A DNA stretch of 49,335 bases from Candidatus Yanofskybacteria bacterium RIFCSPLOWO2_01_FULL_49_17 (GTDB lineage: Bacteria > Patescibacteriota > Minisyncoccia > 2-02-FULL-40-12 > GWA2-44-9), in NCBI GenBank assembly GCA_001795695.1, contig MGKO01000008.1:1825-51159 (forward strand). The letters run 5' to 3'. Within the stretch, counting starts at the first letter, position 1. Each line of letters begins with the position of its first letter. This document shows, one piece after another, positions 1-49,335 of this stretch. The position numbers and the translations under genes were made by a program. The notes below the pieces were generated by a model, which saw only the letters and a program-made list of their open reading frames with translations, was not told the DNA's origin and did no database searches.

Positions 1-50
1 CAGAACCTACCCCTACCCCTACCCCTGAACCAACACCTACACCCGAATAA
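1..50 (+). CDS. 3' end of an upstream CDS cut by the window edge; Pro/Thr-rich tail (..EPTPTPTPEPTPTPE*)
   Basis: Frame 3 is open from the window edge and ends at TAA 48-50. The peptide is PT-linker-like low complexity. No start is visible. Confidence 0.35.
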   Translation, partial: EPTPTPTPEPTPTPE

Positions 51-55
51 CCCGA

Positions 56-466
56 ATGTTTGGTTTAATTAAAATCATAAAGTCATTAAACAAAACAAGA
101 GAGTATGCTAAACAACATATTCTCGTAATTTTGGTCACGGTAGCTGCCGTCGCTTTTGGGTTGGCTTACTATTTTTATAGCGAGTATTCAGTGCTGAAGC
201 AAGACCCCAATAAATTAGCCCAAGAAGAAACAGCAAAGCTGATTGCTAAAGTCGGCAAGTTGATCGTCTTGCCAGAAGACGAAACGCCAACGGTGGCCAC
301 GGTGGCTGACCCTGAAAAACTGCAAAGCCAGCCGTTCTTTGCAAAAGCCAAAAAGGGAGACAAAGTCCTGATATACGCCAATGTCAAAAAAGCCATTTTG
401 TACGATGTTGAGAATAATATGATATTGGAAGTCGCGCCGATAAACATCGGTAATGTCAATAAATAA
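56..466 (+). CDS. hypothetical protein with one N-terminal transmembrane anchor
   Basis: 136-aa ORF with a hydrophobic segment ILVILVTVAAVAFGLAYYFY near the N-terminus. Its stop overlaps the start of the next same-strand ORF (operon-like packing). Confidence 0.55.
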   Translation: MFGLIKIIKSLNKTREYAKQHILVILVTVAAVAFGLAYYFYSEYSVLKQDPNKLAQEETAKLIAKVGKLIVLPEDETPTVATVADPEKLQSQPFFAKAKKGDKVLIYANVKKAILYDVENNMILEVAPINIGNVNK

Positions 467-1796
467 TGTGAAATCTTGTCTTGCGCTGGCGCTTATCATA
501 GTGTTCGCGGGCTGGCCTGTTTTTAGTTTTGCCGAAATATCAATAGGCGCAAGTTTGTCTTCGGACAACTTCAGGGTCTTGGATCCGCAGCATTCTTTGT
601 TCGGAGGCACCGCCTCTTCAAGCTCTTCAAACTTTCTTTTGACGGCCACGATAGGGGACTTAGCCATCGGATCGGCTTCAGCGACAACTTTTGGTTGGCG
701 CAGCGGGTTTTTGTATTATCCTAAGGTTACAGCGCCAACCCTTAATACGGCAACGGCGGGCAATGGGCAAGTCGCGCTATCTTGGACGGCGGCGGCGGCC
801 TATCAGGGCTGGACCATCGGCGGATATAATATCTGTCACAAGAGCACGGGGAGTTATACCTGTGTAGATACATCTTCAACGGACACTTCAGCCACTAAAA
901 CTGGTTTGACTAACGGTACGACCTATACCTTTAAGATCCAGGCCTACGACGGATTGGCGGCTAAAAATGTGATAGCTGAATCAAACGAAAAAACCGCCGC
1001 GCCTGCCGTCACCGCCACGCCAACGCCTACTCCGGCGTCTGGCGGCGGAGGTGGCGGATATGCTTTTATCGCCACAACACCGCCTGGTCCGGTAGGAGTG
1101 GTCGTTGTTTCCGGCATTTCCTACCCCCAATCAACCGTTTCCATATATAATGACGGAGTTTTGGCCGCATCCATCAAGAGCGATTCCGGCGCCAAATTCC
1201 AGGCCAGCATCACTAATATCGCGGTCGGGACCCATACTATCGGGTTGAATTCCCAGGACGCTAATGGCCAGAAGTCATTAACCGTTAGTTTTGTCGTGAA
1301 TGTGGTTGTTAACACCACTGTCAGTTTGACCAATATCCTCCTGCCGCCAACAATAGATATCAGCGCGACCCAATTATCGCGCGGCGATATTTTAAACATA
1401 TTCGGCCAGGCCCAGCCGCTGTCAGAGGTCAACGTCCATGTATTTTCAGCAGAGGTAGTCAATGAGCTGATTTCCGACAACAATGGAGCATATAAAGTGG
1501 CATTTGATACCAAATCGCTGGAAGATGCCGCTCATATCACCAAATCCCGGGCAATCGTGAATGAAGTGGTCAGTCCGTTCTCTTCAGTCCTCCAGTTCAT
1601 CATCGGCAAGGTCTTGACCAAGGGAGGAACGAGCGATGTCAATAATGACAGCCGGGTCAATATCAAGGATTTCAGCATCCTTCTTTACTGGTGGAACACT
1701 AAAAATGAGACCGGTCTTTCAAAAACAGACCTCAATCGGGACGGAAAGGTGAACATAGTGGATTTCAGCATCATGCTTTATCAATGGACAGGATAG
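453..1796 (+). CDS. secreted surface protein: signal peptide, FN3/Ig-like beta modules, C-terminal dockerin-like double repeat
   Basis: 447-aa ORF with an N-terminal signal-like segment CLALALIIVFAGWPVFSFA and an FN3-like stretch (GNGQVALSWTAA..GTTYTFKIQAYD). The C-terminus carries two repeats, DVNNDSRVNIKDFSILLYWW and DLNRDGKVNIVDFSIMLYQW, matching the dockerin Ca-binding pattern DxNxDGxxNxxD. Confidence 0.7.
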   Translation: MSINNVKSCLALALIIVFAGWPVFSFAEISIGASLSSDNFRVLDPQHSLFGGTASSSSSNFLLTATIGDLAIGSASATTFGWRSGFLYYPKVTAPTLNTATAGNGQVALSWTAAAAYQGWTIGGYNICHKSTGSYTCVDTSSTDTSATKTGLTNGTTYTFKIQAYDGLAAKNVIAESNEKTAAPAVTATPTPTPASGGGGGGYAFIATTPPGPVGVVVVSGISYPQSTVSIYNDGVLAASIKSDSGAKFQASITNIAVGTHTIGLNSQDANGQKSLTVSFVVNVVVNTTVSLTNILLPPTIDISATQLSRGDILNIFGQAQPLSEVNVHVFSAEVVNELISDNNGAYKVAFDTKSLEDAAHITKSRAIVNEVVSPFSSVLQFIIGKVLTKGGTSDVNNDSRVNIKDFSILLYWWNTKNETGLSKTDLNRDGKVNIVDFSIMLYQWTG

Positions 1797-1851
1797 GGCC
1801 AGCTTCGCTGGAATTTTTAAATCCTAATTTCTAATCTCTAAATAAATTCCA

Positions 1852-2712
1852 ATGACCAAAATCTTAAAATTCTTTTTATTCATTATTTTCTATTTCCTAC
1901 TTTCTGGTCCAGCCCAGGCGGCGGAGCTATATTTTGAGCCGCGTCCGGCAACTTATATGGTCGGAGACGATTTTTCTTTGTCTTTGATTTTGGATACCGA
2001 AGGCCAGTCGGTCAACGCCGTTGACATAAACATCCTGGTCCCGAAGCTCTTGAGGGTAAAAGATATTTCCAAGGACGGTTCCATCCTACAGTTGTGGCTG
2101 AATGAGCCGTCGTTCTTAAGTGCGGCTTCAGGCATGACCATACATTTGGCCGGCGGGATACCGGGCGGGGCGATAACATCAAAAGGCACCGTCGCCAAAA
2201 TTAATTTTGAAGCGGCCGCCATCGGGGAGGGGAACATCGCTTTCTTGCCTGAATCGGCCATTTTGCTTAACGACGGCCAGGGAACAAAATTGGATTTAAA
2301 AACAACCGGCGGACCCTTATTTGAGGTTATTCCCAAGCCAAAAACTGCTGAAGCGGTTTCCTCGAGGCCGGAAAAGCCGGACGAGACCCAAAAGGAAAGA
2401 ACAGACAGGAAAAAGCCGGCCAGATTTGAGATATTGTTTGGCCAAGACCCGAGGGTCTTCAATGGAGAGAAATTCATATCTTTCTTCACCACCGATGAGG
2501 CTTCCGGCGTCAGTCATTATGAGGTCAAATTAGAAAAAGAGCCGTTCAAGATCGCCCGGTCTCCTTATTTGATCAAGGACATTTCAGCCAGGAGCGTCAT
2601 AAAAGTTCGGGCTTACGACACGGAAGGCAATTATAGGGAAAGTGTGTACCCGGGATTGCTCAAACGGTTTTGGTGGTGGATAACTAATTTCGTTGACCGT
2701 CTCCGGCTGTAG
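1852..2712 (+). CDS. secreted cohesin-like domain protein
   Basis: 286-aa ORF with a signal peptide ending AQA. The N-terminal ~150 aa (ELYFEP..GDDFSLSLILDTEGQSVNAVDINILVP..LNDGQGT) is a clear paralog of the N-terminus of the next ORF and resembles cohesin-domain proteins. The C-terminal beta module (SGVSHYEVK..VRAYDTEGN) is also paralogous to the next ORF. Confidence 0.6.
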   Translation: MTKILKFFLFIIFYFLLSGPAQAAELYFEPRPATYMVGDDFSLSLILDTEGQSVNAVDINILVPKLLRVKDISKDGSILQLWLNEPSFLSAASGMTIHLAGGIPGGAITSKGTVAKINFEAAAIGEGNIAFLPESAILLNDGQGTKLDLKTTGGPLFEVIPKPKTAEAVSSRPEKPDETQKERTDRKKPARFEILFGQDPRVFNGEKFISFFTTDEASGVSHYEVKLEKEPFKIARSPYLIKDISARSVIKVRAYDTEGNYRESVYPGLLKRFWWWITNFVDRLRL

Positions 2713-2735
2713 TATAATAGAATCATTCACTCCGA

Positions 2736-4238
2736 ATGATTCCTATAGAGAGTCGCAATAAAAAAAGATACCGCACTATATTCATAGTAGTTTTTGGTTT
2801 ACTCGCATCTCTTTTTCTGGCCGCTTTGCCGATGAAAGCCATCCAGGCCGCCGCTCTTTATTTTTCGCCTTCCGCCATAACCCGCTCCATCGGCCAGACG
2901 TTCTCTGTGTCGGTAAAGGTCAATACCGAAGGCCAGGCAATCAATGCCGCTCAAGGGTCCATTGTCTTTGAGGAGCAGAAAGTTCAAGTGACCGGTGTCT
3001 CCAAATCTGGGTCTATTTTCAATCTCTGGACCCAGGAGCCGACCTATTCAAACGCGGAGGGAACTATTAATTTTGAGGGCGGATTGCCCAATCCCGGTTA
3101 CAGCGGTTCATCCGGCCTGATATTGACCATAAATTTCAGGACGAAGACCGCGACCACCATCAACGGGTCAACCGACGTTTCTCTTGTTTCGGGAGCGATC
3201 TTGGCCAATGACGGGCAAGGCACGAATATTTTGACAAGCTTGGGGAAGTTGAGCTTGACCGTAAATCCGACCAGCACCAACGCGCCGACCGGGCCAGCAA
3301 CTTCTTCTCAAGAGACAGCAATACCGAGCAATACACCAGATGTAAAATCATCAACCCACCCGGACAGCGCAAAATGGTATAACAATGACAGTCCGCAATT
3401 CTCGTGGACCCTGCCATCAAATGCCACGGCGGTCAGTTATCTCATCACCGAAAAACCAGTATCAAATCCCGGACCGAATTCGGACGGACTCATATCTAAG
3501 ACATCAGCCATTGACCTTGCCGACGGCACCCATTATTTCCATGTCAAGTTCAAGATAAACGGCGCTTGGGGTCCGATAGCTCATTTCCAGTTCAACATAG
3601 ACACCGTGCCGCCGGAAGATTTTGAGATAAGCGTGGCTGAAACCGAAGCTAAAAATTCAAGAGATATCACATTTTTAGCCACTGATGCCACTTCTGGCAT
3701 TGATTATTATGAGGTTAAAGCGGGAGAGAGAGCCGATTGGAAGACCGTAAGTCAAGAAGATGCTGGCCAGTCCTACCGTATTGAACTTGTGCGAGGCGTC
3801 AATCGTGTTGATGTGAAAGCCGTTGATCTGGCCGGCAACACGACAAAGTCATTTAAGGAAATAGAGATTGTTTCGGCCAAGGTCTCTCTAAGCGTAGGGG
3901 AGTGGTTCTCGGGTCCTTTTGACTGGCTGGTGCTGGTCATCACCAAATACGGATTGTTTATAGTGGTCATGGCCGTCCTTGTCGGGTTGGTGATGCTCAT
4001 ATTCAAATTGATAGAGGTCAGTTGGGAGCACATCAACAAGCGCATCAAGGCCATGGCGGTCACTAGAGCGGAAGAAAGGAAGTCCGAGCGGGTATTAGAC
4101 AAGATTCTGCGAGACATGGAAAGCGAGATAAAATTCCTGAACGGCATCAGCCGACACCGCCGGCTGGGCCCGGAAGAGAAATACCTCAAATCCAAATTGG
4201 AGCAATATAAAAAGGTTCTTAAGGACTTTAAATCCTAA
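2736..4238 (+). CDS. membrane-anchored cohesin-like domain protein
   Basis: 500-aa ORF with an N-terminal signal/anchor and a cohesin-like module (ALYFSP..GQTFSVSVKVNTEGQAINAAQGSIVF..LANDGQGT). A C-terminal TM helix (GLFIVVMAVLVGLVMLIF) is followed by a charged tail. Confidence 0.6.
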   Translation: MIPIESRNKKRYRTIFIVVFGLLASLFLAALPMKAIQAAALYFSPSAITRSIGQTFSVSVKVNTEGQAINAAQGSIVFEEQKVQVTGVSKSGSIFNLWTQEPTYSNAEGTINFEGGLPNPGYSGSSGLILTINFRTKTATTINGSTDVSLVSGAILANDGQGTNILTSLGKLSLTVNPTSTNAPTGPATSSQETAIPSNTPDVKSSTHPDSAKWYNNDSPQFSWTLPSNATAVSYLITEKPVSNPGPNSDGLISKTSAIDLADGTHYFHVKFKINGAWGPIAHFQFNIDTVPPEDFEISVAETEAKNSRDITFLATDATSGIDYYEVKAGERADWKTVSQEDAGQSYRIELVRGVNRVDVKAVDLAGNTTKSFKEIEIVSAKVSLSVGEWFSGPFDWLVLVITKYGLFIVVMAVLVGLVMLIFKLIEVSWEHINKRIKAMAVTRAEERKSERVLDKILRDMESEIKFLNGISRHRRLGPEEKYLKSKLEQYKKVLKDFKS

Positions 4239-4241
4239 TCC

Positions 4242-4418
4242 ATGGTACCAGCATTACCGCCGTTTGATTTCAGCCGATTCTTCAATCTGCAAGGGATATC
4301 GAGCGGAGACGTGACCCAGGTCGTCAAAGCCGTTTTGATACTGGTCTTGAACATCTTTCTGACCACTATCTCGGTGATCAGTCAGATCATCCAGGTAGTT
4401 CTCGGTTTGATAAAATAA
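4242..4418 (+). CDS. possible small (58 aa) membrane protein
   Basis: Hand-read ATG 4242 to TAA 4416-4418; no ORF this short appears in the supplied track. The C-terminal half is hydrophobic (AVLILVLNIFLTTISVISQIIQVVLGLI). It lies between the cohesin gene and the operon terminator and has no clear SD. Confidence 0.3.
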   Translation: MVPALPPFDFSRFFNLQGISSGDVTQVVKAVLILVLNIFLTTISVISQIIQVVLGLIK

Positions 4419-4475
4419 TTTTGCGACATATTGCAGGCCTGCCTGCCGCAGGCAGGGGAGTCGGGGACCCTAAAA

Positions 4476-4506
4476 TAACCCCTCCTAAAAGGAGGGGTTA
4501 TTTTTA
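4476..4506 (+). terminator. intrinsic terminator of the surface-protein operon
   Basis: TAACCCCTCC-TAAAA-GGAGGGGTTA (10-bp stem) followed by TTTTT. Confidence 0.7.
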
Positions 4507-4852
4507 TTATTCGGTATTCCTGGCCGGAGGTTTTCTTCTCCGATGAGGGAGAGAATTTTTTGAAAAATATTTTTTATTATTTTAATGCCTACGAGTCAAG
4601 AATCTTTAAAAAATTATTTTTTATTAACCTTATTATTGCCGGGCCAACCATTGCTATAGAATAGGTCGCATAACCTACAATGTGCGGCGTACTGTATATC
4701 CTAAAAACCAGCCCCCTTAATAAAAATGTGTCTCTGAATTATTTTATATTTAATTTATTTTTCCGTTTGTTTTGCTCTCTGTTCATCACACTTCCCCATT
4801 CCTGTTGGTATGCTAATATGTTTAAGAATTTAATTATTTAAATCCTTAAATC

Positions 4853-5527
4853 GTGCCCCGACTAATTTTTGACATTGAGACCATCGGCGCTGACTTTGAA
4901 TCTTTGGATGCCAAGACCCAGGAGGTCCTTATGGAACAGGCCGAAACAGACGAGGAACGCCGGCTCATCCGAGAAGGCCTCGGTTTCTCTCCCCTGACCG
5001 GCAGAGTGGTGGCGATAGGTATTTTAAATCCTGACACTAAAAAAGGCGCCGTCTATTATCAGCAGCAGAATCGTGAGAAGGACGAGGAGGATGAGATAGC
5101 TCAATACATCCCTTGCAAGGACGAAAAAAAGATCTTGCAAAGATTTTGGGAGGTGGCCGGCCACTATGATCAGTTCATCACTTTCAACGGCCATACTTTT
5201 GACTGCCCTTTCATTATGGTCCGCTCGGCGATATTAGAGGTCAAGCCGACAGTGCAATTATTCCAGAATCGCTATTATGACCGGCCGCATTTGGACCTCT
5301 ATGACCGTTTGAGCAACTTCGGAGCGGCCCGTTTCAAGAAACCTCTTCATATGTGGTGCCAGGCCTTCGGCATCAAAAGTCCGAAAGCCGGCGGCACTGA
5401 TGGCAACGAGGTCGCTCGCCTATTCAAAGAAAAAAAGTGCCTTGATATCGCCAAATATTGTGCCGGCGATATCATCGCCACCGCCAAGCTCTTCGCTTAC
5501 TGGGAAAAGTATCTCTCGGGCAAATAA
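4853..5527 (+). CDS. DEDD-type 3'-5' exonuclease, PolB-exonuclease-like (RNase H fold)
   Basis: 224-aa ORF with a GTG start. Exo motifs: FDIETIG (ExoI), FNGHTFDCPFI (ExoII), YCAGDIIAT (ExoIII YxxxD). Confidence 0.75.
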   Translation: MPRLIFDIETIGADFESLDAKTQEVLMEQAETDEERRLIREGLGFSPLTGRVVAIGILNPDTKKGAVYYQQQNREKDEEDEIAQYIPCKDEKKILQRFWEVAGHYDQFITFNGHTFDCPFIMVRSAILEVKPTVQLFQNRYYDRPHLDLYDRLSNFGAARFKKPLHMWCQAFGIKSPKAGGTDGNEVARLFKEKKCLDIAKYCAGDIIATAKLFAYWEKYLSGK

Positions 5528-5552
5528 AATATCCGGCTTTGCCGGATATTTT
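5526..5552. terminator. bidirectional terminator hairpin between the convergent exonuclease gene and typA
   Basis: AAAATATCCGGC-TTT-GCCGGATATTTT; the A/T runs on both sides are part of the stem. Confidence 0.6.
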
Positions 5553-5595
5553 ATTTAGAACATTCAGCTTTAATACGGCCGTCCGTTCGGCAAGC

Positions 5596-7422
5596 TCAAG
5601 ATGAACGAGTAGCTTTTACTCGTTCATTCTCGGTCAGATATTGCTTTCGGAGGCGGACGGAGGTCGGGGTTATCTCCAGATATTCATCTTCGCCCATTAT
5701 TTCAAGGCCTCGTTCCAGAGTGAGCCTCAAAGGCGGAGCCAGCATCACGTTTTCATCCGAACCGGCGGCTCGCATATTGGTCAGTTTTTTGCCTTTAATG
5801 GGATTAACGGTCATATCGTCGCCTTTAGAGACGTCGCCAATGACCATGCCCTCATAGACCTCGGTATTGGGGCCGATATAAAGGCGTCCGCGCTGTTGGA
5901 GGTTGTCTAGGGCATAGGCCAGGGCTTTCCCCGTCTCCTGCGAGACCATAGAGCCCACAGAGCGCTTCTTTATATCGCCGGCGTAGGGCTTAAAACCAAT
6001 AAAACGGCTAGCCAAAATCCCCTCGCCTTTCGTGTCAATAATGAATTCATTGCGGAAACCCAAAAGTCCCCGAGTCGGTATTTCAAACGCCATTCGGGCC
6101 TGATTATGTCTTTGCTCCATACGGGTCATCACACCCGCTCGTTTCTGTAATTTTTGAATTACGATGCCGGATGATTCCTCCGGCACGTCAATGACCGCCT
6201 CTTCAAATGGTTCTAATTTTTCACTGTTTACTTCATGGAAGAGGACTTGGGGCTGGGAAACCTGGAGCTCATAGCCCTCGCGGCGCATATTCTCCAGCAG
6301 GATGGCGATGTGCAGTTCTCCCCTTCCATAGACCTTAAAAAAATCATTATTACTGAAATCAACTTTCAGCCCGATGTTGACCTCAAGCTCGCGCTCCAGG
6401 CGCTCGCGTATCTGGCGGCCGGTCACAAATTTGCCTTCCCGGCCCGCAAACGGAGAGTCATTGACCAGGAAGTTCAAAGAGATGGTCGGCTCATCCACGT
6501 GGATGGCTGGCAGGGGCTCTGTGTCTGGGTTGGAACAAACGGTCTCGCCGATATAGATGTCGGGGATGCCGGCGATCATCACAATATCCCCCGCCCCCAC
6601 ACCAAACGACCGATTGCCTTCGGCCTCAATGTCAACCCTATTCATTCCCTTGAACGTGAATATTTTATTAATTTTCCCGGTTCTGGTCTCGCCAGTTGTT
6701 TTTTTGATATAAACGGTCTGGCCGGGAGTCATAGTTCCGTCCCATACTCGGCCGATACCCAAACGGCCGAGAAATTTGTCATAGCCGAGGTTGAACGGCT
6801 GGAAACGCAACGGAGCCGAAGCATCTGATTGAGCGGCCGGCACATATTCCAATATCGTATCTAATAGCGGGTCAAGATTTTTGGCTTCCTCCTGTATATC
6901 TCTTTTAGCCACTCCATCCCGTCCGATGGCATAGACGGTCGGAAAATCCAGCTGGGCCTCGTTGGCCCCAAGGTCAATGAATAATTCCAGAAGTTTCTCA
7001 TGGGTCATATCCACATTGGCGGCCGGCTTGTCTATCTTATTGATAACCACGATAGGTTTGAGGCCCAGTTCCAGAGCTTTCTTCAAGACGAATTTGGTCT
7101 GCGGCATCGGGCCTTCCTGCGCGTCAACAACGAGCAAAACGGAATCAATGGACCGCAAGACGCGCTCCACCTCCGAACCGAAATCGGCGTGGCCTGGCGT
7201 ATCCACGATATTTATCTTAGTGGGCTCTCGCCCTGAGCCTGCCGAAGGGTAAATTAAAGAAGCATTCTTGGAATATATGGTAATTTGCCTCTCGCGCTCT
7301 ATGTCATTTACATCCATGCTGAAATCAGCGCCTACGGCGCCGGTTTGTTTCAGAAGCATGTCGGTCAGGGTTGTTTTGCCATGGTCAACATGCGCAATGA
7401 TTGCGATATTACGTATCTGCAC
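5596..7422 (-). CDS. typA: translational GTPase TypA/BipA
   Basis: 608-aa ORF with AIIAHVDHGKTTL (G1), DTPGHADF (G3), NKIDK (G4) and EF-G-like domain order. GTG start at 7422. Confidence 0.95.
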   Translation of the reverse strand: MQIRNIAIIAHVDHGKTTLTDMLLKQTGAVGADFSMDVNDIERERQITIYSKNASLIYPSAGSGREPTKINIVDTPGHADFGSEVERVLRSIDSVLLVVDAQEGPMPQTKFVLKKALELGLKPIVVINKIDKPAANVDMTHEKLLELFIDLGANEAQLDFPTVYAIGRDGVAKRDIQEEAKNLDPLLDTILEYVPAAQSDASAPLRFQPFNLGYDKFLGRLGIGRVWDGTMTPGQTVYIKKTTGETRTGKINKIFTFKGMNRVDIEAEGNRSFGVGAGDIVMIAGIPDIYIGETVCSNPDTEPLPAIHVDEPTISLNFLVNDSPFAGREGKFVTGRQIRERLERELEVNIGLKVDFSNNDFFKVYGRGELHIAILLENMRREGYELQVSQPQVLFHEVNSEKLEPFEEAVIDVPEESSGIVIQKLQKRAGVMTRMEQRHNQARMAFEIPTRGLLGFRNEFIIDTKGEGILASRFIGFKPYAGDIKKRSVGSMVSQETGKALAYALDNLQQRGRLYIGPNTEVYEGMVIGDVSKGDDMTVNPIKGKKLTNMRAAGSDENVMLAPPLRLTLERGLEIMGEDEYLEITPTSVRLRKQYLTENERVKATRSS

Positions 7423-7462
7423 AGTGTTAAATTATATCATGTTTAATGAAATTAAGCTAACT

Positions 7463-7496
7463 AAAAATCGTCCCTCAATTATTCGGGACGATTTTT
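7463..7496 (-). terminator. terminator after rpmA
   Basis: AAAAATCGTCCC / GGGACGATTTTT 12-bp inverted repeat overlapping the rpmA stop codon. Confidence 0.6.
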
Positions 7497-7773
7497 AGTT
7501 AGGTACCACGTTGACCACTTTCACTATCCGACGGTCGCCATTGAAGCCGGTCTTGCGCTTGGTGGTGAATCTCACCTTGCCGGGCATAGAGGCATAGATG
7601 GTGTAATCGGAGCCGAGACGGACGCCCTGGCCGGCCAGGAATTTCGTGCCGTGCTGGCGAATGATGATACTGCCGGCATTGGCCGTTTGGCCGTCGGCGA
7701 GCTTTACGCCTAGATATTTCGGTTGTGAATCGCGGCCATTTTTAGTAGTGCCTATCGCCTTTGTATGTGCCAT
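7495..7773 (-). CDS. rpmA: 50S ribosomal protein L27
   Basis: MAHTKAIGTTKNGRDSQPKYLGVK.. is the canonical L27 N-terminus. I start at the internal ATG 7773, not at the 7803 start given in the ORF track. Confidence 0.9.
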   Translation of the reverse strand: MAHTKAIGTTKNGRDSQPKYLGVKLADGQTANAGSIIIRQHGTKFLAGQGVRLGSDYTIYASMPGKVRFTTKRKTGFNGDRRIVKVVNVVPN

Positions 7774-7803
7774 TTTGTCCGAGAGCGCAGCGATCGGCAA
7801 CAA

Positions 7804-7990
7804 AATGGCATCCCGCCCTAATTTTGCCGTATCTGCCCTCCGCTACTAAAAATTTACAAAAAACTTATACTAGAGATGTAATTCGCGAGGGGCGGATAGC
7901 CCCATCCCGTTATGGGCGAAGCGAATTACTCATGGTGTCTAGCCGCAAAATTAGGGCTGGGACGCCAGACATCTCTAGCCATTAAACTTG
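7804..7990 (-). promoter_or_regulatory. candidate structured 5' leader / ncRNA upstream of rpmA
   Basis: Long complementary pairs read by eye: 7807-7827 with 7945-7966 (~20 bp, 1 bulge); 7870-7879 with 7969-7978 (10 bp); 7878-7886 with 7921-7929 (9 bp) enclosing the small hairpin GGGGC-GGATA-GCCCC. The first two helices cross (mutually exclusive or pseudoknotted). The strand is uncertain. Confidence 0.3.
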
Positions 7991-7997
7991 CCTAAAC

Positions 7998-8369
7998 ATG
8001 ATAGCAGATTTCAAGGAGAGGGTCAAACTTTATTACCAACGCCATGAGCGCCTTATTTTCCTCGTGTTTTGCTTAATATTGGTCATTGGCATCGGCTATA
8101 ACATCGGCCGCGCGTATAGCAATCATAAGGGTGGTTCCCAGCAATCAATTTTATCTGCGGGCACGCCCACAACGAGCAAAAAACCGGCGATAACTGCGAC
8201 CCCAAAAGACCCGCGGGTCGTTGTTTCTAAGGCGGCAAAATCAATGCTCTATCACTATGTTTGGTGCTCCGGCGCCAAAAACATCAAGGAAGAGAACGAG
8301 CTCTGGTTTGGTTCGGCCTCTGCGGCCGAGACGGCCGGTTATACACTAGCCGCCAATTGCACTCCTTAA
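7998..8369 (+). CDS. membrane-anchored protein with C-terminal Ada-Zn-binding-like (sunset-type) motif
   Basis: 123-aa ORF with an N-terminal TM (LIFLVFCLILVIGIGYNIG). The C-terminus LYHYVWCSGAKNIKEENELWFGSASAAETAGYTLAANC fits the YH..C....I...N...F.S..EA...GY..C pattern. Confidence 0.6.
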   Translation: MIADFKERVKLYYQRHERLIFLVFCLILVIGIGYNIGRAYSNHKGGSQQSILSAGTPTTSKKPAITATPKDPRVVVSKAAKSMLYHYVWCSGAKNIKEENELWFGSASAAETAGYTLAANCTP

Positions 8370-8427
8370 TAGTGGACGTTATCTCGTATACCTGGTTTAT
8401 CCTCGGTTAAATAAAATATCTGAAAAA

Positions 8428-8472
8428 TTAATACAATTAGCACTTTCATGATGAGAGTGCTAATTGTATTAA
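8428..8472. terminator. bidirectional terminator hairpin
   Basis: TTAATACAATTAGCAC (8428-8443) / GTGCTAATTGTATTAA (8457-8472), a 16-bp perfect inverted repeat between convergent genes. Confidence 0.6.
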
Positions 8473-8508
8473 AAAACTAAACCACGGAGGACGTCGTCAG
8501 TTATTTTG

Positions 8509-8964
8509 TCAGTTACTTTTGATGGAAATAATGAGGTTCACTTTGAGATTGTGGCCGAGAACGATTGTTATTTGATGTTCTCCGATGTGTTTGATGTGCT
8601 CACCGTGCTCGCCCAAGTCAATCATATCGGGTTCTATCTTGAATCCCGAGACCCGAGACGCTTCTTTTGACATGTCGGCCTTGGAAACCGAGGAGAAAAG
8701 GGTGCCGGTTGGACTGGCTTTTTTCTTGAATTCAATGACCATGCCGTTTAATCTTTCAACGGCGGCATTGGCCTGTTCCTTTTCCCGAAGGCCTTGAGCT
8801 TGTCGAAGGGCTTTGAGACGATCCACTTCTTTGGTTGAGTTTTCGTCCGCGATACGCACCAATTTTCTCGGAAACAAAAAATTACGCGCATAGCCGTCGG
8901 AAACATTCTTAATGTCCCCTATCTGCCCAAAACCCTTGATATTTTGCAGTAATATTACTTTCAC
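8509..8964 (-). CDS. rplI: 50S ribosomal protein L9
   Basis: [35 protein letters not shown] is the typical L9 N-terminal domain. Confidence 0.9.
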
Positions 8965-9060
8965 TAAAAAATCTTATCAAAAACTAACCTTCCCTACGAG
9001 ATTGACTATATCACCCAACAAGTGTATAAATTATTAGATCGTATTCCCCAGGGAGGCCTT

Positions 9061-9390
9061 ATGGCCAATGCCGGTATCAAGGAACGTTCTTTCGGAAGGT
9101 TGCTCGGTATCGTCGCTCTTTTCATGCTTGCGTTCTCGGCTGCACGACAGGAATTCTGCTTTTTGGCGGTTGTCATCTCGGCAATCGCTGGAGGAACTGG
9201 AGCAATCTGGGTTTCGCACCGCTGTCAGGCGTGCGGCGCGTTTCGAACCAAGGTCGTTCAGGAGTGCGTCCCCGCAACCATCTATGCTCCAACTTCTTGG
9301 AGCCGTCGCGTTCACTGCTTCGCATGTGATTCCGACAATCCGCTTCCGACGAGATGGGACAGGGATGGCTTTCAGACCCCACTTCTGTGA
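9061..9390 (+). CDS. hypothetical small membrane protein with CxxC..CxxC motif
   Basis: ATG 9061 is preceded by GGGAGG 4 nt upstream. Two hydrophobic segments are followed by HRCQACG...HCFACD. The region is visibly G+C-richer than its flanks, so long ORFs occur in several frames (uncertain). Confidence 0.45.
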   Translation: MANAGIKERSFGRLLGIVALFMLAFSAARQEFCFLAVVISAIAGGTGAIWVSHRCQACGAFRTKVVQECVPATIYAPTSWSRRVHCFACDSDNPLPTRWDRDGFQTPLL

Positions 9391-9403
9391 CACGGCCCGC
9401 ATG

Positions 9404-9452
9404 GAGCCCGCGCGTTTATTTACCCCCGCTCCGCGCGGGCTCTTGTTTTATT
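9404..9452 (+). terminator. terminator hairpin
   Basis: GAGCCCGCGCG (9404-9414) / CGCGCGGGCTC (9432-9442) followed by TTGTTTTATTT. Confidence 0.55.
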
Positions 9453-10689
9453 TGAGTATGTCCACTGCTTTCTGGAGTTGTGGGTCCTTGGCCGGGTCGC
9501 CGATAGTCAGTTCCTCCTTTTCTTTATCGGACAATTCTACTTTGACATCGGGGGTGATGCCGGATTCGGAGATATTGACGCCGGCTGGTGTGAACCATCT
9601 AGCGACGGTTATCTTCAGCGACGCTCCATTTGATAGATTCTCCAGTTCCTGGACCGAACCTTTGCCGAAAGTTTTCTCTCCCACAATGCGAGTCCGGTTA
9701 TTGTCGTGCAATGCGCCGGCCAATATCTCCGAGGCGGAGGCCGAACCGTTGTTGACCAGAATGACCGCTGGATATTTTTTAAGCTGGCTTTGGCCGTCGG
9801 AGGTGAAATCGTTCTTGGCTCCGTTGCCGAAGACCTCGCTGACCACGAGCTTGCCGCTGTCCACGAAATAACCGGCCAAGTTGATGGCAGAATCAAGTAA
9901 TCCTCCCGGGTTATTGCGCAGGTCAATGATGAGCGAATCGGCGTCAGATTCCAGTATCTCTTCGGAGGCCTTTTTGAAGTCCGCCTCCACGTTCTGGGTG
10001 AATCCGTATATCTGGACATAAGCGATATTTTGCGCTCCGCCGGTTGGCGGACTTTCCAGCATCTTCCAGTCAACGGCCGGGACTTTGATGATCTCGCGGG
10101 TCAAGGTTATGTCTCTGGTATCGCCATCGTCCGGCGGGGCGATGGTAAGAGTAACCCTAGTGCCGGGCCGGCCTCGTATCAAGGTCACAGCCTCCTCTAA
10201 CGACATGCCGGCGGTGGACTTGGCATCTATTTTCATTATCCGCTCCCCGGCCTTGATGCCGGCCCTGGCGGCAGGCGTGTCTTTAATTGGAGCGATTACG
10301 GTGATAATGTTGTTCTTCAAGCCAAGCTCCATGCCCACCCCACCGAAGGCGCCGGATATCTCCTCTTGGAACTTCTTATTGGTGCTTGGTTCAAAGAAGA
10401 CCGTATATGGGTCGCCGACCGCGTCAACCATGCCGTCAATGGCCCCGTAGACCATTTTTTGATAGTCAAGTTTACCTTGGTCCACGTATTTGGCCTCAAG
10501 AAACTGCCAGGCCTTCCAGAAATCCGAGAAATCAATCTTTTTGACCTTACCTTCGTCCTGGTTGATGAGCTCTTGAGGAATGTTCTTAAGGCGGCCGGCT
10601 TGTTCCTTGGAATAAAAAATACCTCCGGCAAAACCGGCTGCGATAGAAACTATTATCAGTATTGGAAGTAGCTTTTTACCTAAAGCCAT
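9448..10689 (-). CDS. carboxy-terminal processing protease (S41 family, PDZ domain)
   Basis: 413-aa ORF with an N-terminal TM, a PDZ-like region (GIKAGERIMKID) and an S41 core (ILVNNGSASASEILAGAL, GEKTFGKGSVQ). Confidence 0.9.
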   Translation of the reverse strand: MALGKKLLPILIIVSIAAGFAGGIFYSKEQAGRLKNIPQELINQDEGKVKKIDFSDFWKAWQFLEAKYVDQGKLDYQKMVYGAIDGMVDAVGDPYTVFFEPSTNKKFQEEISGAFGGVGMELGLKNNIITVIAPIKDTPAARAGIKAGERIMKIDAKSTAGMSLEEAVTLIRGRPGTRVTLTIAPPDDGDTRDITLTREIIKVPAVDWKMLESPPTGGAQNIAYVQIYGFTQNVEADFKKASEEILESDADSLIIDLRNNPGGLLDSAINLAGYFVDSGKLVVSEVFGNGAKNDFTSDGQSQLKKYPAVILVNNGSASASEILAGALHDNNRTRIVGEKTFGKGSVQELENLSNGASLKITVARWFTPAGVNISESGITPDVKVELSDKEKEELTIGDPAKDPQLQKAVDILK

Positions 10690-11467
10690 ATTTCTTGAGA
10701 TATTTTAGATAATCAAAAATATGTTGTCTGGTCTGGACGTTGAACAAGGAGTCCAACATCCCGAAACGTCCTCTGGAGTGGCGATGATGATAGTGATACA
10801 TCCGGGCCGTCGGATAATAAACGACCTGGTATCCATTTTCCCAAAACCTTCTCGGCCAGTCAACGTCGCTCATGTATAAGAACAGTTTCTTGTCCATCGG
10901 CCCGACTTTCTTAGCCGCCGCCATTGAACCCATCAAGGCCGAACCGCTTAGCCAATCGGCCGGGCATGGCCGGGTCAGGTCCTTATCTTGCATTTTGAAC
11001 CGCTCTATCGCCTTTCGGCCAAAGGGCAGAATGCCCAGAGGCGTTCGTCTATATACGATGTCCAGAGGACTGTAATATCTGAAGCAGGATTGCTGAATTG
11101 AACCGTCAAGATTCAATAGTTGAGGGCCGATAAGACCGATCTCGGGGTGGTGTTTCAAATGGCCGTACATATTCTCTATGCTATCCGGAAGAGGCGTTAT
11201 ATCGCTGTTCATTATAAAGAAAGCGTCACCTTTCGCGGCCATGACCCCTTCATTGACCAGCCGGGTATAACCGACGTTCTCTTTAAAGGGGATATACCGT
11301 ATCCCCGCGAACTCCTCGGTCGCCACATTGCCACTCTCCACGCTCGCTTCCGAATCGGCCACGATGATCTCATGATCAAAATCCGGCCTCAACGTCCGTT
11401 TTAAGGTCTTTAAGCACAAGCGCAACAACTCCGGCTGCTTATAATTGACAATTATGATAGAAAGCAT
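10676..11467 (-). CDS. glycosyltransferase family 2
   Basis: LSIIIVNYKQPELLRLCLKTL.. N-terminus with a DxD-like ADSE/NSD region, typical of a GT2 rhamnosyltransferase-like fold. Confidence 0.85.
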   Translation of the reverse strand: MLSIIIVNYKQPELLRLCLKTLKRTLRPDFDHEIIVADSEASVESGNVATEEFAGIRYIPFKENVGYTRLVNEGVMAAKGDAFFIMNSDITPLPDSIENMYGHLKHHPEIGLIGPQLLNLDGSIQQSCFRYYSPLDIVYRRTPLGILPFGRKAIERFKMQDKDLTRPCPADWLSGSALMGSMAAAKKVGPMDKKLFLYMSDVDWPRRFWENGYQVVYYPTARMYHYHHRHSRGRFGMLDSLFNVQTRQHIFDYLKYLKKYGFR

Positions 11468-11491
11468 AAATTCGGATTTCGTGCTTCGGAT

Positions 11492-12505
11492 TTATTTTGA
11501 CGGGACAGGTGTCGGCAATGGTCCGCCATAGAGAATGTTCTGGAAAAACTGCTTGATGCCGTCAAAGTTGCCGCCGTAAGGGAGGAGGATGTAGAGGCCG
11601 GCGGAGTTCTTAGCGTCGTATAGAAGATTATTATTGGTTATCACAAAACGGTTTATCTTGCTGAAGTCAACGGCGCTTGCCAATTCCAGGAACTGATTGA
11701 TGTCAAAGACCCCGATATCGGTGGAGATGTCTTTCCGTATCATGTTGAAGATATTGAACGTCTTCACTGGCTCGTTCAAAAGGTCCAAGGCCAGTAATTT
11801 GTCTTTGATGGCGAAGATTATCTGCTGTTGGCGCTGGGAGCGGTCAAAATCACTGGATGAATATCGGGAGCGGGCGTAGTAAAGCGCATCCTGCCCGCTA
11901 AGATGGTTGGGCCCGGCCGGCAGATGGAACTCATAACCCCATTGCTGGGCTTCGGTGAATGGTTTAGCCAGAGTGATGTCAATTCCGCCGAGTGAGTCAA
12001 TTATCTCCTGAAATGACGAGAAGTTGAGGACGACGACCTTGTCTATATATACGCCCGTGATCTGGGAAAACTTATTTTTGACGAAAGTCAGCGGGTCGGA
12101 TGAGTGATAGTATCCGTACTCATAGACCACATTCACCTTATCGGTCTTTTTATCACTGATTATGACCTCTAAGTCGCGCGGGACAGAGACCAAAGAAGCG
12201 GAGCCGGTCTTTTTGTCGTAACTCAATATCTCAATGGAATCGGTCAGAAGAGGTCCGCTGTCCTGGGCATCGGGGTCATCCATGCCCCGCGCGCCTAGGA
12301 TGAGCACGTCCAGCCGGTCGGATTCTTTTCGGGGCATGATGTAATTGTCATCCGGCGTCGGGGCCGGCGCGGTGATCCTGTTCCATAATCCTCTGTTCTC
12401 CACTCCGATTGCGTTCTTCAGCGAGGCCAGCCAGGCAACCGCAACAACGCCGGCCAATACAAAGCCGACCTTGAAAAGTCGTTTTTTATTATTTGAAAAA
12501 TCCAT
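11492..12505 (-). CDS. LytR-CpsA-Psr (LCP) family glycopolymer ligase
   Basis: N-terminal TM plus an LCP core (LILGARGMD..LTDSIEILSYD..SLVSVPRDL..YARSRY). Confidence 0.85.
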   Translation of the reverse strand: MDFSNNKKRLFKVGFVLAGVVAVAWLASLKNAIGVENRGLWNRITAPAPTPDDNYIMPRKESDRLDVLILGARGMDDPDAQDSGPLLTDSIEILSYDKKTGSASLVSVPRDLEVIISDKKTDKVNVVYEYGYYHSSDPLTFVKNKFSQITGVYIDKVVVLNFSSFQEIIDSLGGIDITLAKPFTEAQQWGYEFHLPAGPNHLSGQDALYYARSRYSSSDFDRSQRQQQIIFAIKDKLLALDLLNEPVKTFNIFNMIRKDISTDIGVFDINQFLELASAVDFSKINRFVITNNNLLYDAKNSAGLYILLPYGGNFDGIKQFFQNILYGGPLPTPVPSK

Positions 12506-13553
12506 GAATAGCTGAAGGGGACGTTTTGGCGGATAAAAGTATCGCTCGTCTTTTTTTGAGCATTTTCGGCAGACCCTTGATGAAGACGGGTAGTTCTTTC
12601 AGGACGGCGGGTTCAAACAATATCGCATATCCGAGCACCTCCACCTCGCGCCAAAGTATATACGGGAGGTCCTTCAGGATGTTAATTATATAGTCATTCT
12701 TGACTCTCGTCCAGCGGGTATTGCGCCATTCCAAGCGGCGTTTTCTGATGGGCAGTTGTCTGCGAATGTTCACTCTCGGAATGTATTGCCACCAGTAGCC
12801 ATGGGTATGGCTTTTGGTGGTGCCGCGATCATGCCAAGCGATGACGGACGGCTCATAGACCTGTTTCCAGCCGGCTAAGTGGACGCGCCAGGCCACATCT
12901 AGGTCTTCCCCGTACCAAAAAATGTCTTTATCCGCGATTTCGCCGGAAACACGAATACTTTCCAGCGCTTCACGTCTGAATACTGGCACCGCGCCTTCAA
13001 CTCCGAATATCTCACGCGGTTCATTGAATTGCCCGGTATCTTTTTCACCGTGGCCGATATTTGATATCCGACGCGAGCGGTGAATCAGGAATCCGGTCGT
13101 ATCGATTATCTTTTGTTCCAGTTTCACATGGTCGCCGATGTCATACTGATATATCTTTGCCTGAAGAGCGCCAATATTTTTACCCGCCTCCATGACCGCA
13201 GTGGCATTCTTTATGAAATCCCTGTCCAAAATAACGTCAACGGAAAGAAAAACAACATATTCGCTGTTTGAATGTCTCAAAAGTTCTTCCTGGCCAGGCC
13301 ACATACCAAGATTAACTTTACTTTTAGTAAAGTTAATCTTGGTAAACCCTAAATCCGAAGCACGAAGCACGAAATCCTGAATTATTTTTTTTGTACCGTC
13401 AGTTGAGCCATTGTCCAGAATATTCAGTTCCATCTCTAATTCGCGCGAATTAGAGATGATGGATTGATTCAAGACCGATTCCAAGCAATGAGAAATATAT
13501 TTCTCTCCGTTCAGAACGACTAGATTTACAGAGATTTTATTCATATCATTCAT
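12489..13553 (-). CDS. glycosyltransferase family 2
   Basis: ISVNLVVLNGEKYISHCLESVLNQS.. is a GT2 N-terminus. Its start ATG overlaps the upstream stop as ATGA. Confidence 0.85.
   Translation of the reverse strand: MNDMNKISVNLVVLNGEKYISHCLESVLNQSIISNSRELEMELNILDNGSTDGTKKIIQDFVLRASDLGFTKINFTKSKVNLGMWPGQEELLRHSNSEYVVFLSVDVILDRDFIKNATAVMEAGKNIGALQAKIYQYDIGDHVKLEQKIIDTTGFLIHRSRRISNIGHGEKDTGQFNEPREIFGVEGAVPVFRREALESIRVSGEIADKDIFWYGEDLDVAWRVHLAGWKQVYEPSVIAWHDRGTTKSHTHGYWWQYIPRVNIRRQLPIRKRRLEWRNTRWTRVKNDYIINILKDLPYILWREVEVLGYAILFEPAVLKELPVFIKGLPKMLKKRRAILLSAKTSPSAIHGFFK
13431..13458. repeat. 28-bp perfect palindrome CATCTCTAATTCGCGCGAATTAGAGATG inside the GT2 CDS
   Basis: Read directly. It encodes ISNSRELEM in the gene frame; the core TCTAATTCGCGCGAATTAGA is shared with 13568-13607 and 17661-17690. 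Confidence 0.9.
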
Positions 13554-15078
13554 CTATTTCCCTCATCCCTCCTCTTCTCTAATTCGTGCGAATTAGAGAA
13601 GAGGAGGCCGAAAGTAACCGTGAACAAGAGCAAGGCCCGCTCGTCAAATATCGCCACATCGGTCATTAAATAGGCCAACACCCAGGGAATAGTTATAAGC
13701 AATGCTCCCGCGTACACCTCTTTGATAGTACCCTTTGTTTCTATAAAATTGTGGTATAACTTGCGAATGATAAGCCAAATTAGATATAAAAGAGCCAAAA
13801 AAGCAAACATGCCCGTTTCAGCCGCTATTTGGACGTAAAGATTGTGAGCTGATGAGCCAGCCCGGGCCAGTTTTATATCCTGACCCAACACGACCGGGAA
13901 ATTGCCTATACCGACGCCCAGCAGCGGTTTCTGTCTGATAGATTCCCATGAGGCCTTCCAGATGGCGATACGGGCGGCATTGGACGTCTCGCCGAGGTCA
14001 AGCACTGAACGCAAACGGCGCTGGAGAAGAAGGGCGTCCGGCTTTGACAGCAAAAACTGGGGTGAAGCGGCTATCGGATAAGCAACACCGAACAATAATA
14101 TGAACAGCCCAAGGTAAGCGGCAATACCCGAAAAAACCCTCTTTCTATCCTGGGGTGTTTTTTTATATTTTAAGAATAATAATATCAGCAAACTCCACAA
14201 AATGGCTCCGGCGCCGGCCAACCACATCCCGCGCGTCCCAGACAGAATTACCATCAAAAATAATAGGCCGACAGAAAGCGCCTTTGCTCGAACTGACCTG
14301 AATATAGCGAATACAGCCGGCAAGCCAAGCAATAGGAATATAGGAAAGGAGTGGGAATCAGGAAAAAGCGAGAATACTCTCAAAGAAAGCTGGTCTCCGT
14401 AATAGGCAAACCAGGTATTGCCGACGTGGGTTGCGATGTAGGACCACTGTTCGCCGAATTGTCTTAACTGTATCCCCTCGCCCCAGACCCTCATGAATTG
14501 GTAAATATCCATAAGATAAGTAGAGATGACCTGAACCACGCCGACCAGGGCCACTATTAAAGTCGGAATGGCGATGTTTTTGATCAATCGTTCGGAAAAT
14601 TCTTTAGTTTTTGACAGATACCAAATGACGACCCCCGTCAAAGACGCGTTTAGAAAATAGATTATTCTTTTTATCGCGATTATCTTATCGTCCGCCGCAA
14701 AAACAGATAGGCAAGCCAGCGCTAATAGTATTATGAATGGCACTGAAACTTTTCCATATAAATTAACTTTATATTTTGATATTTGTGCCTTGAGATCATT
14801 TAAAAATTTAAAATTAAAAATTAAAAATTTAAGGAATAAGATTCCTGAAAATATTCTCCATTGATTGAAATTGTCAAAAGTGGCAGTCAGCGGGATGGCT
14901 ATAAAAAGCGGTATACACCGCACGAAAAATATCAGGCCGTCCTCTAGTGGAGCTATGATGAGATATAGGGCGAGAGCGATGGTTTCATATAACACAAGCG
15001 AACGCGGCAAAACATCGCTTACGACCAAACCAAAAAAAATCAGGTGTAGAGCAAATGCGATGTTAAGTTTGGATATTT

Positions 15079-15082
<4 letters not shown>
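13550..15082 (-). CDS. O-antigen ligase / Wzy-like polytopic membrane protein
   Basis: More than 10 hydrophobic helices and a Wzy_C-like loop (LSGTRGMWLAGAGAILW). I start at ATG 15082, which forms an ATGA overlap with the upstream stop; the ORF track extends to 15133. Confidence 0.75.
13568..13607. repeat. 40-bp palindrome CCTCCTCTTCTCTAATTCG-TG-CGAATTAGAGAAGAGGAGG in the last codons of the Wzy-like CDS
   Basis: Read directly. It encodes ..FSNSHELEKRR.. and ends 15 nt upstream of the next gene's ATG (13553). Confidence 0.9.
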
Positions 15083-17115
<2,033 letters not shown>

Positions 17116-17150
17116 CCGCTTATCCTATCAAAAAATGCCGGTTTTTTCAA

Positions 17151-17180
17151 CCTAAAACCGACGTTACAGTCGGTTTTAGG
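17151..17180 (-). terminator. terminator hairpin overlapping the GT4 stop codon
   Basis: CCTAAAACCGAC (17151-17162) / GTCGGTTTTAGG (17169-17180), followed on the minus strand by an A/T-rich tail. Confidence 0.5.
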
Positions 17181-18291
17181 CAACTAGTTTTGAAATTGCC
17201 TCGCGGAACTTATTAGATGAGAATTTGGCGGCATGGGATTTTATAATTTCAGAATTGTATGTGGGATAATTCTCATTGAGACGGCGAACAGCGTCATCCA
17301 GGCCTTCCGGTATCGGGTCGTCAAAGAATTCGCCGGTCATGCCTTCTACAACGGTTTCGGTCGCTCCGCCTTTTCGCAGAGCGATGATTGGTTTGCCGTA
17401 AGACATGGCCTCAACGGCAGTAAGGCCGAAATCCTCCTCTTGAGGCATTATAAAGGCCCTGCAGGCAGCGTAATACGCCGAAACAGAGACATCATCCAGT
17501 CCGCCGAGGAATGTTATGTTCTTGCCCGCCATATGCTGAAGTTTTTTGCGCTCCGGCCCATCGCCGATAATAACTAGTGGGTAGCCGATCTTATTGAACG
17601 CCTCAATCGCAATGCCCACATTCTTATGTGGAAAAAGGCGGGAAACAATCAAATAATACTCCTCCTCTAATTCGCGCGAATTAGAGGAGGAAGGTTTTGG
17701 TACAGATTTATTTATTGTGACTGGTGGATATACTATTCGACTGTCGCGCCTGTAGTATTTTTTTATCCTGTCAGCGACGGTCTGGGATATAGCCACGAAC
17801 TCCGTCGGCCGCTCGGCGGCTGATCTGTCCCAGAGCCGCAGGAGATGCTTCCCTACGGAATTTTTAAAACCCAAAGACCAAAATCCAAAATATTGTGCTC
17901 TGGACCCTGTGTTTTGTACTTTAGCGTTCAGGTCCCAGATCTGGCGGGTCGGGCTGTAGCAGTAACAGATATGCCTGGTGGTCGGACGCAAAACCAGTCC
18001 TTTTGAAAAAATAACCGACGATGACAGCACAATATCAAAATCAGACAGATCCAATGACTCGATGGCGGCCGGCATGAGTGCGGCTGCTAGCCGATAGTAC
18101 TTGACCACTAACGGAAATTTCTGCAGAAAACTTGCGCGGATATCAGCACCAGGTAAGATCTGTCTGGTAAATTTTTCATCATAAAAAAGCGTATAGATGG
18201 GCGCCTGCGGGTATATTTTATGCAGCTCAACCAAAACCCTTTCTGCTCCGCTCATATCCCTTATCCAATCATGGACCAATGCCAACTTCAT
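17176..18291 (-). CDS. glycosyltransferase family 4 (GT-B)
   Basis: MKLALVHDWIRDMSGAERV.. N-terminus and the EDFGLTAVEAMSYGKPIIA EX7E motif. Confidence 0.85.
   Translation of the reverse strand: MKLALVHDWIRDMSGAERVLVELHKIYPQAPIYTLFYDEKFTRQILPGADIRASFLQKFPLVVKYYRLAAALMPAAIESLDLSDFDIVLSSSVIFSKGLVLRPTTRHICYCYSPTRQIWDLNAKVQNTGSRAQYFGFWSLGFKNSVGKHLLRLWDRSAAERPTEFVAISQTVADRIKKYYRRDSRIVYPPVTINKSVPKPSSSNSRELEEEYYLIVSRLFPHKNVGIAIEAFNKIGYPLVIIGDGPERKKLQHMAGKNITFLGGLDDVSVSAYYAACRAFIMPQEEDFGLTAVEAMSYGKPIIALRKGGATETVVEGMTGEFFDDPIPEGLDDAVRRLNENYPTYNSEIIKSHAAKFSSNKFREAISKLVA
17661..17690. repeat. 30-bp perfect palindrome CCTCCTCTAATTCGCGCGAATTAGAGGAGG inside the GT4 CDS
   Basis: Read directly. It encodes SSSNSRELEEE in the gene frame. 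Confidence 0.9.
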
Positions 18292-18327
18292 CGCAGAAAT
18301 ATAGCATTTTTGTGCTTTTTTGGCTAG

Positions 18328-19350
18328 TTATCTCTTGGCCATTACGTTCTTTTTGTAGGCATCCAGATTTTCCAAAACTATGCCGGTACCGCGGGCAACG
18401 CAGAAAAGCGGGTCGTCGGCGATGCGGGCCGGCACGCCGGTTATCTTGGTGATGAAAGCGTCAATATTTTTCAATAGCGCTCCTCCGCCGGAGATGATGA
18501 TGCCTTTGTCCATGATATCGGAGCAAAGCTCGGGCGGAGTGACCTCTAGCACGCCTTTGATTATCTGGACTATCTCGCGAAGCTGTTCGTGCATGGCGTC
18601 GGTTATCTCGTTTGATCCCACTTCAATGGTCTTCGGATAACCGCTGGCCAGATCGCGACCGCGGATGCTTATCTTTTCCTCCGTTGTTTGCTTCATGGCG
18701 CTGCCGATGTTTATCTTGATTAGTTCGGCTGTGCGCTCGCCGATAGCCAGTCCGTGCTTTTTTTTGATGTAGTCAACGATGGCCAGGTCAAGCTTGTTCC
18801 CGCCGACGCGGACCGATTGGGCGCTGACGATGCCGCCGAGGGAGATGACGGCCAGTTCCGTGGTACCTCCCCCGATGTTAAGTATAATATTGCCTGACGG
18901 GCTGTTGATGGGTATCTTGGCGCCGATGGCGGCCAGGACCGGCTCTTTGACTAGGTACACGGCCTTGGCTCCGGCCGCCAGAGCCGCCTCTATCACTGCC
19001 CGGCGTTCAGTGGAGGTGATGCCCGCCGGCACTGAAATAAGCACTTCCGGTTTCATGAACGACAGAAAACCGCCTGCTTTTTTGATGAAGTATTTGAGCA
19101 TCGCGCCGGTGACGCGATAGTCCGCGATCGCCCCGTCCACCAGCGGACGGGAGACGACGATGCTTTCCGGCGTCCGGCCTATCATTTCCTTGGCGCCGTT
19201 GCCGACTGAAAGTATCTTATTGTCCAGGACAGAGATGGCGACAACCGACGGCTCATTGATAACTATCCCCTTTTGAGGAATAAAAACGACCGTATTGGTA
19301 GTGCCTAGATCAATTCCTATGTTTCTCATTTTATAACTTGCTGACCGCAC
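18328..19350 (-). CDS. mreB: rod-shape determining actin homolog MreB
   Basis: IGIDLGTTNT, GGGTTELAVISLGG and IIISGGGALL motifs. The GTG start at 19350 has AAGGAGG 5-6 nt upstream. Confidence 0.9.
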   Translation of the reverse strand: MRSASYKMRNIGIDLGTTNTVVFIPQKGIVINEPSVVAISVLDNKILSVGNGAKEMIGRTPESIVVSRPLVDGAIADYRVTGAMLKYFIKKAGGFLSFMKPEVLISVPAGITSTERRAVIEAALAAGAKAVYLVKEPVLAAIGAKIPINSPSGNIILNIGGGTTELAVISLGGIVSAQSVRVGGNKLDLAIVDYIKKKHGLAIGERTAELIKINIGSAMKQTTEEKISIRGRDLASGYPKTIEVGSNEITDAMHEQLREIVQIIKGVLEVTPPELCSDIMDKGIIISGGGALLKNIDAFITKITGVPARIADDPLFCVARGTGIVLENLDAYKKNVMAKR

Positions 19351-19504
19351 GGCTTCCCTCCTTAGGTCGGGATCAAGCCGGCTCTTGTCCGAGCTCCTTC
19401 GTTAAAAGCTCCGCTTGCTCCTCAATGTATGTCTATACATATCGTCGCAACCCTCGCTTTTGCCTCGGATTCGGACAAGTCAGCTGCGTTCTAATCACCG
19501 CCAT

Positions 19505-19533
19505 ATTATATTCTATAAATCAAATAGTCGCAA
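19505..19533 (-). promoter_or_regulatory. sigma70-like promoter for the mreB leader (TTGCGA-17-TATAAT)
   Basis: On the minus strand the -35 TTGCGA lies at 19533-19528, then a 17-nt spacer, then the -10 TATAAT at 19510-19505. This implies a ~145-nt 5' UTR. Confidence 0.45.
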
Positions 19534-19583
19534 GACAATTAAATGCTAGAAAGTAACCCAACATTATGCTATAACAATTTCCT

Positions 19584-20429
19584 ATGACCAGAAATGCTCG
19601 GCGGGCCATCTTTTTTCTGGCGACAATTATTTTTCTGGCCGTGGGCTACACGGCCATTCTCTATGCCCAAGGATACCGATATGACTTTGTCCAAGCCCGC
19701 TTTTCCCGCACCGGAGCCGTTTCTCTGCGAGCCAATACCCAGGCCAACGTCTTCGTGGACGGCGTTAAGAAAGACACCACCTCATTCATAACCAATTCAG
19801 CTAGTGTCAGTGGGCTCCTGCCCGGCGTTTACACGGTCAAAGTCCAAAAAGACGACTACTCAAAATGGCAAAAGAAAGTCACTGTCCAAGAGGGCTACGT
19901 TCAGGATTTTCCGCACGTAATTCTGCTTCCCATGGCCGGCACTGACCGCGAGAATGTGATGGGGGAAATAAAGGAATTGCTGTATCCGGCGGTTCCGTCT
20001 CCGAAGCCAACTGTCACTCCGATTCCGACTGTCACCAAAACACCAAGACCGTCACCAACCCCAGCACCGACACCGGACATCACAGGGCCGTACTACATCG
20101 ATAAAAAGACATTGTTCATCAATTCCCCGGATGGACCGATATCCGTCGCCACAGGCGTGAGCGATGCGTTCCGCTCACCGGACGGCCAGAAACTTATCTG
20201 GTTTGTCGGCAATCAAGTGTGGCTCTATTGGCTGAATGACCAGAACGAACAACCGTTCCATAAGGCCGGCGACATCGCCGTAATAGGCCGTTTCAGCCAG
20301 CCGATCAAAGCCATCTCCTGGTTCAGGGGCAATGCTCATATAGCCGTGGATGCGGACCTGCCCGGCCAGGGCACTTTCAAAGTGATAGAAATAGACACCC
20401 GCGGCGGGCAGAATATCATCTCGTTATAA
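19584..20429 (+). CDS. membrane-anchored PEGA-domain protein with PT-rich linker
   Basis: N-terminal TM; a PEGA-like beta domain (ANVFVDGVKKDTT..LPGVYTVKVQKDDYSKWQKKVTV); a PSPKPTVTPIPTVTKTPRPSPTPAPTP linker. Confidence 0.7.
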   Translation: MTRNARRAIFFLATIIFLAVGYTAILYAQGYRYDFVQARFSRTGAVSLRANTQANVFVDGVKKDTTSFITNSASVSGLLPGVYTVKVQKDDYSKWQKKVTVQEGYVQDFPHVILLPMAGTDRENVMGEIKELLYPAVPSPKPTVTPIPTVTKTPRPSPTPAPTPDITGPYYIDKKTLFINSPDGPISVATGVSDAFRSPDGQKLIWFVGNQVWLYWLNDQNEQPFHKAGDIAVIGRFSQPIKAISWFRGNAHIAVDADLPGQGTFKVIEIDTRGGQNIISL

Positions 20430-20462
20430 ATCAAAATCTCCCGAGATGGGAGGTTTTGATTT
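20428..20462. terminator. bidirectional terminator hairpin
   Basis: AAATCAAAATCTCCC-GAGA-TGGGAGGTTTTGATTT between the convergent PEGA gene and rpsI. Confidence 0.6.
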
Positions 20463-20465
20463 GGT

Positions 20466-21020
20466 TTATCGCTTACTCCATTGTGGCGCCTTCCTTGCTT
20501 TTTTGAGGCCGTATTTGCGACGTTCTTTGACACGCGGGTCGCGGGTCAGGAGGCCGGACTTCTTGAGCTTGCGGCGGAAATTGGCGTCAAACTGGATGAG
20601 GGCGCGGGCGAGGCCGTGCTTTACGGCATTGGCCTGGCCGGAGATGCCGCCGCCGCGGACGATGACGGTGGCCTTGAATCGGTTCAATGACTTGAGCTTT
20701 CGGAGCGGCGACTCCAGGATATGCTGGAGATTCACGTCAGTGAAGTAATCAGTGTAGTTCTTGCCGTTCACGGTGACCAAGGCCTTGTCATCCTCGGCCG
20801 CGTCGGTGGATTTCTTGGTGAACAAGCGAACCTGGGCGATGGCCTCCTTGCGTCGGCCTACAGCCGGAAAATATTTCTCTTTTCCGTTCTTGGTCTCCAA
20901 CTCGCTTTCAGGGATAACCACTTCTACATCATCGGAGTCCATCGGCAACACGGGCTGTTCAGCCACCGGCAAAGCTGGTTTTTTCTCCTTCTTAATTTTT
21001 AATGATTTCTTGATAGCCAT
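20466..21020 (-). CDS. rpsI: 30S ribosomal protein S9 with N-terminal extension
   Basis: GRRKEAIAQVRL..GGGISGQANAVKHGLARAL..RDPRVKERRKYGLKKARKAPQWSKR. About 55 extra N-terminal residues precede the S9 core. Confidence 0.9.
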   Translation of the reverse strand: MAIKKSLKIKKEKKPALPVAEQPVLPMDSDDVEVVIPESELETKNGKEKYFPAVGRRKEAIAQVRLFTKKSTDAAEDDKALVTVNGKNYTDYFTDVNLQHILESPLRKLKSLNRFKATVIVRGGGISGQANAVKHGLARALIQFDANFRRKLKKSGLLTRDPRVKERRKYGLKKARKAPQWSKR

Positions 21021-21021
21021 A

Positions 21022-21360
21022 TTATTTGAACTTCAAATGCTGGATGACCTTATCGCGGGAACGATTGACCGGCAACATCCTATACACAACACGGCGCAAC
21101 ACTTCGCGCGGGTCTCTGGCCCAAAGCTCCGATAAGGAACGGGTCCTGATGCCCCCGTGGTAGCCGGAATAACTGTGATAGACCTTCTGGTTGAACTTAT
21201 CACCGGTGAACTTGGCCTTGTCCAGGTTTTTCACGACAACATCAAGCTCGGCCATTTTGTTGGGCGTATATGATGGCAAATGTTTACCTCGCAAAGCCGT
21301 GGCCGCCTCTGTCGCTATCCTCCCCAATGCTCTGCCAGTTGCATCAATTTCGTAATTCAT
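21022..21360 (-). CDS. rplM: 50S ribosomal protein L13 (short form)
   Basis: GRALGRIATEAATALRGKH..YSGYHGG..MLPVN motifs; the stop abuts the rpsI start. Confidence 0.9.
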   Translation of the reverse strand: MNYEIDATGRALGRIATEAATALRGKHLPSYTPNKMAELDVVVKNLDKAKFTGDKFNQKVYHSYSGYHGGIRTRSLSELWARDPREVLRRVVYRMLPVNRSRDKVIQHLKFK

Positions 21361-21438
21361 AATGCGAATCTACAAATTTATACGAATGCCGCGAATTCTT
21401 GATTGTATTTGTGTCATTCGCATGTCATTCGTAGATTA
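21353..21438. repeat. ~86-nt repeat element filling the rplQ-rplM spacer; twin of 42665-42737 inside mnmA
   Basis: TAATTCATAATGCGAATCTACAAATTTATACGAATGCCGCGAATTC (21353-21398) matches 42665-42710 at 44 of 46 positions by eye. Both copies continue with CATTCG.. words. Confidence 0.8.
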
Positions 21439-21441
21439 GTA

Positions 21442-21789
21442 TTACTTGGTTAATTCAACCAACGCCATTTCTGCTCCATCACTTTTTCTTTGGCCCAAAC
21501 GGATAACACGGGTATAGCCGCCCTTGCGCTCAACATATGATCCGGCTATCTCGTCCATCATTTTCTTAACGGCCTTCTCGCCCAACTGCTTGGCCAGCTC
21601 TCGGCGAGCGTTAAGATTTTGGCGCTTGGCCAAAGTGATGAGGCGGTCCATGTGCTTGACCAATGATTTGGCCTTGGCCTGGGTGGTCTCAATGCGGCCG
21701 TGGTCTACCAATGCGGTAGCCAACGCTTTGTATAAAGCATTGCGCTGGATGGTCTCACGTCCGAATTTTCGGTGATTACCTCTTTTCAT
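21442..21789 (-). CDS. rplQ: 50S ribosomal protein L17
   Basis: HRKFGRETIQRNALYKALATALVDHGRIETT..GGYTRV is the L17 signature. Confidence 0.9.
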   Translation of the reverse strand: MKRGNHRKFGRETIQRNALYKALATALVDHGRIETTQAKAKSLVKHMDRLITLAKRQNLNARRELAKQLGEKAVKKMMDEIAGSYVERKGGYTRVIRLGQRKSDGAEMALVELTK

Positions 21790-21852
21790 TAGCTTGTTAG
21801 CTTATCAGCTTTCTAGTTTTTAGGTTTTTTTAGCCAGCTAGGAAGCTAGTTC
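21790..21852. repeat. AGCT/CTAG-rich spacer element (twin of 24374-24447)
   Basis: TAGCTTGTTAGCTTATCAGCTTTCTAGTTTTTAGGTTTTT..CAGCTAGGAAGCTAGT aligns with 24374-24447 in two blocks (about 38/41 and 16/16 by eye). Confidence 0.75.
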
Positions 21853-22593
21853 CTATTTCCTAGATTTCTTTGTTCTAGCTTCTTTCTTAGCTGGCTTTTC
21901 AGTGATTTCTGGGACTTCAACTTCCGACACCACCTTGAACTGGTCTATCAATATTTCAGCTGCTTTCTTCAGGGCCGCTTCCGGTTCAATGGAGCCGTCT
22001 GTCTCAACTTCCATCGTTATTTTGTTGAAATCTATCCTTTGGCCGACCCGGACATCCTCGATCTTGAAATTGACAAGCTTGATGGGCGAGAATATCGCAT
22101 CCACGGCAATGACGCCGATGGCCAGCTTTTCCTTCTGCCGCTGTTCAACAGGCACGTAACCGACGCCTTTTTCAATGTCCAGTTCCATAGAGAACTCTGT
22201 TTTCTTCTCAGTGATGGTGGCGATGTGCTGGTCGGTATTGATGACCTCCACATCAGAAGTGGTCTTGATGTCGGCCGCCGTGACCTCGCGTTCACCCTTA
22301 ACGTCCAGAGTCAGCTTAACCGGACCGTCGGAGTAGAGTTTGCAGCGTATCTTCTTGATGTTAAGGATTATCTCTATCACATCCTCAAGCACGCCGGGCA
22401 TGCTGGAGAACTCATGGTCCACTCCTTTTATCTTGACCGAGGTGATGGCGGCTCCTTCCAGCGAGGAAAGCAATACGCGCCGAAGCGGATTGGCAATGGT
22501 CGCGCCATAGCCCGGCATCAGCGGCCCGATCTCAAAGACGGCCTTGTTCTCGCCCTTGCTCACCACTTTCACTTGTTCCGGTAACTGTATCAT
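21853..22593 (-). CDS. rpoA: DNA-directed RNA polymerase alpha subunit, N-terminal domain only (no alpha-CTD)
   Basis: 246 aa with NTD motifs (GYGATIANPLRRVLLSS, VTAADI, IAVDAIFSP). The protein ends in a Lys-rich tail EKPAKKEARTKKSRK right after the NTD. Confidence 0.9.
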   Translation of the reverse strand: MIQLPEQVKVVSKGENKAVFEIGPLMPGYGATIANPLRRVLLSSLEGAAITSVKIKGVDHEFSSMPGVLEDVIEIILNIKKIRCKLYSDGPVKLTLDVKGEREVTAADIKTTSDVEVINTDQHIATITEKKTEFSMELDIEKGVGYVPVEQRQKEKLAIGVIAVDAIFSPIKLVNFKIEDVRVGQRIDFNKITMEVETDGSIEPEAALKKAAEILIDQFKVVSEVEVPEITEKPAKKEARTKKSRK

Positions 22594-22665
22594 TTTTTAG
22601 CTTATAGCTTATAGAATTTTAGGTTGTTAGATTTGATCTCTAACCTCCTATCATCCTAGAACCTA

Positions 22666-23301
22666 TTACCTAGAATAGAATTCTATAATGGCTTGGATAT
22701 CGCCCGTACCTACGCCGCTCTCTTCCGGCGTGGTCTGGCCTTTCACGGTGGCGGTCATGGCTTGTTTGTCTACGGACAACCAAGCTGGCGGCTCGTACGC
22801 GGGAAGCCACTGCGGGACCAAGTTCATGAAAAAGGGGCTCTTCTTGCTGCCCTCGCGGACCGAAATGATATCGCCTATCTTCACCGTATATGAGGGGATG
22901 TTTACCTTGCGGCCGTTGACCAGGATATGGCCGTGATTGACCAATTGGCGGGCCTGGTCGCGGGACTGGCCGAGGCCCATCCGGAAGACCACGTTGTCCA
23001 AACGGTGCTCCAGAGCATTCAGGATGAGACCGTAAGGTTCTTTCTTACTTTCCACGGCCGCTTTGACGTAGTTCTTGAACTGCTTTTCAAGCAGGCGGTA
23101 GATGTTTTTTATCTTCTGCTTGGATTTCAGCTGTTGGCCGTATTCGGATGATCTGCGCGAGGGCTTCTGGCCGTTCATGCCCGGCGGATATGGTTTCTTG
23201 GTAATAGCCGTTTTGCCGGCAAGCGAACGCGCCCCCTTGATGAAAAGGCGTTCTCCCAGCCGTCGTTCTATTTTTTCTCTTGGTCCGGTATAGCGTGCCA
23301 T
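22666..23301 (-). CDS. rpsD: 30S ribosomal protein S4
   Basis: MARYTGPREKIERRLG.. and an S4 domain (LDNVVFRMGLGQSRDQARQLVNHGHILVNG). Confidence 0.9.
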   Translation of the reverse strand: MARYTGPREKIERRLGERLFIKGARSLAGKTAITKKPYPPGMNGQKPSRRSSEYGQQLKSKQKIKNIYRLLEKQFKNYVKAAVESKKEPYGLILNALEHRLDNVVFRMGLGQSRDQARQLVNHGHILVNGRKVNIPSYTVKIGDIISVREGSKKSPFFMNLVPQWLPAYEPPAWLSVDKQAMTATVKGQTTPEESGVGTGDIQAIIEFYSR

Positions 23302-23355
23302 AACGATTTTATCTGCGAGGAGTTGCGAAGCAGACGAGCAGTTATAAAACTCGTC

Positions 23356-23455
23356 ACCCCCTCCTTTTTATCTTTATATTAAATGAAAAACTGTGTTATT
23401 ATAATCTATTTTTGTATTATTGTCCATTCGTATATTCATGATAAAAGGAGGGGGT
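23356..23455 (-). promoter_or_regulatory. long-range inverted repeat in the rpsK-rpsD spacer (CCCCCTCC / GGAGGGGG arms)
   Basis: ACCCCCTCCTTTTTATC (23356-23372) pairs with GATAAAAGGAGGGGGT (23440-23455), 16 bp with 1 bulge, enclosing a 67-nt A/T-rich loop. Confidence 0.6.
23398..23426 (-). promoter_or_regulatory. possible internal promoter for rpsD (TGGACA-17-TATAAT) inside the loop of the inverted repeat
   Basis: On the minus strand TGGACA lies at 23426-23421, then a 17-nt spacer, then TATAAT at 23403-23398. Confidence 0.35.
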
Positions 23456-23495
23456 AAGCGACTGTCGCCAATCGCTTACGCTCTTGGACATTCGC

Positions 23496-23948
23496 TTATA
23501 CCCTTCTTGGTTTTGGCCGTCTGACTCCATTGTGGGCCACTGGGGTCTTGTCTTGGATGGCCAGGATGTTAAGGCCCGTGCCGGCCAGTCCTCGGATAGC
23601 CGATTCGCGGCCTGGCCCGACGCCCTTTACCACTATTTTGATATTGGTCAGATTATATTTCTTTGATTTCTCCACCACATCCTTGGCCACCATGTTCGCC
23701 GCATAAGGAGTGGACTTCTTTGAACCCTTGAAACCGAGCAGTCCGGACGATGACCAGGCGATTATCTGGCCCTTGTTGTCGCCGATGGCGATAAGCGTAT
23801 TGTTATATGAAACGTTTATGTGAGCCACGCCGTTCAAGACCTGCTTCTTGGAAGAAACGGCTTTTTTCGGAGTAGGCAAAATTTCCGGCTTGGCTTCGGC
23901 CTCCTGGACAACTTCCTCCGATTTGTCTATCAATTGATTTTTCCCCAT
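23496..23948 (-). CDS. rpsK: 30S ribosomal protein S11 with N-terminal extension
   Basis: GVAHINVSYNNTLIAIGD..WSSSGLLGFKGSKKSTPYAA..GPGRESAIRGL..PVAHNG.RP.K.RRV. Confidence 0.9.
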   Translation of the reverse strand: MGKNQLIDKSEEVVQEAEAKPEILPTPKKAVSSKKQVLNGVAHINVSYNNTLIAIGDNKGQIIAWSSSGLLGFKGSKKSTPYAANMVAKDVVEKSKKYNLTNIKIVVKGVGPGRESAIRGLAGTGLNILAIQDKTPVAHNGVRRPKPRRV

Positions 23949-23986
23949 TTGCTTGTTCGCTAATGGCTAATCACTAGTGGCTATTT

Positions 23987-24373
23987 TTACGTTTTCTCAC
24001 TAGCTGATTTGCGCCCTGAACCCATCGTCTTGCGGACGTTGCCTCGCAAGGTGCGGGAATTGGTCTTGGTCCGGCCGTGGATAGGCAGACGGCGGGCATG
24101 GCGGACGCCCTTCCAGGTGCCAATCTCCTTCAATCGCTTGACGTTTTGGCTGATCTCGCGGCGCAATTCGCCTTCTATCTGATAACTGGCCTCGATTATT
24201 TTTTGGATCTTATTCAGCTCATCGGCGGAAAGGTCCTTGGCTCTTTTATCGGCGCTGACCCCAGCCGAACGCAAGATGACCTTGCTGGCCGAATGGCCGA
24301 TGCCATACAAATACGGCAGAGCGTACTCTATCTTCTTATTATCCGGAATTGTGACACCTAATATGCGGGGCAT
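23987..24373 (-). CDS. rpsM: 30S ribosomal protein S13
   Basis: MPRILGVTIPDNKKIEYALPYLYGIG..RRLPIHGRTKTNSRT. Confidence 0.9.
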   Translation of the reverse strand: MPRILGVTIPDNKKIEYALPYLYGIGHSASKVILRSAGVSADKRAKDLSADELNKIQKIIEASYQIEGELRREISQNVKRLKEIGTWKGVRHARRLPIHGRTKTNSRTLRGNVRKTMGSGRKSASEKT

Positions 24374-24447
24374 TTTAGCTTATTAGCTTATTAGCTTTCT
24401 AGCTTTTAGGTTTTTCCTAATCATCTAGTCAGCTAGGAAGCTAGTAT
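24374..24447. repeat. AGCT/CTAG-rich spacer element (twin of 21790-21852)
   Basis: TTTAGCTTATTAGCTTATTAGCTTTCTAGCTTTTAGGTTTTT..CAGCTAGGAAGCTAGT. On the coding strand tandem TAAGCTA words run directly into the rpsM ATG. Confidence 0.75.
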
Positions 24448-24561
24448 TCAGCCCTGACGTTGCTTATGCTTCGGGTTTGTGCAAACGCAGTACAGCCGGC
24501 CCTTGCGCCGGACCAGTTTGCAGTTGTTGCACATCCTTTTTACGCTTGCCCTTACCTTCAT
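24448..24561 (-). CDS. rpmJ: 50S ribosomal protein L36
   Basis: Not in the ORF track (too short). Hand translation of the minus strand gives [37 protein letters not shown]. Confidence 0.85.
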
Positions 24562-24625
24562 CGTAGCCATTAGCCATTAGTTTTTAGCCATTAGATTCTA
24601 AATTCTAGTGGCTAAGTTCTAGTGG

Positions 24626-24847
24626 CTAGTTACGGTATACTATCCTTCCCCTTTTGCCGTCCGGAGACAGCTCTAGGGTTACCTTGTCGCCTATCATCAC
24701 CTTTATGTAGTTCATCCGCATCTTGCCGGCCAAATAGGCCAACACTTCACGGCCATCATCAAGCTGGACCTTGAATTTCGTGTCCGGTAGGGCCTCAATG
24801 ACGACCCCGTTCACCTTAACTTTTTGTAGGTTTGATTCGCTTACCAC
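24626..24847 (-). CDS. infA: translation initiation factor IF-1
   Basis: 73 aa with an S1-like fold (VNGVVIEALPDTKFKVQLDDGREVLAYLAGKMRMNYIKVMIGDKVTLELSPDGKRGRIVYR). GTG start. Confidence 0.9.
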   Translation of the reverse strand: MVSESNLQKVKVNGVVIEALPDTKFKVQLDDGREVLAYLAGKMRMNYIKVMIGDKVTLELSPDGKRGRIVYRN

Positions 24848-24984
24848 CTGGAAAAAATAAGCCGCCTGTGGGGGCGCTTTGATTTACGGGGGCCGCCACT
24901 TAATAATCATGGCTTGTCCCGTACATAACTTGCTTATGTAGCGGGATTCCTACTGTCTAGTATATTATACCTTTCAGCTCCTTA

Positions 24985-25013
24985 ATATTAGCAAACCTTG
25001 CAAACCTTGTCAA
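24985..25013 (-). promoter_or_regulatory. sigma70-like promoter of the infA r-protein operon (TTGACA-17-TAATAT)
   Basis: On the minus strand TTGACA lies at 25013-25008, then a 17-nt spacer, then TAATAT at 24990-24985. A second TATAAT lies at 24969-24964. Confidence 0.5.
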
Positions 25014-25045
25014 ATAAAAATGGCGGAGGATATTTCACCTCCGCC
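25011..25045 (-). terminator. intrinsic terminator of sRNA-like unit 4
   Basis: GGCGGAGG (25022-25029) / CCTCCGCC (25038-25045) with ATTTTTATTT downstream on the minus strand. CCATGG abuts the stem upstream. Confidence 0.55.
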
Positions 25046-25139
25046 CCATGGATTGCCTGATGTTGCAACAGCGCACTGGAGTGAACGCAGCTCGAGGTTA
25101 TCTTACTGCGCCTAGTGGCTATGGTATCATAAATTTTTA

Positions 25140-25256
25140 AAAAGTAAATAGCGGGGACTTTCGTCCCCGCTCCGTGGTGAAGGGAGGGACACCGGGATCG
25201 GCCCAAGGTTACCTAGCATCGATCTGGCGAACCGAGCAGAACCTGTCCGAGCCTCC
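25140..25256 (-). ncRNA. candidate ~115-nt small RNA (unit 3 of a four-unit array) with its own promoter and terminator
   Basis: The promoter at 25263-25291 predicts a start near 25256 (GGAGGCUCGG..). The terminator is GCGGGGAC-GAAA-GUCCCCGC (25170-25151) plus UAUUUACUUUUU. The 5' GGAGG..GACA can pair with UGUC.CCUCC. No ORF with an RBS and no match to a known RNA family by eye. Confidence 0.4.
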
Positions 25257-25262
25257 ATTTTT

Positions 25263-25291
25263 ATTATATACTATTTTAAAACTTTTGTAAA
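25263..25291 (-). promoter_or_regulatory. sigma70-like promoter (TTTACA-17-TATAAT) for sRNA-like unit 3
   Basis: On the minus strand TTTACA lies at 25291-25286, then a 17-nt spacer, then TATAAT at 25268-25263. Confidence 0.5.
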
Positions 25292-25319
25292 TAAAATGCC
25301 GGGTACTGGTGTACCCGGC
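25290..25319 (-). terminator. intrinsic terminator of sRNA-like unit 2
   Basis: GCCGGGTAC (25298-25306) / GTACCCGGC (25311-25319) with ATTTTATTT downstream on the minus strand. ACCACGG abuts the stem upstream. Confidence 0.55.
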
Positions 25320-25421
25320 CCGTGGTTCAAATCAACATAGGACAGACCAAAGAGATTCAGTGGAGCTTACGATGCTCGGCCCTTTTTGTTTCTGAAAAAT
25401 CCTTTCGTTCTGAGGTGAAAC

Positions 25422-25451
25422 GTCCGGAGCGGGGTGTGTCCTGCTCCGGAC
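25422..25451 (-). other. perfect 9-bp hairpin of sRNA-like unit 1 (weak U tract)
   Basis: GTCCGGAGC (25422-25430) / GCTCCGGAC (25443-25451) with a 12-nt loop. ACCACGG abuts the stem on the minus strand; the downstream GTTTCACC is only weakly U-rich. Confidence 0.4.
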
Positions 25452-25638
25452 CCGTGGTCAAGCGGGGTTTAGAATGTCGTGACGGTCCGCGTTACGATGG
25501 GACGCAGTGGACTAAACGAGACCCGGAGGCACCGCATGCTGTTGACTAGTCAGCCAACAATGTGATGGTCTCGATGAAATACCCTTACCATACGTAACGA
25601 AGAGATGCTAGCATATCATTGACTTTATGTCAAGCATG

Positions 25639-27357
25639 CTATCTACTGACGGTAATATGGACTTTTTCGGAATTTTTGGGGACACTGCGGACCCAGACCG
25701 GCGAGAGGAGGACATTGGCCGAGGTGATGTTGGGCACGGATTTCAAATACGACTCTATCTGGGCCTGCTTTTTCCCTAACAGGTCAGACAGTATCTTCTT
25801 TTCGTCCACCTTGGCGAAGCCGGGGCCAGACACGGTCACGGTCATCCGCAGAATGTTGGAAACAGGGTCAAAAGAGATATCGCTGTAATTGACGGTCAAT
25901 TTCTCGGCCACGACATCAAGGTTATATTTATTGGCAACGTGGCCGGAGATGAGTTGCTTGAGATCCTCTTCTTTGAAACCGGCTGTCTTGAGCGTCCCGT
26001 CAAGCGACATCGTGAAAGTATCGGCCGCGTCATCGGGCAGGGCCGTTGATTCGGGCGGGGCGATGGATATGTCCGCCTCATTTATAATCTTGAGGCCGGC
26101 CGTCTGGACTTTCGTCTCATCGTTTATGAGCTGTCTAAGCTGGACCGTGAGCAGGTCCTTTGCTTTTTCAAAGTCGTCGGCTGTGACCACAGTCGCCTTG
26201 CCGCTGGTCCCGCCCCGCATGGCTGATTTGGAAGCGCCGGTAATGTTCTGATATTTGGCCGTATTTCCCTGCTCTTTAAAAGCGGGAATGGTAAAATCGC
26301 CGGCTGGAACGTTATAGTCCGACCCTATCTTGTCGGCGATGACCTGGACCTCCGTAGTGCCGGGCGTGGAGGTGTTTTTTGCCGCTGGCACAGTCACGGT
26401 CAATAAGCTGCGGAAAATGTGGCCGTCAGACGACTGGAAGCGGGTGGTGGCGATGAGCGGCTGGGCGGCAGAAGTTTTGTTGTAGAGAGTGATGGACCCG
26501 CGGGCTTTTTGAGCGACATCCTTGGAACCGGTGGCGTTGAAGGTCTGGGAGACCGATTTTTGGATGACGAAGGTCTGGCCGGAAAGTTTCAGGCCGGCCG
26601 TGTCCACTGAAGCAACGGATTCCGAGGCGGTAGCCGTTATTTTGAAATTAAGGTCAGTAACAGCCGGTTTAATCAGCACCTGGGCGCTGCCGGTGGTTAA
26701 ATAGATAAGGGCGCCGGCCAAGACCACTCCCCCTCCGCCGAACGTGTAGATCAGTCGGCGCTTGCGCGGCATTACAGCTCCCCACCTTCTGATGCTTAAT
26801 TTGCCGACTTTCGATTTCCATTCGGCTACGGGCTCGGCAGTTTCCGACCAAACCTGTTCAATCCCTTCGTCGTCATTCTCTGCGGTCTCGTATTGACGGT
26901 TGACCGGAACAGAAAATCCTTTTTCTTTTACGGCCGAAACCTTTATATTGTATTGCTCTCCTTGTTCAATCAGTTCTGATGGAACTTGACCGTAAAAATT
27001 TTCTATCTCATTGACCATATTGACCGGAGCGGAACGGATAGCCGTTTTTTTAGCAGAGCGGGCAGTCCGCTCACCTAATTTTTGCTTGACAGAAGTTTGG
27101 CGAGCCAATAAAACGTCAAAACCGTGCTTGTCGGCCAATATGTTCACTTCCGGATTAGATGAAAGAAATGAAACGGTCTTATTGACCTCATCGGCCGCTT
27201 CGCGCAAAACGCTGAAATGCTCCTCTCTTTGAAAGGCCTTGGAGCGCTTGGGTAGCACGAAGATGACTTCGCCGGCCGGCGTCGTCTTGAATATATTGAG
27301 TATCTCGGCGAACGAGTCGTCCTTCAAAACATTGATAATCTTTGTAGAGGAAGACAT
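25639..27357 (-). CDS. hypothetical single-pass membrane protein (cytoplasmic N-domain, large extracytoplasmic C-domain)
   Basis: 572-aa ORF with a TM LIYTFGGGGVVLAGALIYLTTG near residue 210. No family recognised with confidence. Confidence 0.7.
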   Translation of the reverse strand: MSSSTKIINVLKDDSFAEILNIFKTTPAGEVIFVLPKRSKAFQREEHFSVLREAADEVNKTVSFLSSNPEVNILADKHGFDVLLARQTSVKQKLGERTARSAKKTAIRSAPVNMVNEIENFYGQVPSELIEQGEQYNIKVSAVKEKGFSVPVNRQYETAENDDEGIEQVWSETAEPVAEWKSKVGKLSIRRWGAVMPRKRRLIYTFGGGGVVLAGALIYLTTGSAQVLIKPAVTDLNFKITATASESVASVDTAGLKLSGQTFVIQKSVSQTFNATGSKDVAQKARGSITLYNKTSAAQPLIATTRFQSSDGHIFRSLLTVTVPAAKNTSTPGTTEVQVIADKIGSDYNVPAGDFTIPAFKEQGNTAKYQNITGASKSAMRGGTSGKATVVTADDFEKAKDLLTVQLRQLINDETKVQTAGLKIINEADISIAPPESTALPDDAADTFTMSLDGTLKTAGFKEEDLKQLISGHVANKYNLDVVAEKLTVNYSDISFDPVSNILRMTVTVSGPGFAKVDEKKILSDLLGKKQAQIESYLKSVPNITSANVLLSPVWVRSVPKNSEKVHITVSR

Positions 27358-27439
27358 ATAGAAAGTATTATATCATACTTTCCAACAACGCAAGCCCGGT
27401 TGAGCAATATTATGATGCGGCTCCGCCGCTAATGCGAAG

Positions 27440-28420
27440 CTACATAATATTGTCTAACTGGGCAAGCGCTTGTTCAGATGTTTTAGTCCGCATCAACTCA
27501 TCTCTAGATTCTTTGGCGCCCGGCCAGCCCGTAATATAAACCTTGAAAAACTTTTTCATAGTATCATAGTTTCGTAGCGAAGCGGAGCCCGCCTCTGGAG
27601 GGTTTCCCCAAAGATTAATAAAGTTTGATATGTGATGCTTTAATAATGTTAATCTCTCGTTGCGATTGTCCCCGCCAGAGGCGGGTCCGCCTCTGGCGGA
27701 AAAGAACCACGGGTTATTAAAAATCGCGCGGCCGACCATGATGCCATCCAGGCCATAATTCTTAGCTTTTAGGACACCGTCCTGATAATCACTGATGTCG
27801 CCGTTGCCGATGATAATGGTGCCTGATTCATGGGCAAGCTTGGAGAGCTCTCCGGCTAACTCCCAATGAGCCGGAACTTTGGACATTTCCCTCATGGTGC
27901 GCAGATGGATGGTCAGGGCATTGATCTTTGAACCAAGCAACTTTGCAATCCAAGACACATCGATCTTATCGCCCCCAAGACGAGTTTTAACGGATACAGG
28001 CAAACCGTTTGCCCCTCTCTTTGTCTCCGCGATTACCTCTGCCGCCAGTTCCGGCGTCTTGCAAAGCGCTATTCCCGCTCCCTGTTTCAATACTTTCCTG
28101 TCAGGACAGCCCATATTGATGTCTATGCCGTCAAAACCCAAGTCGGCGATAAGTTTAGCGCATTCATAAAAATATCTCGGCACCGAACCGAATATTTGCG
28201 CGACAATAGGCCGTTCGTTCTCGCCAAACTTAAAATGCGGCAATAGTTTCGGCCGCCCTTTTTCCGAACATAATCCGGCCGCCGATACGAATTCCGTATA
28301 AAAAACATCGGGTTTCCCCGTTTCGCAAATTATCTGTCTGAACGTCATGTCGGTCACGTCCGCCATCGGCGCCAGCACAAAAAACGGTTTCTCTAATTGT
28401 CCCCAAAAATTAAAATTCAT
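27440..28420 (-). CDS. tRNA-dihydrouridine synthase
   Basis: FVLAPMADVTDMTFRQI, DGIDINMGCP, SVKTRLG and TIHLRT motifs of the Dus TIM barrel. Confidence 0.85.
   Translation of the reverse strand: MNFNFWGQLEKPFFVLAPMADVTDMTFRQIICETGKPDVFYTEFVSAAGLCSEKGRPKLLPHFKFGENERPIVAQIFGSVPRYFYECAKLIADLGFDGIDINMGCPDRKVLKQGAGIALCKTPELAAEVIAETKRGANGLPVSVKTRLGGDKIDVSWIAKLLGSKINALTIHLRTMREMSKVPAHWELAGELSKLAHESGTIIIGNGDISDYQDGVLKAKNYGLDGIMVGRAIFNNPWFFSARGGPASGGDNRNERLTLLKHHISNFINLWGNPPEAGSASLRNYDTMKKFFKVYITGWPGAKESRDELMRTKTSEQALAQLDNIM
27672..27699. repeat. 28-nt palindrome CCGCCAGAGGCG-GGTC-CGCCTCTGGCGG inside the dus CDS
   Basis: Read directly. It encodes ARGGPASGG. A partial copy GCCCGCCTCTGGAGG lies near 27588-27602. 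Confidence 0.85.
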
Positions 28421-30114
28421 TAGTTAACAACTGCACGGATGCGGCGGTTGCCGCCGGAGACGCTCTCTTCTTTGGTGATGGTGATATGACCGACCTGGCC
28501 GGTGCGGGAAACATGCGGGCCGCCGCAAAGCTCACGGGAGAAATAAGCACCTGATTCACCTATTGAATAAACTTTTACGCGTGGCGGGTATTTTAATTTA
28601 AAGAAAGCAGAAGCGCCGGAATCAAGGGCAACCTGCAGGTCCATTTCTTCGCAGATAACCGGCAAATCCTTAGCAACAATGTCATTAGCAATGTTCTCGG
28701 CTTTCTTTAATTCTTCCAGTGTAACCTTCCGCGGAAAAGTGAAATCAAACCGCAATCGCTCGGCCATGATATCCGACCCGGCCTGCGGCAATTTCTGGCC
28801 CAGTACCCTTTCTAAGGCGGCTACGATAATATGAGTAGCCGTATGCAAACGGGTCTTTTTCCAAAGCTCTTCTTTGTTGGCCGCAGTCAAGTCGCCCTCC
28901 TTCATCCCATGCCCGCCGAACTTTTTTTCTACACCGGCTCGTGATATCTCCTGATGACGTTTGCGTTCCTCTTCAAAACCATTACGAGTTAAGCTTGAAG
29001 CTTTAGACCCGCCTACTTCCTGTATCACATCAAACGGCAGACCGAAGCTTTCATAGAGCTTGAAAGCTGAAGCGTTGTCCACCGAGCCCATCTTTTCCAA
29101 TTCTTTCAGACCATTCTTGAAGGTCTTTTGGAATTTTTCATTTTCGACGGCAAAAATAGATTTTATTTTAGATATATCCAGCTCGGGATAATACTGGCTG
29201 TAAAGCTCAACAATTTTCGCGAAAATATCGTTCATGGCTTCAATCTCTATCCCGTTCAGATGGCACTGGACGATGATGCGGCGAATAAGCCGGCGCAGGA
29301 CATAACCCTTATCTTTGTTTGAAGGAGTGACTCCATCAGAAATGATAAAAGCGGCCGCCCGGGCGTGGTCGGCGATTATTCTATGAACTTTTTTGGAAAT
29401 ATTGTCCTGCGGCAACATTTGGATGAGCGGCTCAAATAGATCAGTACCAAAAACATTCTCCTTTTTCTGGACGGCCATCGCCAGACGCTCCAGGCCCATG
29501 CCGGTATCCACGCCTGGCGATTCTAGGGCTTCCAACCTCCCATCCGGATGCTTATAACATTGATTGAAAACCAGATTCCAGACCTCAATACCGTTCACAT
29601 ATATCTCCGTGGTCGGTCCGCAAGGGCCTTCATTACCAGTCGGGCCCCAGAAATTATCTGCTCGGCCGAATTTTTTAATTACAATTTCAGGCGCGATCTC
29701 TCGCCATATCTTTTCAGATTCTTCGTCAGCGGGGATATCTCCCTCTCCGCCAAATATAGAAACATGGTCAATTTTTAAGCCCATCTCTTTAATTATGAAC
29801 TCGTGAGCGTATTGAGTAGCTTCTCTCTTCCAATAACCATTGAATGAGAAATTACCGAGCATTTCAAAAAAGGTCAGGTGCGACTCGTCGCCGACCTCAT
29901 CAATATCAGAGGTGCGCATGCATTTCTGGATGGAAGCGACATTTGCGGCCGGAGCAGACGACGGGTCGGTATAGTATTGCTTAAATTGCTGCATGCCGGC
30001 CGTGGTAAAGAGCACGGACGGGTCGGAGGGCAATAACGAAGATGACGCCACCCACTTGTGGCCTTTTGACCCCATGAACTTCCTGAATTTTTCTCGTATC
30101 TCCTGATGAGTCAT
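28420..30114 (-). CDS. alaS: alanine--tRNA ligase, compact form (no C-Ala domain)
   Basis: 564 aa with FTTAGMQQFK and GVDTGMGLERL in the catalytic core. Editing-domain motifs HTATHII and CGGPHV are present, and the protein ends right after them. Confidence 0.9.
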   Translation of the reverse strand: MTHQEIREKFRKFMGSKGHKWVASSSLLPSDPSVLFTTAGMQQFKQYYTDPSSAPAANVASIQKCMRTSDIDEVGDESHLTFFEMLGNFSFNGYWKREATQYAHEFIIKEMGLKIDHVSIFGGEGDIPADEESEKIWREIAPEIVIKKFGRADNFWGPTGNEGPCGPTTEIYVNGIEVWNLVFNQCYKHPDGRLEALESPGVDTGMGLERLAMAVQKKENVFGTDLFEPLIQMLPQDNISKKVHRIIADHARAAAFIISDGVTPSNKDKGYVLRRLIRRIIVQCHLNGIEIEAMNDIFAKIVELYSQYYPELDISKIKSIFAVENEKFQKTFKNGLKELEKMGSVDNASAFKLYESFGLPFDVIQEVGGSKASSLTRNGFEEERKRHQEISRAGVEKKFGGHGMKEGDLTAANKEELWKKTRLHTATHIIVAALERVLGQKLPQAGSDIMAERLRFDFTFPRKVTLEELKKAENIANDIVAKDLPVICEEMDLQVALDSGASAFFKLKYPPRVKVYSIGESGAYFSRELCGGPHVSRTGQVGHITITKEESVSGGNRRIRAVVN

Positions 30115-30171
30115 TCGTGTGGGCGCATTCGTATTTCGCGAGGATTTAGCAGAGTGAGCGCTATTCGTATG

Positions 30172-33057
30172 CTACATCATTTTGCGTAAAGCGCAAAATT
30201 CGCATTCTTTGTCATCGCACGAACTTTCCAGGAATTTTCCCGATTTCACGCTTTCAACCAGATTACTTATCTCGCCCTTAAGTGTATCAATATCGCTATC
30301 TTCAATTGGAAGCGAGATAACGGCACAGCGGTTTTTTTTGTCAGGTTTTATAAATACTAATGCCGGTTCTGTTGTTTTCTTCGCTATTTTTTTATCTCCT
30401 GAAAGCAGGAACTTGTAAAAAACAAGCTGGCGGAAATAGTTTCCGTTCGCGTCTTTGGTGTTGCCCTTTATGGCGTTTATGCTCATTGCCTCGCGGGTCT
30501 TATAGTCAAAGACGAATATTTGTTCTTTGGTTTCGATTATTGCATCAAGCTTGCCGCGCAGTAGAAGTTGGCCGAACATCAGCTCGTGATTCGTTTCAGT
30601 GGAAATAGAGCCACTCTGACGAAAATGCGGCAGAAGAGCCGAAGCGACCTTGGGCGCGTCTTCAAGAAGCGATTCAACGGCCGGCTCTTTTTCGTAGGAT
30701 GGGAGCAGTGAGCCGGCAAAATACGCCTTGATATGTTTTTTTATCGTTTCGGAAACAGCTTTCTCATTTTTATCTCCCAGATGCCAGACAGCAGCCATCG
30801 CTTCGTGCATGGCGTTGCCTTTTTCAGCCGTCGCCGAAGGTGGTTCAGGTATCCTTAAGATGCTTTTATAAAAAAACTTCATTGGGCATTCACAGAAGTG
30901 ATTCAAAGCGGTCACCGAAAGCCCGTTCTCGAAAAGAACCCTTTTGGCATATTCCATCTCTTCCGCCTTTCTCTTTGCCTCCGGTCTGAACATTCTGTTC
31001 TTCTCTGTTTTCTTCAAGCCAGCCGGCAATTCGGCCCGCGCAATCATCGTTTGGTCCAGTTCATCAATGAACCGGAGCGGCGTCAGCTGCCGCCCCGCCT
31101 CTTCCAGAGGAGAAATAATGAAAACACGAGAGCGAGCGCGGGTCAAGGCAACATAAAAAAGACGACGTTCATCGCGCAAGGCGTCATCTTCCTCGGCCGG
31201 CCGGGGAAGGATGAAATATTCTCCCCGCCCTCTAGGCAGCCAGGACTCCTCAACCGCGTAGGGCAGAAATACATTGTTGAATTCCAGTCCCTTTGAACCG
31301 TGAGCGGTCATCACTCTGACCGGCGCTTCTGGTGAACCAAGGCAAATCTTAACGTTGCGGTTGCCGGCCGATTTCCGGTATTCGAGCAAGTTTTTTATTA
31401 GTTCGGTCGGACTGTCCGGATTCTGTCGAGCCAATTCCTCGGCCAGCGAGATTATACCTCTCCATATCTGCGATGAAACCGGGTCGCGGGCAGCAAGCTT
31501 GGTCAATCCGGACGCATCCGCGGCCTGTATCACGTAGGCCACCGCGCCGCATTGATTTATCTCGCCTCGCAGACCGACCAAGGCCGGAATTTTCTTTTGA
31601 ATATCCGAAACTACGCCTGCTCTTAACGATTTGATAAGCCGGACTCTGTCGTCAATTTTCATCGGCCAGAGTCCACTGGCTAGACAATAGGCCAGCGATT
31701 CTGTTTTTGAGGGGTCGGCCAAGAAGTCAAGCAGTGAGAAGAACAAGAGACCGATCGGGTCAAGAAAGATGTCGCTCCCCCTCTCCGCCGTGGCCGGAAT
31801 GCCGTCCTGCTCTAAAAGGGTCAGCATCCGCTGAACATCCGTGTTGCGCCGGACAATGACGGCTGACACGTCAGCCGGATGATTTTGGATAATGCCGCAT
31901 ATCTGCTCGATCATATATTCGTCGGCCGCCAGACCGTTGCCCGCCGTTGCCACATCAACCGGCCTGGGCCCCTCTCCGGCATCCGACCGGAGACGTATTC
32001 TAAGTTCGGGAAACTGACCGTCGGCATAGTTCCTATCTATCATTGAAAAACCAGCGTCTAAAATATTTTGTTGAGAGCGGTAATTGCGCTCCAGACGTAT
32101 TATCTTCATAGCGCTCCATTTCTTTTGGAAACTTATAAAATTCTCCACCGACGCGCCCTGGAAACGGTAAATGGCCTGTTTCTCGTCGCCAACTACAAAG
32201 ATATTGGGGTTATCAAAAAATTCAGAGATCAGACGTATCAACGTATTCTGTGAATCATTGGTGTCTTGATGCTCATCTATCAGAATGTATTGGAATTTTT
32301 CTTGAAGCAGGCGCAGAAGAAGCTCGTCCTTGCGCAAAGCCGAGATGAGCTCAAGGATAAGGTCGTCAAAATCCATCTTTCTTTGTTCACTTTTCTTTGA
32401 TTCATAGGCCTCATAAACATCGGCCAAAAGAACGGTCCGCTCGCACTTCTCTATCCTTTTCAGCCCCTCGGCCTTTATCTTGCCCTTGGTCGGTCCGCGG
32501 CTGGACAGCCATTCTTCATTCGTATTGACGCGTTTAATTTCCTCAACCGCGAATGAGCGGACCATCTCCGGCGTCCAGGCCTCGTCTTTGCAGTCAGCGA
32601 TGGCCTTGATGATCTTATTGACGTAGAGATCGGGGTCGCCGGCCGGCCGCAATTTATAGAATCTCTTATTTTTTAAAATCTCCCGGATGATGGACTCGGC
32701 CTCAACTTCGGTCAGTTGTTTAGCCCGGGCCAGATGCGGAAAATGGTCGTCGAATTCGGAGATGATGGAACCGGCAAAACCGTGATAAGTATGAAGCCGG
32801 ACGTGATCAGCGACGGGGCCTATTATTTTCCTTAAACGCCGCCTCATTTCTTTTGCTCCCGCCTCGGTAAAGGTCAGGGCCAAAATATTCTCCGGCCCGA
32901 CTTGGGTCTTGAGCAAGATGTTAGCGATGCGGAGGGTTAAAATCTGGGTCTTGCCCGTGCCCGGGCCGGCCACCACCATCACTGGCCCTTCCACCGAATC
33001 CACCGCCTCCTTTTGGGCCTTATTCAATTGTTTGTAGTATTTCTCAAACTCGGTCAT
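30172..33057 (-). CDS. UvrD/PcrA-type superfamily-1 helicase fused to a C-terminal PD-(D/E)XK (Cas4/AddB-like, Cys-cluster) nuclease
   Basis: 961 aa. Helicase motifs: VVAGPGTGKT, ILIDEHQDTN, VGDEKQAIYRFQGA, TAHGSKGLEF, LFYVALTRA. The C-terminus has FCECPMKFF.., VFDYKT, QLVFYKFLL and CDDKECEFC. Confidence 0.85.
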   Translation of the reverse strand: MTEFEKYYKQLNKAQKEAVDSVEGPVMVVAGPGTGKTQILTLRIANILLKTQVGPENILALTFTEAGAKEMRRRLRKIIGPVADHVRLHTYHGFAGSIISEFDDHFPHLARAKQLTEVEAESIIREILKNKRFYKLRPAGDPDLYVNKIIKAIADCKDEAWTPEMVRSFAVEEIKRVNTNEEWLSSRGPTKGKIKAEGLKRIEKCERTVLLADVYEAYESKKSEQRKMDFDDLILELISALRKDELLLRLLQEKFQYILIDEHQDTNDSQNTLIRLISEFFDNPNIFVVGDEKQAIYRFQGASVENFISFQKKWSAMKIIRLERNYRSQQNILDAGFSMIDRNYADGQFPELRIRLRSDAGEGPRPVDVATAGNGLAADEYMIEQICGIIQNHPADVSAVIVRRNTDVQRMLTLLEQDGIPATAERGSDIFLDPIGLLFFSLLDFLADPSKTESLAYCLASGLWPMKIDDRVRLIKSLRAGVVSDIQKKIPALVGLRGEINQCGAVAYVIQAADASGLTKLAARDPVSSQIWRGIISLAEELARQNPDSPTELIKNLLEYRKSAGNRNVKICLGSPEAPVRVMTAHGSKGLEFNNVFLPYAVEESWLPRGRGEYFILPRPAEEDDALRDERRLFYVALTRARSRVFIISPLEEAGRQLTPLRFIDELDQTMIARAELPAGLKKTEKNRMFRPEAKRKAEEMEYAKRVLFENGLSVTALNHFCECPMKFFYKSILRIPEPPSATAEKGNAMHEAMAAVWHLGDKNEKAVSETIKKHIKAYFAGSLLPSYEKEPAVESLLEDAPKVASALLPHFRQSGSISTETNHELMFGQLLLRGKLDAIIETKEQIFVFDYKTREAMSINAIKGNTKDANGNYFRQLVFYKFLLSGDKKIAKKTTEPALVFIKPDKKNRCAVISLPIEDSDIDTLKGEISNLVESVKSGKFLESSCDDKECEFCALRKMM

Positions 33058-33154
33058 TGAAAAAAGTATAGCATTAAATTAAAAACAAATTTCTTCTTGA
33101 CAAATAATCCGCGTCGCTTCCATGCGGTCGCGGCTTTTTGCTTAAATAAAAATA

Positions 33155-33192
33155 CTATTTACCTATTCGTACGAATAAGATAATAGATAATT
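33155..33192. repeat. intergenic copy of the CCTATTCGTACGAATA palindromic element (twin of 42391-42428)
   Basis: CTATTTACCTATTCGTACGAATAAGATAATAGATAATT versus CTATTGGCCTATTCGTACGAATAGGTAAGTAGATTATT, about 30/38 identical by eye. Confidence 0.7.
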
Positions 33193-33222
33193 CATCGATC
33201 TTTTGATATACTTCGCGTGCTT

Positions 33223-34233
33223 ATGTTGATTGATGATATTACAATTAAAGTGGTGGCCGGGGATGGTGGGGACGGCACGGTGGCGTTCAACAAGAACATG
33301 ATGTCGCTGGGGCCGACCGGAGCCACTGGTGGCAAGGGCGGCAATGTCTACGTTGAGGGCGTGTCGGACCTGGGCGCTTTGACGCGACTCCGAAATACCA
33401 AGGTCTTTGAAGCAGAAGACGGCGGTGCTGGCGGACGTCAGTACAACGACGGGCCTGCTGGCGACGATTTAACAATCAAAGTGCCGATCGGCACGGTCGT
33501 CCACCCCATTCAAGACCTCTCCGCTACGGCTGTCCAAGGACAGCCTGCCTTGAACGGAGCAAGTAATTTAGAAGTGACAAAAGTTGGTCAAAGAATCAGA
33601 ATTGCCAAGGGCGGATATGGCGGCAAGGGTAATTTTCATTTCCGGTCATCCAAAAACACCAGCCCGAAGCAATATCAAAAAGGATTGCCGGGCGAAACTT
33701 TTAAAATACGACTGGAGCTTAAGCTCATTGCCGATATAGGCCTGATAGGCCTGCCTAACGCCGGCAAGTCGTCCCTGCTCAACGAACTGACCAGGGCCAA
33801 AAGCAAGGTCGCTAATTACGCTTTTACCACTCTGGAGCCGCATCTGGGAGTATATTACGACCTGATCTTGGCTGATCTGCCGGGTATCATTGAGGGCGCG
33901 GCCGGCGGAAAGGGTTTGGGCGTAAAGTTCCTCCGCCACGTGGAGCGTACGAACACCCTGTTTCATTTGCTGTCAGCCGAGTCAGAAGACCCTATCCGGG
34001 ATTATAAAGTGATAAGAGCCGAGCTGGGCGCTTATAACCCCGCGCTCCTTGAAAAAAAGGAATATCTCTTCATCAGCAAATCGGATACAGGCGTGCCGGG
34101 AAAGCTAAAAACAATGGCTGGCCAGCTTAAGAAACTGAACTCGACCGTGACTCCCCTGTCCATCCATGATGAGGACTCACTAAAGAAGACGCGAAAAATA
34201 CTCAACCAACTCATTAAACAAAAAAACGCCTAG
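33223..34233 (+). CDS. obg: GTPase Obg/CgtA
   Basis: Obg fold (VVAGDGGDGTVAF, GGKGGNV..) plus a G domain (GLPNAGKSSLLN, DLPG). I prefer ATG 33223; the ORF track starts at GTG 33217. Confidence 0.9.
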   Translation: MLIDDITIKVVAGDGGDGTVAFNKNMMSLGPTGATGGKGGNVYVEGVSDLGALTRLRNTKVFEAEDGGAGGRQYNDGPAGDDLTIKVPIGTVVHPIQDLSATAVQGQPALNGASNLEVTKVGQRIRIAKGGYGGKGNFHFRSSKNTSPKQYQKGLPGETFKIRLELKLIADIGLIGLPNAGKSSLLNELTRAKSKVANYAFTTLEPHLGVYYDLILADLPGIIEGAAGGKGLGVKFLRHVERTNTLFHLLSAESEDPIRDYKVIRAELGAYNPALLEKKEYLFISKSDTGVPGKLKTMAGQLKKLNSTVTPLSIHDEDSLKKTRKILNQLIKQKNA

Positions 34234-34250
34234 GAGGCGTTTTTTTGTTT
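34216..34250. terminator. perfect 16-bp palindromic bidirectional terminator containing both convergent stop codons
   Basis: AAACAAAAAAACGCCT-AGG-AGGCGTTTTTTTGTTT. Both obg and the opposite-strand gene read through an arm and end in KQKNA. Confidence 0.75.
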
Positions 34251-34637
34251 AACACCCAGCGTTGCCAGCACTGCTCCGACGATATCCGCCGCCAGATCAA
34301 TCAGCGTATCATCTACATCCCCGCCATATAAGTAACGCCTCATAAGTGATGTTCCATAGAGAGAGGACAATCGCTCGGCAAATTCCCAAATCAACCCGAC
34401 CAACACGGCTGAACCGATGACAGCTAACAGGTACCGAAATTTAGTCCAAGGTCCAATTTTTTGAAAATCATCTCTAAAATATTCAAGAAAGAACCAGCTG
34501 GCGATGGCGCCGCCAATAACGTGGAGCGCTTTATCTAAATGAGGAATGAAATCGTATAAATTAAATTTTCCTACAAAAAAAGAAACGAGGACGGTGAAGA
34601 GAACTGCGATGATGAAAATCGGCCGGTTAGATTTCAT
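34230..34637 (-). CDS. small polytopic membrane protein (possibly VanZ-like)
   Basis: 135 aa with 4 hydrophobic helices. DKALHVIGG and WEFAE..DTLIDLAADIVGA loosely resemble VanZ-family motifs (weak). Confidence 0.6.
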   Translation of the reverse strand: MKSNRPIFIIAVLFTVLVSFFVGKFNLYDFIPHLDKALHVIGGAIASWFFLEYFRDDFQKIGPWTKFRYLLAVIGSAVLVGLIWEFAERLSSLYGTSLMRRYLYGGDVDDTLIDLAADIVGAVLATLGVKQKNAS

Positions 34638-35395
34638 TAAGTTATCTTGCGGTATTTATTAATTCCTAACGGTACGAATATCGCCATTATAGCAACAATC
34701 CAGATCAGCGCGAACCAGATATTATTATCAACCGGCAGGCCCAAAGCCAAAGCTCGGACGGTGTTTACGGTGTAAGTGATGGGATTATACTCGGCAAAGA
34801 CACGGATACCCTTGGACATAGTTGCGACCGGCACAAAAATGGAACTGGCAAAGGCCAGCGGGAAAACCCAGATGAAACCGGCCACCTGGGCAGTTTCAGG
34901 ATTTTTAACAGCCAGTCCGATGGTCGCTGATACCCAGGAAAAAGCGAAGCCAAAAGTCAGCATCATGCCTACCGCGATCAGGAAGTTAAAGAATCCGTGC
35001 TCAATCCTAAAACCAAGTAAATATCCTACCGCGGTCATCAATACGATGACGAAGATATTGCGGAGCATATCGGCAATCGTGCGACCGGCCAATATCGCCG
35101 AGCGGGCCATCGGCAGTGACCGGAAGCGGTCAATCATTCCTTTGGAAACATCCTCCATCAGACCGATGCCGGTCTGCATCGCTCCGAACAGAACCGCCTG
35201 AACCAAAATACCAGGCAATAAATAGTTTATGTATTTGCCGGCCCCGGTGGTAATGGCCCCGCCGAAAACATAAGTGAACAAGAGCAGGAACATCACGGGC
35301 TGAATAGTTGAAAAGACCAATAACTGCGGAAGGCGTCTGTGGCGCAATAAATTACGCTTGGTCATGACTTTAATGTCAGAAAAAGTGTGGCTCAT
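34637..35395 (-). CDS. ABC-2 type exporter permease
   Basis: 252 aa with 6 TM helices and ABC-2/DrrB-like organisation. Its start overlaps the ATPase stop. Confidence 0.85.
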   Translation of the reverse strand: MSHTFSDIKVMTKRNLLRHRRLPQLLVFSTIQPVMFLLLFTYVFGGAITTGAGKYINYLLPGILVQAVLFGAMQTGIGLMEDVSKGMIDRFRSLPMARSAILAGRTIADMLRNIFVIVLMTAVGYLLGFRIEHGFFNFLIAVGMMLTFGFAFSWVSATIGLAVKNPETAQVAGFIWVFPLAFASSIFVPVATMSKGIRVFAEYNPITYTVNTVRALALGLPVDNNIWFALIWIVAIMAIFVPLGINKYRKIT

Positions 35396-36516
35396 ATCGC
35401 GGTATGTCCGGTCAATTTCAGAAATACGTCGTCTAAAGACGGCCGGCGCAGGACAATATCCAACAATTTCAGATCTTCAGCATCGGCATCTCGAATTACG
35501 TCAACCAATATTGAAGCACCGCCTTCAACGGGAACCGTAATCACCCCTGTCTCTTTATTGACGCGCGGCTCACTAATGCCGTATTTAGAAACCAGCGCCG
35601 CTATTTGATGAGCTTTGTCACGCTCTGAAACATGAAGCTCTAATATATCTCCGCCGACTTGGCGCTTTAATTCATCGGCTGTTCCTTGGGCAATGATGTG
35701 CCCGTGATCAATGACAATGATGTGATGAGCCAGTTGGTCGGCTTCCTCCATGTATTGCGTGGTTAAAAGCACGGTTGTCCCTTGCTCAACCAGTTCGCGG
35801 ATGGTCTGCCAAAGCATAAACCGGCTTCGCGGGTCCAGACCGGCAGTCGGCTCGTCCAGAAACAGGACGGCTGGCCTGGCTATCAAGCTGGCCGCCAGGT
35901 CCAGTCGGCGGCGCATGCCGCCGGAATAGGTCTTTACCGGCCGGTCAGCCGCATCTTGAAGGTCAAATTTTAATAAAAGACCCTTGGCTCGAGTAGCTGA
36001 TTCGCTCGGAGAGAGATGGTACAGCCGGCCAACCATCTCAAGATTCTCTTGCCCGGTCAAGGTCTCGTCCACGGCCACATACTGGCCAGCTAGACCGATA
36101 GCACCCCGCAGTTTCTGGGCTTGGCGGACAGTATCATAACCGGCGACCCTAATAGCGCCGGAATCGGGAACAAGAAGAGTGGTCATCAAGCGGATCAAAG
36201 TGGTCTTTCCGGCCCCGTTCGGGCCGAGCAGAGCCGTAATACTGCCCCTTTTTACACCCAAGCTTATATTGTCCAGAGCTATTATCTTTGGCCCATATGA
36301 TTTTGAGACGTTGCGTACGGAAATAATGTTATCGCTTGTTTCCGATTCATGGATTATCTGGGATTCTCCTTCACGAACTGGAAGGTGGTCCAGCATGATA
36401 TCCATCACATCGTGGACGTGCCAGCCGGCCCCGGTCAAAGCTCGGGTTATCTGTTTGGAAGTCATACCGCGTTCACGTGCGCTATTGATATAAGAAATAA
36501 GAGGATGCGCGGTCAT
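35392..36516 (-). CDS. ABC transporter ATP-binding protein (DrrA-like) with ~55-aa N-terminal extension
   Basis: Walker A GPNGAGKTT, signature YSGGMRRRL, Walker B LFLDEPTAGLD. Confidence 0.9.
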   Translation of the reverse strand: MTAHPLISYINSARERGMTSKQITRALTGAGWHVHDVMDIMLDHLPVREGESQIIHESETSDNIISVRNVSKSYGPKIIALDNISLGVKRGSITALLGPNGAGKTTLIRLMTTLLVPDSGAIRVAGYDTVRQAQKLRGAIGLAGQYVAVDETLTGQENLEMVGRLYHLSPSESATRAKGLLLKFDLQDAADRPVKTYSGGMRRRLDLAASLIARPAVLFLDEPTAGLDPRSRFMLWQTIRELVEQGTTVLLTTQYMEEADQLAHHIIVIDHGHIIAQGTADELKRQVGGDILELHVSERDKAHQIAALVSKYGISEPRVNKETGVITVPVEGGASILVDVIRDADAEDLKLLDIVLRRPSLDDVFLKLTGHTAI

Positions 36517-36626
36517 AAATATCTGTATATGCTAATGCATTTGCTCTTAAAAATCAACTCGTTAAAAAACCGGCTGGCGGCTGGTTTTTCAGTGAGAAAT
36601 AGGTTATAATTGCTTTAATTTTATAT

Positions 36627-36699
36627 GGGGACTATGGTGAAATGGTTATCACATCGCTCTGTGGCAGCGAGGTCATGGGTTCGAGTCCCATTAGTCCCC
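36627..36699 (+). tRNA. tRNA-His (GTG) with encoded G-1
   Basis: Hand-folded cloverleaf: acceptor GGGACTA/TAGTCCC, D stem GTGA/TCAC, anticodon stem TCGCT/AGCGA with loop CTGTGGC, T arm ATGGG-TTCGAGT-CCCAT. An extra 5' G faces the discriminator C. Confidence 0.85.
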
Positions 36700-36896
36700 C
36701 AGAATACTAAAACCGGCTTGGCGAGGGGGAAAAAAATTCTGTCGGTGCATTGACGTAGGTACTCATAACTAGCCACGCCAGCGCAATGACTATCAAAACA
36801 ATTAAGGTGAGCAAGATAAATCTCATTATCTGTATTATATCGTCCCTAAATTAATTGTAAATATCGCTGTTTTAGGGTAAAATAAACATCATTTAT

Positions 36897-36968
36897 CCGC
36901 CCGTAGTTCAATGGATAGAACACCGGACTTCTAAGCCGGTTATGTAAGTTCGATTCTTACCGGGCGGA
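36897..36968 (+). tRNA. tRNA-Arg (TCT)
   Basis: Acceptor CCGCCCG/CGGGCGG, D stem GTTC/GAAC, anticodon loop CTTCTAA, T arm GTAAG-TTCGATT-CTTAC. There is one A.G mismatch at the 31-39 pair. Confidence 0.8.
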
Positions 36969-36982
36969 CACTTTAGGAAAAT

Positions 36983-37053
36983 CGGAGCGTGGTGTAACGG
37001 TAGCACACGTGCTTTGGGAGCACGTAGTCCGAGTTCAAATCTCGGCGCTCCGA
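36983..37053 (+). tRNA. tRNA-Pro (TGG)
   Basis: Acceptor CGGAGCG/CGCTCCG, anticodon stem CGTGC/GCACG with loop TTTGGGA, T arm CCGAG-TTCAAAT-CTCGG. Confidence 0.85.
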
Positions 37054-37068
37054 CAAGTCGGAAAAAAT

Positions 37069-37139
37069 GCGGGCATAGTATAGTAGCAATACGATTCCCT
37101 TCCAAGGAATAATCGCGGGTGCAACTCCCGCTGCCCGCT
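37069..37139 (+). tRNA. tRNA-Gly (TCC)
   Basis: Acceptor GCGGGCA/TGCCCGC, D stem GTAT/ATAC, anticodon stem ATTCC/GGAAT with loop CTTCCAA, T arm GCGGG-TGCAACT-CCCGC (G at the usual U55 position). Confidence 0.8.
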
Positions 37140-37169
37140 CAAATTTTATTGATATGGTATACTCTGGCC

Positions 37170-37301
37170 ATGTCAGAACCTCTGGCGGTTAAGATAAGGC
37201 CTGAAAATCTGGATGAGTTCGTCAGTCAGCAGCACTTGGTCGGGCCCTCCGCTCCTAAAATGAAAATGCCTCCATGCGGAGGCATTTTCATTAAGTTATA
37301 A
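37170..37301 (+). pseudogene. 5' remnant of a rarA/mgsA-like (replication-associated recombination protein A) gene
   Basis: MSEPLAVKIRPENLDEFVSQQHLVGP matches the conserved RarA N-terminus (PLA..RP..L.EF.GQ.HL.G.). After ~27 codons the frame runs into the terminator hairpin, and no AAA+ domain follows. Confidence 0.55.
37262..37289. terminator. bidirectional terminator hairpin (also terminates hup)
   Basis: GAAAATGCCTCC-ATGC-GGAGGCATTTTC, a 12-bp perfect stem. Confidence 0.7.
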
Positions 37302-37326
37302 TTCCCGGATCCGAGATTTTAACTTT

Positions 37327-37620
37327 TTATTTCGTGGCGCCGACTGCTTCCTTCAAAAGCTTGCCCGCCGTGAATCTTGGCTTCTTGGAGGCCTTGATCT
37401 GGATGGTCTCGCCAGTGCGCGGGTTGCGTCCCTCGCGAGCTTTGCGGTCTGATACCTTGAAGATACCGAAGCCGGTGATATTGACCTTGCCGCCCTTGCG
37501 CAACTCGTTGGTGATTATCTCAACAAAAGCATCAACTGCTTCTCCACCCTGCTTTTTTGACATATTCAACTTTTCGCCGAGTACTGCACCTAGCTGACTC
37601 TTTTTCATTGCATTTGCCAT
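37327..37620 (-). CDS. hup: HU-family nucleoid DNA-binding protein
   Basis: ITGFGIFKVSDRKAREGRNPRTGETIQIKASKKPRFTAGKLLK is the canonical HU arm. Confidence 0.9.
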   Translation of the reverse strand: MANAMKKSQLGAVLGEKLNMSKKQGGEAVDAFVEIITNELRKGGKVNITGFGIFKVSDRKAREGRNPRTGETIQIKASKKPRFTAGKLLKEAVGATK

Positions 37621-37773
37621 ATTTTTGTTTGTTTTATTGATTATTTAAATAGTTTTCGACCCAAAACTATTATTTTACTTGGCTTTTTTAACCTGACTTT
37701 CCAATTCTCTAGGTTTTCCGCCAAAATTGCAATACCCCTGTTGATAATCTGTGATTTCCCGCCAATTTGACGT

Positions 37774-37811
37774 CAATTAAAACGGCCCGCGGTAGTGGGC
37801 CGTTTTAATTG
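37774..37811 (-). terminator. terminator hairpin after rny
   Basis: CAATTAAAACGGCCC (37774-37788) / GGGCCGTTTTAATTG (37797-37811), a 15-bp perfect stem. Confidence 0.5.
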
Positions 37812-37812
37812 T

Positions 37813-39345
37813 TTATCTGGCGTATTCCAAGGCGCGGGTCTCGCGAATGACGTTCACTTTTATCTCGCCCGGGTATTTCATTTCTTCCTCAATCTTGCGA
37901 GCGATGTCTTTGGCTAGTTTCATGGCTGCCAGGTCGTCCACTTGAGTCGGGGTGACGAAGACGCGCAGTTCCCGGCCGGCCTGAATGGCGTAAGATTTCT
38001 CCACGCCCTCAAACGAGCCGGCGATGCGCTCCAGATCGCCAAGACGCTTGAGGTATATCTCAATCGTGTCTCGGCGGGCGCCGGGACGGGCGCCGGAAAT
38101 GGCATCGGCGGCCTGGACGATACGAGCTTCTAAGATTGAGTATGGATACTCGTCATGATGGGCTTCCATGGCCTGAATGACCTTGGGGTCCATATTGAAC
38201 TTCTGCAATATCTTGCGGCCTATCTCTACGTGCGTACCTTGGACCTCATGGTCCACCGCTTTGCCCAGATCATGGAAAAGAGCGCCCTTTTTGGCCACTA
38301 TAACGTCAGCGCCCAACTCGGCGGCCAGCATGCCGGCGATATGGGTCATCTCCACCGAATGCATCAGTACGTTCTGCCCATAGCTGGTGCGGAATGCCAA
38401 ACGGCCTAACAGATAGGTCAGTTTCGGATCAACCGCGCCGATGCCGGTCTCAAACAAAGCCGCCTCTCCCGCTTCGCGTATCTTGTCGTTGATCTCGTTC
38501 TTGGCCTTCTCAACCATTTCCTCTATCTTGCCGGGATGGATGCGGCCGTCGGCGATGAGCTTCTCAATGGCAAGCTTCGCCACTTGGCGGCGGACTGGGT
38601 CATAACCGGAGACGATAAGCGCTTCCGGCGTGTCGTCAATGATGATATCCACCCCCGTCAGACGCTCAATGGTCTTGATGTTGCGGCCTTCTTTACCGAT
38701 TATCTTGCCCTTGACCTCGTCGGACGGCAGATTGACGACCGTGGTCATCGTATCAGAGATATGAGAACCGGCGTAACGCTGGATGGCAAGCGTGACCAGC
38801 TCGCGGGCTTTTTTATCCAATTCTTCCTTGCTTTCCAGTTCCAGTTTGCGCGTTTTTTGATAAAGCTCTTCCTTGGCCTCTTCCTCTATTTTTCTGACCA
38901 GTTCGGTCTTGGCCACCTCGCGGTCCAATCCGGCCACGCGCTCAAGCTCAGCAATCTGATGAGACAACGTCTCCTGGACTCGCTCTTTTAAAACCGACAC
39001 TTCTTGGGTTTTATGCTTAAGCGATTCTTTTTCGGTATTGAGCTCCTTATCTTTCTTTTCCAGCTCGTTTTCTTTCTTGGTCAGCAGATTCTCAATGCGC
39101 GAAAGCTGGGCCATCCGGTCCTTTTCTTCCTTCTTGGATTCCTCCAATGCTTCGAGGGACTTATTCTTGGCCTCAAGGAGAATGTCCTGGGCCTTGTTCT
39201 TGGCATCATTGATGATGCCTTGAGCTTTACTTTCCGCTTGAGTGGCCCGCAAGGCCGCCAAAACTTGCCGAATTATGTAACCGGCTGCCAGACCGAAGAC
39301 CAACGCCAAAACTTCCACCACGCGGGTAGGGATTCCGAATATCAT
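37813..39345 (-). CDS. rny: ribonuclease Y
   Basis: N-terminal TM, coiled coil, KH domain (GKIIGKEGRNIKTIE) and HD domain (HSVEMTHIAGMLA..LFHDLGKA). Confidence 0.9.
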   Translation of the reverse strand: MIFGIPTRVVEVLALVFGLAAGYIIRQVLAALRATQAESKAQGIINDAKNKAQDILLEAKNKSLEALEESKKEEKDRMAQLSRIENLLTKKENELEKKDKELNTEKESLKHKTQEVSVLKERVQETLSHQIAELERVAGLDREVAKTELVRKIEEEAKEELYQKTRKLELESKEELDKKARELVTLAIQRYAGSHISDTMTTVVNLPSDEVKGKIIGKEGRNIKTIERLTGVDIIIDDTPEALIVSGYDPVRRQVAKLAIEKLIADGRIHPGKIEEMVEKAKNEINDKIREAGEAALFETGIGAVDPKLTYLLGRLAFRTSYGQNVLMHSVEMTHIAGMLAAELGADVIVAKKGALFHDLGKAVDHEVQGTHVEIGRKILQKFNMDPKVIQAMEAHHDEYPYSILEARIVQAADAISGARPGARRDTIEIYLKRLGDLERIAGSFEGVEKSYAIQAGRELRVFVTPTQVDDLAAMKLAKDIARKIEEEMKYPGEIKVNVIRETRALEYAR

Positions 39346-39416
39346 AGGATTTAAAAGTTAAAAGTGTCATTGAAGATACTATACCCAAATAATCCTTGTT
39401 GTGCAAGTATTAACAA

Positions 39417-39450
39417 ATGACGCCCCGAGCGGGGACGCTCGGGGCGTCAT
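39417..39450 (-). terminator. 15-bp hairpin downstream of the 125-aa orphan gene
   Basis: ATGACGCCCCGAGCG-GGGA-CGCTCGGGGCGTCAT; a partial third copy GCTCGGGGCG follows. Confidence 0.45.
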
Positions 39451-39472
39451 TGCTCGGGGCGGTTATTGGAAG

Positions 39473-39850
39473 TCATTGACTTCCTCTCGGCTCCACCGGA
39501 ACAGTGCCGTCGAGTAATGCAGTTGGTTCCCCGCCCCGGTTCATGCGATGGTCAAGTGAGACGTCTTCGGCGCCGGACCATGACGCTTCCTTTCGATAGA
39601 GCTTGGTGAGAACTGCTTCGTTCATGGCCAGCGCATCCCCGCTTGGATGGCGGTAGGTCAACGCGAAGGCCTCCTGCCACCTCCGCTCAACCTCGGCCTT
39701 CTCCTGCTCGGTGAGCTTCAGGGCAAGAATTATCATGCCGACCTGCCACAGCCATTCACGCCGCTCCAAGACAACCTCGATGAGCGCCACAATGGCCTCA
39801 CCGTTAGACATTTCACGCCCTTCTCTTAACTCCCAAAACTTCTTTGACAT
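39473..39850 (-). CDS. hypothetical protein (G+C-rich orphan)
   Basis: 125-aa ORF with no recognisable motif and composition visibly G+C-richer than its neighbours. Confidence 0.5.
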   Translation of the reverse strand: MSKKFWELREGREMSNGEAIVALIEVVLERREWLWQVGMIILALKLTEQEKAEVERRWQEAFALTYRHPSGDALAMNEAVLTKLYRKEASWSGAEDVSLDHRMNRGGEPTALLDGTVPVEPRGSQ

Positions 39851-39955
39851 CTAGCACCTCAACTGGATATATTATACAAAAATACCATAAAAAAGCAAGC
39901 GTAAGAAGGACGACGCGGCTAGATTCTAAATTGCAAGTTATATATACTTTATCTA

Positions 39956-41500
39956 ATGAGACCGATTGTACTCACAATTTTGGATGGTTGGGGATATTCA
40001 AACCAAAAAGTAGGCAATGCCATCGCGACCGCCGGTACTCCTAATATTGACGATATCGCCCACAATTTCCCGTCAATGCTCCTACAAGCATCGGGTACGG
40101 CTGTCGGAATGAGCCAAGGCGAGGCGGGCAACAGCGAGGTCGGCCATTTGACCATCAGCGCCGGCCGGATAGTTTTTCAATATTTGAGCCGTATCAACAA
40201 AGCCATTGAGAATGGGGAGTTTTTCAATAACCAAACGCTTAAAGAAGTAGCGGCGCATATCCAAAAAAACAATTCTGTTTTTCATATTGCAGGCCTTCTA
40301 ACCTCCGGCGCGGTCCACGCCCACTATTCTCACATTATTGCCCTCGTAAAATTCGCTAAAGACAATGTCATCCCGTATCGTCTTCATCTTTTTCTTGATG
40401 GTCGGGATTCCGGTCTAAAAGAAGGCGCCGAGCTACTCAAAAAACTTTCCGCGGACCTAGGTGACCTGTCCTCATTGGCCTCCGTCATCGGACGCGACTT
40501 CGCAATGGACAGGAGCAATAACTGGAAACTGACCGAATCGGCGTATAATCTGCTGGTCAACGGCACAGGCAACAGCTCATCGGACGTTTTTGCGACGCTC
40601 AACGATTATTACAAACGAAACATCACCGATGCCGACATACCGGCAACGGTCATAAATTCATCCCCCATCAGACCAGGCGATGCGATTGTATTTTTTAATT
40701 TCCGGGAGGATTCAATGCGCCAGCTGGTCCGCGTCTTTACCGAGCCGGGCTTTGATATCTTCCTGCCGAAAGTTCCCGATAATCTCTACACCGCCGGCAT
40801 GACAAAGTACACAGAGTCAAAGGAATTGCACGCCATCATTCCCCCGCCGGAGATCAAAAATTGCCTGGCCGAAGTGCTGGCCGATAACGGCAAAAAACAT
40901 CTCCATATCGCCGAAACCGAGAAGTACGCCCACGTCACCTTCTTTTTTAACGGATTGCACAACAAGCCATTTGACGGCGAGACGGATATTTTTGTGGAGT
41001 CGCTGGAAGATCCGCTCCAAAATCCAGAAATGAAGGCGGCCGCGATAGCTGACAAGGTTTGCATCGAGCTGGACCGCGACGGCTACGATCTTTATGTCAT
41101 TAACTTCGCTAATCCTGACATTTTGGCCCATTTGGGCGTATTGGACGCAGCGGTCAAGGGGGTGCGGGCGGTGGACGCAGCCGTCGGTAAATTGAAAAAC
41201 AAGATATTAGAAAAGAACGGGGTGATGCTGATAACCGCCGACCATGGCAACGCGGAATCAATGATATATAAAGGCACCGGAGAAAAAGAAACACGGCACG
41301 ATGACAATCCTGTGCCGTTTTATCTGGTCGCTTCGGAGTACGCTCACGCTATCTCCCAAGAAAAGTTGGAGCAATCCCGCGCCTCCGCCGCGGGATTGCT
41401 CGCAGATGTCGCGCCCACCGTGCTGGCGCTGATGGGCCTGGTCCAGCCGGCCGAGATGACCGGTCAGAGCTTGCTTCAAGAATTAGCGGCTAACTCTTGA
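39956..41500 (+). CDS. gpmI: 2,3-bisphosphoglycerate-independent phosphoglycerate mutase
   Basis: RPIVLTILDGWGYS, GNSEVGH and ITADHGNAE motifs; 514 aa. Confidence 0.9.
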   Translation: MRPIVLTILDGWGYSNQKVGNAIATAGTPNIDDIAHNFPSMLLQASGTAVGMSQGEAGNSEVGHLTISAGRIVFQYLSRINKAIENGEFFNNQTLKEVAAHIQKNNSVFHIAGLLTSGAVHAHYSHIIALVKFAKDNVIPYRLHLFLDGRDSGLKEGAELLKKLSADLGDLSSLASVIGRDFAMDRSNNWKLTESAYNLLVNGTGNSSSDVFATLNDYYKRNITDADIPATVINSSPIRPGDAIVFFNFREDSMRQLVRVFTEPGFDIFLPKVPDNLYTAGMTKYTESKELHAIIPPPEIKNCLAEVLADNGKKHLHIAETEKYAHVTFFFNGLHNKPFDGETDIFVESLEDPLQNPEMKAAAIADKVCIELDRDGYDLYVINFANPDILAHLGVLDAAVKGVRAVDAAVGKLKNKILEKNGVMLITADHGNAESMIYKGTGEKETRHDDNPVPFYLVASEYAHAISQEKLEQSRASAAGLLADVAPTVLALMGLVQPAEMTGQSLLQELAANS

Positions 41501-41502
41501 AG
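41474..41502. repeat. 29-bp near-palindrome holding both stop codons of the convergent gpmI and 141-aa genes
   Basis: CTTCAAGAATTAGC-G-GCTAACTCTTGAAG (one mismatched pair). gpmI ends ..LLQELAANS* and the opposite gene ends ..KLQELAANS*. Confidence 0.85.
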
Positions 41503-41901
41503 TTTCCTGATCATTTGCTCAAAATCCTCCATTTCCTTTCGGATGGCGGCCCGAAGTTCCCCGCAAGTCATTGTGGCCCAAATCTTCCTTAGGGTCCGCA
41601 AAGAATTGATTCCGTCCCTAGCTCCGTATATTGCTTCAACAGGGATCTGGTATATATCACTAAGGAATTGGGCACGCACGTTGAGCAAATCGGCCAATTC
41701 ATCAACTCTGGTCTGGTTTCCAATCAGACGCCGACGCGAGAGGAGAATCACAACTCGGTCAAGGATCTGAATTTGGCACCGCCGGGTCCATCGTATTCTC
41801 AAAAGTACATCGTTTTTCTTTTGAGACCGTTCCTCCTCTGGGTTTGGGAGTTGGAATCCTTGAGGCAGAATACTGTAACTCTTGTCTCTTCGCCATTTCA
41901 C
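41476..41901 (-). CDS. hypothetical protein
   Basis: 141-aa ORF with a GTG start at 41901, GGAGG 5 nt upstream and TATAAT further upstream. Its 3' end overlaps gpmI by 25 nt. Confidence 0.55.
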   Translation of the reverse strand: MKWRRDKSYSILPQGFQLPNPEEERSQKKNDVLLRIRWTRRCQIQILDRVVILLSRRRLIGNQTRVDELADLLNVRAQFLSDIYQIPVEAIYGARDGINSLRTLRKIWATMTCGELRAAIRKEMEDFEQMIRKLQELAANS

Positions 41902-42007
41902 GTTCGCCTCCGCTAAAAACTATTATAATATTATTCCGCCGCCAATCCCATACGAAGTTGCGTTTGTGCACAAACGCACAATCTACTTCTTACGGGATAA
42001 ACCATTC

Positions 42008-43162
42008 TTACAGGATAATACCTCCTCCAATTAATTGTCCGCGAGAGTAGAACACGGCGGACTGGCCCGAAGTGACGGCTCGCTCGGGCTTTGAAAATTT
42101 TAATTTACCGTCTTTTGAAAGCATTGCTTTGTGCAAAGGAGCGCGATAACGGACGCGGACATCAAACTTTGCCGGAAGATTTACGGGCGAGATCCAGTTA
42201 ATATCAGATATCTTCGCCGAGTCCGATATGGCTGAAGCGTCATCACCGACATAGATGATATTATTTTTAATATCTTTCCCAATCACATAATACGGACCGG
42301 CGCCGGCTTTAATATCCAATCCGTGCCTCTGGCCGATGGTATAATAGTAAATGCCGTCATGGGACCCCATCATTTTGCCAGCTCTGTTATCTATTGGCCT
42401 ATTCGTACGAATAGGTAAGTAGATTATTTTTCCCTTTTTAGGTTTGATGTATTTTTTCAAAAATTCTTTCATGTCCAAGGGCCCAATAAAACACACTCCT
42501 TGACTATCTTTTTTGGCATGATTAGGCAAACCAAATTTCTTGGCCAGCTTGCGCACGTCCGGCTTCAGATAGTCGCCGATCGGAAACAGGCAATATTTCA
42601 ACTGCTCCGGCGTCAAAGTCCACAAAAAATAGCTCTGGTCCTTATTTTTGTCTTTCGCTTGCATTAATTCATAATGCGAATCTATAAATTTATCCGAATG
42701 CCGCGAATTCGGAGCATTCGTATTCATTCGTATATTTGGATTATGTCGCCGTAGGCGGACATAGTGTCCCGTGGCAATATGATCGGCCCCTTCTTTCAAT
42801 GCTTTTTTCAAAAATGATCCAAATTTTATTTCTTTGTTGCACATCACGTCGGGATTCGGCGTCCTTCCGGCCTTATACTCACGTATCATATAATCCGTAA
42901 CCGATTTTTTGTACTCGCGCGAAAAATCCCACGTCTTGAACGGTATGCCGATAACCGCCGCCGCGCGCAACGCATCTTCACGGTCTTTTTCCCAAAGACA
43001 GATGGTCCCCTTGGGCTGCCACGGCTTCATAAAAACGCCCACGACCCCGTGTCCTTGTTTTTTGAGCAATGCCGCCGCCACAGAACTGTCTACGCCGCCG
43101 GACATCGCAATATAAACCCTTCGCTTTCGCTCAGAGCGATCCTTTTTATTCATAGCTCGCAT
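42008..43162 (-). CDS. mnmA: tRNA 2-thiouridine(34) synthase MnmA (carries two repeat-derived insertions)
   Basis: PP-loop IAMSGGVDSSVAA, plus ATGHYVR, KDQSYFLW and TIGQRHGL motifs. Confidence 0.9.
   Translation of the reverse strand: MRAMNKKDRSERKRRVYIAMSGGVDSSVAAALLKKQGHGVVGVFMKPWQPKGTICLWEKDREDALRAAAVIGIPFKTWDFSREYKKSVTDYMIREYKAGRTPNPDVMCNKEIKFGSFLKKALKEGADHIATGHYVRLRRHNPNIRMNTNAPNSRHSDKFIDSHYELMQAKDKNKDQSYFLWTLTPEQLKYCLFPIGDYLKPDVRKLAKKFGLPNHAKKDSQGVCFIGPLDMKEFLKKYIKPKKGKIIYLPIRTNRPIDNRAGKMMGSHDGIYYYTIGQRHGLDIKAGAGPYYVIGKDIKNNIIYVGDDASAISDSAKISDINWISPVNLPAKFDVRVRYRAPLHKAMLSKDGKLKFSKPERAVTSGQSAVFYSRGQLIGGGIIL
42391..42428. repeat. palindromic element (core CCTATTCGTACGAATAGG) inside the mnmA CDS
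   Basis: 18-bp perfect palindrome at 42398-42415. It encodes ..YLPIRTNRPID.. and has a twin at 33155-33192 (intergenic). Confidence 0.8.
42665..42737. repeat. ~73-nt repeat element inside the mnmA CDS (twin of 21353-21438)
   Basis: 44/46 identity to the rplQ-rplM spacer over the first 46 nt. It has an internal hairpin CGAATGC-CGCGAATTCGGA-GCATTCG and encodes ..NPNIRMNTNAPNSRHSDKFIDSHYEL.. Confidence 0.8.
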
Positions 43163-43182
43163 ATTTTACAACAAAATAGGCG

Positions 43183-44472
43183 TTATGACGAGTGTTCCTG
43201 GAGGTATCTTAGTTTGACGAGATAGCCGCGGGTTTCGTTGGCCAGCCCGCCTTTCTTGGAGGTCAAAGCGTCTATCCAGTCCTCAACCGCGTGAAAGATT
43301 GAAGCAGCCAGGGACTTAGTTGTCCGGTTAGGCGAGCCATTGTACGAGGCGGCCAAATATTCCTCAAGGCGCGGGTCTTGGAGAACTTTCTGTCCGTTGG
43401 ATTTGATAAGGCCCTTCAAATTGTAGTCATAAAGCAATATGGCCGCTTTGATGGAATTCTCATGGTCAGCCGCTCCGGCCAAGAAATCTTTCATCAGCCC
43501 TGCCGACGGATATGTTTTGACGATCATCTTATATGTTCCCGGCGTGAACTGGACCCAGCCGCAGGCGCTGGATGAATTACAGGTGCCGGCAAAAGCGCCA
43601 GAGCCGTTGGCGCCGATGAGAGTGTAAATCCGGTCAACGGTCGTGTCGGGGTCCAATATGAACTCGGTCAGGTCTGATTGCTCCAAAAGCGGTATGCGGG
43701 CGAAGTATTCGGCTTTATCCTTCCAGACATCATGAACGGAAGAACCGGGGATTGATATTGAGCCAGTAGCGCTTTGCTGAAGCTCCGATAAGGCCTGGGC
43801 GACCATATCCCGGATATATCGCTTGCCGGCGTTAATAAGCTCCGGCTTGTGCAGGTCGGGGCTGTACGGGCTGTAGAACTTGTAATCAATGGTCTGGCTG
43901 ACGTAATAACTTCTTTTTCCTTTGACCACTCGGCTCATGGTTTTGTTCTTCTCGTCAGGATAGAGATTGGCAATGATGACGTTGTTCTCGGGATACTCAA
44001 CGCGATATGACGTATTCCAGGCATTCCAGTTGATACCATTGACTCGAGAAATAATGGTAATTTGCCAATCTGATGGAGCGATAAGCTCGGCTCCGCGCTT
44101 GGTTATCTTGAAAATAGAGATCTCACCGGTCTCGGTATTGAGCGCGGCTAAAGCTATTTCCCGTTCGGGGTCTTTAATAGTTTTTTTAGAAATAGAGCCC
44201 GTTGAACTTATTCTGTTCTCAACATAACTAATGTTGGCTGTGCCAACCTTAAGTGTCATGCCTGCCAGCATTTGCTTGGCCTCGGCTATCTTATCTTGAA
44301 AAGTCCACGCTGACGGGGCGGGTGTGGGCGACGGAGAAAAAACTACGCTTATGTCCAGGCCGTCCAGTAAAGAAAAAGCGCCCGCACTGCGTTGAAAAGC
44401 AAGACCAACGGCTAAAACAGCCACACCCGCCAAACCTAAAAGTATCAACCGAAATGACTTTTGGGATACCAC
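43183..44472 (-). CDS. hypothetical secreted/anchored protein, possible peptidoglycan-active C-terminal domain
   Basis: 429 aa with an N-terminal TM. The C-terminal CGWVQFTPGTY..AAILLYDYN is reminiscent of the transglycosylase G-x-x-Q-F/T-W neighbourhood (weak). Confidence 0.55.
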   Translation of the reverse strand: MVSQKSFRLILLGLAGVAVLAVGLAFQRSAGAFSLLDGLDISVVFSPSPTPAPSAWTFQDKIAEAKQMLAGMTLKVGTANISYVENRISSTGSISKKTIKDPEREIALAALNTETGEISIFKITKRGAELIAPSDWQITIISRVNGINWNAWNTSYRVEYPENNVIIANLYPDEKNKTMSRVVKGKRSYYVSQTIDYKFYSPYSPDLHKPELINAGKRYIRDMVAQALSELQQSATGSISIPGSSVHDVWKDKAEYFARIPLLEQSDLTEFILDPDTTVDRIYTLIGANGSGAFAGTCNSSSACGWVQFTPGTYKMIVKTYPSAGLMKDFLAGAADHENSIKAAILLYDYNLKGLIKSNGQKVLQDPRLEEYLAASYNGSPNRTTKSLAASIFHAVEDWIDALTSKKGGLANETRGYLVKLRYLQEHSS

Positions 44473-44507
44473 GCCTCCATTATATCATATGCCGCTCCGG
44501 CCGAACG

Positions 44508-45833
44508 CTACAGATTCTTCTCTATTTCGGCGGCCAGGCGCTGGACGGAGTTGGCGTAATTGACGCAAGCCGAGCTGGTGCTATTGGCACTGCCGCAATA
44601 ATAACGCTTGGAAGCGGCTATCTCGCCGGCCCTGGTCTGGCTGGAGGCGCCATCCCGGGCAAGCTTAGAGGCGGCGGCCACGAAAGCATCTTCCATGTTC
44701 CAGGGATTGGCCGGCCGACGGCCGGTTATGCGCGAGACCTCATCTCGGTATCCCATCCAGGTGGACGGTATGAATTGGGCGGCGCCCATGGCGCCGCCCC
44801 AGCCCTGGCCGCAGGATATGGGGGTCTGGAACGGGTCTTTGCTTAATTCCGCGGTAATGCTCAAGAACAAAGGCAGGTCCCTGGTCGGATGGATGCCTTT
44901 GGTGTATATCTGGCCGTTGGTGACGCGGCGCGTAGCGCCGCTGGTCATGTTCACGATATAGCATTTACCGACATTGGCGCCCAGGGCGCTTTCTTGCTCA
45001 AGCTCGGCCAAAAGGAACGCCGGCCTGATGCCCGCTCCGATGGCGGCCAGTTGTCCGTATTTGACGGCCTCCTCGGCGGAGATGCCGTACTGCAAAAGAT
45101 ACGAGATCTGGGCTCGGATGGCCTCAATGTCCCTCTGATTTTTTTTGACCAGCTCTTGGTATCTTGATTCTTGACCTCTAGTGTCTTTGAGCAATCTGTC
45201 TTTTTTGGCCTTTATCTGGTCAGCGGACCTTTTCTCTATGGTCGTCAGAGTCTGCTGTCTGGCCAGTTCCGTCTTGCGGTCCTCCAGGTCTTGTTTTTTC
45301 TGCTCAAGGTCTGTCTTGAACTCGGTCAGATTATTGATGGCGACTTTAAGTTCATCCTGAATGGTCTTGACGCTGTTCAATTCATTGAAAAAATCCGACA
45401 AGGTGTCGTTCTTTATCAAAATACTGGTCAAACTCTCCTGGTCGTTCTGGTAGATAATGCGCAGATACTGGCCCAACGACTCCTGACCTTTGCCTATCTT
45501 GCGTTCGGCCTCGGCTATCTTCGCTTGGGTGTCGTTTATCTGAAGATTGGTGTTGCTGATGGACAGGGCCAAACTCCTCAATTCCAGGTTTATCTGGTTT
45601 ATCTGGGCGGTTAAGTTGCTTATCTCGCCCTGCAAGGTCTGGGCCTGGCCATGATAACTGTTTATCTGCTGCTGATATTGGTCAATCTGGCGTTGCAACT
45701 CCTGAATTTGGGCGGTTCGTTCAGAAATCTCACTCGCCGTATCGGCAATAGCTCGCGTTATTGGCACAGAAAAAGAACCAGCCAACAATGCCGATATGAT
45801 AATAATCCATAAGAATTTACGGGACCTGCTCAC
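44508..45833 (-). CDS. coiled-coil protein with C-terminal lytic murein transglycosylase-like domain
   Basis: 441 aa with a signal/anchor and ~230 aa of heptad-rich coiled coil. The C-terminal GWGGAMGAAQFIPSTWMGY matches the MltB/SLT-2 type signature. Confidence 0.7.
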   Translation of the reverse strand: MSRSRKFLWIIIISALLAGSFSVPITRAIADTASEISERTAQIQELQRQIDQYQQQINSYHGQAQTLQGEISNLTAQINQINLELRSLALSISNTNLQINDTQAKIAEAERKIGKGQESLGQYLRIIYQNDQESLTSILIKNDTLSDFFNELNSVKTIQDELKVAINNLTEFKTDLEQKKQDLEDRKTELARQQTLTTIEKRSADQIKAKKDRLLKDTRGQESRYQELVKKNQRDIEAIRAQISYLLQYGISAEEAVKYGQLAAIGAGIRPAFLLAELEQESALGANVGKCYIVNMTSGATRRVTNGQIYTKGIHPTRDLPLFLSITAELSKDPFQTPISCGQGWGGAMGAAQFIPSTWMGYRDEVSRITGRRPANPWNMEDAFVAAASKLARDGASSQTRAGEIAASKRYYCGSANSTSSACVNYANSVQRLAAEIEKNL

Positions 45834-45918
45834 TTTGAATGATTATAGCATACGCGAGGCATATCCACTGACGAACTATGGCCTCATTTAATACATAAGC
45901 TATAATTACAATTAACGT

Positions 45919-48000
45919 ATGAGAAAACGAATAGTTATAGGCGCCTTGCTTACGATAGCGACGCTTTTCGGTTTCCAAAATTTATCATCAGCCGCTACCG
46001 GTTATGGCCTACCATGTCCAGGTGGAGGTCCCGACTACCGAGATCGTATGACTGGAAAGATACCTGTCAGAATTGTGCGTTTAGATGATGTGGAGAACGG
46101 TGGCGGAGAAGCAATACGAGCATATGTCGGATTTGATGCAATGTATTTGGCCCAGTGTATAGACCCAAGCACTCCAGGAGCTTTACAAGCTCTTTTTGAC
46201 GCTCTCACCGCCGATGTAAATAGCGGGGTAATCACTCAATGCGATGATTTTACTTTTGACGCCGATGGCAATCTGCAATTTTGCGCCAATGACGCCGACT
46301 CTTACTTTTCAACAAAAAACGGAAACTGGTCCTGGGACACTTACGAAACCGGTCCCCCGCCGCCAGGCGGAGGCACGCCGCCGGGCGGAGGCGGCACTGA
46401 CCCAGGCGCCGGCGTAATACCACCCGTCGGGCCCGGTTCGGAAGTTAACGCCCTGCCCGGTCTTCTGGGTGACATGGCCTACAGCACAATCAGCAACCTT
46501 TGGCTGGTAACTGCTGAACAAGGCGGAGATATTTTCGGGCAGATGATGAATGAGAGGAACAAGCCGGTCGGGTCTTCGGTAAAGATAGCGGCAAGAGGGT
46601 TAGGACCCAAAGTCGCCTATAGCCCGATAGCTAAAAAATTCCTGGTTGTTTGGCAACCGGCCGATAAAGGTCCGGTGGCCGGTCAATTCCTCGATGATAA
46701 CGGCAAGCTGATAGGTTCCAATTTTGATATAGCCAAGGGAGATAATGCGGAGTTCAGGCCAAGAGGGCGTAACTCCACCATGAAGTATGACGAAAAGAAC
46801 AAGCGTTTTGTCCTGGTCTGGGCCGAGTCCGGCTCCGCCCGTTTGGTCACATTGGATGATACCGGTAAGTTGGATAAAAATGTGCTTATCAAAAGTAGTG
46901 GAGCCCAAATTTTATGGCCCGATGTTGCCGTTAATCCGGATAAAAATGAGTACTGCGTGGCCTATCAATCCGCCGGCAATACCACCAATAAAATAGCGGT
47001 CGTACCGGTAAGTGCTCTCACTGGAGAGGTTGGACAAGAATCATTCATTGCTGACGAAAACGATAGTTCAAACGGCCGCGGCATCGGATATAGTCCTATC
47101 TCAAAAAGCTATCTGGTCCTTTATGATGACAAAAGCGGAGCCAATACCCAATTCCAAATACTTGATCAATGCGTGGCAGATCCTGAAAACTCGGAACCTT
47201 ACCCTCTCGCGGAAGATAACGGCAATTGGGCCATGATGTCGTATAATCCGACATCTGACACATACGGCATCGCCACTCAAAGTCAAAGCGACCAGAACAA
47301 ATTCTATGTGATCGAGGCCGGCACGGGAAACACGGTTAGTGGGGCAACTTACACATTGTTCACCGGAGGGAGCGTCGGCAATTTCTTCCCCATCATCCAG
47401 CCCAATCCGGCCACCGGCACTTTCGCCGCCATCTCAAGCGAAGACTGGGTCAGGATAAAATTCATTTCCGGACTGGGCATGCTCGGCGCGGCGCCCTTCC
47501 CACAACAGCTACCCGGTCCTCAAAACCTGAATGTGCCTAGCGAGGGTCTCCCGACCGACCTGGGCCAGTTCATCGGAGCGATATTCTTGTGGTCCTTGCG
47601 ACTGATTGGTTTGGTCATCTTCATCCGCTTTTTCTGGGCCGGATTCCTATGGTTCACCGCCGCCGGCAATTCCGGCCGCATAAGCCGGGCCAAGGATATA
47701 ATGAGAAACGCCGCTCTGGGCGCGCTGGTGCTTTTCTCGGCCTACGTCATCCTTTATTCCATCAATCCGGACCTGATCAGAGGCACTCTAAATCTGCCGG
47801 GCATATCCACCACTGCTCCTCCGTCAACAACGACAACAGCCATTACTTGTAACAATAGCGTTTGCAGTAATGGAATTGTCGGACCATGCAGAAATGATGT
47901 GGACTGCGGAGCGCCGATATCCTGCAACAACGGAGTTTGTAATAATGGGTTCGTCGGCCCGTGCCAAACTACCGCTCAATGCGGCACCGACAGCCAATAA
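45919..48000 (+). CDS. large secreted protein: repeat (propeller-like) ectodomain fused to a two-TM pilin-like module and a duplicated Cys-rich tail
   Basis: 693 aa with a signal peptide and at least 6 repeats of the type Y/N-S/N-P..K.F/YLVVW. The two-TM segment FIGAIFLWSLRLIGLVIFIRFFWAGFLWFTAAGNSGRISRAKDIMRNAALGALVLFSAYVILYSI resembles the small T4SS/TrbC-like pilins common in CPR genomes. The tail is CNNSVCSNGIVGPCRNDVDCG / CNNGVCNNGFVGPCQTTAQCG. Confidence 0.7.
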   Translation: MRKRIVIGALLTIATLFGFQNLSSAATGYGLPCPGGGPDYRDRMTGKIPVRIVRLDDVENGGGEAIRAYVGFDAMYLAQCIDPSTPGALQALFDALTADVNSGVITQCDDFTFDADGNLQFCANDADSYFSTKNGNWSWDTYETGPPPPGGGTPPGGGGTDPGAGVIPPVGPGSEVNALPGLLGDMAYSTISNLWLVTAEQGGDIFGQMMNERNKPVGSSVKIAARGLGPKVAYSPIAKKFLVVWQPADKGPVAGQFLDDNGKLIGSNFDIAKGDNAEFRPRGRNSTMKYDEKNKRFVLVWAESGSARLVTLDDTGKLDKNVLIKSSGAQILWPDVAVNPDKNEYCVAYQSAGNTTNKIAVVPVSALTGEVGQESFIADENDSSNGRGIGYSPISKSYLVLYDDKSGANTQFQILDQCVADPENSEPYPLAEDNGNWAMMSYNPTSDTYGIATQSQSDQNKFYVIEAGTGNTVSGATYTLFTGGSVGNFFPIIQPNPATGTFAAISSEDWVRIKFISGLGMLGAAPFPQQLPGPQNLNVPSEGLPTDLGQFIGAIFLWSLRLIGLVIFIRFFWAGFLWFTAAGNSGRISRAKDIMRNAALGALVLFSAYVILYSINPDLIRGTLNLPGISTTAPPSTTTTAITCNNSVCSNGIVGPCRNDVDCGAPISCNNGVCNNGFVGPCQTTAQCGTDSQ

Positions 48001-48984
48001 TCAGAGAGATTTTTTGAATTCCTCAATAGACGGCGTTGATATCGGATCGACACCGGCTTTTTCGGCCAGTGCTAATGCTGTCCAGTGCGCTAAAATAACA
48101 GACGAAACCACAGCCAACAAGGGTGCCCCTTGTACAAGGGGCACCCTTGTAACCGAAATGCCCTTTTGGTTGTAAAGTTCTGATATTTTATCTATTCCCT
48201 TAGCCAAACGCTCATCTCCATCATCTAATATTAAACAACGGAAACTAGTTAATAATTGCTTTGAATCCAAAAAGCCAGCCATTTCGTTATGATTCAGTTC
48301 GGGGAATCGATTAAAGAACGCGGGGACTTTCGCCGTTTCGTTCAGGATGACCTTCCAAGCGTAACCTAGCTCCTTTTTACTTTCTGGCGCGTATATCAAA
48401 GGAATGCCACCGGAAAGGTGCTCGGCCAGCTCTTGGCCCCTGCTTTCCAGTTTTGCGGCATCTATACCGGCACAGGCGGCCATTTCGCCGCCTTCAGCTC
48501 CAACCAATGCCATAAGGGCGACAAGGTCATAGCCCACAGCCAGACGTGACGGGATGTCCCCGCCCGGAATGATAATGTGCGGAAGCTGATTTTCCTCCGC
48601 CATTTTTATCAGCTCTCCGCCCGATGCCACCACGGCCAGGGTGTAGTCCTTGGAAACGGCCTCTCTGGCCGCGGATACGGTTTCACCGGTGTTCCCGGAA
48701 TACGAATTGGCGATTACCAATGCATCTCTTAAAACTCCTTCGCCAAGGTCAGGCAGTCCGTAATCAGAATGAATATGAATATTTTTCCTTGGCCAGTGCA
48801 TTTTTAGAATATCCGGCGCTAGTCGGGAGCCGCCCATGCCAGCAATGACAATCCTTTTAAAACCAGAAGAGAACAGATGGCCTACAAAAAGTCCTCGGGG
48901 CTTGGGCCTGATGTGCTCGCCCGACATTTTGGGTTGCCAGGAGAATTGCTTGGGCAGATCGAGGATAAGTTCGCGGTAAGACAT
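48001..48984 (-). CDS. SIS-domain bifunctional phosphoglucose/phosphomannose isomerase-type protein
   Basis: 327 aa with IAGMGGS and ANSYSGNTGET SIS motifs and two SIS halves. Confidence 0.8.
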   Translation of the reverse strand: MSYRELILDLPKQFSWQPKMSGEHIRPKPRGLFVGHLFSSGFKRIVIAGMGGSRLAPDILKMHWPRKNIHIHSDYGLPDLGEGVLRDALVIANSYSGNTGETVSAAREAVSKDYTLAVVASGGELIKMAEENQLPHIIIPGGDIPSRLAVGYDLVALMALVGAEGGEMAACAGIDAAKLESRGQELAEHLSGGIPLIYAPESKKELGYAWKVILNETAKVPAFFNRFPELNHNEMAGFLDSKQLLTSFRCLILDDGDERLAKGIDKISELYNQKGISVTRVPLVQGAPLLAVVSSVILAHWTALALAEKAGVDPISTPSIEEFKKSL

Positions 48985-49002
48985 GAGCTAATTATAGTTT
49001 AA

Positions 49003-49038
49003 ATAAATAAGCTCCGGCAATAGCCGGAGCTTATTTAT
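49003..49038. terminator. terminator hairpin after the DUF378 gene
   Basis: ATAAATAAGCTCCGGC-AATA-GCCGGAGCTTATTTAT, a 16-bp perfect stem. Confidence 0.65.
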
Positions 49039-49047
49039 CATCAAACT

Positions 49048-49233
49048 TTAACCTCTCTTGTTGAAAACGAGGTATAGGGCCGACAAACCGACTAAGTCGT
49101 AGATGACGTTGGTCAAGGTTGAACCGCTCCCGAATATGCGGGCAACCACGTCATATCCGAAGAAACCAACCAGTCCCCAGTTCAAGCCGCCGATAACAAG
49201 CAAAACCCAAGCCAGCTTTCCTAGTCCTTTCAT
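49048..49233 (-). CDS. DUF378-family small membrane protein
   Basis: KGLGKLAWVLLVIGGLNWGLVGFFGYDVVARIFG..LSALY is the typical DUF378 two-helix pattern. The start is uncertain (ATG 49233 or GTG 49245). Confidence 0.75.
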   Translation of the reverse strand: MKGLGKLAWVLLVIGGLNWGLVGFFGYDVVARIFGSGSTLTNVIYDLVGLSALYLVFNKRG

Positions 49234-49335
49234 TATGTCCCACACCCCCCTTCGGTCCAGAGATATCCTCTCATGGTGTTGATACTATTATATCTCTAAA
49301 AGCAAAATGACTTATACACACCCCGCCCGTAATGG

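Follow-up and report, generated by a model that had tools for sequence, protein, structure and literature searches.

What does a 630-base non-coding insert do in a genome that has little room for one? The insert lies between a 572-aa gene and the promoter of the infA operon (infA-rpmJ-rpsM-rpsK-rpsD-rpoA-rplQ) in an uncultivated Patescibacteria (Yanofskybacteria-like) bacterium. Genomes of the Candidate Phyla Radiation (CPR) are tiny and offer little space for non-coding DNA, and this one is compact, being 90% coding with a median gap of 46 nt. The gap that carries the insert measures 791 nt and is surpassed in the window, by which we mean the whole stretch of 49,335 nucleotides analysed here, only by that of a tRNA cluster. 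An earlier note on this DNA had read the insert as a tandem array of four hairpin-terminated units resembling small RNAs (sRNAs), possibly siblings, each carrying ACCAYGG next to its hairpin. On recomputation its hairpin, motif and promoter coordinates all check out (Table 1). We name the units A to D; all are read on the minus strand.

We find neither a coding function nor a known RNA family for the array. Its open reading frames (ORFs) do not exceed 75 aa, the five longest across both strands have no Pfam match, and gene callers place no gene in the region in six independent assemblies, in keeping with the original view that no credible ORF is present. Plus-strand ORFs that start at the GTG or ATG within each heptamer were set aside as artefacts of ORF definition, because they have no Shine–Dalgarno sequence or promoter. 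Searching the whole window against Rfam at the gathering score returns only four tRNAs, at 36.6-37.1 kb, and a search of positions 24800-25800 at E<=10 gives as its best result a 24-nt hairpin match of 20 bits against a cutoff of 64.5 bits. ARAGORN finds no tRNA or tmRNA in the array. The exclusion by eye of tmRNA, RNase P, SRP, 6S, 5S and T-box is thus borne out, and riboswitches, ribozymes and r-protein leaders likewise have no Rfam match there.

Table 1. Features of the array upstream of infA, in minus-strand order
Feature	Position	Strand	Description
Promoter P_D	25605..25633	-	TTGACA-17-TAGCAT, TG before -10; near-consensus
Unit D body	25459..25598	-	~140 nt; predicted long-range helix CGUUACG/CGUAACG around two hairpins
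Heptamer ACCACGG, unit D	25452..25458	-	flank CCCCGCUUG resembles unit B flank
Hairpin D	25422-25451	-	GUCCGGAGC / GCUCCGGAC; 9 bp, 12-nt loop
Unit C body	25327..25421	-	without own promoter
Heptamer ACCACGG, unit C	25320..25326	-	
Hairpin C	25298-25319	-	9 bp, ACCA loop
Terminator T_C	25288..25319	-	GCCGGGUAC-ACCA-GUACCCGGC then AUUUUAUUUA; U-tract enters -35 of P_B
Promoter P_B	25263..25291	-	TTTACA-17-TATAAT; 11/12 consensus positions
Unit B	25140..25256	-	best delimited putative RNA, ~115 nt; MFE -47.6 kcal/mol, z = -2.1
Heptamer ACCACGG, unit B	25172..25178	-	
Hairpin B	25150-25171	-	9 bp counting A-U closing pair, GAAA loop
Unit A body	25053..25139	-	-10-like TATGAT (25131-25126), no -35
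Variant heptamer UCCAUGG, unit A	25046..25052	-	partly paired in predicted fold
Hairpin A	25022-25045	-	8 bp, loop 8
Terminator T_A	25012..25045	-	GGCGGAGG-UGAAAUAU-CCUCCGCC then AUUUUUAUUU; U-tract enters infA promoter -35
infA-operon promoter	24985..25013	-	TTGACA-17-TAATAT, TG before -10; after last hairpin

The array is built around four perfect G+C-rich hairpins, and CCAYGG adjoins the 5' side of every one, as ACCACGG in three units and as UCCAUGG in unit A (CCATGG at 25046-25051), with motif-to-motif spacings of 126, 148 and 132 nt. The distance from motif to stem had been given as 0-1 nt; counting the A-U pair of unit B, the offset is 0 in all four. We scanned by script for CCAYGG lying no more than 2 nt from a hairpin with 7 bp or more. 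The window has four such cases, all inside the array (4 in 440 nt). Another 10 kb of the scaffold has none with a stem of that length, and 582 kb of related loci have one, a weak, G-U-containing and chance-like case in a coding region. The remaining terminators of the window are bidirectional, A/T-flanked stems, and the motif is missing from them, as the first reading had said of those it checked. Chance is excluded as the source of this recurrence of motif plus hairpin. ACCACGG beside a terminator does occur by chance in unrelated organisms too, as a metagenome scan revealed, which counts against the sRNA reading. When viral and metagenome collections were searched with a degenerate module pattern, about 20 matches with real hairpins came up, all on unrelated and mostly G+C-rich contigs, with no arrays and no shared flanks; we rejected them as homologues of the array and regard them as chance terminators.

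The stems, described earlier as unrelated, do vary in their bases, but all of them share the pattern GNCGGGNRC. Identity between modules is 71% over 48 nt for B and C, and 81% over 16 nt for B and D (repeat D3). Between units, stem-arm identity is 44-67%, and 3-5 of 9 pairs differ, with every change compensated. In an alignment of the four stems 97% of cells are paired, and six of the nine pairs show double changes, a covariation that is partly circular because each stem was picked for being a hairpin. The unit bodies show no significant similarity or shared motif, and beyond the hairpin structure, the heptamer and a few bases beside it, nothing recurs among the units. Judged from the sequence, the heptamer is the most conserved element of the array, since it is identical in three units while the bodies are dissimilar and the stems vary, as would be expected of a functional single-stranded site.

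Predicted folds agree with such a site in most of the units. The probability of the heptamer being unpaired is 0.76-0.87 in units B, C and D (90th-95th percentile of 7-mers per RNA), with the highest value, 0.87, in unit B; it is 0.45 in unit A. The heptamer is thereby predicted to be exposed in three units and partly paired in the fourth. In unit B, the MFE structure contains the anticipated pairing of 5' and 3' ends, a GGAGG..GGACA / UGUCC..CCUCC helix that closes the body and whose 3' strand stops 4 nt short of ACCA. It leaves CUUCACCACGG single-stranded between the body helix and the terminator T_B (25150-25171), with the U-tail after it. Unit D is predicted to fold with an MFE of -63.6 kcal/mol (z = -2.1). 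Across units the folding z-scores are modest, from -1.8 to -3.2, and largely owed to the terminators.

To place the array in an evolutionary context, we used the 572-aa gene to collect related loci, 48 from genomes and 8 on metagenome contigs. An exact-protein look-up with S13 gave nine contigs beyond these, all clonal. The array is 100% identical in 11 clonal contigs from several samples. The relative L049, whose neighbouring gene is 89% identical at the amino-acid level, does not have it, nor do more than 50 other Yanofskybacteria (53 further related loci besides L049); in relatives without it, the infA promoter almost directly follows the 572-aa gene. Among relatives with long spacers, none has a comparable array built on another motif. 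The array is an insertion restricted to one clonal lineage. Conservation of the heptamer-plus-hairpin arrangement in relatives, whose absence the earlier note had named beforehand as refuting its proposal, was thus not seen: the array is missing from every relative examined. A foreign origin was rejected, as blastn against phages and plasmids gives only chance matches of up to 46 nt, no compositional anomaly was found in the array, and there are no mobile-element genes in the window or in the gene tables of L053 and L190.

An insertion of this kind could act as DNA, its palindromes and fixed motif being recombination or transposition sites (attC-like, REP/RAYT-like or MITE-like) and its units mobile cassettes. 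A conserved short flank beside sequence-variable palindromes is the signature of attC sites and REP families, and the array shares with them a short fixed motif by varying palindromes with kept pairing, in a tandem, intergenic arrangement. The locus is moreover an insertion hot spot, and CCRYGG is a degenerate palindrome. REPs, however, are dispersed, have many copies and alternate in orientation, whereas 59 kb of this genome and 582 kb from relatives contain no further copy of the module. The attC sites have paired inverse cores and an adjacent integrase; in the array the motif stands on one side of the palindrome only, with no inverse-core partner across the hairpins, and the 49 kb hold no integrase, transposase or RAYT. 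End-to-end inverted repeats are weak and imperfect (20-23 nt, 70-74% complementary), no target-site duplication was seen around the array, and the U-tracts and promoters fit transcription signals better. We consider a DNA-level element very improbable. Readings as attC, REP, DGR hairpin, group IIC intron target and TIGR-Tas were all rejected on anatomy.

The transcription signals are co-oriented and closely packed. By a simple scan, hairpins A, B and C qualify as minus-strand intrinsic terminators, with T7-T8 within the 10 nt that follow, matching the terminator geometry attributed to three hairpins at the outset. The same scan does not call hairpin D, where GUUUCACCUC comes after the stem; without a U-tract it is probably not a terminator, and is more likely an internal structure or a processing site. 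In the window and 54 related loci, the array is the only cluster of at least two co-oriented canonical terminators within 250 nt. Both promoters reported inside the array were confirmed, and the infA promoter, which is orthologous to the promoter in relatives, forms its downstream boundary. Promoters are present for D and B only, and canonical terminators for B, C and A, not D, so that instead of four units the architecture supports about two promoter-driven transcripts plus unit A, which has no clear promoter.

On this basis, we propose that the insert is a lineage-specific cluster of short, independently terminated minus-strand non-coding transcripts. One would run from P_D to T_C (~300 nt) with hairpin D internal, and the unit C body is probably its 3' part; a second would run from P_B to T_B (~115 nt). 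Unit A, ending at T_A, would be made by read-through or from a weak promoter. They would have in common a 3' module of exposed ACCACGG (UCCAUGG in A) before a G+C-rich hairpin that is variable in sequence and perfect in pairing, and heptamer and neighbouring hairpin together would be the functional determinant. The heptamer may pair, as a short seed, with RNAs containing CCGUGGU, or it may serve an RNA-binding protein or a nuclease as a handle; a gene for RNase Y is present in this organism. That the array is transcribed, that its units are independent and that they have any trans-acting role we infer from these signals. Two or three short terminated transcripts with the exposed heptamer as seed or as protein or RNase handle is the reading to which we lean, tentatively and short of calling it probable.

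The same signals can also be read in cis, as a terminator stack that is both the 3' UTR of the 572-aa gene and a far-upstream leader of the infA operon, and that insulates or meters read-through from P_D and P_B into this operon. ACCACGG would then be a binding or pausing site for a factor of termination or antitermination acting on all hairpins together. P_D starts 10 nt past the stop codon that ends the 572-aa gene, just where L049 has its infA promoter (10-11 nt past the stop codon), and on this reading infA would have been the original recipient of transcripts from P_D. At T_C and at T_A the U-tract passes into the -35 of the promoter that follows, and a terminator runs into a promoter in the same arrangement in the relative L055. 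Directly downstream of the array, the infA leader (24850-24985) is a conserved attenuator-like element of Yanofskybacteria based on CCAY/GUGG elements, with CCAC/GUGG switch elements and then a U-run. Against such a stack, no relative needs one, the promoter in most of them directly following the stop codon; hardly anything would remain to be regulated behind three strong serial terminators; the units have no conserved alternative structure of the antiterminator type; and the leader profile does not match them. We regard it as unlikely, though deserving of serious attention.

The leader itself also has a CCAYG core (CCAYGAUUNYUAAGUGG), so that the infA/ribosomal-protein operon's own leader uses the same core as the candidate handle. 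The leader's CCAY is the 5' half of a covarying 4-bp stem, whereas that of the array has no GUGG partner. We asked whether the units are duplicated leaders and rejected this: a profile of 28 leader sequences (nhmmer --max) recovers the true leader at E = 1e-20 and yields only weak matches in the array, one confined to the P_D promoter (25637-25605, E = 13) and one in unit A (25129-25096, E = 68), and the pairwise alignments are only marginal.

Those alignments bear on a further explanation, in which the array arose neutrally when DNA at an insertion hot spot was locally duplicated and rearranged, with terminator-promoter junctions and pieces of infA promoter and leader scrambled and the heptamer functionless, shared by descent. 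At the very same spot, L049 has a tandem duplication of ~240 bp that spans the infA promoter, the leader and the 5' coding sequence, and L051, L054 and L055 have 2-3 extra genes there. The identities among modules B, C and D point the same way, as do an alignment of the T_C tail, P_B and the 5' end of unit B with the T_A tail, P_infA and the 5' end of the leader (p = 0.017), a marginal alignment of units B and A (p = 0.037) and a partial complementarity of unit A to B, C and D (p = 0.01-0.02), all of these p-values being uncorrected for 10 tests each. These matches involve U-tracts and promoters, however, which converge anyway, the bodies have no significant motif, and the leader profile finds no unit. 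If divergence erased the similarity of the bodies, three identical heptamers would be unlikely without selection; at the 44-67% identity of the stem arms we estimate that an intact 7-mer survives in ~0.3-6% per pair. A streamlined genome would also be expected to delete 600 nt of junk. We judge a neutral origin to be about as unlikely as the terminator stack in cis.

How does the array compare with known RNA systems? Clusters of sibling trans-acting sRNAs include LhrC1-5 of Listeria, Qrr1-5 of Vibrio, PrrF1/2, OmrA/B and the csRNAs of Streptococcus. As in these, the array has several short co-oriented units in one intergenic region, with promoters of their own (here for two of four units only) and intrinsic terminators (here for three of four), and a short single-stranded motif and terminator are conserved while the rest diverges. 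The known clusters, however, are homologous over much of their length and conserved across species, whereas the array bodies share nothing detectable, the motif abuts the terminator stem and the array is found in one clonal lineage only. A second point of comparison is the recognition of sRNA 3' ends by FinO/ProQ- or Hfq-type proteins and RNase Y cleavage guided by a downstream hairpin. There too, a terminator hairpin, its 5' single-stranded flank and the U-tail form the unit and the stem sequence is free; we know of no fixed heptamer requirement for FinO/ProQ, Hfq or RNase Y. RNase Y (37813-39345) is the sole one of these proteins seen in the window.

Stem-loop arrays are also known from CPR bacteria in the form of TIGR arrays, in which the sequences between units are variable yet consistently palindromic and accompanied by a short conserved CCA box, each TIGR-Tas unit having two 8-12-nt spacers flanked by box C (CCA) and box D (UG) (PMC12045711). 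Tandem units, variable palindromes flanked by a CCA-containing box and a CPR host are all present here, and the array could accordingly be imagined as guide RNAs of this or another snoRNA-like type, processed from a precursor. Its units, at 126-148 nt, are nevertheless 3-4 times too long, with no dual short spacers, no box D partner and no box D/box C pairing pattern, and the promoters and terminators inside the array speak for separate transcripts. No Nop domain turned up when all larger ORFs of the window were scanned against Pfam, or in the gene tables of L053 and L190, and no Tas gene lies in the window or the adjoining 10 kb. This reading is disfavoured, and we give it hardly any credence.

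If the heptamer is a seed, it should have targets, and none stands out in the window. The best seed duplexes with 47 translation-initiation regions (RNAduplex) are no better than those of shuffled seeds, and none rises above the shuffled background over genome-wide tiles of the 49 kb available. For seed pairing, the infA start region comes no higher than the top 14-20% of windows, and the pairing that unit D (CGCUU-G-ACCAC) can form around the infA GUG start is unremarkable. An 'anti-start-codon' role was rejected, the window holding no start codon in a CCRUGG context. Sibling sRNAs are, from the sequence, the most natural reading, still an unproven one: the non-coding nature, the co-oriented promoters and terminators and the accessible heptamer speak for it; the count of four units, the absence from relatives and the lack of better-than-shuffled targets in the window do not.

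A more far-reaching version of the handle would make ACCACGG plus a hairpin of any sequence a modular 3' handle for a dedicated RNA-binding protein or nuclease of this lineage, by which unrelated RNA bodies are plugged into one stabilisation, processing or delivery pathway, possibly tied to control of the infA/ribosomal-protein operon. We offer this as a speculation that is more probably wrong than right by some way; if true, such a sequence-plus-shape tag for small RNAs would be one not known to have been described in bacteria. The location of the array just ahead of the infA/ribosomal-protein operon hints that it could be linked to the control of translation.

Found in a single clonal population, the array is for now of limited general significance. 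To our knowledge, no regulatory small RNA has been established in CPR bacteria, and a literature search for such RNAs found none. Terminated small transcripts with a shared exposed heptamer, if they are real, would thus be a first handle on RNA-based regulation in the Candidate Phyla Radiation.

The window forms the first 49,335 nt of a 148-kb metagenomic scaffold from a Patescibacteria/CPR bacterium close to Candidatus Yanofskybacteria; the window has 49% G+C, 90% coding sequence and a median intergenic gap of 46 nt. On its minus strand, a 791-nt spacer carrying the array lies between a 572-aa gene, which is conserved in Parcubacteria and has weakly baseplate-J-like homologues, and infA, the head of the operon infA-rpmJ-rpsM-rpsK-rpsD-rpoA-rplQ. 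RpoA has 246 aa (243–246 aa in relatives) without a Pfam match to the C-terminal domain, and AlaRS has 564 aa (551–632 aa in relatives). A very A+T-rich gap of 614 nt, third in size among those of the window, holds a bidirectional terminator and has no Rfam match.

Features of the array and its surroundings (window coordinates unless a related locus is named)
Feature	Coordinates	Strand	Remark
A+T-rich gap	4239-4852		
Terminator in this gap	4473-4503	both	
CCGUGGU, rplI 3' UTR	8481-8487	plus	in minus-strand transcript
rpoA	21853-22593		
infA	24626-24847		
infA leader	24850-24985	minus	
Leader hairpin	24912-24896	minus	CCAUGAUUAUUAAGUGG
Unit A	25012-25139	minus	
Hairpin A	25022-25045	minus	
Units B, C and D	25140-25638	minus	
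Hairpin B	25150-25171	minus	
P_B, promoter of unit B	25291-25263	minus	11/12 consensus positions
Hairpin C	25298-25319	minus	
Hairpin D	25422-25451	minus	
P_D, promoter of unit D	25633-25605	minus	TTGACA-17-TG-n-TANNAT, typical of clade
572-aa gene	25639-27357		
dus	27440-28420	minus	
Palindrome in dus	27672-27699		CCGCCAGAGGCG-ggtc-CGCCTCTGGCGG
CCGUGGU in dus	27706-27712		
alaS	28420-30114		
RNase Y gene	37813-39345		
Other long perfect palindromes	39416-39451; 41369-41401; 44777-44799; 48117-48150		some within ORFs
17-nt exact match	25014-25030; 48593-48609	opposite	AATAAAAATGGCGGAGG
Tandem duplication	L049:1975-2470		
Extra genes in spacer	L051:7800-10789; L054:3954-6374; L055:5659-9823		

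The four hairpins, the three copies of ACCACGG and one of CCATGG beside them, and the two internal promoters described in the earlier note were all recovered at the coordinates given there, with the motif-to-motif spacing of 126, 148 and 132 nt that it had given. The shared hexamer CCAYGG abuts the stem at an offset of zero in 4/4 units if the stem of hairpin B is taken to include its closing A-U pair. Its observation of a U-run after three of the four hairpins also holds: three are called as intrinsic terminators (T_C, T_B and T_A, after their units), and hairpin D has no U-tract. The window's other terminators, reported there to be free of the motif, are indeed so, and are A/T-flanked bidirectional stems.

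P_D occupies the location of the infA promoter in L049, the closest distinct relative, and a transcript from it would pass through hairpin D to end at T_C after about 300 nt. P_B would give a 115-nt RNA; in the predicted fold of unit B, a closing helix leaves CUUCACCACGG single-stranded ahead of T_B. The only promoter signal of unit A is a hexamer resembling a −10 element. Both T_C and T_A have U-tracts that extend into the −35 element of the following promoter, an arrangement also present ahead of infA in a relative (L055). Terminators so placed might form a cis-acting stack that meters read-through into the infA operon, which we consider unlikely.

We scanned for hairpins of 7 bp or more that begin 0–2 nt after CCAYGG. 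All four cases in the window fall within the array; 582 kb of related loci yielded one weak case, in a coding region, and another 10 kb from this scaffold yielded none. Nowhere else in the window or in 54 related loci do two or more canonical terminators of one orientation lie within 250 nt. The array is genuine, non-random, lineage-specific and non-coding, and chance is excluded. A degenerate form of the module (ACCACGG, partly complementary arms, then RTTT) matched more than 120 times in metagenome collections and 4 times in viral ones; the roughly 20 matches with real hairpins came from unrelated, mostly G+C-rich contigs, with no second module and no common flanks. These matches represent chance terminators rather than a family. 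ACCACGG itself occurs 13 times on both strands of the window, where dinucleotide shuffles predict 3.8 (0/100 reach 13); of the 10 copies found elsewhere than in the array, most fall within coding sequence, so that codon usage may account for the excess.

Pairwise comparison of the unit bodies gave no significant similarity, and they have no common motif. The 3' modules of the units resemble one another, with 71% identity over 48 nt between B and C, and 81% over 16 nt between B and D (CCNCNCUUSACCACGG). The stems share the consensus GNCGGGNRC; in their loop-trimmed alignment 97% of cells pair, six of the nine pairs carry double changes and 0/500 shuffles reach the observed pairing or covariation score, a result that is partly circular because the elements were chosen for forming hairpins. 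Conservation is highest in the heptamer, identical at 7/7 positions in B, C and D as against 4–6 of 9 in the stem arms. Its predicted probability of being unpaired is 0.76–0.87 in these units folded as separate RNAs, and lower in unit A and within the long D–C transcript. Folding z-scores are modest (−1.8 to −3.2).

Synteny of dus, the 572-aa gene and infA is kept across 48 Yanofskybacteria genome loci, usually with a spacer of 100–250 nt and the infA promoter almost directly after the stop codon. Conservation in relatives, which the earlier note had named as a test, was not found: the array is absent from L049 (whose 572-aa gene product is 89% identical), and relatives with long spacers have no analogous arrays. 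In L049, some 240 bp comprising the infA promoter, the leader and the first two-thirds or so of the infA coding sequence are instead duplicated in tandem, in two copies about 15% different, which marks the spacer as prone to segmental duplication. In relatives at 60–63% identity the spacer holds two to three unrelated extra genes (a sigma-70-like factor and two unknowns in two of three loci, two unknowns and a ResIII-type helicase in the third), which makes the site a hot spot of insertion and rearrangement. Eleven contigs from different samples carry the array with 100% identity; it is real but clonal. Samples containing this organism include ERZ28563625/SAMN03842437, JGI 3300025317 and 3300025323, and SRR2090153.

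The T_C tail, P_B and 5' end of B align with the T_A tail, infA promoter and 5' leader end (p = 0.017, uncorrected), and units B and A align weakly (p = 0.037, uncorrected). Taken with the L049 duplication and the complementarity of unit A described below, these alignments suggest that the promoter/leader region may have been locally duplicated and rearranged to give the array; no array unit was detected, however, by a profile built from the true infA leader. That the units are a neutral by-product of such duplication seems improbable to us. Parts of units B, C and D show partial complementarity to unit A (local alignments, p = 0.01–0.02, uncorrected), including an inverted repeat, imperfect and about 85 nt long, that links unit A with the 5' half of unit D. 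Either unit A could base-pair with the RNAs of the other units, or this repeat is a relic of inversion or duplication. The foot of terminator A shares a 17-nt exact match with the coding sequence of a phosphoglucose-isomerase-like gene, probably a coincidence.

The infA leader is itself a conserved structured element in Yanofskybacteria, without an Rfam match. Its motif CCRYGAUUNNUAAGYGG, a 4-bp stem with a conserved 9-nt loop, has 27 instances in 26/54 related loci and one in the window; A-U is replaced by G-C in three sequences. An outer helix with compensated variants (ACGGG/CCCGU, GAGCGG/CCGCUC, GGCGG/CCGCC and AGAGGUGG/CCACCUCU) encloses the motif, and is followed by a CCAC...GUGG hairpin and a U-run. 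This arrangement resembles a transcription attenuator of the 1:2 / 2:3 / 3:4 type, perhaps autoregulatory for the infA/r-protein operon.

By eye, the earlier note had seen no fit to tmRNA, RNase P, SRP, 6S, 5S or T-box, and Rfam searches at the gathering score and at E ≤ 10 likewise gave no match. Neither tRNA nor tmRNA was found; its ORFs have no Pfam match, six assemblies have no gene call there, phage and plasmid records show no similarity to it, and no compositional anomaly was found. A fixed short box with a variable palindrome, as here, also characterizes TIGR stem-loop arrays, REP elements and attC sites, but the array lacks the defining features of each, and the window with its adjoining 10 kb holds no integrase, transposase or Nop-domain genes. 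We regard a DNA-level element as very unlikely and a TIGR-like guide array as extremely improbable.

Target complementarity, a check proposed in the earlier note, gave no signal: RNAs of the window pair no better with the conserved region than with shuffled controls. CCGUGGU lies in the rplI 3' UTR, within CCUCCGUGGU, 21–27 nt past the stop codon and about 10 nt upstream of the rplI terminator; this site is complementary to 9 nt of unit B (ACCACGGAG). It also lies inside dus, where ACCACGG is 6 nt from a perfect 12-bp G+C palindrome. Both occurrences are expected by chance. The dus palindrome replaces a variable loop (ARGGPASGG versus DASVDVS in relatives, a 2-aa insertion), and a second insertion of 8 aa further on (PPEAGSAS) is likewise palindromic.

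The most economical reading, which we favour tentatively, is a small cluster of terminated non-coding RNAs in which the exposed ACCACGG beside the terminator, the sole common feature, may be the functional site. It would act as a seed or as a handle for a protein or RNase; RNase Y is encoded in the window. The suggestion of sibling sRNAs stands as to architecture, which works like that of such clusters, where seed and terminator are the conserved parts, but not as to two of their defining properties, since resemblance between the units is seen in the 3' modules and not along the bodies, and the units are not conserved in related genomes. We know of no established sRNA in this organism's phylum, where the array plausibly adds a member to the sibling-sRNA kind.
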